From Eledone cirrhosa (lineage: Eukaryota): DNA of 64,000 nucleotides. The stretch's first letter is position 1, and each line of letters starts with the position of its first letter. The notes beneath the pieces were generated by a model that saw nothing but the letters and a program-made list of their open reading frames with translations, did not search any database and was not told the origin of the DNA. The stretch covers positions 227,292,001 to 227,356,000 of the forward strand of contig OZ024740.1 of the NCBI GenBank assembly GCA_964016885.1, written 5' to 3'. Made by a program: the position numbers and the translations under genes. Below, piece by piece: positions 1-64,000 of this stretch.

Positions 1-785
1 ATCAGGTGATTGTCACGTTTTTTGAAGTTAGTGTTACAGATAGTTAGGTTATTTGCATCACAGAATTCCAGGATTCTGGAGCCTTCCTCATTTCTAGTAC
101 CAAACCCATAGCCTCCATGGATTTCGTCGTAGCCGTCACAATGTTGTCCAACGTGACCATTTAGGTCGCCTGCGATAATTATATAGTCACTGTCGGATAT
201 TTGGGAGGTAGTTAGCATCAGTGTCTCATAGAATCTGTCTTTTATAGTGCCGGGCAGTCCGGATTGGGGTGCGTACGCAGATATTACTGTCACCGTAGTT
301 CTATTGAGGACAAGTCGTATTTTAATTATTCTGTCGTTCACTCTATTTACGTCTATTATCTTATCTGCCCACTTTTCTGCTACCATGATTCCTACTCCAC
401 CCAGCCCATCGTCGTTTCCCACCCAGAAAAGCTTATAACAACGTTTTTTACCCTCAATGAACCTAGCAGACCCACCCCTCCACCTGGTCTCTTGAATACA
501 ACAAACATCGACCTCCTTACGTTCAAGCATTTCTACAACCTCGTTAGCGCGACCCTTTAGGGTGCCTACATTTATGGTACCAACTCTGAAGTTTTGGATT
601 GCGTTTGGGGGTTGGGGGCGGTGAGGGGCGGGGGGCGATGGTGTTATGTTAGCCGTCCGCGGTCGAAACAATGAGGAGTGCTCGCATTCTCGTCCAAGGG
701 GTGAATTTGTCTTTATCTTTGGCATTGTCGCTGAGCGTCCAGATTTTTCTCTCTCACCTCCACTCTCCAGGATTCCGCAGTCCAT
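1..785 (-). CDS. RTE-clade LINE ORF, N-terminal apurinic-type endonuclease (APE) domain; continues beyond window start
   Basis: Manual translation, open from ATG 785 (second ATG 725) to position 1: FRVGTINVGTL...DVCCIQETRW...GVGIMV...VISAYAPQ...IIAGDLNGHVG...RNEEGSRILEFC...ICNTNF. It is absent from the ORF track because there is no stop inside the window. Confidence 0.93.
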   Translation of the reverse strand, partial: MDCGILESGGEREKSGRSATMPKIKTNSPLGRECEHSSLFRPRTANITPSPPAPHRPQPPNAIQNFRVGTINVGTLKGRANEVVEMLERKEVDVCCIQETRWRGGSARFIEGKKRCYKLFWVGNDDGLGGVGIMVAEKWADKIIDVNRVNDRIIKIRLVLNRTTVTVISAYAPQSGLPGTIKDRFYETLMLTTSQISDSDYIIIAGDLNGHVGQHCDGYDEIHGGYGFGTRNEEGSRILEFCDANNLTICNTNFKKRDNHL

Positions 786-850
786 CCATCCATCATATAT
801 CGTATATCGAAAGGCAACCAGGCAAGCGATAGTATAGGCCTCTGGTTTCT

Positions 851-912
851 GATTGGTCCGCGTAATAATACTGGTGATACGTGGGGGCTGTTTTATGATT
901 GGTCCACGTAAT
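851..912 (-). promoter_or_regulatory. Duplicated ATTACG(C/T)GGACCAATC motif (CCAAT boxes) in the unique LINE leader
   Basis: GATTGGTCCGCGTAAT at 851 and GATTGGTCCACGTAAT at 897 on the + strand. Confidence 0.35.
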
Positions 913-944
913 AGCAATGGTGGTGTGTGGGGAGGGGTGTTGGG

Positions 945-3900
945 TAGCTAGCAAGAAGGTAATGATTGAGATTTGTCTATGCATTTAACAAGCGATTAAC
1001 AAAAATACAAAATTTGTTCAGTTAAATACGTCCAAAAACCTAAACGTATTTAGCACTTAATAGGAACAGAAAATGTAGTTTGTTTTAGCGATAGAATGGC
1101 TATTTGGACTTGAAATACGAAATGAGAGAGAGAGAGGAGAGAGAGATGAAGTCTGTACCTTATGTTTACATGATTTTCTTTCGGACAGCAGGCAAAGAAA
1201 TGAAATTTGGCGAAGTGAATTCCTATCATATATTTATAGGGAGAGAGAGAGAGAGAGAGAGAGTGCGAGGGTAGGGGGCCACATGATGGCTGTGGGTGTT
1301 AGGCGTTTGACCGCCCCGTGCCTTCGAAGAAGGAAGAAGGAAAGGGTTTTGCTTTTTTGGGGGTTTGAAAATACGTTAGGAATTAAGGTTTGAAAATAGC
1401 TAGCAAGAAGGTAATGATTGAGATTTGTCTATGCATTTAACAAGCGATTAACAAAAATACAAAATTTGTTCAGTTAAATACGTCCAAAAACCTAAACGTA
1501 TTTAGCACTTAATAGGAACAGAAAATGTAGTTTGTTTTAGCGATAGAATGGCTATTTGGACTTGAAATACGAAATGAGAGAGAGAGAGGAGAGAGAGATG
1601 AAGTCTGTACCTTATGTTTACATGATTTTCTTTCGGACAGCAGGCAAAGAAATGAAATTTGGCGAAGTGAATTCCTATCATATATTTATAGGGAGAGAGA
1701 GAGAGAGAGAGAGAGTGCGAGGGTAGGGGGCCACATGATGGCTGTGGGTGTTAGGCGTTTGACCGCCCCGTGCCTTCGAAGAAGGAAGAAGGAAAGGGTT
1801 TTGCTTTTTTGGGGGTTTGAAAATACGTTAGGAATTAAGGTTTGAAAATAGCTAGCAAGAAGGTAATGATTGAGATTTGTCTATGCATTTAACAAGCGAT
1901 TAACAAAAATACAAAATTTGTTCAGTTAAATACGTCCAAAAACCTAAACGTATTTAGCACTTAATAGGAACAGAAAATGTAGTTTGTTTTAGCGATAGAA
2001 TGGCTATTTGGACTTGAAATACGAAATGAGAGAGAGAGAGGAGAGAGAGATGAAGTCTGTACCTTATGTTTACATGATTTTCTTTCGGACAGCAGGCAAA
2101 GAAATGAAATTTGGCGAAGTGAATTCCTATCATATATTTATAGGGAGAGAGAGAGAGAGAGAGAGAGTGCGAGGGTAGGGGGCCACATGATGGCTGTGGG
2201 TGTTAGGCGTTTGACCGCCCCGTGCCTTCGAAGAAGGAAGAAGGAAAGGGTTTTGCTTTTTTGGGGGTTTGAAAATACGTTAGGAATTAAGGTTTGAAAA
2301 TAGCTAGCAAGAAGGTAATGATTGAGATTTGTCTATGCATTTAACAAGCGATTAACAAAAATACAAAATTTGTTCAGTTAAATACGTCCAAAAACCTAAA
2401 CGTATTTAGCACTTAATAGGAACAGAAAATGTAGTTTGTTTTAGCGATAGAATGGCTATTTGGACTTGAAATACGAAATGAGAGAGAGAGAGGAGAGAGA
2501 GATGAAGTCTGTACCTTATGTTTACATGATTTTCTTTCGGACAGCAGGCAAAGAAATGAAATTTGGCGAAGTGAATTCCTATCATATATTTATAGGGAGA
2601 GAGAGAGAGAGAGAGAGAGTGCGAGGGTAGGGGGCCACATGATGGCTGTGGGTGTTAGGCGTTTGACCGCCCCGTGCCTTCGAAGAAGGAAGAAGGAAAG
2701 GGTTTTGCTTTTTTGGGGGTTTGAAAATACGTTAGGAATTAAGGTTTGAAAATAGCTAGCAAGAAGGTAATGATTGAGATTTGTCTATGCATTTAACAAG
2801 CGATTAACAAAAATACAAAATTTGTTCAGTTAAATACGTCCAAAAACCTAAACGTATTTAGCACTTAATAGGAACAGAAAATGTAGTTTGTTTTAGCGAT
2901 AGAATGGCTATTTGGACTTGAAATACGAAATGAGAGAGAGAGAGGAGAGAGAGATGAAGTCTGTACCTTATGTTTACATGATTTTCTTTCGGACAGCAGG
3001 CAAAGAAATGAAATTTGGCGAAGTGAATTCCTATCATATATTTATAGGGAGAGAGAGAGAGAGAGAGAGAGTGCGAGGGTAGGGGGCCACATGATGGCTG
3101 TGGGTGTTAGGCGTTTGACCGCCCCGTGCCTTCGAAGAAGGAAGAAGGAAAGGGTTTTGCTTTTTTGGGGGTTTGAAAATACGTTAGGAATTAAGGTTTG
3201 AAAATAGCTAGCAAGAAGGTAATGATTGAGATTTGTCTATGCATTTAACAAGCGATTAACAAAAATACAAAATTTGTTCAGTTAAATACGTCCAAAAACC
3301 TAAACGTATTTAGCACTTAATAGGAACAGAAAATGTAGTTTGTTTTAGCGATAGAATGGCTATTTGGACTTGAAATACGAAATGAGAGAGAGAGAGGAGA
3401 GAGAGATGAAGTCTGTACCTTATGTTTACATGATTTTCTTTCGGACAGCAGGCAAAGAAATGAAATTTGGCGAAGTGAATTCCTATCATATATTTATAGG
3501 GAGAGAGAGAGAGAGAGAGAGAGTGCGAGGGTAGGGGGCCACATGATGGCTGTGGGTGTTAGGCGTTTGACCGCCCCGTGCCTTCGAAGAAGGAAGAAGG
3601 AAAGGGTTTTGCTTTTTTGGGGGTTTGAAAATACGTTAGGAATTAAGGTTTGAAAATAGCTAGCAAGAAGGTAATGATTGAGATTTGTCTATGCATTTAA
3701 CAAGCGATTAACAAAAATACAAAATTTGTTCAGTTAAATACGTCCAAAAACCTAAACGTATTTAGCACTTAATAGGAACAGAAAATGTAGTTTGTTTTAG
3801 CGATAGAATGGCTATTTGGACTTGAAATACGAAATGAGAGAGAGAGAGGAGAGAGAGATGAAGTCTGTACCTTATGTTTACATGATTTTCTTTCGGACAG

Positions 3901-5737
3901 CAGGCAAAGAAATGAAATTTGGCGAAGTGAATTCCTATCATATATTTATAGGGAGAGAGAGAGAGAGAGAGAGAGTGCGAGGGTAGGGGGCCACATGATG
4001 GCTGTGGGTGTTAGGCGTTTGACCGCCCCGTGCCTTCGAAGAAGGAAGAAGGAAAGGGTTTTGCTTTTTTGGGGGTTTGAAAATACGTTAGGAATTAAGG
4101 TTTGAAAATAGCTAGCAAGAAGGTAATGATTGAGATTTGTCTATGCATTTAACAAGCGATTAACAAAAATACAAAATTTGTTCAGTTAAATACGTCCAAA
4201 AACCTAAACGTATTTAGCACTTAATAGGAACAGAAAATGTAGTTTGTTTTAGCGATAGAATGGCTATTTGGACTTGAAATACGAAATGAGAGAGAGAGAG
4301 GAGAGAGAGATGAAGTCTGTACCTTATGTTTACATGATTTTCTTTCGGACAGCAGGCAAAGAAATGAAATTTGGCGAAGTGAATTCCTATCATATTTATA
4401 GGGAGAGAGAGAGAGAGAGAGAGAGTGCGAGGGTAGGGGGCCACATGATGGCTGTGGGTGTTAGGCGTTTGACCGCCCCGTGCCTTCGAAGAAGGAAGAA
4501 GGAAAGGGTTTTGCTTTTTTGGGGGTTTGAAAATAGCTAGCAAGAAGGTAATGATTGAGATTTGTCTATGCATTTAACAAGCGATTAACAAAAATACAAA
4601 ATTTGTTCAGTTAAATACGTCCAAAAACCTAAACGTATTTAGCACTTAATAGGAACAGAAAATGTAGTTTGTTTTAGCGATAGAATGGCTATTTGGACTT
4701 GAAATACGAAATGAGAGAGAGAGAGGAGAGAGAGATGAAGTCTGTACCTTATGTTTACATGATTTTCTTTCGGACAGCAGGCAAAGAAATGAAATTTGGC
4801 GAAGTGAATTCCTATCATATATTTATAGGGAGAGAGAGAGAGAGAGAGAGAGTGCGAGGGTAGGGGGCCACATGATGGCTGTGGGTGTTAGGCGTTTGAC
4901 CGCCCCGTGCCTTCGAAGAAGGAAGAAGGAAGAAGGAAAGGGTTTTGCTTTTTTGGGGGTTTGAAAATACGTTAGGAATTAAGGTTTGAAAATAGCTAGC
5001 AAGAAGGTAATGATTGAGATTTGTCTATGCATTTAACAAGCGATTAACAAAAATACAAAATTTGTTCAGTTAAATACGTCCAAAAACCTAAACGTATTTA
5101 GCACTTAATAGGAACAGAAAATGTAGTTTGTTTTAGCGATAGAATGGCTATTTGGACTTGAAATACGAAATGAGAGAGAGAGAGGAGAGAGAGATGAAGT
5201 CTGTACCTTATGTTTACATGATTTTCTTTCGGACAGCAGGCAAAGAAATGAAATTTGGCGAAGTGAATTCCTATCATATATTTATAGGGAGAGAGAGAGA
5301 GAGAGAGAGAGTGCGAGGGTAGGGGGCCACATGATGGCTGTGGGTGTTAGGCGTTTGACCGCCCCGTGCCTTCGAAGAAGGAAGAAGGAAAGGGTTTTGC
5401 TTTTTTGGGGGTTTGAAAATACGTTAGGAATTAAGGTTTGAAAATAGCTAGCAAGAAGGTAATGATTGAGATTTGTCTATGCATTTAACAAGCGATTAAC
5501 AAAAATACAAAATTTGTTCAGTTAAATACGTCCAAAAACCTAAACGTATTTAGCACTTAATAGGAACAGAAAATGTAGTTTGTTTTAGCGATAGAATGGC
5601 TATTTGGACTTGAAATACGAAATGAGAGAGAGAGTGGAGAGAGAGATGAAGTCTGTACCTTATGTTTACATGATTTTCTTTCGGACAGCAGGCAAAGAAA
5701 TGAAATTTGGCGAAGTGAATTCCTATCATATATTTAT

Positions 5738-5771
<34 letters not shown>

Positions 5772-7068
5772 CGAGGGTAGGGGGCCACATGATGGCTGTG
5801 GGTGTTAGGCGTTTGACCGCCCCGTGCCTTCGAAGAAGGAAGAAGGAAAGGGTTTTGCTTTTTTGGGGGTTTGAAAATACGTTAGGAATTAAGGTTTGAA
5901 AATAGCTAGCAAGAAGGTAATGATTGAGATTTGTCTATGCATTTAACAAGCGATTAACAAAAATACAAAATTTGTTCAGTTAAATACGTCCAAAAACCTA
6001 AACGTATTTAGCACTTAATAGGAACAGAAAATGTAGTTTGTTTTAGCGATAGAATGGCTATTTGGACTTGAAATACGAAATGAGAGAGAGAGAGGAGAGA
6101 GAGATGAAGTCTGTACCTTATGTTTACATGATTTTCTTTCGGACAGCAGGCAAAGAAATGAAATTTGGCGAAGTGAATTCCTATCATATATTTATAGGGA
6201 GAGAGAGAGAGAGAGAGAGAGTGCGAGGGTAGGGGGCCACATGATGGCTGTGGGTGTTAGGCGTTTGACCGCCCCGTGCCTTCGAAGAAGGAAGAAGGAA
6301 AGGGTTTTGCTTTTTTGGGGGTTTGAAAATACGTTAGGAATTAAGGTTTGAAAATAGCTAGCAAGAAGGTAATGATTGAGATTTGTCTATGCATTTAACA
6401 AGCGATTAACAAAAATACAAAATTTGTTCAGTTAAATACGTCCAAAAACCTAAACGTATTTAGCACTTAATAGGAACAGAAAATGTAGTTTGTTTTAGCG
6501 ATAGAATGGCTATTTGGACTTGAAATACGAAATGAGAGAGAGAGAGGAGAGAGAGATGAAGTCTGTACCTTATGTTTACATGATTTTCTTTCGGACAGCA
6601 GGCAAAGAAATGAAATTTGGCGAAGTGAATTCCTATCATATATTTATAGGGAGAGAGAGAGAGAGAGAGAGAGAGTGCGAGGGTAGGGGGCCACATGATG
6701 GCTGTGGGTGTTAGGCGTTTGACCGCCCCGTGCCTTCGAAGAAGGAAGAAGGAAAGGGTTTTGCTTTTTTGGGGGTTTGAAAATACGTTAGGAATTAAGG
6801 TTTGAAAATAGCTAGCAAGAAGGTAATGATTGAGATTTGTCTATGCATTTAACAAGCGATTAACAAAAATACAAAATTTGTTCAGTTAAATACGTCCAAA
6901 AACCTAAACGTATTTAGCACTTAATAGGAACAGAAAATGTAGTTTGTTTTAGCGATAGAATGGCTATTTGGACTTGAAATACGAAATGAGAGAGAGAGAG
7001 GAGAGAGAGATGAAGTCTGTACCTTATGTTTACATGATTTTCTTTCGGACAGCAGGCAAAGAAATGAA

Positions 7069-7072
<4 letters not shown>
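945..7072 (-). repeat. Tandem array of 452-bp monomers (13 full + 1 partial) abutting the LINE 5' region
   Basis: Unit starts (TAGCTAGCAAGAAGG) at 945, 1397, 1849, 2301, 2753, 3205, 3657, 4109, 4534, 4993, 5445, 5903, 6355, 6809. The last unit ends at 7072 against (TA)n. Confidence 0.98.
1208..1317 (-). promoter_or_regulatory. Candidate Pol II core promoter repeated in every monomer (first-unit coordinates)
   Basis: Minus-strand order: GGGGCGG GC box (1317-1311), CATGTG E-box, (CT)n/GAGA tract, TATAAATA (1238-1231), C/A initiator with +1 at 1208. Confidence 0.55.
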
Positions 7073-7104
<32 letters not shown>

Positions 7105-7162
7105 CTTAATAGAGATGCTAGCCGTAGCTGCAACTTCGATTTTACTCACTATCATTGTTATA

Positions 7163-7199
<37 letters not shown>

Positions 7200-7200
<1 letters not shown>

Positions 7201-7390
7201 CGAAGGAAATGTGGTAAGGAACCAGGTGGACCATAACACACCAAAGTACTCAATACTTAGGGTAGTAGAGTGGGTAATAGGAATGAGTAGGACCCCGACG
7301 GCTGAGCTCAAGCCGTTTCGACGGCTAATTCTGGTCCAAAATTAGCCGTCGAAACGGCTTGAGCTCAGCCGCCGGGGTCCTACTCGTTCC

Positions 7391-7393
<3 letters not shown>
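7200..7393. mobile_element. Penelope-like element remnant with a 54-bp-arm hairpin containing a hammerhead 3' half
   Basis: Arms 7277-7330 and 7340-7393, GAAACGGCT-TGAGCTC-AGCCGTC motif, flanked by (TA)n. Confidence 0.6.
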
Positions 7394-7434
<41 letters not shown>

Positions 7435-8005
7435 TATATCCAAAATTAACATATTAAATTAAATTAAATTAAATTAAGGGTGTCATGCCAGATGGACATG
7501 CGCCATGTTGATTGATATATATATATATATATATATATATACAGGATAACAGGTTATCGTTATAGGCAGTCCACTTAGATGTAGTCCAGTTGGAGTATTT
7601 CGTGTAGTGGATAGTATTAACATGTGGCTTATTTTGACTCAACAAGACGTTTCCATAGTGATGCTGCGAGTTCGCGGAGATTTCTATGTAGTTTATACTT
7701 GGAGTAATAATAATTTAAGAAAGAAGAAGTCCTTATTTGATAGCGAACCATGTCACTCTTCTTTCTTGAATTATATATATATATATATACATACATACAT
7801 AGAAGGTGAGTGATAAGAGAATTTGATTCACAATCGTGAGGTTGTGAGTTTGATTCCTTGTCCGGGTGATGCGTTATGTCCTTGAGCAAGACACTTTATT
7901 TCATGCTGTTCCTTCTACCTGGAGTTGCGACCGATATAAAGTAATAGCAATTGGAAAGACCAACGGAAACATTGTTTCCTCGGTCCAATTTGACAAAAGT
8001 CGATC

Positions 8006-8041
<36 letters not shown>

Positions 8042-8632
8042 TAAATTGGACAGCAAGTCAAAGAACTTACATAGATGGTAAAAATTCTGATTATTCCCAA
8101 ATCAGATAGCAAGCCAAAGAACTTACTTAAAAATGGTAAAAATCTGTAATTTCAATATTTGTATACAGCTGTTTCATGAGTGCAAGAGAAATGGAAGAAC
8201 CAAGAGGTGAAACACTCAATCATCATTAGAAATCCATTTTACTAAATACATAATAGACAACCATTCACCATGGATTCAAAATAGTATCTGAACGCACATG
8301 GTGAGGAATATACTAATAGTATGCAGTTACAGGCAGGCCAATGGGAATGCTAGAAATAACTGTGTGTTTGGTCTTAAATGAATCAGCTCTACTAAAATTT
8401 AATCTTACGAGTAGAAGTACATATATTAAAATATTGTAAAATTAATATGTAAAATTATTAATGATATTAATCATATACCCCTCTTATTTCTCATCACATG
8501 CTTTAGACTCACTTTCTTCCTTTCTCTCCAGTGCTCCGTTCAATATGAGTTTATATCTTAACCCAACTTTTTACTATACATATAGTATCCAGCTGCCCTT
8601 CATGCTAAGAATACTACAATTTCATGAAAATC

Positions 8633-8686
<54 letters not shown>

Positions 8687-8959
8687 ATCTGAGGTGTAGA
8701 ATGATAACTACATACTAATTTATTTTGACTAGTGTCCACATCTTGGATGCTATAATAAGCATTAAACTAATATATTTCTTCATTATACTCTGTCATTTGC
8801 CTTGTTATTTCTGTTTACTTTTTTCATATATATATGTGTGTGTGTACACATACACACTTATTTATGAGCATGTTTCTGTCCGTGTCTCTATTTATATTTC
8901 TGTCTGTGTTTATGTCTCATAACTTAGCATATAGACAGTATGCCCCCACCACACTCCCA

Positions 8960-9220
8960 CTGTAAAGTGGTCATGTAGATATCGCAACAAAAAAGCACCC
9001 AGTCCACACTGTAGAGTGGTCATGTAGGTAAAAAAGCACCCAGTACTCACTGTAAGTGAAGTTGATGTTAGGAAGGGCATCCAGCTGTAGAAATCAAGCC
9101 AAAATCAGTTCTATATGAGCAAGACATGGTCACCTGACCTGGCATTGCCCACAACAGGACAACACATCTAACCCATGCTAGCGAGGAAGAATGAACATAA
9201 AACGGTGGTGATGATGATGA
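8960..9220 (+). mobile_element. SINE family B, 3' portion
   Basis: TTAGGAAGGGCATCCAGCTGTAGAAA body, AACCCATGCTAGC tail and (GAT)n end. Confidence 0.75.
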
Positions 9221-10684
9221 ACTTAGCAGTTCAACAAAAAGAGTTTGATTAAATAAGTACCAAACTCGCCAGAACAATTGATGGGCTTGATATGATCATG
9301 TAAAATTCAAGTTGGTGCCCAACCATGGCCACAGTGGATTGACTGAAACAAGTATAAGTAACTTAACACTTTGGAGTACACCTTTCACTTGGATTCCTGC
9401 ATGTTGTTGACTTTGTTGCATTGAGCTTTCTTCACCTTACCAAAATAAGAGTGGAATAATCCACTCTCATTTTATATATGTGTGTATGTATATATGTATG
9501 TGTATGTATGTGTGTTTGTATGTGTGTTTTTGTGTGTGTGCATATGTATGTATGTGTGCTTGGTACATTTAGAAAAACTGATAGTATATGTGTAAACTAA
9601 TGACAACATAAGCAAAATCCTACATATACATATATTCAATGTACAACACACATATATGTTTTTCTTACATTAATGGCTGTTGGTGTTTTTTGATTTTTCA
9701 TTATATTATAATTTAATTATAAGAAGGGAAATAATATCTGCTACTCTGTTCTACATCTAAAAACTTACACAAACATTCTTATCATCACAGAATTTATATT
9801 CATTTTCCAGACTCAATAATACCACCTTTTCTTGGTTCCTATATTGCATACATTCATCTTTGAAAGGAATGATCTAACTACATCTTCTTAAGTATGGCCT
9901 ATATTCACTCACCTCTGTCAAAGCTAATATCCTGAATTAGTTTACAAGATTTCCTTTTTTTACATATCACCTTACACATCCATATCAAAGGGGTCAGTTA
10001 TCTTTATTGCACATGCCAAACACCTCTAGTATGCAGTCACACTTCTTTATCTTATTTGCATTCATTTCTATGTGTCTTCTAGTTTCATAATCCATATCCA
10101 AACAAACCTTACTTCAGTTTTCTCTCAGTAAACAGTTTGGCGTTATAGTCTATTTTTCATTTACATAACACATATAACATATATAATATCAGTTGCAAGG
10201 TGTGAACAAGATTATCATCCTTTAATCATACTTTTTCAATTACAACATACATGTATATCACTGCAATTTTACAATTTTGAAAGTGACTCGGTCTTATATC
10301 ATTTAATCATATGACTTAACTGTACTTAATAGATACTGAGCACTCATTTAAACTTGGTCTTCCTAACTCTTGAACTAAGAAAACCCAATATATATATATA
10401 CACACATATATATATATGCAAAAGTTCTATTTAAATTGTTGGGATACAACAAGCAAATATTTTTATAACTGATATAAAGCACTCAACAAGTATTTGGAGT
10501 AAACATACGATATTAACAAATGGAAACTATATTTATAAAACCATATTTATTTCATTATACATATTTCAAGGACACCAAGTTAAATTATGGTGTGCTTTCG
10601 TCAGACAAAATATAATATAGATCAGTTTTATAAATAAATATTGACATACCCTTAAAAAATGCAACCATTACAAGTCAAAATTGG

Positions 10685-10722
<38 letters not shown>

Positions 10723-11236
10723 CCAATTTTGACTTGTATTCCCTCCCCTCACCTAAAAAAAGGGTGATTTGGGCTTAGATTTAATATTCTTTTATAATAT
10801 ATGTATGTATATATATATTCAATAATATGAATATATACCTGTGTAGTTACCTGTCTTATATAAGATTATCAATGTCTTATATGTCTTGCCCTTTGTTGTT
10901 GACCAATGTATGATAACCGATCTCATTTCCAATCCATTTCTATTAAATCTTATTGATAGTTCAACATTCTACATTCCCTTCAACATATTCATTTCATTCC
11001 CTTCTCTTCGCTAAATCAATTTAATTAACTAAAATCAACAACAGATCCCAGGCAATACAACAGAGGTAATAATTTCCCATATTGATATTGATGAATGCAA
11101 ATCTCCAGGCAAAATTTAAAATTTTTTAAAACCAACACAGAAATTCAGATAGGAAATGCTAATATTGATATAAATTTTCAGAAAGTACTAAATTTTTTCT
11201 TTTATTTATTGATAAAATATATTTTAAACAGAGAAA

Positions 11237-11256
11237 ATAACAACAACAACAGCAGC

Positions 11257-11290
<34 letters not shown>

Positions 11291-11292
11291 GC

Positions 11293-11325
<33 letters not shown>

Positions 11326-11346
11326 AATAATAATAATAATAATAAT
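11237..11346. repeat. (AAC)n/(AAT)n microsatellite
   Basis: Direct reading. Confidence 0.95.
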
Positions 11347-11559
11347 GTATTAACTGGCTTACCAATGCACACTGTGAATTTATTTGCCCTAGGTGTCAGG
11401 AAGACACTCGGCATATATCTCAGAAACAATAATGAAAGAAAATAATAATAACAATAATAATAATATCTGAAGCTGCAGGTAGCGGCTTGATATTCATTTC
11501 AACAAACTTTCCAGTTAAATAACATCAATGACTGCGACTCAAGGAACAATAATAATAAT

Positions 11560-11930
11560 AATTGTTTCTACTTTAGGCACAAGGCCAGTAATTACCCAGT
11601 GCATTACTGGTACTTTATTTTATCGACCCTGTAAGGATGAAAGGCAAAGTCAACCTCGGCGGGATTTGAACTCAGATCGTAAAGGGACGTAACTATGCTG
11701 GAAAGCATGGCGTCCGACCCTCTAATAATAATAATAATAATTATTATTTCTACTTTTTGGCACAAGGCCAGCAATTACCCAGTGCATTACTGGTACTTTA
11801 TTTTATCGACCCTGTAAGGATGAAAGGCAAAGTCAACCTCGGCGGGATTTGAACTCAGATCGTAAAGGGACGTAACTATGCTGGAAAGCATGGCGTCCGA
11901 CCCTCTACCGATACTGCCAATCCAACGTCC
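11560..11930 (-). mobile_element. Two tandem copies of tRNA-derived SINE family A
   Basis: 11560-11724 (5' truncated) and about 11745-11930, separated by (AAT)n. A box TGGCAGTATCGG, B box GAGTTCAAATCC. Confidence 0.9.
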
Positions 11931-11948
11931 ATAATAATAATAATAATA

Positions 11949-11983
<35 letters not shown>

Positions 11984-12335
11984 AATGATAATGATGATGA
12001 TGATGATAATAATAATAATATTTTCTAACATTCATTTAAAAGAGGAAAATAATTAAAAATACTTATCATAAACTGAAGTGAGCATACGAGAAAAGATATA
12101 TAAATATATATTTATTTATTTTAATATATATATTTATTTATTTTAAAATTTACTATGTAGCTACAGGGAAGATATATAGTTGGGTGATAAATTGATAGTT
12201 TATTTCCCATAGCCAGTTTAATTTCTAAAATTTATTTAAAACATAATTTTTCTGTACTGACATCACCTCTTGCTCTCTACCTCACCACCACCACACCTTA
12301 GTTCCTTGTATACTCCCACATAGGGAAAGGCATTC

Positions 12336-12390
<55 letters not shown>

Positions 12391-12543
12391 AATGTATAAA
12401 TGTATATGTATATATGTATATATATATACAAATGTATAAATGTATATGTATATATATATATATACAAATGTATATGTATATATTTATATATATACATCTC
12501 TCTGTGTGTACACACATATAAACACACACATAAACACACACAT

Positions 12544-12578
<35 letters not shown>

Positions 12579-12663
12579 AATATATACAAATTCAAATGTA
12601 TATATATATATATATATAAATATATAAAAATCTATATATATATATTTATATCTATATACATAT

Positions 12664-12718
<55 letters not shown>

Positions 12719-12726
12719 AATACATA

Positions 12727-12784
<58 letters not shown>

Positions 12785-12793
12785 AACACACAT
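12336..12793. repeat. Compound (TA)n/(CA)n microsatellite
   Basis: Direct reading. Similar tracts at 13780-14870, 20850-21570, 24730-25140, 58030-58320 and 63180-63595. Confidence 0.95.
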
Positions 12794-13797
12794 ATTGGTT
12801 AGCCATTTTATAGTGTTATAAAGGAAAGTTAAAGATTTATTGTCACGTACATATGGATGTTCTGAGAAATTTTCTATTATCATATTTTATATATATCACG
12901 AGTAGTTAGGTTGTATGAGGTGTGTTTCAGATGAGTAGAGAGAAGAGAAACACAGTGTTGAGGCAATATATATAAGCATATATGAATCTTCTATATGTCA
13001 TAAGTAAATGTACAAGCTGTTGTAAAACAAATGTGAACGAAAGAGAAAAATATTATTATGGAAACACAACCAGCATGTTAAAATCACATTTGTGTTTGGA
13101 TATCACATTTTTTTAATATATATTATTTCTACTGATATGTTTTGTTTTTGGTGTTGTTTCTGCTGCTGATTGTATTGATTCTTTTATCTTTTTTATACAT
13201 TTATCTTTACTTTTATTTTTATTTCTATATATTTTTGTGGACAAGGTGGGTTGAGATAGGGGTCTTTCTTTGGCAAGAAATGCAAAATATCTCCTCCATC
13301 ATACACATTTATCTCAACCCCCAACATTTACTTCATTCACATATTTCCTATTCTTTTTATTTTTCCTTTCATTTTATTTTTTCCCTTTTTTGTTGTTGTT
13401 TTTGTGTCCCTGCTTGGTTTCTCATTCATTATCTATCTGTCTTCCTAAAATTCCAGCCTTTTCCACCATGCTTTCATTGTTCTTTAACTACTAAACTATC
13501 TTCCCTTCGTTTGCTGTGCAGTTCAACAAAATTCGCTCTCTCCTAGCCTCAACCAACCAATAAGTCAGCTCATGCTGAATTTAGTTCCAATTTTACCTGG
13601 ATTTTCTGGTCTCCTGCCAGATTATTTACACCAGCTAGCAATGTTGTGCATACATGAACGTTCACAAAACACACAGGCTACTTTATCAGTCAAGTCATGT
13701 ACACTGTGTGATGTTGCTTGTCAGCCTAAACTTCATTACTGCACAGACAATGAACGCTTGGGAATAAATGAAGACAAAACACACACACACACACACA

Positions 13798-13835
<38 letters not shown>

Positions 13836-13944
13836 TAAAAAATATATAACATAAATGCTACAAACATTTCCATTCCTCAATCACATACATAAATTGTGCA
13901 AGCATATACACACATAAATACAAATGAAAGTGTGTGCATATATA

Positions 13945-13987
<43 letters not shown>

Positions 13988-13996
13988 GTATATGAA

Positions 13997-14089
<93 letters not shown>

Positions 14090-14367
14090 ATATATGTGTG
14101 TGTGTGCATGTGTGTGTGTGTATACAAGCATGCATAAGATACAAAATACATACTCTTAGAATAAATGCATAAAATGAATACATAATGAAATGAATACACA
14201 TACAACATAGACGCATATATGATAAAACATACACATCATCAGGCATAAACACATATACAGATCCACATCTTACATATAAACTGTATTGTTAGTACTGTTA
14301 GACAGATATATTTAACAATAAATACATTTACTAACATGCATGCAGGCCTTATATATATATATATGTT

Positions 14368-14459
<92 letters not shown>

Positions 14460-14669
14460 CAATCTCTCCTCTCATATCTCCTCTCCTATCTCCATCTCTC
14501 TCTTTAAGATTGCTTACTCTTGAACTGTGTATATATATATATATTTATATATGTTTATATGTGTGTATGTATATACATATATATATATACATATAGTTAT
14601 ATATACATATAGATATATAGTTTTTTTATATATATATATACACACACACACATATATATATATACACCC

Positions 14670-14702
<33 letters not shown>

Positions 14703-14767
14703 TACACACACACATACACAGTTATATATATATATATATACATATATACACACACACACACACACAG

Positions 14768-14846
<79 letters not shown>

Positions 14847-15473
14847 CATACACACACACACATATATGTATTTGACTCATTATTTTGTTTTTTTTACTAC
14901 TGATTACCTTTTATTTTCTGTATCTATCCTTTGTGACCCTGTCCCTATTTTTGTGCTCCTGAAGAAGGGCTAAAGCCCGACATGTCCAACTTTCCCCTTT
15001 TCCATATAAAGCATGAAACTAGGACTTTTGTACATGTTTTGTCATTTCCTTGAACTATATATATCTATCTATATATATATATATACATGACAAATGACAC
15101 ACAATATATACACAATATATAATATATATATAATATATAATATATATATATATATGTATGTATATATGTTCATACATCTATAGAAATTTTAATGCATGTA
15201 AAGAAATTAAAATAATTAACTATTAAAATTCAATAGATTTCACCAGAATATATTTTCATGTTCAAAGACAGACAGCTTGGCGGAGAAGATTTTAACTGAT
15301 TTTAATATATTTTTGGGGGGTTTATTAAATTGTTTTTTTTTTGTACTAACTTTTTAGATAAATGTTTATTTTCAGTAAGAAATTATTGTTTAATAATAGA
15401 TTATTAAGTTTGCATAGCAAAATATATTTAAATATTTTCTTTTAAAATATTCCAATATATTGTTTCGTTTAAT

Positions 15474-15578
15474 ATCATCATCATCATCATTGTCATTGTC
15501 ATCAACATTATCATCATCATCTTCTTTATCATCATCATCATCATCCTCATCCTCATCATTATTATCATCATCATTATT

Positions 15579-15616
<38 letters not shown>

Positions 15617-15687
15617 TTTCATCATCATCCTTTTTATCATCATTATAATCATCATCATCATCAATCTCATCATCATCCCCATCATCA
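15474..15687. repeat. Imperfect (CAT)n microsatellite
   Basis: Direct reading; it is the source of the poly-D/M/S ORFs. Confidence 0.95.
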
Positions 15688-17833
15688 ATTAACAGAGTGT
15701 ACTGTGTGCATTTTATCATGGCACCAACAATAGGGGAATTGTCAAGTGCATTTTATCATGGCACGAACACGAGGGAGTTTATGTCCTTGACATGACGGAT
15801 ACGTCCTCTACAAGTTCATATATTTACATAGACTGTCAAAGTATGTTTCCCTGTAGTCTACTATAATATACATGTTCCAAGCCAACTGGCTGAGGCCATG
15901 GTGTGGCATTGCCATATATATTTTTCAATGTTCCCTATACTGAGATAGTATTACTTATTTTTTACTAGAGAGATGGGAGTATTAAATAAAGTAATATATT
16001 TAGAGACACTGACACAATGTACTTCCAATAATAGATTGAACTAAGTCCCAGTCTCCCTCTCACTAGTGTCAAGCTTTAACAGCCTTTGTCTTTCCATTCA
16101 TTTGGGAGGGAGCTCCCTTCGTATATGATTGTTTTCCATAACCCAGGATAAAGGAAGAAAACACTTGACCAAAGTGTCATGCTGTGGAATAAGACCCTAA
16201 ACCAAATGGTTCATAAGCAAGTTTCTTAACTACATAGCCAATTGCCAGTATTGTTTTAAGTCACATCTTATAAAATGTCTTTATTTGACACAATGCAACA
16301 TTTTTCAGGCAATAGCAGACATATTGTTTAACTCTTGCATTGAATCACAAACCATGAATCAGAATTTTAGCCTCCAGTATAACCTAAACTTTTATTACAC
16401 AAAATTTGTATAATTTTCATGTTGTAATATTTTTAGTTATAATATTATTCAGTATCTACTTATGCAGCTACTGATGTCTACATATCTCAACAAAAATTGT
16501 AGGAAACATTACATAATTTATTCATTCATACAGCAGAGAAATTAAATTCTTTACACGAAAATATTTTGTTTCCCTTTAAAGAATTTTTTTTTTTTAAACA
16601 TTATTTCCATAAATATATATATGCAGTATTTAGTTTAATATATGCAGTATTTAGTTTAATTTATTATACCTACTAGAATATTATCTTTAACTTGAAAAGT
16701 TTTGAATTTTCTGATCATGAATTAATTCTTTCAACTCTAACAAAGAAAAGTTCCTTTTTTTCTCCTATGTAGCCTGATTTTATTTAATACTTTTGATACC
16801 AAACTCCCCCAGGCCCTAGAATACTAAGCTGTTTATTTTAGAGCCTTTACATTCATTTAAAAACCTGTCTTTTCATGTTATGTTTTTAATACCAACATAA
16901 TAATGAGAAAGTTAGTTATATTAAAAAAAGGTCTCTAAGTTCTTGACTATTTTCAAAATGTTTTGAAATTTCATTAGAAACATGGTGGCAACAAAAAGGT
17001 TAAAAGACAGTCTTAAAAGGATTCATCATCATCATCGTTTAACATCCATTTTCTATGCTACTATGGGTTATTCACACAAATGTAGTACAAATGATCCCAA
17101 ATCACAATAGTAAACTATATGTCTAAGCCAGGATTTACCCAAACGTTTTCAGGTTACTTCTTTTAGAGTGTATATCTGATCAGCCTTAAACCCCCACTCC
17201 CAACACTCACGTATAATGCCAGTTATATAATGATGCATTGAGAATTTGATGAAGTATTTATTCTGTAACTGTTCAACATCTATTTTCCATGCTTGAATTC
17301 TAGAAAAGTATCTAAAATTACATAATTTATTTGTGTTATTGGGCTAACTTTTCAACACCCAGCTCACCATTAGTAAGACTTACATACTTCAAGGCTACTG
17401 CATCTTGAGATGCATGAGGCAGCCAAAGTCTTTTTCCACAATGACCCATAATCTCAGAGAGAAGTTGGTTTTAACAATGAACATTCTTGTTATTGAATCA
17501 ACTCATGAAATTAACATATTGGTGGCTGAGCATTCCAAAAATATGTGTACCCTTTGCATAATTCTCAAAGAGATTCAGTGTGAAACAGTATGTGACAAGG
17601 CTGACCCTTTGAATTACAGGTACAGTACATCCAATAGGCTTCCAAACAATTTCTGTTTACCCTGTTCCATTCACAAGGTATCAGTCAAACTAAGACTGGT
17701 AAATGACACTTGCCCAAGATGTCACACAGTTGGATCAAACCCAGAACTTAATGTTTATGAAGTGAACTCTTTAACCATTTAGCTCTGTTGTGTCCACAAT
17801 CATGGATAAAGATCTGACTAATTTGTATTATTT

Positions 17834-18022
17834 GGTGGATTGGCAGTATTGGTAGAGGGTCAGACGCTATGCTTTGCAGCATATAGTTACGGCCCCTTAT
17901 GGTCTGAGTTCAAATCCAGCTGAGGTTAACTTTGCCTTTCATCCTTACGGGGTCAATAAAATAAAGTACCAGTAATACACTGGGATAATTGCTGGCCTTG
18001 TGCCAAAAGTAGAAACAATTAT
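17834..18022 (+). mobile_element. SINE family A
   Basis: Full head with A/B boxes, GCCTTTCATCCTTACGGGGTC central block, AAAGTAGAAACAATT end. Confidence 0.9.
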
Positions 18023-18788
18023 TTGCTCACTTTCCTCACCCACCTCAGCCTGTACCTTATAGTACCCCAATTGAAACTGCAAGCACTCTCAAAGAGAAAG
18101 TAATAAACAGTTTGGGAAACACTGGTATAAGTTAATAAAACATACTCATGTATTATACCCTCAGTTGTTACTAATCTTTCTTATGAACCACCTCATCTTT
18201 TTCCATTGTGTATCATTGTTACATACTCTAGTTAACTGTTCAACATAATTACACATGTCACTTCAATGTTTTTTTGTGTATTATCCTAACTTTTTACATC
18301 CTGTACAACTGAAACCGCATTAGCAAGACATTCTTGAAAAGTACAAAATAGCATGCACTGTGACAGCATCACATTAAAAGGAAAACTTTTTACTCTTACA
18401 CTGCACATTTTCGCACCAATTTATCCACTAGTAAACATTTGAATTAGCAAACTTATTTTAAAATATTTTCTGTTAAATTGTTACTTGATATTAAAAGTAA
18501 AATTAACCAACAGGATTATCCCAGAGATAATGCAGCTTTTTTTTAATTGCATCCAATAAAAGTTGGAGTCGTGGGGATAATCGCCTGCATAAACTTGCTA
18601 TAAAAGCAGGTATTAAATTCACCTTGTCTTCATTCTTAGTGCAAGCCTTTAAAAGTGCAGTATATCTTAATTTTAAAAATAAAAGAAATGTAAAAAAACT
18701 GCATTATTCATGGGATGTCCCAATATTTTAACTTGAAAAATGTTTTTAAAATGTATTAATGTAAACATTCTTTTTCTATTTCTTACAG

Positions 18789-19073
18789 CATACTTGAATA
18801 TTGAGAATGAACCAGAGAGCAAAGTGGCAAGTATCGGAGAAGACACAAACTTTGTATGTATGCCAAATTCACTAGAACTAAAGAAGTTTGAAATTAAGTG
18901 GAAACACAATGATGTAATACTTAATTTGACAAACACTGAAAAATACAAAACAAATGAACTAAAAACAAACATAACGATAAAATCTGTTACGTTTCAAGAT
19001 GCAGGTGTTTATACCTGTATGGTAATACTGGACATGGACATGAAAATGTCAAAAGCAAATCTAACAGTAAAAG
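18789..19073 (+). CDS. Internal exon encoding one I-set immunoglobulin domain (IgSF cell-adhesion/receptor-type protein)
   Basis: Pyrimidine tract + ACAG acceptor (18788) and G|GTAAG donor (19074); 285 nt, phase 1-1. Ig motifs IGEDTNFVC, IKWKHN, ITIKSVTFQDAGVYTC, ANLTVK. Confidence 0.88.
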
Positions 19074-20952
19074 GTAAGAGAGAAATTTACTATAATTTTC
19101 TTTTTTTTTTTTCCATATCATTTTTACATCAGATTTTGTTTACCAGGATGGCTAGGGTAGATATGTCCTTGGAAGATTTCAGTAGTATATGTGTTTTTCT
19201 ATGAGAAGTTATTAGCTCTTTATTGAACTCTTTTCCATATCTGGAGAAAGGGACACTCTATGGGGTGTCTCCTACAACATTTCTTCTGGTACAACATAGC
19301 TGAATTCAGAGAGAAACAGAAAAAGACATAAAGAGAGCAAAAGAGAGAGCGAGATTGAAGAATCAACTTCAGTATTTGACTGGTATTTTATTTATCGACC
19401 CTGAAAGGATGACAGGCAGCATTAACCTCTGTGGGATTTGAACTCAGAGTATAGTAAATCAAAACAAATGTCATAAAGCAATCTATCTGTTGTCAATGTT
19501 CTTCACTTCCTACCATTATTCTCTGTTCTTGGGCATTCACTATATTTCATTTTCATGTAATTTATAAGAATAATGAGGTTTTAAATATCGAAATGTTTTT
19601 TCATAGTTTTCAAATAGAAATATGAAGAAATGATTGCTGAACATATTGGAAAGAAACAGATGAAATATGTAAATTTGGAAATAATTCAACAAATGCATTA
19701 ACTACTAAATTAATTTTTATATACATTGATATACAATGCTACCAATAGTAGACAGATATTAGCCTACAAAAACTGAGTAACTCATTAAAACTAGATGAAT
19801 CATATGACAGTTTATATATCATATCAACATACACTAATTAGTTTATATAGAGCAAACACTACACACCATGCTGCAGAGAATAATCAAATGAGGAAAGTAA
19901 GCTGGTTTAATCCACCACATAATCTAGAAATCAGCATAAACATAACCAGGAATTTCATAACTCTTATAAGATATAATTTCCCACCAACCCACAAATATCA
20001 TAAATTCTTTAATGCACATAAGATTGAGGTCAATTATCCCTACATAGACAAAATAGCCTCTTGGATCAAATATTCCAACCACAAAAACAGCTAACACACA
20101 TTGTGTTTACCCCATCATCAAGTCTGTATCTGTTGAAATCCATCTGTTTATACACTCAGAGAATTCTTTCTCTCCAAAGAAGTTGCATAGCAAACAATCC
20201 ATGATGTGCTAATTCAAAACATTTTCTGAACACATAGTTTGCTCAGGATTGAACATGCAATCTCCCTCATTCAATTGTCATATCTATTACATACCCACAT
20301 GAGTACAATCCCCACCCCTCACCTCCATTTTCACTACATAATGGAACATCCCAGACATATTTTAAAACACCTGCATGTCTGAAAAAACAGTCACATGACT
20401 GCAACCTCACACCACCTCCATTTATGGTTATGCTATCTACAGCTGACTGAACTGGAGCAATGTGAAATAAAATGTTTTGGTCAAGAACACAATGCATTGC
20501 CCGGTCCAGGATTTGAACTCAGAATCTTATGATTGTGAGCTCAACCACTAAGCCATATATTTACACAAGTACTGTTATTAGGTTAAAAGTCAGAGAAATG
20601 GAAAATGTAATTGATGTTTCAGATGTAGGCACTTCATTGGAAATATAGAACAAGAAAAAGAGAGAAGAAATTAAAATAATAAAAACGAAGTTGGTGAAAA
20701 CACACGTTCTTATGTTGAATGAATCCCTATAAGAGAGATGTCACATTTTATCATTTAAATTGTATGGTTTACAAAGTACACTGATTAATATTTTAATATT
20801 ACTTACGTTGTATTTTAACTAATTCCTATCTAATTTGTATGTGCATGTAAATATATATATATGTATGTATATGTGTGTATGTGTATGTGTGTGTGTGAGT
20901 AATGTACATGTTTGTATATATCCATCTCTATATATGTAGGGTATCTCTCTCG

Positions 20953-20996
<44 letters not shown>

Positions 20997-21320
20997 CTCT
21001 TTCTATATATATATGTGTGTGTGTGATGTGTGTGTGTGTATGTGTGTGTGTGTGTGTGCGCGTGTGTGTGTATAATGTACATGTTTGTATATATGGATCT
21101 CTATATATGTGGGGGTCTCTCTCTCTCCCTCTCTCTCTCTATATATATGTGTGTGTAGAAATGTAAAATATATATATGCCAGCATGGAAACATTTCACAT
21201 CCATGTTTCCATGCTGGCATGGGTCAGACAAGTTATATATTCATATATATATATATTACATTTCTACACACATATATGTGTGAATGTATGAGCATGTGCA
21301 TAATGATATGTAAAAGTGTG

Positions 21321-21406
<86 letters not shown>

Positions 21407-21611
21407 TGGGTATGCGTGTTTGTATATGTATATGTATATAGGGAGAAAGAGAGATCCCCACATATATAGAGATCCATATATACAAATATGTACATTATAC
21501 ACACACACACGCGCACACACACATATACATACACATACATACACACACACACACATATATACATACACAAGTGAGTGAGTGTACAAATGTAATATCATTA
21601 TATATGTTACA

Positions 21612-21790
21612 TGGCAGTATCGGTAGAGGGTCGGACGCCATGCTTTCCAGCATAGTTACGTCCCTTTACGATCTGAGTTCAAATCCCGCCGAGGTTGACT
21701 TTGCCTTTCATCCTTACGGGGTCGATAAAATAAAGTACCAGTAATGCACTGGGTAATTGCTGGCCTTGTGCCTAAAGTAGAAACAATTAT
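21612..21790 (+). mobile_element. SINE family A
   Basis: Near-identical to the 11745-11930 copy; CpGs retained. Confidence 0.9.
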
Positions 21791-22189
21791 ATATGTTGTA
21801 TAGATTGTTTAGTTTAGTAGTCAAGGAATCCCACAGACATTTCTGAAAGTGTTTTAGACATGCAGGCACATGTCTATTCTTCAGGTTTCCATGGAAAGTA
21901 GAGTATTGGTCACAATCAAATATAAAGATGGTTTCTTATTGGTCACTTGTAGCATCCAACTGCGCTATATTGGGATTTGAACTCAGAATACAAAGAGCCA
22001 AAACAAATACCACAAGGCATCACATTTAGTGCTTTAATAATTTTATCAGTGTTGGTGATCTACATGATAACCACACCCAGTACACTCTGTAAGGTGTGTG
22101 GTGATAGGGAAGTCATCCAATTGTAGAAAACTTGACAAACAAAGCATCAGAAGGACTCTTCAGTTGAGTCAAAGACATGACAACCTTTT

Positions 22190-22405
22190 TACCCCTTAAG
22201 CATTTAAACCGGTCATATCCAGCCAGAACTCTCTCATTTCTTTCTGTTCAAACAAGCTGTAATTGGCCACTCATATTCATGTTAAGGTATTGTTCTCAAA
22301 ATAAATAACATCAAAATCTCATAGATTCGATATTATGTGAGATAAAGCCTTTACCACAAAAATACAATAGTGTATATAGAGTAATGTAAATGCTAAAGGG
22401 CTAAT
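22190..22405. mobile_element. Degenerate MITE (CCCTT.AGCATTTA...TAAATGCTAAAGGG termini)
   Basis: Short terminal inverted repeats about 210 bp apart. Confidence 0.5.
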
Positions 22406-23580
22406 GTTAGTGATCTAGAGGATAAATGCACCCAACACACACTATAAAGTGATTGGTGCTAGAAAAGACAGCCATCCAAAGAGAAACCTGCCAAAAATGG
22501 GTCAGGTGAACACCTGAGTTGTTTCAAAGACATGACAATCTCTCTAGTGCTGATGCCATGATAAAATGTGCTCAATAGAGTATGGGAACATATGTAAATG
22601 AGATGCAGGTCCCTACTTGCATACTAATATGGTCTGTTAAGATCCATCCAATCCTTGCTAATAGGGAAGATATATTTTATCAAACCAAATTTGAGGAAAG
22701 GCAAAGTTAATCTTGGCAAGATGTGAGCTCAGAATACAAGGAATCAGAATAAATGCTGCAAGGTATTTCATTAAATAGGCTAACGATTCTGCTAATTCAC
22801 AAACTATGTGTGTGTGTCTATGTTTGTCAGTGTGTGCGTGTTTGTGTGTGTATGTGTGTGATGTATGTGTGAGTGTTTGTGTCTGCCTGTGTGTGTGTGT
22901 ATGTATGTGTTTATGTGTATGCGTGTGATGTATGTGTGTGTGTGGTGTATGTGGTGTGTGTATGTGTATGAGTGTGTATGCATGCAATCTAATGAATTTG
23001 TTTCGATGCAGTGTATTCAGATGTATACTAAAGGAACACAGCAAACCAAAACCAACAAATATAGCAAAGGATTATTTTGATCCAACCTTGTTGGAGATTA
23101 TGAAACCAATAACAAATGAAGGGAACAATAAACACAGTAATGGAAAATCTTTTCTTAAGAATTCCTCAAATAAATAATTTTGTGTCTATTATTACCTGAA
23201 TCTGGCAGTGGTAAATGTCAGCGCAATTCAATAATTCAGACAGATATTTTTATGATGCTCTAATTTTGCTTCAAAAATTGACACTAGCCAAGTGAACAAC
23301 AGCAAAACACCTTGTAATCAAACTAACTTTCAATCACATTGTATTGAAAACTTAAATATAGATAGACAGAATCGATAAGATATAACAACATGTCACGTAA
23401 TAAAAACATGTTCATAACAGTGATTATATAGCATTGTATTTTGTAGCTGCTGGTATATTTTGGTAAATTATATGGTCTGTTATAAGAGTTGCTATAGTTA
23501 AGGTGAAGGAGTTAATATGTTAGGTTGAGTAACACACAGTAAAGATAACCTTTGGAGAAGTAGCACATTATTGTATTTTA

Positions 23581-23790
23581 TCTTCTTCTTTTTTGCCCAC
23601 TTATACCTGAGAAGGTCATGGAGAGGCAGAGTTCTCAAACACTCCTTCTAGCGGGTCCTGCTGGAAGCAACTGTATCCAACTGATCTGGCTGGATCTCCA
23701 AGCGAGACCAGCCAGCTAATGGATGTTATCCAATCATTTTGCTCATGATCTACCCCTGGATCTCCTGCCAGTTGGTTTCGCCCATGTATT
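23581..23790 (-). mobile_element. 3' end of a (GAA)n-tailed LINE
   Basis: Reverse-complement similarity to about 61310-61460; (TTC)n at the left edge. Confidence 0.6.
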
Positions 23791-24818
23791 TTATCAATGG
23801 ATTAATTCTATAATTCTGAAATCATACATTAGGATGCATTTTTCTTCAGATATTTAGAATACCAGTGATGTACCCACCTTATAAATTGTTGACCATATGT
23901 GAGATTATTTTGCCATAGAACACATATATTTGTTTTACAGATAGTTGCCCCAAAACCTACTTTAATTTCATTAGGACTAAATGAAACAAAAACTCTTTTA
24001 GAGAAGGATTTTATTTATATAAAAATATACATTTTCTTTTATTAAATCTTATTACAAATTCATTATCTGGTAGAAACTCAAAATATTTTCTTAATGCAAC
24101 CTCCTTTTAGAATCAATGCCACAGTATGCTAAAGAAATGCTCATGGGTCATGTATAAGGCTCACAGAGCATTGGTTGACCCAATGCTATAGCATAAGACA
24201 ACACTTTCCCAAAGAATCATGCAGTGAAGTTGAACTCTGAACCATGTAATTATGAAATGAGTGTATTATCCATACAGACATACCTGCACCTTTCCCGTTT
24301 ATATCTATTGTTTTTAAGACAATATATGCAAATGGGATATTTGGCTGCTATTGCTTGTAGGCTAAGTAACTGCCTAGAGGCAACCACATTGGAGATAGTT
24401 TAATGTTGATAAAGTAAAAAGAACCACTGTGAAAATATCTTTTATGCATAGAGTAAGAAAATTCTGTTCCTATATTTATAACTATATACAGTAACAGGTT
24501 GTGTTAGTGGTTGACTCATATGCAAATGTATATGAATGCCTGCAATATAGGATGTGCAACCGTGTGTTTTTAATGCCATGCATATGTTTATCACCATTTA
24601 GTTTGTGCAAAGTAGCATGTTCAGACTCGTGTATAGTGATGCATCTGTCTAATGCACCTGTATGAGGACACACAGAGATATATACATATTTATCAGATGC
24701 ATCACTCAGATGTATAATTACAAACATAGATATGTATACATATATGCATATATATTACATAGGTATTCGTACACACACACATATACATACACACACACAC
24801 ACATACATACACATACAT

Positions 24819-24855
<37 letters not shown>

Positions 24856-24863
24856 TATGTGTA

Positions 24864-24907
<44 letters not shown>

Positions 24908-24995
24908 TATGTATATGCATATATATATATATTATATATATATATACATATATATATTTATATATACATATATATATTTAGATATAGATATATAT

Positions 24996-25027
<32 letters not shown>

Positions 25028-25457
25028 TTATATATACATATATATATATATATACACTTATATATATATATTTATACACACACATATATACATATATATA
25101 TGTGTGTGTTTGTGTGTGTGTGTGTTTGTATGTGTGTGTGAGAGAGAAAGAAGGAGAGAGATTGAGAGATAGTTTGCTTTTGATGTAGCAGTTAACAGAG
25201 TTACTTCAAACACGAATTCTGAACTTATCAGAAACAGCAACAATAGTCAGACTACGCATATTAGCTTCGGTTCGTAGCCAATCTAGAAGGCGAATAACAC
25301 AAATGTCACATCTTTATGGCTGTAAAAGCCCTAGCTTGTCGTTTTATGGTTGCTTTTAACCTAAAGTATGCAATTGTTTCATACAACACTAAGATATAGT
25401 TATATAAATACACACACTCACACACACACAGACATCGAAACAAACATGCACATTGGC

Positions 25458-25518
<61 letters not shown>

Positions 25519-25590
25519 ATATACATAATATATATATTATATATATTATATATAATATATGACATATAATATATATATATATATAAATAA

Positions 25591-25928
25591 TCATCATCAT
25601 CTCATTTTACGTCCGCTTTTTCCCTGCTTGCAAGGGTGGGACAGGAACTGATACTGGCTTGATTTCTACAGCTGGATGCCCTTCCTAACACCAACCTCAT
25701 TTACAGTGAGTGCTGGGTGCTTTTTTTCGGTGGCACCTCTACGACCACTTTGCAGTGGAATGATATGGACCCCAGTCCCTATCATCTCATTTCTACAGCT
25801 GAGTAAACTGGAGCAATGTGAAATAAAGTGTCTTGCTCAAGGAAACAACACATCACCCGGTCTGAGAATTGAACTCACAACCTTTCAATTGCAAGGCCAA
25901 TGCTCTAACCACTAAGCCATGTGCCTCC
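25591..25928 (-). mobile_element. SINE family B, full length (tRNA head + CORE-like block + RTE-derived tail)
   Basis: Head GGAGGCACATGGCTTAGTGG...GAGTTCAATTCTC, CTTGAGCAAGACACTTTATTTCAC block; tail matches the RTE end at 27911-27948. Confidence 0.9.
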
Positions 25929-26507
25929 ATATGTATATTATATATATGTGTGTGTGCATGTGTATACATACATACATAATCATCATCATTTTACTTAAGC
26001 ATTTCCATGCTTTCATGGGTTGGACTGGGTCTTTTCCAGCACAGTATCCCTCTACTCATTGCATTCTTCCTCATCGAATTTATGGGCTTCAGCTCTCCCT
26101 GCCTCTCCCTATGTCTTCCATGGTCCTCCTCTATTGCAGTTTCCTTCCTCTGGGACTTCTTGACACTTCTCCCCACAAATCATCATATACTCTCAGTTCC
26201 TCTGTAAAATGCTTGCATTATTCTCAGAAGCCATTCTTCTACAGCTAGTTTCCTTAATGACCACCAGATCACAGCCTAAGGTACAGATGTCATGACAAAA
26301 AGCACTCGTTCCACCTTGTCAGGTGGTAGTGCTGGTGCCACAAAAAAAGCTCCCAGTACAGTCGATGAATTAGTTGGCATTATGAAGAGCATGTAGCCAT
26401 ATAAAACTGTGTCCAAACCAGACGTGGTTACCTGACTTGTCTAGTTCTGTAACATGACAACCCATCAAACCCATAGAAATAGATGTTAAATAGTGATGAT
26501 GATGTTG

Positions 26508-26539
<32 letters not shown>

Positions 26540-27057
26540 TGGCATGACTATTTCCAAGAATAACGATATATATACATATATATAGCAGATGAGTGAAGAA
26601 TAACACGGATCGGCTGTGCAATGGAGAGTGGGGGAGAGAGGGAGAATGAGAGTCTAAAGTATGAGATGAGAAATGAGAGGGTTATAGAGAGAGAAGGGAA
26701 GAGAAGGAGAGGAGAAAAATGGGGACGAAAATGATGGAGCAGGACTTATGGAGAAAGACGAAGGGATGGATAGAAAGATGGAGAGAATAGACTAACAAGA
26801 AAAAAGAACTTAGCGTTATCTGAATTGTCAGCTTCCCTTACACCAAAAACTATGATACAGTATAAATAAATATATTCATATATATATATATTAATATATA
26901 TATACAGGAAGAGAGAGAGAGAGAGTACGAGAAGGCAGTAAATAGTCTCAGAGAGATATGGATGATTATTTACATATATAGAATAGAAGAATAGATGTGT
27001 TGATAAAAAGTCAGAAATTATAGCAAACATTAATTCATTTACACTCACACTAAACTT

Positions 27058-27214
27058 TGTTTTATTTACTACATATATAATATATACTGTGTTTTATTTA
27101 CTACATATATAATATATACTGTGTTTTATTTACAACATATATACTATATACTGTGTTTTATTTACTACATATATAATATATACTGTTTTATTTACAACAT
27201 ATATACTATATACT
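27058..27214. repeat. 32-bp minisatellite, 5 copies
   Basis: Unit GTTTTATTTAC(T/A)ACATATATA(A/C)TATATACTGT. Confidence 0.9.
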
Positions 27215-27599
27215 TTGTATTAATAACACATAATTCTAACACATAAATATTTATTTAGATGCTGGTTGATTAAACAGTTGTGTAAATCAGCTGAAGTTTT
27301 CTCAAAACAAACAACAAATATTTACCCATAAATATACATGTTGCATTTCTACTGTATTGTTATATATAAATAGCAAATTACTTAATGAATAATGCGCACA
27401 TACTATATATATATATGGTTGGCGTTAGGAAGGGCATCCAGCCATAGAAAACCAGTCAGAAACGCCCTTATATGAGCGAGACATGGTCATCCGACACAAC
27501 TTGCCTCAAAATAGGACCCGTCTAACCCATGCTAGCGTGGAAGATGGACGTTAAATCGATGATGATGATGATATATATACATATATATGTGTATATATC

Positions 27600-27800
27600 A
27601 CTGTTGACTACAAAAGGTTTCTCCTTACATACAAATGGACGACTGGTGATGCCTGTGTGTGAAGTGCAATGCTGCATGGGCTTAGACTGCAGAGGACATG
27701 TTTAGACTAGAGAGGAATGAAGCAACTATGCTCCATTGGCTGTCAATATAAGTGTGAGAGAATGGCAGAGCTTGAACAAGTTGAAGGAGAAGCTAGGTTT
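27600..27800 (+). mobile_element. Degenerate RTE fragment, inverted relative to the adjacent copy
   Basis: AAAGGTTTCTCC...GATGCCTGTGTG...GCAATGCTGCATGG matches the reverse complement of about 28230-28400. Confidence 0.7.
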
Positions 27801-27893
27801 ATATAGTATATGTTTATATAGTATATGCTTTCATATACACCCCTAATGTATATGAGTATATATATATGAGTATATAATACGAGTATATATATA

Positions 27894-29677
27894 TCATCAT
27901 CATCATCATCATTTTACGTCCGCTCTTCCCTGCTTGCAAGGGTGGGACGGGTCTTATTCAGCACAGCGTCTCTCCACTTGTCACGGTCCTTCGTCATCTC
28001 CACCGTGAGCTTCAACGATCTGAGGTCTGTTCTCACCACCTCCGCCCATGTTTTTCGTGGTCTACCTCTACCACGTCTTCCTTCAAATGGCATTTCCTGG
28101 CACTTTTTCACCCATCGGTCATCCTCCATGTGCATCACATGTCCATACCACCTCAGTCTCCTCTCCCGTACACTACATTCTATCCCGACACAGTTTCTCT
28201 CTCAACATATTCATGCTGGGTCATTCACGCACATTTACACTGCACATCCAATGGAGCATGCTTGCCTCATTTCTCTCCAGCCGTCGCATATCCTCTGCAG
28301 TTGCTGCCCATGTCTCACTACCATGCAGCATCGCACTCCTCACACAGGCATCATACAACCAGGCTTTCGTATGCAGGGAGAAACCTTTCTTCGTCAGCAG
28401 AGGAAGCAGCTCCCTAAACTTCTTCCAACTCATCCTTATTCTAGATACCCTCCTCCCATGCTAATCTAATCTCCTAGGTACCGGAAGCTATCCTCCACTT
28501 CTATAGCACCCTCCTGCATTTGAAAAATGTGTCTATCAATGCGACTTCTACTGTCTAATTTCCCTGTACATCTACTGCATACGTATTTCTCCCTACCTGT
28601 TAGTTTGCCTACTATCTCGCTACATCTTTTGTGTACCCAGGATCTGCATTTTGTGCATTTTATAGAATTTATGCCAGTTCCTTTTCTGTATATCGAACAT
28701 GGCCATTTCCCTGGCGGAATCAGAGTTTTGTCCTCTTTTCTACTCATCAACACTTTTGTCTTAGCTAGGTTCACTCTCAGTCCGCTTGCTTCCAACTGCT
28801 GTTTCCATAGCCAGAATTTATTCTCTAGCTCCTCTACTGATTCTGCTATAAGAACCAGATCGTCAGCATAGAGTAGTTCCCATGGACAGCCAGTCTTAAA
28901 CTTCTTTGTTATGGCTTGGAGGACTATAATGAACAAGAACGGGCTGACTCCTACTTGTATCTGGAATTCCTCACTAAACTCCATTCCTACCCTGACTTTA
29001 CTGACAGTACCTCTGTACAAAGTTTGCACTGTTCTCACAAGCCATTCCTCAACACCTAGTTTCCTTAGGGACCACCAGATGACAGATCGGGGTACCCTAT
29101 CAAAGGCCTTGTCTAGGTCAACAAAGGCTAAGTATAGTGGCTTATTTTTCTCTAAGAACCTCTCTTGCAATTGTCTCACCAAGAAGAGAACATCTGTCGT
29201 ACTCTTCCCAGGCACAAAACCAAATTGCATCTCATCTAGTTTGACCCTTTCTCTAATTAGTTGTGCTAATATCCTTTCTGCCACTTTCATAACCTGATCC
29301 ATCAGTTTTATACCCCATAATTGCTCCTCTCCAGAGCATCCCCTTTACCTTTGTAGCAATTTATGAGAATACTGCTGCACCAGTCTTTGGGTATGACACC
29401 ACCATATATAGCCTGATAGCAACCAGTTTAGTACCTACGTCCCCTGATGCCTTCAGCATCTCAGCAACTATTCCCGATGGTCCAGCAGCCTTACCATTTT
29501 TCATTTCCTTAATCGCCTCTTGGACCCTATATTCATCAATCTCAATAGTTGGTCCCTCTGTCGGATCTACTAAGGGTAATTTCTCTCTCTCCCATTCGTT
29601 CTCCACATTCATCAGTCTCTCATAATGACATTTCCAGCCCTCCTTTTTCTGATCATTCGTGACACTAAGTACACTGG

Positions 29678-29681
<4 letters not shown>
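27894..29681 (-). mobile_element. 5'-truncated RTE LINE (RT and C-terminal region), frameshifted
   Basis: QFGFVPGKST, AFVDLDKAFDRV, LLYADDLVL, FRYLG, AMLHGSETW, RGRGRPRKTW motifs; (GAT)n tail; 5' end abuts (TA)n. Confidence 0.95.
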
Positions 29682-29723
<42 letters not shown>

Positions 29724-29730
<7 letters not shown>

Positions 29731-30022
29731 TTCAAAATATTAACAAAAATAGACATTCGTGTGATCAAGTATATTTTATTATACATATTTCAGAGGTACT
29801 GAGCTATCTCCAACAGTACGTCCTCATCAGATAAAATAAGATGATGCATGACATACCCTGACTAAGTATATGGTTAAAATTCAGTCAGGGTATGTCATGC
29901 ATCATCTTATTTTATCTGATGAGGACGTACTGTTGAAGAGAGCTCAGTACCTCTGAAATATGTATAATAAAATATACTTGATCACATGAATGTCTATTTT
30001 TGTTAATATTTTGAATTAATAT
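29724..30022. mobile_element. Penelope-like inverted repeat (140-bp arms, 19-nt spacer)
   Basis: Arms 29724-29863 and 29883-30022, about 3 mismatches, embedded in (TA)n; each arm holds a hammerhead motif. Confidence 0.75.
29908..29974 (+). ncRNA. Minimal type I hammerhead ribozyme motif (mirror copy 29772-29838 on -)
   Basis: Stem I TATTTTAT/ATAAAATA, core CTGATGA, stem II GGACGTACTG/CAGTACCTCT, GAAA, short stem III ATA-TG-TAT, AUA cleavage triplet after 29966. Confidence 0.7.
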
Positions 30023-30113
30023 TAATAACTCCGGAAAACCATAGCTGTGGAGTGCTTCTAATCTATTGTAAAACTTTATTCTTTGATTTATTCATTGAAC
30101 CTTGTTTAACCTT

Positions 30114-30203
<90 letters not shown>

Positions 30204-30271
30204 TGTGCAGAACCTAGAGTCAATGAAGCTTCTCCAATGCATGGTTACTGCTATTTGATAACTATTCTCAA

Positions 30272-30308
<37 letters not shown>

Positions 30309-30754
30309 TGTGTGTGTGTATGTGTGTGTGTATGTGTATATACACTTGTTTCAGTGTGAGCTCTCTCTCCACCCACACACTCTCTCTCTATCTATCTATC
30401 TATCTATTTACCTATCTATTGCAAATACATCATTTTTTGCATATGATATAAAATATGTTGTGTTCCATTAAAGTGCTGTCATTAAGTGTATCTCATTTAT
30501 TTGTTAAGGTCATTCTAAAATATATAATACTCAATGCACATATATGAACATTTGATTGATGAATAAAGACTGAACAGGGAATAGTATTGCTTCTCATGTC
30601 AAATAGATATAACTCTCTACATGTAACAGGAACAGTATGAAAATCATATAAAAATAATTACAACAATTATGTGAAATGAGATAAAAGCTGATGGAATTTT
30701 TTCCAAATTCTCTGTGAATAAATATTTTTCTATATGAAATAAGACTGAAAAGTA

Positions 30755-30996
30755 TTAACCTTTTAGTTACCAACCCTGCCAAAACTGGCTCTGGTTCTAT
30801 GAAATAAAGCTGCCCATTTTAAAGGTTTCCAATTTAAGTTAAAATCTTCCAACGTAATTTTATATGAGAACCTTACATTAAGTTACTAACTTAGTAATAA
30901 AATAATTAATAATTTTAGCAAATCCCTCAAAATGTTTCATTAATTAATTGAAATACAGAGTGTAGTTCATTAGAAATATGGTCATGAAAGGGTTAA
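30755..30996. mobile_element. TTAA-flanked piggyBac-type MITE
   Basis: TTAACCTTTT...AAAGGGTTAA termini; paralogous to 33257-33504. Confidence 0.75.
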
Positions 30997-33256
30997 AAAT
31001 GAAAATAACAGTGTTCTTCTTGCATTTGAAATATCACCTGAATCTAAAATCTAAACAACAAAATTTCAATTTTAGCTGAATAACAATTCCTAGGGTAGCA
31101 ACAGATTTTGCCATAGTAACTGTTGATGTTCTTGTTCTTTAGCCTCAGGTTATTCTTGATCAAAAAGCCCAAAGCAACAAATTACCAGAGTTGTTAGAGA
31201 TATCACAAAATGCCTTGAAGTATAGGTTTGGGGTCTCTCTTCTCTGAGTTCAAATCTCACTAAGATCAGTTTTGACCTTTATCCTTTTTTTAGGTAAAAT
31301 ATACTGGGTGCTATTTGCCATGACACCAGCTCTATTACTTTGTAGGGTGGATTGGGTGACTTGTCCCCTGTGCTACCCCTTCTGATATGTGAATGCTCAA
31401 TGTGTTCTTGGCCCAGCTAGGGATGAAATGATGCGAGTAAATGTCAAACAACATGCTGCTTGCTAAGGAGTGTCGGAGGCATTCCACAATGGGAGAGTAA
31501 TCAGGTGGTCATGGGGAGTTGAGCTAGAACTTGGTAGACAGAAGCTATAATGAAACCTGTCATTTGTGTATGCATGTATTCTTGTGTGTGTGTATTGTAT
31601 GTATATCTTTTTAGAACACTCTTTCAAGCAGTGAATTGTGTCTATGCATAAAAAGTATGCAGGGCATATGCTTATGCTTTGATGAAGAACTTGGAGCCAT
31701 ATATACCATATTTAAAAAGAAAAGATATTAAGTATGTTTTGGCATAGGGAAGGATATCCAGCTATAGAAAAGGCTACCTCCAAAAATCTTGCCCAGTCAA
31801 TGTCAGCATGGAAAGATGGACATAAAAACGATGGTGATGATGATGGTGATGATAATGATAATAATATATTTGTAAACACATCCAACTCATAAACAATTCT
31901 TATTAAAAAGAACCAGGAAAAATAGAGATCTTCTTTCCAGGGATATTGATAGAAGTTGAAAAAATAATTTCATTATTCACACATTCAACAACTTTATTAT
32001 AGTTATTTTAAGAATTTTCTTTAAATCTGGCCTTATTTGAGTAAATACATATTCATATCTATTGGAAAAAAGTTAATGAAATGGACTGAAAATTTTTCAA
32101 ATAATTGAATCATTCCACAACTAAAAAAAATAAGAATATAAATATTTTTACAACTGAAATAGTTTTTCTCAGATCTCTTAAATTCTTCAGAATTTCTCTA
32201 TTATTTAATGAGACGGAAAATTTTATGTTATTCTAAAGAATAGCAGTTATTGAATCTTTCCCCTTTTTAGATATACTATCTATAACATTGTATTATATCA
32301 GTGGTGATATACAAAAACAGGGAGAAATATTTAGCAGCATAGCAAGAGCCTCAAATTATACCCTATCATCTTTAAAACAGAATACATTGGATAAAGTAAT
32401 GTTGAGTGGCATAGCAAGAGCTCTTAGCACCTAGAAGCAAACAATTCCTGAAGCCCCTCAAATTACACCCTATCATCTTAAAAATAAAATACATTAGATA
32501 AAATAATCCTGTCGAAATCAGATGATCACAGCTGGAATGTCTTTGATTACATATTTGCTCAATCAAGACTGACCTGGGCTTAAAAATCAACTAAGCAACT
32601 GTTATTTATTTTCTCTAGATCAAAGATAAGCAACAGATGAACCCCTGAGATGGTCTTTGTGGGACTTGGACCTTTGTAAATGTTTATATGTAAGATAATA
32701 TACACAGCCATAGATAAAGCTAAAAAAGTCAAAAGTAGATCATCGCTTAAAGAAGTAGCTGATCGCTGCTCTTGATAATAAGGTACTGAGTGCTATTTCT
32801 TTCCTGAAATTCTATCATACTTTTGACCGACTATATTCATTTCAAAGTTTTGTTTTAAAAAACAGTTTTGTCATACAGAATGAAATAGAGAGAAAAGTCA
32901 GCTAGTTATAACATATAATAGTAACTGAAGTGTCACAATTTAAGAAAGCAACAAAAAAAATCTCTTAATTTTTAAAAAGTCGCTTAAAGCTTTCAAATCA
33001 TATAATCAAGAATTTGGAGAGATTTAGTAATAAAACTAATTTTTTCATTATTAAGTTGATGTTTGAAATGTAACAAAAAGAATTATAATTGAAGCTTTTA
33101 GGTAAACCTTTGAAGTAAACAGCTTTGTATAATAAAATCAGAAGCTGCTTGATATCAAACTAATACAACACAAAGCCGAAAATATGTTAAAAATAGCCTT
33201 ATGTAGTATATGGAAACTGTTGAATGGCAAATAAGTAAGTTCCTTATTTTTATGTA

Positions 33257-34104
33257 TTAACCCTTTTGTTGCCAACCTGGCTAAAAGGCCAAAACCAGCT
33301 CTGATTCTATGAAATAAAACCACCTATTTTAAAAGTTTCTAATTCAAATCAAAATCTTCCAATATAATTTTATATAAGAACTTTACATTAAGTTACTATC
33401 TTAATAATGAAATAATTGATAATTTTAGTAAATCCCTCAAAATTCTTTATTAACAAACTGAAATAGAGTGTATTTCATTACAAATATGGGCATGAAAGAG
33501 TTAATTCTCTGATTTCCTTTCATAATTCTCTTTCATGACTTTATTTCTAATGAAATACACTGTGTTTTTATCAATTAATGAAAACTTTGGAGAGAATCAC
33601 TAAAATTATTAATTATTTGACAATTAAAATGGTATTTTAATATAACAGAATGTTCTTATATCATGTGGAAAGACTTTAAAATAGGTGGTTTTCTTTAAAA
33701 AAGAAAATAGGCGATTTCAAGTTGGTTGGTATCAAAAGGGTTAAAATGTCAACTGTAATCTGTAAAACATCACAACTGCTACAAGGAATGAGATAATACC
33801 CTGTTATTTTAACATACTCATTGTTATCTTCACAATAATATAACAAGATACTTAAAACCCTTTTGTTACTATATTTCTAATAAAGACACTACCTAAGATT
33901 TTCAATTCATTTTGATAATAATTATGGTGCTGGGAGGATTTAGTAATATAACTAAATTGTCTATTATTAAACTGAGGTTTGAAACATAATCTGAAGGATT
34001 TTTTAATAAATTCATGATGGAAGATGTTTAGATAAATATAAACATTCTAAAATAAACAGTCTTGTATCATGTGGTTTCATGCAGTTTGGTAGCCAAAAGG
34101 TTAA
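33257..34104. mobile_element. Cluster of three TTAA-type MITEs
   Basis: 33257-33504, about 33527-33744 (inverted) and 33852-34104 (inverted), all ending AAAG(G/A)GTTAA or AAAAGGTTAA. Confidence 0.7.
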
Positions 34105-36229
34105 GAACATTCTAAATTGTTATATAATGTAACACTTTAAATGCACTAACAATGGTGGACAAACATTTAAGTAGATTTGGATGTATATTGTGTTCCTAAT
34201 CAAGGCATTAATAAATGCCCTCACCCACACCTCTTGCAGGAAACTAAGTAGTTATTCCATTTCCTGACTACATCACTGGAACTATGAATAACATCTAAAC
34301 AAAAGGACAAAATATCACTTCTAAAAATATATGCATACAACTAAATATTCCAATTTATGCAACCCATTCTATTATGGTAATGGTAACTTTTAGTTTAGCA
34401 CAAAACCAATTTGTTTCTGATATAAGGCATAATTAATTGAAATGGTCCTTATATGTATGGTACTGGGATATTTTTTGGCAATCCAGAAATTCACTGGTAA
34501 GATGTGGTAAAAATAAAAAAGGGAAAAGAAGAGAAGAAGCAAAAAAATTACCTTTCCATTTGTTTTTCCATTGCTGATACTATCTGTTGGTTGCAACTCC
34601 TGATAGATACATAACTGCCTTTCTAGTGACAGGAGGAGATTTGAGAGATTTGAACTCAGAATCCATAGCAATGTTAAATACTAAACTAGATTAAATATTA
34701 CTTCCAATCCTGTGGGCCCTTATATATCTACCTCCAAAACTCTTAAATTAGCCTTAATACTAAACAAAAATATGATTTATCAAGTTAAAATAAAATATAT
34801 TATGGAAATTCTAAACGAAATACATGGTAAAAAAAAACTATGGCTGAACTGTTATCTCCAAGAAATATGATATCATGTGGTGTTAATATAAAGAGAAAAG
34901 CTATCTTGGAGATATTTTGTTTCTGTTTTGTTTTTTGTTTTTTTTTTGTTTTTTTGTTGTCTTGTTTTGTTTTTCTTTGTGAAACCTGATCATTTCTGAG
35001 ATATTAAACAAGTATCCTCACTGGTATCCTCAGATAGAAATATAGTAAAATTGGATAAATTTTACACGATACCATAATAATGTAATCCTCATAAATATTA
35101 ATGATATTTTCTTTAAAAGGATTATCCTGGTGAAATAGATTTAATAACCAGGGGTTTGTATGCACTTTTCGTACTTTGTTTTTTAATAATGTATTTACAC
35201 CATATCAATACAGGATATTTTAACATGATGATGATGATGATCACCATCAACTTCATGGCTTCTATCAGTATAATTTATCAAGAATGCTGCTTTCTTTTGA
35301 GTAGGCCCAAAAGCCTCCTATAGAATTCTGTCCTGTTTTTCTTTAGAACATATTGAGTAAAATAATTTCATTGAGGAATCTAAACCATAATATCATTTAC
35401 TCATCACATCCAAAGTTTTCCTTTAACCCTTCATCATTTGTTAAACATTAACAAAGAGTGAAAACGTTTTTGTGTAGTTACTTAAACTAGTAGAAATAGC
35501 AGCCAGATCTCTTTCATACCATCATAGAAGAGGAAGACACATTGAAGTATGTAATTCTTGATATACTATAAAGACAAGTAGCATGTCCTATAGAGATAAT
35601 AGATCAGCTTTAATGATGAGTGTTCAGCAGTAATATCAATTGAATATCAGATTCTTAAATTAATATGTAAGTGGCTGAGTATTCCATAGACACATTGTGC
35701 CCTTAATTCAGAAGCCACATCATCATGATTCAATGTATAACTAAGCTGAACCTTGATTACAGTCCAGCTTGATCAGAGCTAATCTGAGGTTTGTATTTGT
35801 CGTTGTTGAATTTGTTTTGTTAATCTTTTTTTATTAATAAACTTATAACTAAAACATTCAATATATTCACATAGTTAGAAATAATGAAGGGGTTGGGGAA
35901 TTGGATTCACAATAGTGAGGTTACAAGTTTGATTTCCCGAACCAGGGAAGATACTTATTTCATGTTACTCTTTCTGCCAGGAGTTGCGATCAGTAGATAG
36001 TATCAGCAATGGAAAGACTAATAGAAACATTGATTCCATGGTCAGATTTGCAAGCTCCAACTCATTCAGGTTGTGAGTAAGGTTTGGGATCTTGTCAATC
36101 ATTCCCATATATATGGCAAGTGTCAAGTGATATTGTCAGGGTGAAGTGTGTCCGTAATGATGGTGGTATACTTGCCATCACTGATATGATAAGAAGGTAG
36201 CTTGGAAGTGTCACTACGAGAGGCTACTA

Positions 36230-37913
36230 AATGAGGAGAATAAGTGGGAAAAAAATAGTCTGCCCCAAATCGATCCAATAGAGGGACGAGCAGTGCAAGT
36301 TGAAGGTAGTATAATAAGTAAGGCAATCAAAGATATGAAGACAGGCAAAGCAGCTGGGCCTTTGGAGATAGTTGCTGAAATGCTGAAAGCATCTGGATCG
36401 GTGGGACACACTATGGTCACCCGGATAGTAAACCAAGTCATACAGAATGGGGTCATACAAAATGACTTGCGTAGCAGCATCATCGTTAACTGCTACAAGG
36501 GTAAAGGAGATGCCCTAGATAGGGGAAGCTATAGAGGCATTAAATTAATTGACCAGGTCATGGAGGTCACAGAAAGAGTTATAGCGCAACTAATCAGAGA
36601 GTGAATTGATCTAGATGAAATGCAGTTTGGGTTTGTGTCAGGTAAAAGTACCACAGACGCTCTTTTCCTTGTATGACAACTACAGGAGAAGTACCCCGAT
36701 ACTTAGCTTTTGTTGACTTGGAGAAAGCCTTTGACAGAGTCCCCCACTCCAATATCTGGTGGGTTCTTAGAAAACTAGGTGTTGATGAATGGCTTGTGAG
36801 AGCTATACAAGCCATGTATAAAGAAACAGTCAGCAAGGTTAGAATTAACAACGAATATAGTGAAGAATTTAGCGTAAAAGTTGGTGTTCATCAGGGCTCT
36901 GTCCTTAGCCCCTTCCTATTTATTATTGCCCTTCAGTCTATAACAGAGGAGTTCAAGACCGGCTGCCCATGGGAACTTCTATATGCAGATGATCTAACGC
37001 TCATACCTGAATCAATGGCTGAACTAGAGAAGAAATTCCAAACATGGAAGCATGGCCTAGAAAAAAAAGGCCTTAAAATTAACTTGTCTACGACTAAAGT
37101 TCTAGTATGTAGGAAGGAAAATAGGGCACTGGTCCCCTCTGGGAAATGGCCATGCTCAGTGTGTAGGAAAGGAGTAGGCAGAAACTCCATTTTATGTCCC
37201 AAAAAGATGTAGTGGGATCACAGGTAAGCTAACTAAGAACATAGATTTTATATGTGGCAGGTGCTCAGGTGCAATAAGTAGCAAGTGCCCACAGGATACT
37301 AGCTCCTTCCATTGCCCAGATTGTTCTATAGAAATAGTCGACACCTTCCGTTACCTGGGTGACAAAATCAGCAGTGGTGGAGGGTGCTCAGAAAGTACAG
37401 TAGCCAGAGTCAGAATGGGATGGAAAAAGTTCAGAGAGCTTATACCACTATTGGCCGTAAAGGGTTTCTCTCTAAAAATGAAAGGCAGACTGTATGATGC
37501 CTGCATACGAACAGCAATGTTATATGGCAGTGAGACATGGGCATTGTGTGCAGAGGATCTGCACAGACTGGAGAGGAACGAAGCTTGCATGCTCCGTTGG
37601 ATATGTCATAGTAATATATATGAATGGCAAAGCATAAATAAACTAAGTGAGAAATTAGGAATAAGAGGGATCAGATGCTGTTTACTCAAGAGAAGACTAC
37701 GTTGGTATGAAAGACAACAGCTGTATAAAAAAAGTGCAGGGCGACCAAAATTGATGGAAGCTACGGAGTAGGCAGATCCAGAAAAACCTGGGATGATTTG
37801 ATAAATTACGACCTTATACACTTACACCTCTCCAAGACAATGTCACTGGACCGAGATCTTTGGCGCTACGCAGTAATACAGAAGACCCACCTTGCCTAAG
37901 TACAAAGCAAAAC
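36230..37913 (+). mobile_element. 5'-truncated, decayed RTE LINE (second subfamily)
   Basis: GKAAGP, SYRGIKL, DLEKAFDRV, GVHQGSVLSP, LLYADD, MLYGSETW motifs, with frameshifts. Confidence 0.95.
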
Positions 37914-38029
37914 CTACAGTCAATAGGCACCTCCTAACCAAAAATACACCCCCATCCCACTACCCTACCCCCAGCCCCATCTACACCACCCTTTTCGATG
38001 TAAAGTTATGTTGGTACCACAACATCCAG

Positions 38030-38300
38030 TCCTAAATAAATGAGGTCGTGTAGGTGTCACGACAAAAAAACACACAATCCACGTCGTAATATGGCGGTGT
38101 AGGTAACACAGTAAAAACCTCCCAGTCCACACTGTAAACGTGGTTGGTTTTAGGAATGGCATCCAGCCATAGAAAACCTGCCAGACAGTCCCATATGAGC
38201 AAGACAACCAATCTTGCCTCAAGTGGGACAATTCCTGTCTAAACCCATGCTAGCATGGAAGATAGACGTTAAACGATGATGATGATGATGATGATGATGA

Positions 38301-38303
<3 letters not shown>
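38030..38303 (+). mobile_element. SINE family B, 3' portion
   Basis: 48-bp internal units, GGCATCCAGCCATAGAAA, AACCCATGCTAGCATGG tail, (GAT)n. Confidence 0.75.
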
Positions 38304-38335
<32 letters not shown>

Positions 38336-38338
<3 letters not shown>

Positions 38339-38526
38339 TGTTTCTACTTTTGGCACAAGGCCAGCAATTATATCAGTATGTTACTGGTACTTTATTTTAT
38401 CGACCCCGTAAGGATGAAAGGCAAAGTTAACCTCGGCGGGATTTGACCTCAGGCCATAAAGGGATTTAACTCTATGCTGCAAAGCATGGCGTCCAATCTT
38501 CTACCAATACTGTCAATCCACCGCCA
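38336..38526 (-). mobile_element. SINE family A
   Basis: Full-length match to other copies. Confidence 0.9.
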
Positions 38527-38549
38527 TGGATTATAATAATAATAATAAT

Positions 38550-40401
38550 AAACAAAAGATATATACTTTAGATCATCTCAATTTATTTTATTATATATAT
38601 TTCGAAGATACAAGGCTACATAAGGTATAACATAATCCAAAACATGTTCTTGTCAGATAAAATGCATAGGAGATGCAGGGTTTCTTTTATATACTGGCGG
38701 TCAAACGATCTGGACAAATCGATGACAACCAAGCATATGATTAGAAAAAAAAATCAACACAGATGATGTTACATGAGAGGGAGAAAAAACAGTTGTACTT
38801 AACGTTTTTGAAATTTAAAAAATATGACATAATTAGATGGGTCAAAAAATAAATAAATATTTACCATTAGACAGTTTATATTAGTTACTTATATTAGCTT
38901 AAAATAGATATTATGCTAAATATATATATATATTTATTTCATACCAAAGAAAAATATTTTAGGATGCAAGAATCATATTGTAACTAAATAACAATGAAGA
39001 AAAATTAGGATTATAAAATTCAAAGGTAAATCATCGATGTTTATGTATAATTTAAATTGGTATTATATGAGTGGAAAAATATTTAACAATTGGTATGGCT
39101 TTTTTTATATAACTGATAGGGTTATAATGCTATAAGATAAATTAATTAGTTCAAAAGAAGAGATGCAATTACCATGGCCTAATTTATCCTTTCAACAATT
39201 TTATCCAAGTAGGTATTATACGCATAAAGGAAAATATTAACTATTTGTGTAACTATTATTATAAGAAAATATGTATGTATTATAGCCTAGATTATTAATT
39301 TATATTGAATTTAATTTATTTATATACTCAATAAAGATAAGGTAGATGAAAAAGTTATCATGGAAAAATATATTAGTTTACTTATTTTGTCTATTCATCT
39401 TTATTTTCTATGTAAACATATTAAAATCGCTTAAAAATTAAATAAAGAAGCTTTACTTTTTTTTTTTTTATTATTATTAAGTTTAACAAAAAACTCTATG
39501 AAACGTTTTCGAAAATCTGTGAAGACAAGGGCTAAATACTTTGGAACGTTTATTAATAATTAAATGTCTATTATAACGGATATGTAGAATTTCTGTGGTA
39601 CAGAAGCATTTTTATAAGGCAAAGCATTAGAAAGTTTCTGCCAAGAAAGGGAATATTCGATATTATTATTTTCAAGGGCGGTGGATTGGCAGTATCGGTA
39701 GAGGGTTGGACGCCATGCTTTGACGCATAGAGTTACGGCCCTTGTCATTCTGAGTTCAAATCCCGCCGAGGTTAACTTTGCCTTTCATCCTTACGGGGTC
39801 GATAAAATAAAGTACCAATAATGCACTAGGTAATTGCTAGCCATGTGCCAATAGTAGAAACAATTATTTTCAAAAAGGGACGTACTAAATTCTTTATCTT
39901 CTCTCTTGAACGAGTGCCGATGGTTATATCATCTTTCTTTAAATTTTGAAGAGGTGGCACCAATATAGTTTTAGGACTTATCTTTAGTTTTAACTATGTA
40001 TTTATAAACTAAATTACGATCAAGACAGTTATTGTTTAAAAGACAAAAATTACTTTCTTTACAATTACAATTACTTGCTGTTCAAAGATGCCCCTCTGTG
40101 TCTATAAGTCATTAGGTTTTCATCGTCTATGTTGCTGGTGTAATCGTTGCTAATTGATATGTTGTTAATTACATTAGTGATTCCAAGATAACCGTTACGT
40201 GTTAACTCACTATGATTAGTTCCGAGATTTCTATTGTTTATATTTTGAGCAATATTTTTAGTAGTCGGGTAAGAAAGTTTAATTGTGTGTCGGTTAAAGA
40301 TTCTACTGTGTGTTTGGGAAAAACATGTTATACATAAGCCTTGCATCTTCGAAATATATATAATAAAATAAATTGAGATGATATAAAGTAACTATCTTTT
40401 G

Positions 40402-40404
<3 letters not shown>
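38550..40404. mobile_element. Candidate non-autonomous DNA transposon with ~68-bp terminal inverted repeats
   Basis: 38550-38617 is the reverse complement of 40337-40404; very AT-rich interior; (TAA)n on the left and (TTA)n on the right. Confidence 0.55.
39676..39867 (+). mobile_element. SINE family A
   Basis: Full-length copy nested inside 38550-40404. Confidence 0.9.
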
Positions 40405-40440
<36 letters not shown>

Positions 40441-40442
<2 letters not shown>

Positions 40443-41186
40443 AGTTGCATTTATCTTGCTTTATGTTCATACGAGTTATCACCAAGTCACAACCAGTGAC
40501 TTCAAGAGACAACAAGGTCCGCCATGTTCAAGAAAGAACATACATACACACACATGCATCTTTAGGTGTTTAGACTTGTGATGTACTTATATTGACAGAA
40601 TCTTCCTTAGTATATGGGCAGTTCCCATTAGTACTATCTTTTGTATTTCTCCTATACGCGGGTTTCCTGGGATTTGCGATAAGTAATCATTAGACCCCTT
40701 AGGTATCATTCCCAGAGCGCCTACAACCACTGGTATTGTTTTAGTTCTCAATTTCCACATTTTTCCAATTTCTATCTCCAGGTCCTTATACTTGCTCAAT
40801 TTTTCAAATGTTTTTATAGATACATTCTTGTCTATTGGAACAGATATATCAATTAGCAGGCATACCCTCCTTTGAAAGTCTTTCAATATTATATCAGGTC
40901 TGTTTGCATCTATTTTTCGGTCTGTTTGGATGCTAAAGTTCCACAAGATTGAGATGTGATCTTTTTCAAGTCTGGGAGGTGGTTGATGCTCCCACCAATT
41001 CTTTTGATGGGGCAGGTCAAAATGCTTACACATTATCCAATGTATGTATTGTGCAGCTCTATCATGCCTGTTTAGGTATTCGGTTGGAGCTATAGGACTG
41101 CACATTGAAATTATATGGTCAATGGTCTCTGGTTGTTTTTTGCATACACGGCATAATGGGCTGCACCCATTTTTTATTATGTTGGC
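40441..41186 (-). mobile_element. 5'-truncated restriction-like-endonuclease non-LTR retrotransposon (R4/Dong-like) in a TAA microsatellite
   Basis: Open frame 41186-40587: CRVC...ETIDHIISMC zinc knuckle, RHD, RPDIIL...LIDISVP, K...KYKDL, PVVVGALG. (TTA)n on both flanks. Confidence 0.9.
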
Positions 41187-41249
<63 letters not shown>

Positions 41250-41413
41250 TAAAATAAAGTACCAGTATTCACTGGGTAATTGCTGGCCTTGTGCCAAAAG
41301 TAGAAACAATTATTATTATAATACTCCAGATAAATATATACTGTTGAGTGCTTGACATCTGTATATAAAAAAATCAGCTGATTATAAATCAACTAACTCT
41401 TTTTCATTGAACA

Positions 41414-41508
<95 letters not shown>

Positions 41509-44500
41509 CATCGTTGGGCGTCCATTTTTCACGCTAACATAAGTTTCTCTTTAATTCTTTAATCTAGTATCTATTTTGTGTTGTTACTTTCTTTTTGTCT
41601 TCTAACATTTAATGTTATGTTAGTCTGTTGAAGAAAATTAGATTATTGTAATACCTATATTAGTCTATCCTCTCCAGAGAATAGCATTTAACATTTTGTT
41701 GATATAACTATACTGTATGAGTTTCAAAGGTTTCATCAACGATTTCTTCTCTGTCAAACTTGATTCCCTTTTAGGTGGTCCTAAATTGCCACAATTTCTA
41801 AATATTCACGTTCAATGTTTACATTGGGCAGCACGTACTCCTTGACCAGTTCATGCCACTTCAGATAGTTTTTCACTTTAGTAGCATTTCATGAAGCATC
41901 TTCTGAAGCAAAGGAGCATAAGTCTATTGCATTGACCTAAATGGCTTTTCACATTTACACAAAAGACTGTGCAGACGTGTCTGTTTATGTTTGTGTTTGT
42001 GTAAGTCACTTAGTGGAGATATAATGATAGAAATAAAAAGTGCCATCGTTAAAGGGACAATAAGAGAAATTCTATACACACTTTAACCTTTTCGTTAAAA
42101 TATTTATAACAAAATACATTGTCCGTATGTTTCAATTAAATTTTTAAATAATCAAGAATTTCGATTGATTTTGTAAGTTATTTTTTCCTTTATGAAGTTA
42201 ATTTAGAACATAACATAACAGAAGGTTCTCACTTAAAAGTTTGAGAGCAGGTTTATATTTAATTAAAATACTTGAAAATTGACAGTTTTGTATCATAGAA
42301 TCAGAAATGTGCATGTATGTGTGTGTTTGTGAGTGTGAGTGTGTGTATTTGTGTGTGTATGTACGTATTTGTGTGTATGTGTGTATTTATGTGTGTGACA
42401 GTGTGAGTGTGTATGAGTGTGGGTGTGTGTATGTGCGTATTTGTGTGTATGTGTGAGAGTGTGTGTGGAAGAGTAGTCCTAGATAGACTATTTCTGAAAA
42501 TAAAAACCTAAAAGACTACATGCTTGTGGTTTGTTTGATCAGTGGTGACTATGAGAGAACATTCAGACAATTTAACATTTCTCTTTTTATTATTATTATT
42601 ATATAAATCCTTGTATTTACTAATGGAAATATTTAAAAAAAGATGAAAACAAAAAGGGGGAAGGGGTAAAGAAAGGCAGATCTGGATGTGTAGGAAAGTA
42701 AAGGAAAGGATTATAATTGCCATAAATGAGAGGAAAAGGAAGGAAAAATAAGGACTATTAAGCAACAGCAGAAAGAAAGGGGGGGGGGGGAGGGTGAGAG
42801 ACTCTACACCTAGGTCGAAGCATTGTATTTCATTTTATAAAGCAATGTTTGAATTTATCTTATGATGTTCTTCTATGCAGCTTGTTTCTTCTGAACACAC
42901 ACTGTGTCAGTATAAATAAATACAATTAATATAAACTGATAGAAAAATCAGTTGACAGACTTAATCTTAACGTTTATAGATAGCTGTAGTATAAACTACT
43001 CTCACTCTATAGATGTTCTTATGGAAAAGCTAGAAAGGCTATTTCTGAATAAAAATAATAATAATAAACTGTACTAAAACATTTGTGAATCAATTAGTTT
43101 CACAGTTTATCTGCTTGATGTAAAATTATTTCAATAACAAAATGTGTGCTATTCATAATTGCAAAATACAAACTTTGTTTCCATATTTATGTTTTCTTTA
43201 CCCCCATCTCTTTCCCTCTCAGTGTCTTTATTCCAGATTGTGTTATAGAATCATTGCTATTTATTTATTTAGTTAGTTTATTTATTTATTATGAACAGCA
43301 AGAAAAAAAACATGATTAAAACAGATAAAAAAAACATAAAAGGCACAATTCTTGAAGGAGAAATAATAACTAATCAAACATTAACCTTAAAGAAATGTTC
43401 CTTTATGCTTGCAAGCAGAGTGTTGTCCAATGAATAGAAACATTTTCTTTTTTCTTTACTGCCTTTGGTTAGCAGCAATAATAACAAAAAAAAACAGAAA
43501 ATAGACTAATGTAGTAGACTTTTTTATTTTTTGCTTTTTTTCTTCCTCCTGGTTGATGTCAAGGGAATCTATTAACATTGAAAATTAACCTGCTGATCTC
43601 GTTTGTTGTGTTTATGACAGACCACATGTAGAACAGTGCATCCTCGGGGACAAGTGGATTAATTGGCCCAGTAAACAGGGCTCTGTGCATTTGATACAGA
43701 TATTTATAAGGAAGCTGAATAGTTTGATAAGTTTAAAGAAAATAAAAAAGTAGAGTAACAAATATGATAAAAAAACACAAACAAACAAAAAGAAACGTTT
43801 AAAGAAAATACAAGAAACAGAAACCAAAGTAAGCAAAATTTGTTGTTATTATTTTATGTCGGTAGTACTGAAGGCATATTTCGTTTTAAAAGTGCATTAG
43901 AGTCTATTCTGAAATCAGACAATTTGCCTCCTTTCTTATTTGCTTAGATGTTGTTACAGAAATCTCATCTCATCTGTGCCAGTCGACAACAATCAGATAA
44001 ATTTCAGTATCAGGACATCAAAATATTCCACCGAAACTCAGCCTAGCCATTTCTTTATTCGTTCTTCTTTTATATCTAATCCCCTCTGATCATTGTCATC
44101 ATCATCATCATCATCATCATTATCATTATTATCATCATCATTATCATTATTATCATCATCATTATTATCAATGCTTTCATCTATGTTTCCCTTGCTGGCA
44201 TAACATATTGCTGAACTGCTTCTTTCTTCTTTTTCCATTGTCTTCTTTCAGTACTTTTACTGGGCTTGTCTTTGTTGTCTGTAACCCAATGGATATATGA
44301 ATTTGTGATATTGTTGTATCTCAGATATTGATTATGATTTATCAGGTGTCTTGCTGTAGGTCGAAACTTATGAGTGCTTCAAATACATTCTAGTGCAAGT
44401 GATGTGAATATCTGCAGTAATTACTTAAGAGCATGATATTCTAATGAACTCTTTTCATTATTTTTACTGCATGTCATCTGTCACGTTTTCTTACATTTAG

Positions 44501-45999
44501 CTAGCTTATAATAATATCATTTAGTACAAATAGCTTACATAAGTTTTATTTCACTAAGACGTTGATGGCAAGCTGATGTCCATTTCAGTTTTATATTAAA
44601 GAAACTAGAAAAATATGCCTTTGAATTAATACTTACTAAAAGAAAGATCTATAATGAAGAACATGGAAGCCATTATTTGAAGATATTCAAAGGAAGTTAA
44701 TGAACTCTTTGCAGCTAGCCAATGCAATGTTGTTTTAGTAGAAGATAGAAGCAAGAATATCGTTACTTACTGATATGAAATAACTGACATGCATTATGAT
44801 AAATTTAGAAGGCAGTAAAATAGACTATATTTGCTTTAGGAAAATTGTTCTGTACTTAACAATTAGAGAAGAGGAGAAATTTTGATTGAATTAACTTGTT
44901 AGTGTTCAGCAAAGCTAGATACAGCATGGTCAAATGGATATGAAGTTTGTATCACAACTGTAAGGTTTCAGGTTCAATTCCACGGGATAATATCTTAGTC
45001 AGGTGTATTTTATCATAACTTTGGATTAACTTGTGAAGTGAATACAGCTGGGATGGAGCAAACTGTTTGGAAGCTTTTCATATGACTCTTACATGTGATT
45101 CAAAGTTCCATCTGTATCACACATTGTGCCATGTTGATTCAACTTTTAAGTTACATGAAAGGTACACCATTATGTAGTCAGAATTTAGGTACTCCTTTTT
45201 GTAGATGGTGTTCAGTACAAATTTCTTTAGTCAATGTTAAATTACATTACATGTACACCTGTCTGTAGATGGTGTTTAAATTACAGTACATGTACACATT
45301 CCTATAAAGGTGTTTAAATTACAATACAGGTACACCTTTCTGGAGACACTCAGTCACATATTAATTCATTTTGTGGATACAGTATAGCTGAATGGTTAAA
45401 AGGTTCACCTTATAATCATAAGGTCTCAGGTCTGATCTGACCATTTAACATCTTGAGCAAGTATCATATGATGTAGCCTTTGGCTCACACAAGCTTTGTG
45501 AGTGAAATTGGGTAGACAAAACTGTTTAGAAGCCATTCAAATGGATTGTACCAGTAATTCAAAAGGCCAGCCCTGTCACACATTGTCATGCTGAATCTCT
45601 CTCTGGATTACATTAAGACTACACATGTCTTTGGAATACTCAGCCACCAACATGTTAATAAGTTGGCTGATCCATTGATCTAACAACTGGAACACTTATT
45701 GTTGAAACCAATTGAGGGTCATTGAGGACCAGCAAAGTGCAAAGAAAGAACACAACTGAAGCTGTATTTTTCTAATGAATCACACATCAGTAATAAATTC
45801 TCACAGAAGTATTCTATTCTGATTAGGTTTTATGGTTTAACTGACGATTTTTACTTCATGTGGTGAATATGTAGCAAATACACTCACAAAGTCTTTCACA
45901 GATGCATTCCAGACTTCATGGCTTAAGAACATGCTATCTCCTCTTTCTGCCTTTTCTGCTGCAACTACAATTGCCTTTTCTCCTCTAAGTTGGCTCTGT

Positions 46000-46365
46000 T
46001 CAGACACTTCTGACTGATACAGCTTTCTTTCTCTCATCACTCATGTCATGTTTAACCTAATCCCCCAGCACTGCAGTAATCACAATTGCCAGTCCTTCAA
46101 GTCTTCAATATCAGCTCTCTACAACTCTTTCTGCATTCAGACACTTCTGATACAGCTTTATTTCTCTCATCACCCATCTTATGTCTAACCTCAGCACTGC
46201 AATAACCACAAGTACCAGTCCTTTGAGCCTTCAATGTCAGCTATCTACAACTCATTCAGACACTTCTAACTCATATAGATTTTCTTTTCTCATCACTCAT
46301 GTTGTGTCTAACCTAATTCCCTAGCTCTGCAGTAACCACAAGTGCCTGTCCTTTCAACCTTCATG
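46000..46365. repeat. Diverged tandem repeat, 3 copies of about 120-137 bp
   Basis: TTCAGACACTTCT...CTCATCAC...CTGCA(G/A)TAA recurs at about 46000, 46137 and 46256. Confidence 0.8.
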
Positions 46366-48201
46366 TCTTTTGACTTGCAACAGTTTAATTGGAAAATGAA
46401 CAACATCAATCACTCTGGTCTTGGAGAGATTGTGAAAAGCATGGGTACAGTCCCTTCCTCCAGATATCTCACTATCACTGATCTTGTAACTTCTGATGAA
46501 TATTTAGGGGTGCCTTAAACTTGGCTAGGTCCATCTCTCTCCAGACTTGACCATAGCCGATTTCTGCCAGAAAGTGAGACAGACAGATAGCCAGCAAGTG
46601 AGGAAGGAAAAGAATCAATCCCTGTACAGGACCAGTACTTTATGTATCAACATAGAAAAGATGAAAGATAAAACTAGTCCCAGTAGGATTTGAACTCGGA
46701 GAATCAGAATAAATACTAGAATGCTTTCCATCTGAAGCCTTAATGATTCTGACAATTTACCACCCTCCTCTAGACTTATCAAATAAAAAAACAAAAATAA
46801 GAATAAATTTGAAACAGTTTTTCACCATTTTCTGCAAGTCCCCATGGAAGGATTTGCAATCCTTCAACAGCTGCTCACAGCAGAAAATTATCCACCTCGT
46901 TGTGCCTATCTGTAGATAGCTGGATAGAACCATCGAGAGTGAAATGGCAGAGAACATCTCACTGCCAATATAGTAATAAAGAAAACATATGCTAAAATAT
47001 TTTTCATTCAGTTTTTATATCCTTTTTCTGTCTTCCATTATGATTCCCGACAGTCAATCTAAGTGGTATTTATTCAATATATATCTTTGTATGTGTGTGT
47101 GTGTGTGTGTGTGTCATATAAATATATATATATTATCATCATTTAACACCCATTTTTCTTTATGCATACATGCATACATATATGCATACACACATACATG
47201 TATACATGCATCATACGTTCATATGTACATGCATCCCTACCTACATGCACACATATATACACACACACACATACATACACATACATACACATTCATACAT
47301 AAATACATACATACATACACATATATACATACATACACACATACATTCATACATACATACATATGTGTGTTTAGACGTTATACTTAGATTGGTGTGGTGG
47401 AAATCTTGAAAAGGTAAACATGATTACAATCTATCTAAAGAAAAAAATCTCCCCTGTATAATAGTAATTACATCCCATCTTAGAGGAATGGAATTTTGGT
47501 CATGATAATTCTCTTTTTCTAGCCATCCATCATGTTGCCAATATTAACTTCAAACCTATAAAATTTTGCTTCCACTTTTATTGCCAAAACTAGAGATATA
47601 GATTATCCATTCCATAAGCAATGCAGTGAAACATATCTCATAAAGATATTGATTGAAGCTCTTATATACCTAGCAATAAGAAAGAGTTCTTCACCTCTTT
47701 ACAATCTCGTCTTTAAATCAGAGCAATACACCTTCAGTGTAATGAGGTTTTTTTTCTTTTTTCTTTTCTTCTTCTCCTTGCTTTCTTCCTTATTTTCTTC
47801 TTACATTCTTTCTTTCATTTTTATCATTTTTATCTTTTTTTTTCTTGGTGGCCATTGAAGGAAGCCTTCTGTAGTAATGTAATAACACTAACCAAGCAAA
47901 TCAGATAGCTTCGTAACTTAAACAAGCACGACAAATAAACAACCTCTGATAAACTCTCCATGTAGGCGCAGAACTAAATAATCTGCCAGAGTCAGGATAA
48001 AGAGCCATGTTTAATCTGTGAACCATAATGCTCACACTGGAATAATTAGAAATAAATAGACTTGAACAGAATATGTCAAGCTTTGAGAAAATCAAATTCT
48101 TGCTTGACCGCTCATTGAAAGGTGAAAAAACACCAACTGCAAAATTTTGTCAACCCTCCCCCTTTCTACACTCACCTCCACTACAGACGATCATGTTTTT
48201 C

Positions 48202-48245
<44 letters not shown>

Positions 48246-49727
48246 CTATCTCTTTATCTCTCTATCTCTTTAGCATCACTTTTTCCCTCTCCTTTTACTT
48301 GTTCTGTTGTATTCTATGTTTGACTTGCCTTTTAGTTCTGCTTATATAACCAATATTTTTTTTCCTTCGTCCTCTTTCTCAGCTTTCTTCTTCCACTTTT
48401 ACATAACTCCTTTATTGATCAACTGCATATTGACACTGTAAGACGACGCCATACAAATTGCATTTACTCTTCCTTCACTAAACTCAAATAAAGGAACCAA
48501 AGTAATATATATATATAATATGTGTGTGTGTGCGTGTGTGTGTGTATGTGTGTGTGTACATTATTCTGTGTGAGTGTGTGTAGATTATTCTGTTTAGTTA
48601 CATTCTAATTAATAATGTTTAGAAAATGTTCGCCAGTCAATGACTAAGCAATGCAGAGGTTTCCAGTTCAAATCCATGTAAAGACTATAAATCTTAGAAT
48701 ACAGATTTATGAAGTTGGAAGACAGACAACTAATATTTACTGATTTCTCTCTTCTTTTGCTATTATTCTTGCCTGGTTTTCTTCTCTTCTGCCAGTTCCC
48801 AAAATCCTTGTCACTTTTTTCATCTCTTCTACTTCTACTACCCCTTTTTGATCACACACACCCTCCCCCTCCCCTCCTCCTCCTCCTCCCCATCCTCCTC
48901 CTCCTCCTTTCCTTCTAATCTTCTTTCCTATTACCACCACCACCACCAGCAGCATCTTCTATATTGTAGTTGTCTGTTTATTTCATACCTCATTTATCAA
49001 CAGAACATCCATGACAGCAATAACAACTATCCTGGTTATTTCATTATAATCATGCAATGGGGATTAGTCTCAGAATGTTGACCATCATATTTTGTTGCTT
49101 GTTTTCTTTTTTTATCTTCTGCCCATTTCTTCAAGAAAAAAGGAAAGTAAACTAACAGTGATAGAATATGATTGCTCCATTCAAGGAGGTACATTTTGCA
49201 TGATAGGAATATGATGAGAACACAGACAGTGACATCCTTCCCTTTCAGTGAAGAGACAGATAGGTCATTGAAGATCCATCAATATAATATTCAAGCTGCA
49301 GTTTAGTTAGAGTTCTTCAAGGGATTTGGAGAGTGAAACTCCCTACAGCAGTTACTACCATACATTTTCAGTCCACTTCTCTCCCTTGGTTCTAAATCTC
49401 ATCCTCTGTATTCCCAACTCTTTAGCAATGCCCAAATGATTGTTGAATGAAGGAGAGGATACAACATTTAGAAGATGAAATTTAAGCTGAGAAGAAAAAA
49501 TAAATATTACGCCTTCTAACTTAGGAATGCTTTCACTTATGCCTCTTTAAACTATCTCAATGGCGTCTGAGATAGTAGTATCAACTTTAAAAACTACTTT
49601 TTTAGATGTTTTTATTTTTTAGGCAATGATAAATTCGATTAGTTGTTCTATTACATGTCGTAAGAATACAGGAAGCATAAGATTTTGAGTACAAATTTCT
49701 AATTTCTAACCACTAGTGAACTGAGAT

Positions 49728-50093
49728 ATCATCATCATCATCATCACCGTTTTACGTCCGTTCTTCCACGCTAGCATGGAGTAGACGGGTTTTCCCATTG
49801 TGGGCAGTAGCCGGTCGGCTGACCATGTCTTGCTCATATGGGAACTGATTCTGGCTTCATTGCTATAGCTGGATGCCCTTCTTAACACCAACCTCATTTA
49901 CAGTAAGTGCTGGGTGCTTTTTTTCCGTGGCGCCTACACGTCCACTTTTACAATGTGGGCTGGGTGCTTTTTTCCGTGGCACCTCTACGACCACTTTGCA
50001 GTGGAACGATAGGGACCCCAGTCCTATCATCTCATTTCTACAGCTGAGTAAACTGGAGCAATGTGAAATAAAGTATCTTGCTCAAGGAAACAA
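49728..50093 (-). mobile_element. SINE family B lacking most of the head, alternative tail
   Basis: Body matches 25591-25928; tail reads CGTCCGTTCTTCCACGCTAGCATGG on +. Confidence 0.85.
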
Positions 50094-50265
50094 TATATAG
50101 AGAGTAATGTCTCTTAACTAAACACTATGCATACAACAGATTCTGATTGGCACTATATGACTGGGAGCCCAATATCAGAGTCATAAATTCATTAATTGCT
50201 ACAGCAATCAAACTGATTGGTTCATAACTTTTTCCTTACTGAACACCTTTTTTCATTTTTCATTT

Positions 50266-50566
50266 CATTTTACGTCCGCTTTTTCTCTGCTTGCAAGGGT
50301 GGGACGGGAACTGATTCTGGCTTGATTTCTACAGCTGGATGCCCTTCCTAACACCAACTTCATTTACAGTGAGTGCTGAGTGCTTTTTTGCAGTGGAATG
50401 ATAGGGACCCCAGTCCCTATCATCTCATTTCTACAGCTGAGGAAACTGGAGCAATGTGAAATAAAGTGTCTTGCTCAAGGAAACAACACATCACCCGGTC
50501 TGAGAATTGAACTCACAACCTTTCGATTGCAAGGCCAATGCTCTAACCACTAAGCCATGTGCCTCC
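50266..50566 (-). mobile_element. SINE family B, full length
   Basis: Near-identical to 60588-60913. Confidence 0.9.
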
Positions 50567-50809
50567 ATTGCCTTATTTATTTTAATTAATATTCCAAAGG
50601 ATACATATGGTTTTGAAAGGTCAACCTAACCAACAAGCTTACAAACTCCTAGTATTGTTTACAGACTCGGCAGGAATCAGTGAAACACAGGCTAGGAACT
50701 GTAATGTGAGATTAAAGTTTAAACTATAAGCTATGGAAATATTCATAAAATATCCCGCCAGTTGAACAGTCTATCTATTGAACCATCATTTCAAACATGT
50801 TCTCAGTTT

Positions 50810-50852
<43 letters not shown>

Positions 50853-51118
50853 AGCAAATCAGCTGCCAACTTAGGAAATATTCGGAAAATTTGAAATTTA
50901 AAATGTGTGAGTCCCAACGCAAATGATCATAATAATAGATAATGACTATAAATAATAGTTGAGAAAATTGGGTGAAGTACCTCTGGAGACAAGAATTGGA
51001 CAGATGCACCTCTGGTCATTTTTTTTTCTGTCTCCAGGGATAGTTTACCTGATTTTCAAAAGCTATTATCATGGTCATTTGTGCCAGGGTGATGCAGTAT
51101 ACACACACACACACATAC

Positions 51119-51156
<38 letters not shown>

Positions 51157-51248
51157 CTTAACTATAATAAAGAAAGGAGTGCGGGACTGTGTCCAGAATA
51201 TATTTTTTTATCTCCTTTGTAAAATAAGTTGCATTACTTTGAATAAAT

Positions 51249-51359
51249 AATTGTTTCTACTTTAGGCACAAGGCCAGCAATTACCCAGTGCATTACTGGT
51301 ACTTTATTTTATCGACCCCGTAAGGATGAAAGGCAAAGTCAACCTCGGCGGGATTTGAA
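51249..51359 (-). mobile_element. SINE family A, 3' fragment
   Basis: Matches the 3' half of 21612-21790. Confidence 0.85.
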
Positions 51360-52001
51360 TAAATAATGAATGAATATTACATAATTTATCTACTAAATTT
51401 CTTAACTCTTGATTAAATATATTTTATTGCTTATTTAAAGATTCACTTTTTAAAATGTTTAAATGTCAACACTTCCGGTTATTGATCGCTTATAAAAACA
51501 TTCATATATTTCCGTCACTAATTCTTTTCCTAATGCAGTTTATATATAATATTGTCTTTTTTTAATGTATCATGGATTACTTTACTGATTACATAAGACA
51601 GTGTAATACAGTCTTCATTCAATTTCTGTGTATATTGTCAATTACGATTTCATTTGATGTATCATATCTACCTGTATATATACTTGCGTATAATATCAAT
51701 ATACACACTACACATACTAGCAGAAAACCACCTGAAGGGTCGTTTTCTGCTAGTATATATAATACGACCAGAACGTTTTCTCTGAGAATTCCCCATACTC
51801 CAAGGGAGGGAGTTTTAAGTCCCAAAATATTTGGAAAATAAGAAAAGGGATTATAATAAATAAAAAGTAACACAAACCTTTTTATTACCTTCATTTTACC
51901 GTCCATTTCACATTGTTTTAGCCTTCTTAAACATCATTTTCTACATTATATACTATTATATACTATACACAATGCTTCAGGAAAACTACAACTTTCTATT
52001 A

Positions 52002-52036
<35 letters not shown>

Positions 52037-52737
52037 TATACATATATATTATACATATATATATGTTTTGTTATGTATCATATAATATACATATTAGCAC
52101 ATACCCATATATAAGCACATTTATATTCACACACATGCACATCATAAAATCATATCTGACTAAATTTCCTTTCCTTCTTTTTGTCTCAATATGTGATCTG
52201 TATTAGTAATATTTAATGTAGTTATAAACCCCCAATGGCTGTGCAGTAATTCACATTTACATTATGAGTGACTGGATATTCTTTTGTCAAGATTTCCAAT
52301 CAAGTCCACAGTATATTGTAACCTTTAAACTCATATGTTATTCAAATGTGAAAGCAAGTAAATTTCTCACAACATACTCAAGTCAGTGAAATAAAATTCA
52401 ATTACAATGGTCAATGTGACTTGTCTGTATTTCTTCTATTATTGTCTTGACCCTAATTGTGATTTCTTATTCATATATTCCACCATCACATGAGCTTTAT
52501 TCATCTTCTAGTTGTTTTATTGCATAATTCAACAATTTGTTATTGGATAAGATCCATTTATAAACTTGTTTAATTTCTATGCAACCAGGACTGGAAATCT
52601 CCTGGTGCATAAACTAACAATTGATTCAGCTATTTATAATACAAATTGTCAGAGCCAACATACAATTCTTCTCTTTATGATGTAGTGTGAACCAGAAAAT
52701 TAAAAGAGTTTAGGACCTCATGCCTTATGCTTGTAAT

Positions 52738-53120
52738 CATCATCATCATCATCACAGTTTTCACATGCCAGGTTGGATGACTGTGTTCTGCTCATACAGA
52801 ACTCATTTTGGCTTGGCTTCTATGATTGGATGCCCTTCCTAATGCCAACCATATTTACAGTGTGTCCTGGGTGCTTTTTGTTGTGAGACCTACATGACCA
52901 CTTTATAGTGTGGAATGGGCACTTTTTATTGTGACACCTATACGGCCACTTTACAGTGTGGACTGGTCACTTTTATTGTGATACCTACATGACCACCTTA
53001 CAGTATGGACAGGGTGCTTTTTGTCATGGTACCTACATAACCACTTTACAGTGTGGATTGAATGCTTTTGGTTGTGTCACCTACATGACCATTTCACCGT
53101 GTGGACTGGGTGCTTTTCAA
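52738..53120 (-). mobile_element. SINE family B 3' part with about 5.5 internal 48-bp units
   Basis: TTACAGTGTG...ACCTACATGACCACT repeats from 52855. Confidence 0.8.
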
Positions 53121-54142
53121 CATGTCCCTTTAGAAAGCAGAAACTTATGATTAAATATTCAACATAATATCAAGCTTAAAATGGGTGTGGCTTTAACATA
53201 ATGAACATTTACATATTTTCAAACATTACAGCTACTCTGAAAGCAGGCCTTTCAGGAAAGCTTTCTCAAATCACTGTATTTCCTGGTGTCAAAGACACTA
53301 TTTCTTCATAAAACAAATGTCGGAAATCTAACATGTGTCTTGGAGACTGAAGGTTGCATTTCTCATAGGCATATCCTAACCTCAGAGAAAAATTATCTAT
53401 GGTAAACAGTAATCCGAACTCCCGTGTATGACCTCTCATGAAGTAAATAAATTGTATTTAGTTAAAGTAGTAAATAAACAAAATGTCATTAAAACATTTT
53501 AGATATAAAAAATTTGAAAATATATATGTAATCACAAAAATGTTTTCCCTTATGAGCAGAATATGTTAGATGAGGCAACTGATGAGTGATATTTTTACAT
53601 GTTGTGTATCATTATTGCCAGTATTTTCACTCTCTTCAAACAACCCAATTTTAAGGGAACATTATTAAGTGACAAAAGAAGTAAAACTACAGTATGTTAA
53701 AAGGGTTTACCAGCAAATATTAATCACAAGACTTATTTTCATATTTATTATTTTTTTCAAATTTTTTGTCAAAATTGGGGTGCATCTTCAAGGGTGAAAC
53801 GTTTTCGAGGATGGGAAATACAATAATCGATTTTAGTTATAGTGTCAATACTATAACTACATGGTGGCTAATAAAGATAATATTCTGTACTACTAAGTCA
53901 TAATTGTCAGACTCTGTAGTAATGTTTAGACTCTGCAGTAATGGCTAGACTCTGTAGCAATGGTCAGACTGTTTTTTTTTTGGGGGGGGGGGGGGGCAAG
54001 AGAACCAAAACAAGTCTGGAGTTGTCATGGGGTCTTTTTTTTTGCTTGCTTTTGTCTTTTGTACTGTTTAGTCAGGAAGGGGAAGGCAGTGCCCATGACA
54101 CTTTTCAGAACCTCTGAGACTGGTGGAAAAGAAAGTACTAAT

Positions 54143-54973
54143 GCCATGATAAAATGCACACAATATACCCTCTAAAGTGTTAATGTTGATGCCTTGATAA
54201 AATGCAACCAATACACTCTGTAAAGTGGTAGTGCTGGTGCTACTGTAAAAGCATCCAGTACACTGTGTAGTGCCGGTGCCATGATAAATCTACACAGTAC
54301 ACTCTATAAAGTGGTAGTGTTGGTGCCACAACAAAATACACCTAGTACACTCTATAATGTGGTAGTGTTGGTGCCACAACAAAATACACCTAGTACACTC
54401 TATAATGTGGTAGTGTTGGTGTCACAATAAAATACACCTCGTACACTCTATAAAGTGGTAGTGTTGGTGTCAATAAAATACACCTTGTACACTGTATAAA
54501 GTGGTAGTGTTGGTGTCACAATAAAATACACCTAGTACACTGTATAAAGTGGTAGTGTTGGTGTCACAATAAAATGCACCTAGTACACTCTATAAAGTGG
54601 TAGTGTTGGTGTCACAACAAAATACACCTCATACACTCTATAAAGTGGTAGTGTTGGTGTCAATAAAATACACCTTGTACAATGTATAAAGTGGTAGTGT
54701 TGGTGTCCCAATAAAATACACCTAGTACACTGTATAAAGTGGTAGTGTTGGTGTCACAACAAAATACACCTCATACACTCTATAAAGTGGTAGTGTTGGT
54801 GTCACAACAAAATACACCTCATACACTCTATAAAGTGGTAGCGTTGGTGTCAATAAAATACACCTTGTACACTGTATAAAGTGGTAGTGTTGGTGTCACA
54901 ATAAAATGTACACTGTATAAAGTGGTAGTGTTGGTGTCACAATAAAATGCACCTAGTACACTGTATAAAGTGG
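54143..54973 (+). repeat. 46-48-bp minisatellite (about 17-18 units) running into a SINE-type 3' end
   Basis: Unit GTAGTGTTGGTGTCACAATAAAATACACCTAGTACACTCTATAAAGTG, followed by GGGCATCCAACC...(GAT)n to about 55140. Confidence 0.93.
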
Positions 54974-55508
54974 CTGACATTAAGATGGGCATCCAACCAG
55001 AGAAACCATACCCAAAATGGGAAGTATGGATAAACTGTAGTTCTCTAATTCATCTAGTCTCAAACCATGACAACCCATCCAGCCTATACCAACATGTAAA
55101 ATGGATGTAAGATAATGATGATGATGATGATGATGATGAAGAAGAAGAGGAAGAAGAGCTTCTAAACATAATAAATTAAGCTTTTCAGCACTTCCTGAAT
55201 GAATTTTGTCTATCGTGGGAAAAATTAAGAATAACCAATGTGCAGCATTGCAATCAAATAACAACGATTGACAGGAGAAAAAAACCTATAATCCTAAACA
55301 ATTAGATATGTTTAGTATACATTATCAGTTGAAATACTTTCTCCTAAAACTGATATAATTGTCACATAAGAATGAATGATGTATATTGATGTAATATTAA
55401 ATCTATAAAGACTATCTTATCTTATCTACACTCATTTAAGCCACATTGACTGTTTAAGAGAATATATATGTATGTTGATGTGTATGTGTGTGTATGTATA
55501 TATATATA

Positions 55509-55959
55509 TCATCATCACTGTTTTACGTCCGTTCTTCCACGCTAGCATGGGTTAGACAGGTTGTCCTGTTGTGGGCAGTGTCCAATCGGCTGACCTTGTC
55601 TTGCTCATACGGGAACTGATTCTGGCTTGATTTCTACAGCTGGATGCCCTTCATAACACCAACCTCATAACACCAACCCAGTGAGTGCTGGGTGCTTTTT
55701 TGCCATGACACCTCCACATCCACTTTACAGTGTGGGCTGGTTGCTTTTTTTTTTTTTTTTGCTGTGGCAACTCCACGACCACTTTGCAGTGGAATGATAG
55801 GGACTCCAGTCCTATCATCTCATTTCTACAGCTGAGTAAACTGGAGCAATGTGAAATAAAGTGTCTTGCTCAATGAAACAACACATCACCCAGTCCGAGA
55901 ATTGAACTCACAACCTTTCAATTGCAAGCCCAATGCTCTAACCACTAAGCCAAATGCCT
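55509..55959 (-). mobile_element. SINE family B, full length, alternative tail
   Basis: tRNA-like head, CORE-like block, (CAT)n end on +. Confidence 0.88.
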
Positions 55960-56228
55960 TTATATATCATATGTGTGTGTGGGTGTGTGTGTGTGTGTAT
56001 GTATATAGCCTGAAGTGCTGAGACTAGGAAGACCACTAATCATGAAAATACTTAATGCATAGGGAGATGCAGAGTGAGTATAGAGATAGATAAAATACCT
56101 ACCACTGCACCAAGTGGTTTCGGCTTGTGGCACGAGCTGAAACCAGTTGCCGCTGCAGTCAGGAGTGTACCTCTCTCTCTCTCTCTCTTTCTCTTTCAAT
56201 TCCACCTCACCCATCCCTTCAATCTATC

Positions 56229-56508
56229 TAATTTCTCATTCTTTCTTCTGATGAAGGACTAGTGTCCAAAGCATTAAGACCCTCTTCCTGCTATTTCAAG
56301 CATTAACCTAATATATTCCTTTCATTTACTGTACCGATTGTGTTGTTGTTTCTGTTTACCTTTTACATACATATATGTATACCTTTTACATATATATATG
56401 TACATACATGTATGTAAAAGGTAAACAGAAATAACAACACAATCGGTACAGTAAATGAAAGGAATATATTAGGTTAATGCTTGAAATAGCAGGAAGAGGG
56501 TCTTAATA
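56229..56508. mobile_element. Penelope-like remnant with degenerate hammerhead and ~100-bp inverted arms
   Basis: CTGATGA-AGGAC-TAGT-GTCC at 56248; arms 56273-56372 and 56409-56508; second copy at 61727-61805. Confidence 0.6.
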
Positions 56509-56521
56509 TAGACAGACATAT

Positions 56522-56565
<44 letters not shown>

Positions 56566-58034
56566 TGATGATATGTCCGTTTATATGTATGTAAAGAAAG
56601 AGAGAGGAAAAGACAAAGATAACAAGACAGTAGAGAAGACTCTTTAGTGTTACAAGTCAATCTTTTTAGTGTTGGTGTCATCATAAAATGCATACAATAA
56701 AATTTGTACAAAATTTGGTAGTAGAAAGGGTATCTAGCAGCCAAAGCTGGCTCTGTTTCTATGAAACAAAACCAAACATTTTGAAGGGTTCCTCTTTGAA
56801 ATATAATTCTCCAACAATTTCATATAAAAAACATTTGTTATGTTACAAATACTATCTTAGTTATGAAATATTTACTGTATAAACTCGAATATAAGCAGAC
56901 TCCCTATTTTATGTCTGAGAAACGGGCAAAAATCCAAACCCCATTCATAAGGCAGCTAATCAACACATTGTTTATTTGCTGTATATAAGCTGATCCCTCC
57001 ATTTTACCATTGATTTTTTTTGCTCACATATTCCTCAGCATAAATTCAAATATGTATGGTTATAATTTTAGTAAATTGCACAATACTTTTCATAAATAAA
57101 TAAAGAAAGAAATAAAGAAATAAAGAAAGAAATAAAGAAACCATTAATTAATTGAAATGCCGTGAATGCCATTAGAAATACAGTAATGAAAGTGTTAATA
57201 CAATTCCCCAGAATGGTCAGTCATCATTATCATCACCATTTAGTGTCCATTTTTCCATGCTTGCATGGGTTAGATGGGTCGTCCATTTTGCATTTGACCG
57301 GGTATTTTGCAGTTGGATTCCCTTCCTAACACCAACCACATTTACAGTGTGGAGCCTAATGACTTAAAACCAATAAAAGAATTAAAAGGTTTGGAAAGCT
57401 TTTCTTTTCCTTTCTTTAGCAATTTAGTTTTTATGGGGCTGAGTTGCTGTCCTGATGCTTGCATCTTCCTCTTTTCTCAACCATGTATTGAAGGAAGTTT
57501 GTAACTCGTGTACAAACCAGAGCAAGAGGATTTGAGTTTAAGGCTAAATAAGCATTCTTTCCATTCAGCACACAACTATGGTGCCACTTGTCACCAAAGT
57601 ATAATAAAAATGCAATTTATCAATCTCTATGCTGGAGAGGTAGCTGAGAAGAAGCCATTGAAAAACAGACAGGCAGACCACTGAAAAATACAGACTATTG
57701 TTACTGTAATTTTTATATGGATTCTAAAATTATTAGTGACATGGACTTGGCTACAGTCAGTTGATTTATTTGATATCAATGGAAACTAATCTAGAACCAG
57801 GAAAATTATATTAATGCCCATTCCCTTCCAAAAACGCATTGTTTGTTTACTATATCTAACTACCATATATGATTACTTATATAAATGAATAAAATTCATT
57901 CCATTCTCTTTCTGGTGTATTTCAAATAAACAGCAAATTCTTTTTTTGCTGTAGTAAATAATATGGTTACCATGTTTCTTCTTACTTTCTTTTTTTATAT
58001 TATTTTTCTAATCTTTTCTTTCTCAGACAGACAT

Positions 58035-58140
<106 letters not shown>

Positions 58141-59139
58141 TAATGTATGTATGTACATATATATATATATGTATATATATGTATATTTGTGTGTATGTAT
58201 GTATAAATATATATATATATATATATGTGTGTGTGTATGTAAGCATGTATGTATATATGTATGCATGTAAGCATATATGTATGTGTGTATGTATGTATCT
58301 ATGTAAGTATGTATGCGTGTACTTATACTCAAACACATAGTTTTTGTTGATTTTTTCTGTGCCTGTAACTGCTTTTTATTTGTAATTGTATAAAAATGTT
58401 AGTCCTACCCTATTGATTATATCCCAACAACTAGGATTGTCTCACAATTCAGTAATGGAGGATTTTGTAAATTATTTGATTTTCCTATCTTTTTTTTATA
58501 TATTGTATTTTGCCATTATGAATTTGGTGAGAATAGATCTTTATTGTGTTGGGTTCCATTGTATACTATTGTATTGTCTCTTTATATCAGTTATGAAAGC
58601 GATAATGTTTATCATTGTCTGTTTTCAATTGTTTAGGGGGTGTTTTTATATGGTTTAGTTGAAAAAAAGGGGATGAACTGATATAGCTGATGTTCAGTTT
58701 GATTATCTTTAAAGCAACATCTGCAAAGGGTTGACATGGGGAGAAAGAACTGGACAAAGTGGTTAATGCCTGTGTTTGCAGATGGGTGAGGGAGGAAGCA
58801 AGGTGTAGGAGGGTGATAAAAGGAGGTAAGACACATGTACTGGGAAGGCCTAGATATAAGTTGTATACAACCAGCCAGTTCATAGGAGTAGAGGCTGGTA
58901 GTGCAGTAGGGTTATAGACAAATAGAGGAAACAGTACATTTGGGATTCAGATTTTAACAGTTATATAATAGAAAGCAAATTATCAGTAAACCAAGTCTAC
59001 AACTTGATTTCAGTTCCAAGTTGTGAAACTTACACTTCCCTCCTTATCTTGGAAAATGTGGGAATAACTAAAACTTATATTTCATTCTCCTCTGAAGACA
59101 TTCCACTTGCCCAGAAAGTTTATTCCAGTGCACTACTTC

Positions 59140-59380
59140 TTAGAAACTATGACAGAAGCCTCACAGAATATCGTTCTTTGTTGAAAATGCGGTGGTACCA
59201 TCTGCTGTTCTTAATGGTCCTCAGGGCGTTGCTATTGAAGTCGTCAATCCTCTTTGAAAGGATTTTCATCTGGGGCCATGTTTCTGCTCCATAGAGAACC
59301 AAAGCATTGTAGATTTGGAGCTTTGTCCTCTGGGAGATAGTGCAATGGCACCAAAGGGGCCCTAAAATCCCTAAAACAAG
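59140..59380 (-). mobile_element. Old RTE-type LINE fragment
   Basis: TKLQIYNALVLYGAETW motif. Confidence 0.7.
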
Positions 59381-60587
59381 CATGTACATAAACATTAGCA
59401 TAAGAATTACTCCTCATAATTAACATGGCTATCTCCTTCATTCATAAAAAGAAAAAAAAAGAAAGTATGTTTTCACATTTTGGATCTTATTAATGTAAGG
59501 AAAGAGGTTAATTTGAGTTGATTGAACAACTAAATACTACTGGTTGAAATTGTCAGGGGATCCATCATCATCATCATTATCACACATGTAGGGTACATCA
59601 TAGTTGTGTAGTCCAAGAAGTTTGCTTTGCAGTCACAGGATTTGGGGTTTAATCCCGTTGGTTGGCTCCTTAGGAAAGTGTCTTCTACCATAGCCTCAGG
59701 AGTGCAAATTAGTAAATAGAAAGGGCAGAAACACTTGCTTAAAGAGGGCTTCTTCTCTGAAGACCTGCTGTTCAACTCTCCTGAGAGTTTCTTACCATTT
59801 GTTGAACAAATCGTTCCAATTCTTGGCTGTTAGACATAAAACATGACCCAGTTTAACACCACGACCAGGCCCTTTGATGCCTTTAACAGAGTTTACTCTG
59901 TTGCAAGTATTTAGACTAGGTCTGTAATCTGAGAAGTTTGCCCAACCAGTCTCAGAGTTCATGAAGAGTCATTTGTGGGACACTTCTTCTTCTGAATCAA
60001 GTAATTAAAGGAAAAAATACAAACTAATTTTACATGCTGGTCTACTACATAATTCTATCAGTTAAAAGCTAACCATAATGTTTAAAGTCATGAATATTTA
60101 TATTTAGGTTATAAATATTCATATATAAATTGTCAATATTCATGGTGGCACTCAGATGCAGATTGATTATTGGATTACCAATGCATCCAGTAATTTATTA
60201 ATTTTACTTCTAACACAAAAATACAGCCTAATGCAAGAACTTTACTAATCCATAAACCTATGGAACAGGCTAATAGATTGGTACTTATTTAAAGACAATC
60301 TTTTTCATTCATCTATATGTAACATAACACACACACGCACATACATACCTACACAAGTTCCCTATCCTGTCTACAGTAAAAATTGAATTTCGGATACATT
60401 CTGCTTCAATTTAATATGGTTTCATTGTGTATGTATAGATATTTATTATACAAATTATCACCTAACATTATTCAAATAATTGGAGACAACTCTCTTGAAT
60501 CAAGTGTAAAGAATTTTTCCATCTATATATTTATATACATATCTCTGTGTGTGTGTGTGTATCTATATCATTTATCATTTATCATTT

Positions 60588-60913
60588 CATTTTACGTTCG
60601 CTTTTTCCCTGCTTGCAAGGGTGGGACGGGAACTGATTTTGGCTTGATTTCTACAGCTGGATGCCCTTCCTAACACCAACCTCATTTACAGTGAGTGCTG
60701 GGTGCTTTTTTGCCATGGCACCTACACGTCCACTTTGCAGTGGAATGATAGGGACCCCAGTCCCTATCATCTCATTTCTACAGCTGAGTAAACTGGAGCA
60801 ATGTGAAATAAAGTGTCTTGCTCAAGGAAACAACACATCGCCCGGTCTGAGAATTGAACTCACAACCTTTCGATTGCAAGGCCAATGCTCTAACCACTAA
60901 GCCATGTGCCTCC
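60588..60913 (-). mobile_element. SINE family B, full length
   Basis: Same structure as 25591-25928. Confidence 0.9.
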
Positions 60914-61024
60914 TTTGTAATCATATATATATAGATATCGTCCAACCCATGCTAGCGTGGAAGATGGACGTTAAATGATGACGATGATATATACACACAC
61001 ACACAGAAGAAGGGAGGTAGGTGT

Positions 61025-61513
61025 AAAAGCCATTTCCCTATCTTCAATTCGGTATTCATGCCAATTCTTACCTATGGTCATGAATCTAAATAATGACCAA
61101 AAGAATACGATCACGAATAAAAGTGGCTGAAATGGGGTTCCTCCAAAGTGTCTTTGGAGTAAAGTTACTTGATAGAATGTGTAGCTCAGAGATCAGAGAG
61201 TCACTCCAGGTGGAGCCACTATTTCTCTGAATTGAGGGCTCACAGCTCGATACTATGAGCATGTGGTTAGAATGTCGAAGGAAAGATTTACTAGACAGAT
61301 TTTATGGGAAAAACTAACTGGCAGGAGACCCAGAGGTAGACCCCAGGCAGGGTGGTTGGATAACATCCATGAGGTTAGCTGGTCTTGCTTGGGGATCCAG
61401 TCGGATAATTTGGATATGATTGCTTCTGACAGAACTCACTGAAAGGACTCTGCCCCCATGAAGAAGAAGAAGAAGAAGAAGAAGAAGAAGAAGAAGAAGA
61501 AGAAGAAGAAGAA
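61025..61513 (+). mobile_element. 3' end of a LINE (RTE-like C-terminus) with (GAA)n tail
   Basis: IFNSVFMPILTYGHES, RIKVAEMGFL and GRRPRGRPQ motifs, then (GAA)n at 61460-61513. Confidence 0.75.
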
Positions 61514-62362
61514 ATTGGGGATGATAGCAGTTTCTTACCAAATGGCAAGAAGCTCAATATATTAACCACTTATGGAAAAATACAGATCATAAAATCTTTA
61601 CTGTATTGACTATGATTCTTGTATTTCTTTGGGACTCACATCATCCAAACCCTGAAATAATGCCCTGATGATGATTAGCTATTATGTGCTAATATTGAAA
61701 TTGAAACGTCACCATCCTCGTCCCTTTCTAATTTCTCATTCTTTCTTCTGATGAAGGACTAGCGACCAAAACGTTAAGACCCTCTTCCTGCTATTTCAAG
61801 CGTTATATGTGTATGTTATATGTGTACGTTATATGTGTATGTGAACATATGTATAGCATTTTTATATAGATATATAGATATGTAGATTTTATATAGATAT
61901 ATATTTGAATTAACAATTTACAATTTAGGCTTGTTTTATTCAAAGTTTCACAGGCATAAGAAAAAGCTTGTCTCATCATTTAGATGCTCTGGTATAAGAC
62001 ATCTGTTGAACGATCACATGTTCTTTTACATCTGTGAAATTTTAAGTAATGTAAATCTAAGATAAAAATTCTTAATACAAATTTTTAACCTCCACGTTAA
62101 TAAGTAAACAACAGTATCTATTAAACTAAATCAATCCCATTATTTTATTTAGCCCTATGTATATATGGACATGTATCCTACATTTTAGAATAAGGCCACC
62201 ATTTCTCTGCTTGTCATAAGAAAATACTAGTACTGGTGTCAGGAAGGCATCCAGTCATAGAGAGCTTGCCAAACATAGGGTTGGGGGCCCTTTCAGTTGT
62301 ATCAAAGACATGACAACCTCTCCTATGCACTCAGTAGAATGTGAAACCGTACATAAGCAACA

Positions 62363-63180
62363 TCTCTCCACTTGTCACGGTCCTTCGTCATCTCCACCAT
62401 GAGCTTCAGCGATCTGAGGTCTGCTCTAACCACCTCCGCCCATGTTTTCATGGTCTTCCTCTACTACGTCTTCCTTCAACTGGCATTTCTTGGCACTTCT
62501 TCAACCATCGGTCATACTCCATGCACATCACATGTCCATACCATCGCAGTCTTCTCTCCCGCACACTACATTCTATCCCTCTCAAACACAGTTTCTCTCT
62601 CAACACATCCATGCTTGGTCGTTCATGCACATTGACATTGCACATCCAACGGAGCATGCTTGCCTCATTTCTCTCCAGCCGTTGCATATCCTCTGCAGTT
62701 GCTGCCCATGTCTCACTGCCATGCAGCATTGCGCTCCTCACACAGGCATCATATAACTGTCCTTTCGTATGCAGGGAGAAACCCTTCTTTGTCAACAGAG
62801 GAAGCAGCTCCCTAAGCTTCTTCCAACCCGTCCTTATTCTAGATACTATGGCCTTGGAACACCCCCTCCCATGCTAATCTGATCACCTAGGTACTGGAAG
62901 CTATCAACCACTTCTATAGCACCCACCTGCATTTGAAAAATGTGTCTATCAATGCAACTTCTACTGTCTAATTTCCCTGTACATCTACTGCATACGTATT
63001 TCTCCCTACCTGTTAGTTTGCCTGCTATCCCACTACATCTCTTATGTACCCAAGATCCGCATTGTGTACATTTTATAGAATTTATGCCAGTTTCTTTTCT
63101 GCATATCGAACATGGTCATTTCCCTGACAGAATCAGAGTTTTGTCCTCTTTTCTACTCATTAACACTTTTGTCTTAGCTA
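62363..63180 (-). mobile_element. RTE LINE fragment, same subfamily as 27894-29681
   Basis: High nucleotide similarity to about 27970-28767; 5' end abuts (TA)n. Confidence 0.93.
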
Positions 63181-63217
63181 TATATATATATTATGAAATA
63201 CTGTTGGCTACACTTTC

Positions 63218-63272
<55 letters not shown>

Positions 63273-63317
63273 ACTCATCCCACCTTTGCAAGGAAAAGCA
63301 GATGTAAAATGATGATG

Positions 63318-63392
<75 letters not shown>

Positions 63393-63530
63393 GAAAGTGT
63401 AGAAATTATTGTGAGCGTGAAGCCAACAGTTTTTCATAATATATATATATTATGAAATATATATGTTATATATATATTTCATAATATATGTATATTATGA
63501 AATATATATGTTATATATATATATATTATG

Positions 63531-63598
<68 letters not shown>

Positions 63599-64000
63599 AC
63601 TCATTTTATAACATGTTATCTATGTGCAACCTGCAGTATTCTTCTCCCCATTTTTTCACATATATTTACCTAAACTGCGATTCTGTTTTTCTCTCTCTCT
63701 CTCTTACTGCTCCCTCGTTCTCTCTGTTTCTCTTACTTTCTTTCGCCCCCTCTGTCATGTCAGTTAACACTTTCTCTCTACTGACCTCTTCCTCACACTT
63801 TCACTCACTCACTCACTGTTTCTCCCCTTCTCACTTCACCCCGTTCGCGACGAAAACAAATTCCTTCTTTCTTACATTTGGATTCATCTCGAAAGGTCTT
63901 TTTTCTACGCGCTCATATATTCACCCAGCTTATGCTGACAGAATAACTATGTAGTTTGTGCCCTTCCTATCTACGGTTAGCTTTCCTCTTTGTTGTTTAC

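Follow-up and report, generated by a model that had tools for sequence, protein, structure and literature searches.

Element and array at the locus

The window, a stretch of 64,000 nt from the Eledone cirrhosa genome, holds at its left edge the 5' end of an RTE-type LINE that lies on the minus strand. The features of this end, in window coordinates, are as follows.

3..785, minus strand: 5' part of the LINE ORF with the APE endonuclease; first ATG at 785-783, second ATG at 725-723
786..944, minus strand: unique tether that joins the array to the ORF, C-rich at its start and carrying CCAAT boxes at 902-898 and 856-852
945..7072, minus strand: tandem array of 13.6 monomers of 452 bp (TRF: period 452, 98% matches)
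1201..1209, minus strand: predicted start region, CC directly before AAATTTCA, offsets -1 to +7, containing 9 of the 103 5' ends mapped in the family; the start itself is putative
1231..1238, minus strand: TATAAATA of the innermost monomer, first T at 1238, recurring in 13 of 13 whole units
preceding TATAAATA in the innermost monomer, minus strand: (CT)n tract, read from the sequence
1311..1316, minus strand: GC box GGGCGG of the innermost monomer, read from the sequence and not kept as such in the oldest subfamilies
7072..7100, no strand assigned: (TA)n target microsatellite at the 5' junction; a TA run also abuts the 3' tail

The ORF runs leftward beyond the window to about position 227289555 of the contig and counts 1076 codons from the first ATG, within an open frame of 1130 codons from stop to stop, with no second long ORF on the same strand. 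Pfam identified APE, RVT_1 and PHD finger domains, the PHD finger sitting after the RT, and found neither RNase H nor a CCHC knuckle in the ORF at E values up to 0.05. Behind the ORF lie a 3' UTR of approximately 370 bp, a (GAT)n tail and a TA run. The RT, the 3' tail and the TA flank that an earlier note on this DNA had expected to the left of the window are all there, and the uninterrupted, CpG-rich APE ORF it described is likewise confirmed, the frame being open with a CpG observed/expected ratio of 0.86 versus 0.15-0.32 in two other stretches of the window. The intact element is 9.9 kb long. Its (GAT)n tail is present in this copy and at the 29 loci with the 3' end shown, and long target-site duplications were not evident across 14 junctions.

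The RTE clade is defined as lacking both RNase H and a C-terminal CCHC knuckle. Further RTE features found here are an N-terminal APE and an RT within a single ORF, the absence of an ORF1, and a short 3' UTR that ends in a microsatellite. The element is an intact, very young RTE-type LINE, classed by architecture rather than by an RT tree; comparison of the RT with solved structures returned only L1, R2 and group II intron RTs, and no named RTE. Homologs outside the E. cirrhosa genome sit on short contigs.

TRF agrees with the earlier description of 13.6 near-identical 452-bp units directly before the ORF, and the GC box, (CT)n tract and TATA-like box ascribed to them are present in the sequence. 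Nine of the 13 whole units (1-7, 10 and 12) share one sequence. The differences, which comprise a 27-bp deletion, a single substitution and small insertions, are found in units 8, 9, 11 and 13, so that the variant units are confined to the outer part and the inner seven are all alike. The outer end of the array at 7072 does correspond, as had been claimed, to position 1208 in unit 1, 30 nt downstream of the first T of the TATA-like box; it is uncertain by one base because the A at 7072 may equally belong to the (TA)n target. Two further RTE copies in the window, at 29681 and about 63180, had been put forward as parallels for this junction. They are indeed flanked by (TA)n, but both belong to other families, with 54-64% amino-acid identity, and are so heavily truncated at the 5' end that they begin near residues 478 and 790; their flanks therefore speak to target preference only and not to a start site.

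Linkage of the array to the element

The 3.0-Gb genome was searched with monomer, tether and APE words. Thirty array loci were collected with monomer queries, and 29 of them adjoin a full body at 98.7-100% identity; the remaining one, an array of 38 units on contig C4, runs into an assembly gap. A 31-base tether word has 228 exact matches in the genome and a monomer word 817. The first 100 listed matches of the monomer word represent 23 loci, every one of which adjoins a tether (22 by the exact word). We fetched 77 further tether loci, which are all those listed on contigs C1 and C2, and 76 continue clearly into monomer, the other one by about 10 bases. Finally, among the first 30 loci listed for the APE word, all 17 copies of at least 94% identity that reach the tether edge carry monomer, and nine of the 30 have their end in the leader. 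The array constitutes the 5' end of the element itself. An independent satellite DNA is ruled out by the linkage at 29 of 30 and 23 of 23 loci, and the genome search with the monomer that the earlier note had proposed thus returned element-linked matches.

Array size varies widely in the family, from less than one unit to at least 38. In the 82 tether-selected copies the median is about one unit and the mean 2.4, with 14 copies holding at least three units and five at least ten. The bodies form one ladder-like lineage, and among the 97 whose 3' end could be seen, 52 retain an open frame of at least 1075 codons. Exact word counts fall in the 5' direction, from 7894 and 2351 for words further 3' to 2057 for APE and 228 for the tether. 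The last drop was considered as a pile-up of 5' ends and rejected; among the first 30 APE-word loci it mostly reflects older subfamilies with variant tethers.

Distribution of 5' ends

The 5' ends of 103 copies were mapped, comprising 29 monomer-selected loci and 74 loci from the tether list. Left out were the gap-ending array, a further array that continued past the retrieved sequence, a segmental duplicate, a locus counted twice and one off-list locus; nine ends were placed by hand from junction sequence, with a correction to one offset. TA-rich 5' flanks were found at 73 of the 103 copies, and 29 of 82 copies are left without any TATA box.

Nine of the 103 ends fall at -1 to +8 of the predicted start versus 2.1 expected, an enrichment of about fourfold that lies some 30-37 nt downstream of the TATA-like box. 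Without the present copy the count is eight of 102 (P=0.001), and the excess persists when the null is conditioned on the first one to three bases (P about 0.002). A hazard test on the 82 tether-selected copies gave seven ends in this interval (P=0.0009), and the same test on the first 850 bp only gave five (P=0.007). Four ends sit at the predicted base or one before it, and the 29 nt just upstream hold two ends versus six expected. The other 94 ends are scattered outside the interval. In a scan across all 10-base windows the peak of nine ends has P=0.06, and A-rich spots come close to it, with eight ends at +206 to +215 and seven at +353 to +362. Because of this scatter, the scan value and the A-rich rival peaks, the common 5' end base expected in the earlier note is borne out only weakly: an enrichment at the start is found, but a single shared base is not. 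From L1, an extra G derived from the cap would be expected at such ends, and it is absent from all four of those at the predicted start. About seven of the nine ends in the interval are probably excess, and the present copy is probably full length. The RNA need not have contained all 13.6 of its units.

The same distribution bears on a reading in which the monomers do promote transcription, with dispersed or TATA-independent initiation, and in which the ends near +1 are A/T-rich joints with (TA)n. The placement of the second and third pile-ups at A-rich motifs, together with the scan value, would fit this account, as would the arrays of a sister family (below), which lack a clear TATA box and an end peak, and the several starts reported for mouse type G monomers in the accessible part of one study (PMC6454616). 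We nevertheless consider it unlikely, given that the excess survives conditioning on the first bases, that four ends are at the predicted base or the base preceding it, and that the position of the TATA-like box is held in eight of eight lineages.

Conservation of the monomer

Across 62 innermost units, variable columns are rarer in the upstream part of the monomer (-215 to +12; 8 of 176) than downstream (36 of 233; P=3e-4), a split that was adopted after a narrower promoter-block test came out at P=0.10. Third codon positions are less variable (24 of 1077) than either half. Homologous units occur in older subfamilies with body identity as low as about 90%, two of which have the unit in exact tandem and others with a partial second copy. 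In the eight aligned representatives, monomer identity to this copy falls to 47-61%, and the TATA-like box is nonetheless aligned in all eight, in the same columns and after a pyrimidine tract. Because some older units hold other TATA-like words, it is the position of the box and not its mere presence that counts as TATA evidence. Directly behind the box, 17-20 nt are missing from the young lineage, a loss that would shift a start set by spacing to the present end cluster. From sequence comparison of this kind, a promoter function of the monomers appears likely.

One sequencing run was treated as RNA-like because it covers an Ig exon and does not cover unique intron stretches. Contigs from this run contain both monomer halves; they are unstranded, start-less and repeat-rich, and for that reason were not counted as evidence.

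The design extends beyond this family. A sister family with 73% nucleotide identity has a tether whose start is homologous, as is the 5' end of the tether in the older subfamilies, and carries an unrelated monomer of 403 bp in arrays of up to about 16 units. Its tether word has 554 matches. At 41 sister loci, 38 have monomer beside the tether, two end at the tether edge and one has the tether word missing in the stretch. A canonical TATA box is absent from the 403-bp monomer, and no clear peak of 5' ends was seen across the 41 loci read. The array design is therefore not confined to one family; the TATA feature may be. Three candidate observations in the sister family were discarded: an apparent end peak at query positions 352-356 was spread to 342-354 by junction reading, an end group at '242' proved to be an internal rearrangement, and a supposed template-switch chimera (L115) is a plain insertion into a sister-family monomer.

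Arrays copied along with the element

Six fetched loci contain a unit from which the TATA box and start region are deleted, and in six of six it occupies the second position. The TATA-deleting junction has 14 matches genome-wide, at 11 loci, and one copy with the TATA-less second unit reaches into a third unit. Two other loci have the same polarity, the outer units being of the ancestral CC type and the inner ones of the derived AA type. Because the TATA-less second unit is common to 11 loci, arrays travel with the element, and it is shown that multi-unit arrays have been copied to new sites; the earlier proposal that monomers are carried with the insertion is upheld by this common junction. 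Since multi-unit structures are common to different loci, we infer that transcripts originate within the array or upstream of it and take inner units along.

These structures weigh on the possibility that the array is a passive 5' UTR minisatellite, which hitchhikes and expands while transcription comes from the CCAAT tether or from host read-through. Such an array would behave like a VNTR, as the present ones do. The two CCAAT boxes of the tether are conserved across subfamilies, and of 20 APE-intact copies without the tether word, 11 have their 5' end within the tether or leader, seven of them at window positions 677-719. RNA started in the tether could not, however, carry upstream units, and two- to three-unit structures are common between loci. 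Together with the presence of monomer in 17 of 17 copies of at least 94% identity that reach the tether edge, and with the upstream half of the monomer being its conserved half, this makes a passive array very unlikely.

Growth and homogenisation of arrays

Units within one array differ by 0-1.6 substitutions (six in the oldest), versus up to 57 between subfamilies. In 19 arrays the unit-to-unit rate of non-CpG changes is 0.30/kb versus 0.77/kb for private changes in the same bodies (P=5e-5). Changes that run through an entire array and are seen nowhere else amount to 0.87/kb (six events over 6.9 kb in 20 arrays), and the present copy has one such private change in 12 of 12 units scored. Low unit-to-unit divergence combined with array-wide private changes means that each long array traces to one unit, late, the founding having taken place in a parent outside the sample, or else upon insertion or later. 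These rates are to be read with care, as assembly polishing may make units look too alike and unsampled parents blur the timing.

Some arrays contain duplicated blocks of two, three or eight units, and at one locus a 1.55-kb repeat includes non-element DNA; both point to events at the DNA level. The outer halves are more variable than the inner ones in 13 arrays versus four (P=0.049), a weak trend that would make inner units the younger ones. The earlier suggestion that array expansion replenishes the units is supported as re-expansion with homogenisation, both by the rates above and by the block duplications.

Units might instead be added during reverse transcription, by a jump of the enzyme from the 5' end of the RNA into a homologous monomer, on the same RNA or a different one, or by copying of a circle made by a ribozyme. 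In one array the unit type changes at a joint that is located 54-72 nt downstream of the predicted start and marked by a 19-bp duplication, and the unit of the present copy resembles a mosaic of sibling types that is fixed through the whole array; both would be expected of such lengthening. Multi-unit blocks and a repeat that takes in non-element DNA would not, and positions 560-1900 gave no match to the ribozyme classes in Rfam at E values up to 10. The 452 nt that follow the predicted start fold unremarkably (z=-0.83). We regard this route as highly improbable; it concerns the addition of units and is compatible with monomers as promoters. A ribozyme-bearing tandem element, either a retrozyme or a LINE 5' end of the HDV or twister type, was rejected on the same Rfam and folding results, as far as the ribozyme classes of Rfam go.

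Proposed mechanism

The reading we favor, and hold to be probable, is that a young RTE-type LINE carries a 5' array of monomers, each of which is probably an ordinary upstream TATA promoter. Pol II would start in one monomer and transcribe the inner monomers, the tether and the ORF, and reverse transcription of the RNA would then place a copy at a (TA)n site. This copy would be without the promoter that launched it, and usually without more through 5' truncation, and any inner monomer that is kept could launch the next round. Outer losses would be offset by tandem duplication, most likely at the DNA level through unequal exchange or slippage. Whether all of this amounts to a self-renewing conveyor of TATA promoters, in which outer units are spent with each jump, inner ones are re-amplified and the array is re-founded from one, we judge to be evenly balanced. 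If it does, the design has outlasted a body divergence of about 10% or more, during which the monomer became hard to recognize, and the sister family runs an unrelated monomer on a homologous tether.

Comparison with known systems

LINEs normally cannot keep conventional upstream promoters. In Drosophila HeT-A the upstream promoter is spent in each cycle and resupplied by the tandem neighbour. The HeT-A promoter is the 3' end of a whole upstream element at the telomere, in contrast to the dedicated 5' monomer of a dispersed element found here. In Dictyostelium, the A-module of TRE5-A occurs in tandem copies. It is likewise a 5' module on a non-LTR element, 200 bp long and active as a promoter according to the accessible part of its description (PMC3159450). 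TRE5-A differs in having two ORFs, tRNA-gene targeting and short modules, and is likened to the present family by that description and not by sequence.

The closest resemblance is to the mouse L1Md subfamilies A, Gf and Tf and to rat L1, which in the accessible parts of three reports have the same arrangement of tandem 5' monomers and a conserved tether (PMC6454616, PMC9022269, PMC5381506). As far as those parts go, monomer number is variable in both systems (mean 2.4 here, 2.7-3.1 in mouse L1), rare very long arrays occur in both (at least 38 units here, 50 in mouse L1), and different monomer types are found on related bodies in both. The 5' ends of mouse L1 cluster at a monomer position; the enrichment here is much weaker (9%). 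The body is different, with a single RTE-type ORF here versus an L1 body with ORF1 and ORF2. The monomers here are 430-560 bp long and have a TATA-like box; those of mouse L1 are described by CpG-island, YY1 and AP-1 signals in two mouse L1 promoter papers, and the word 'TATA' has no occurrence in the accessible text of either. Promoter activity has been measured in mouse L1, according to these sources, and is predicted here. By analogy, the array would work like the monomer-plus-tether promoter of mouse and rat L1, yet the element is not an L1.

Among octopus elements, RTE-2_OV of Octopus vulgaris is similar in being young and in having a single ORF, of 1109 aa versus 1076, with endonuclease, RT and zinc finger, as given in the accessible part of its description (PMC9115989). 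It differs in its 5' UTR of about 600 nt and its microsatellite-filled 3' UTR, and 'tandem' appears nowhere in the main text of that report (PMC9115989). The comparison is by description only, the sequence being noted as unavailable (PMC13282606). Neither of these octopus RTE papers mentions such an array in its accessible text (PMC9115989, PMC13282606). More broadly, a literature search by titles and the starts of abstracts found no 5' monomer array on an RTE element, Repbase and most subscription journals lying outside its scope. In the accessible part of one mouse study, monomer promoters are called special to mouse L1, and how they are replenished is described as unclear (PMC6454616).

The E. 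cirrhosa family would represent an independent origin of monomer promoters in the RTE clade, apparently built on a TATA box. With at least 228 tether-reaching copies, a single ladder-like tree and markers that date array growth, it is a good test bed for such promoters. It also shows how LINE 5' ends may seed satellite-like arrays, and the real promoter of active RTE elements may be missing from consensus libraries.

Further loci of the main family

C4:256171074-256187834 of the assembly (G000; loci L062, L063): array of at least 38 units, 17 kb
C1:142898207-142901899 of G000 (locus L082): repeated 5' end, period ~1.55 kb
C2 of G000, around 144.06-144.075 Mb (loci L115/L145): nested insertion, a 20-unit main-family element within a sister-family monomer

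The C4 array has its outer end at +7 relative to the predicted start; its inner end meets an assembly gap. At L082, the ~1.55-kb repeat unit takes in both the 5' end of the element and flanking non-element DNA, and is a duplication postdating insertion. On C2 the main-family element has inserted into the sister-family monomer.

The sister family

C1:159793124-159795457 of G000 (locus L083:2034-4351): 5' monomer array of a sister-family RTE, 403-bp monomer

By sequence comparison, this 403-bp monomer is unrelated to that of the main element. Exact-word counting found the sister-family tether word 554 times in the genome, and the 5' ends of the copies are scattered.

Leader ends and the ORF protein

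Among APE-intact main-family copies that lack the tether word (an exact 31-base word) and end in the tether or leader, 7 of 11 have 5' ends clustering at window 677-719, directly past the second ATG. Among the first 30 APE-word loci listed, five of nine leader ends fall at ~695-716, three of these being neighbouring loci and maybe duplicates. The 677-719 cluster may stem from a second start or from RT stopping there.

P0001 (ORF protein) residues 815-858: PHD finger (Pfam), directly C-terminal of the RT domain

Of the 120 homologs listed, 60 likewise have PF00628.

Surroundings of the element

18789-19073, plus strand: Ig I-set exon, AG/GT borders
40587-41186, minus strand: fragment, CCHC-like motif and the look of a restriction-like endonuclease
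52854-53117 and 54296-54973: 48-bp tandem arrays

The fragment at 40587-41186, probably of R4/Dong type, gave no match in a Pfam search. By eye, the 48-bp arrays resemble a short repeat of the RTE 3' UTR. At the Ig I-set exon, coverage by X4, a sequencing run that behaves like RNA, is confined to the exon. The RTE element likely lies within or close to this Ig I-set host gene.
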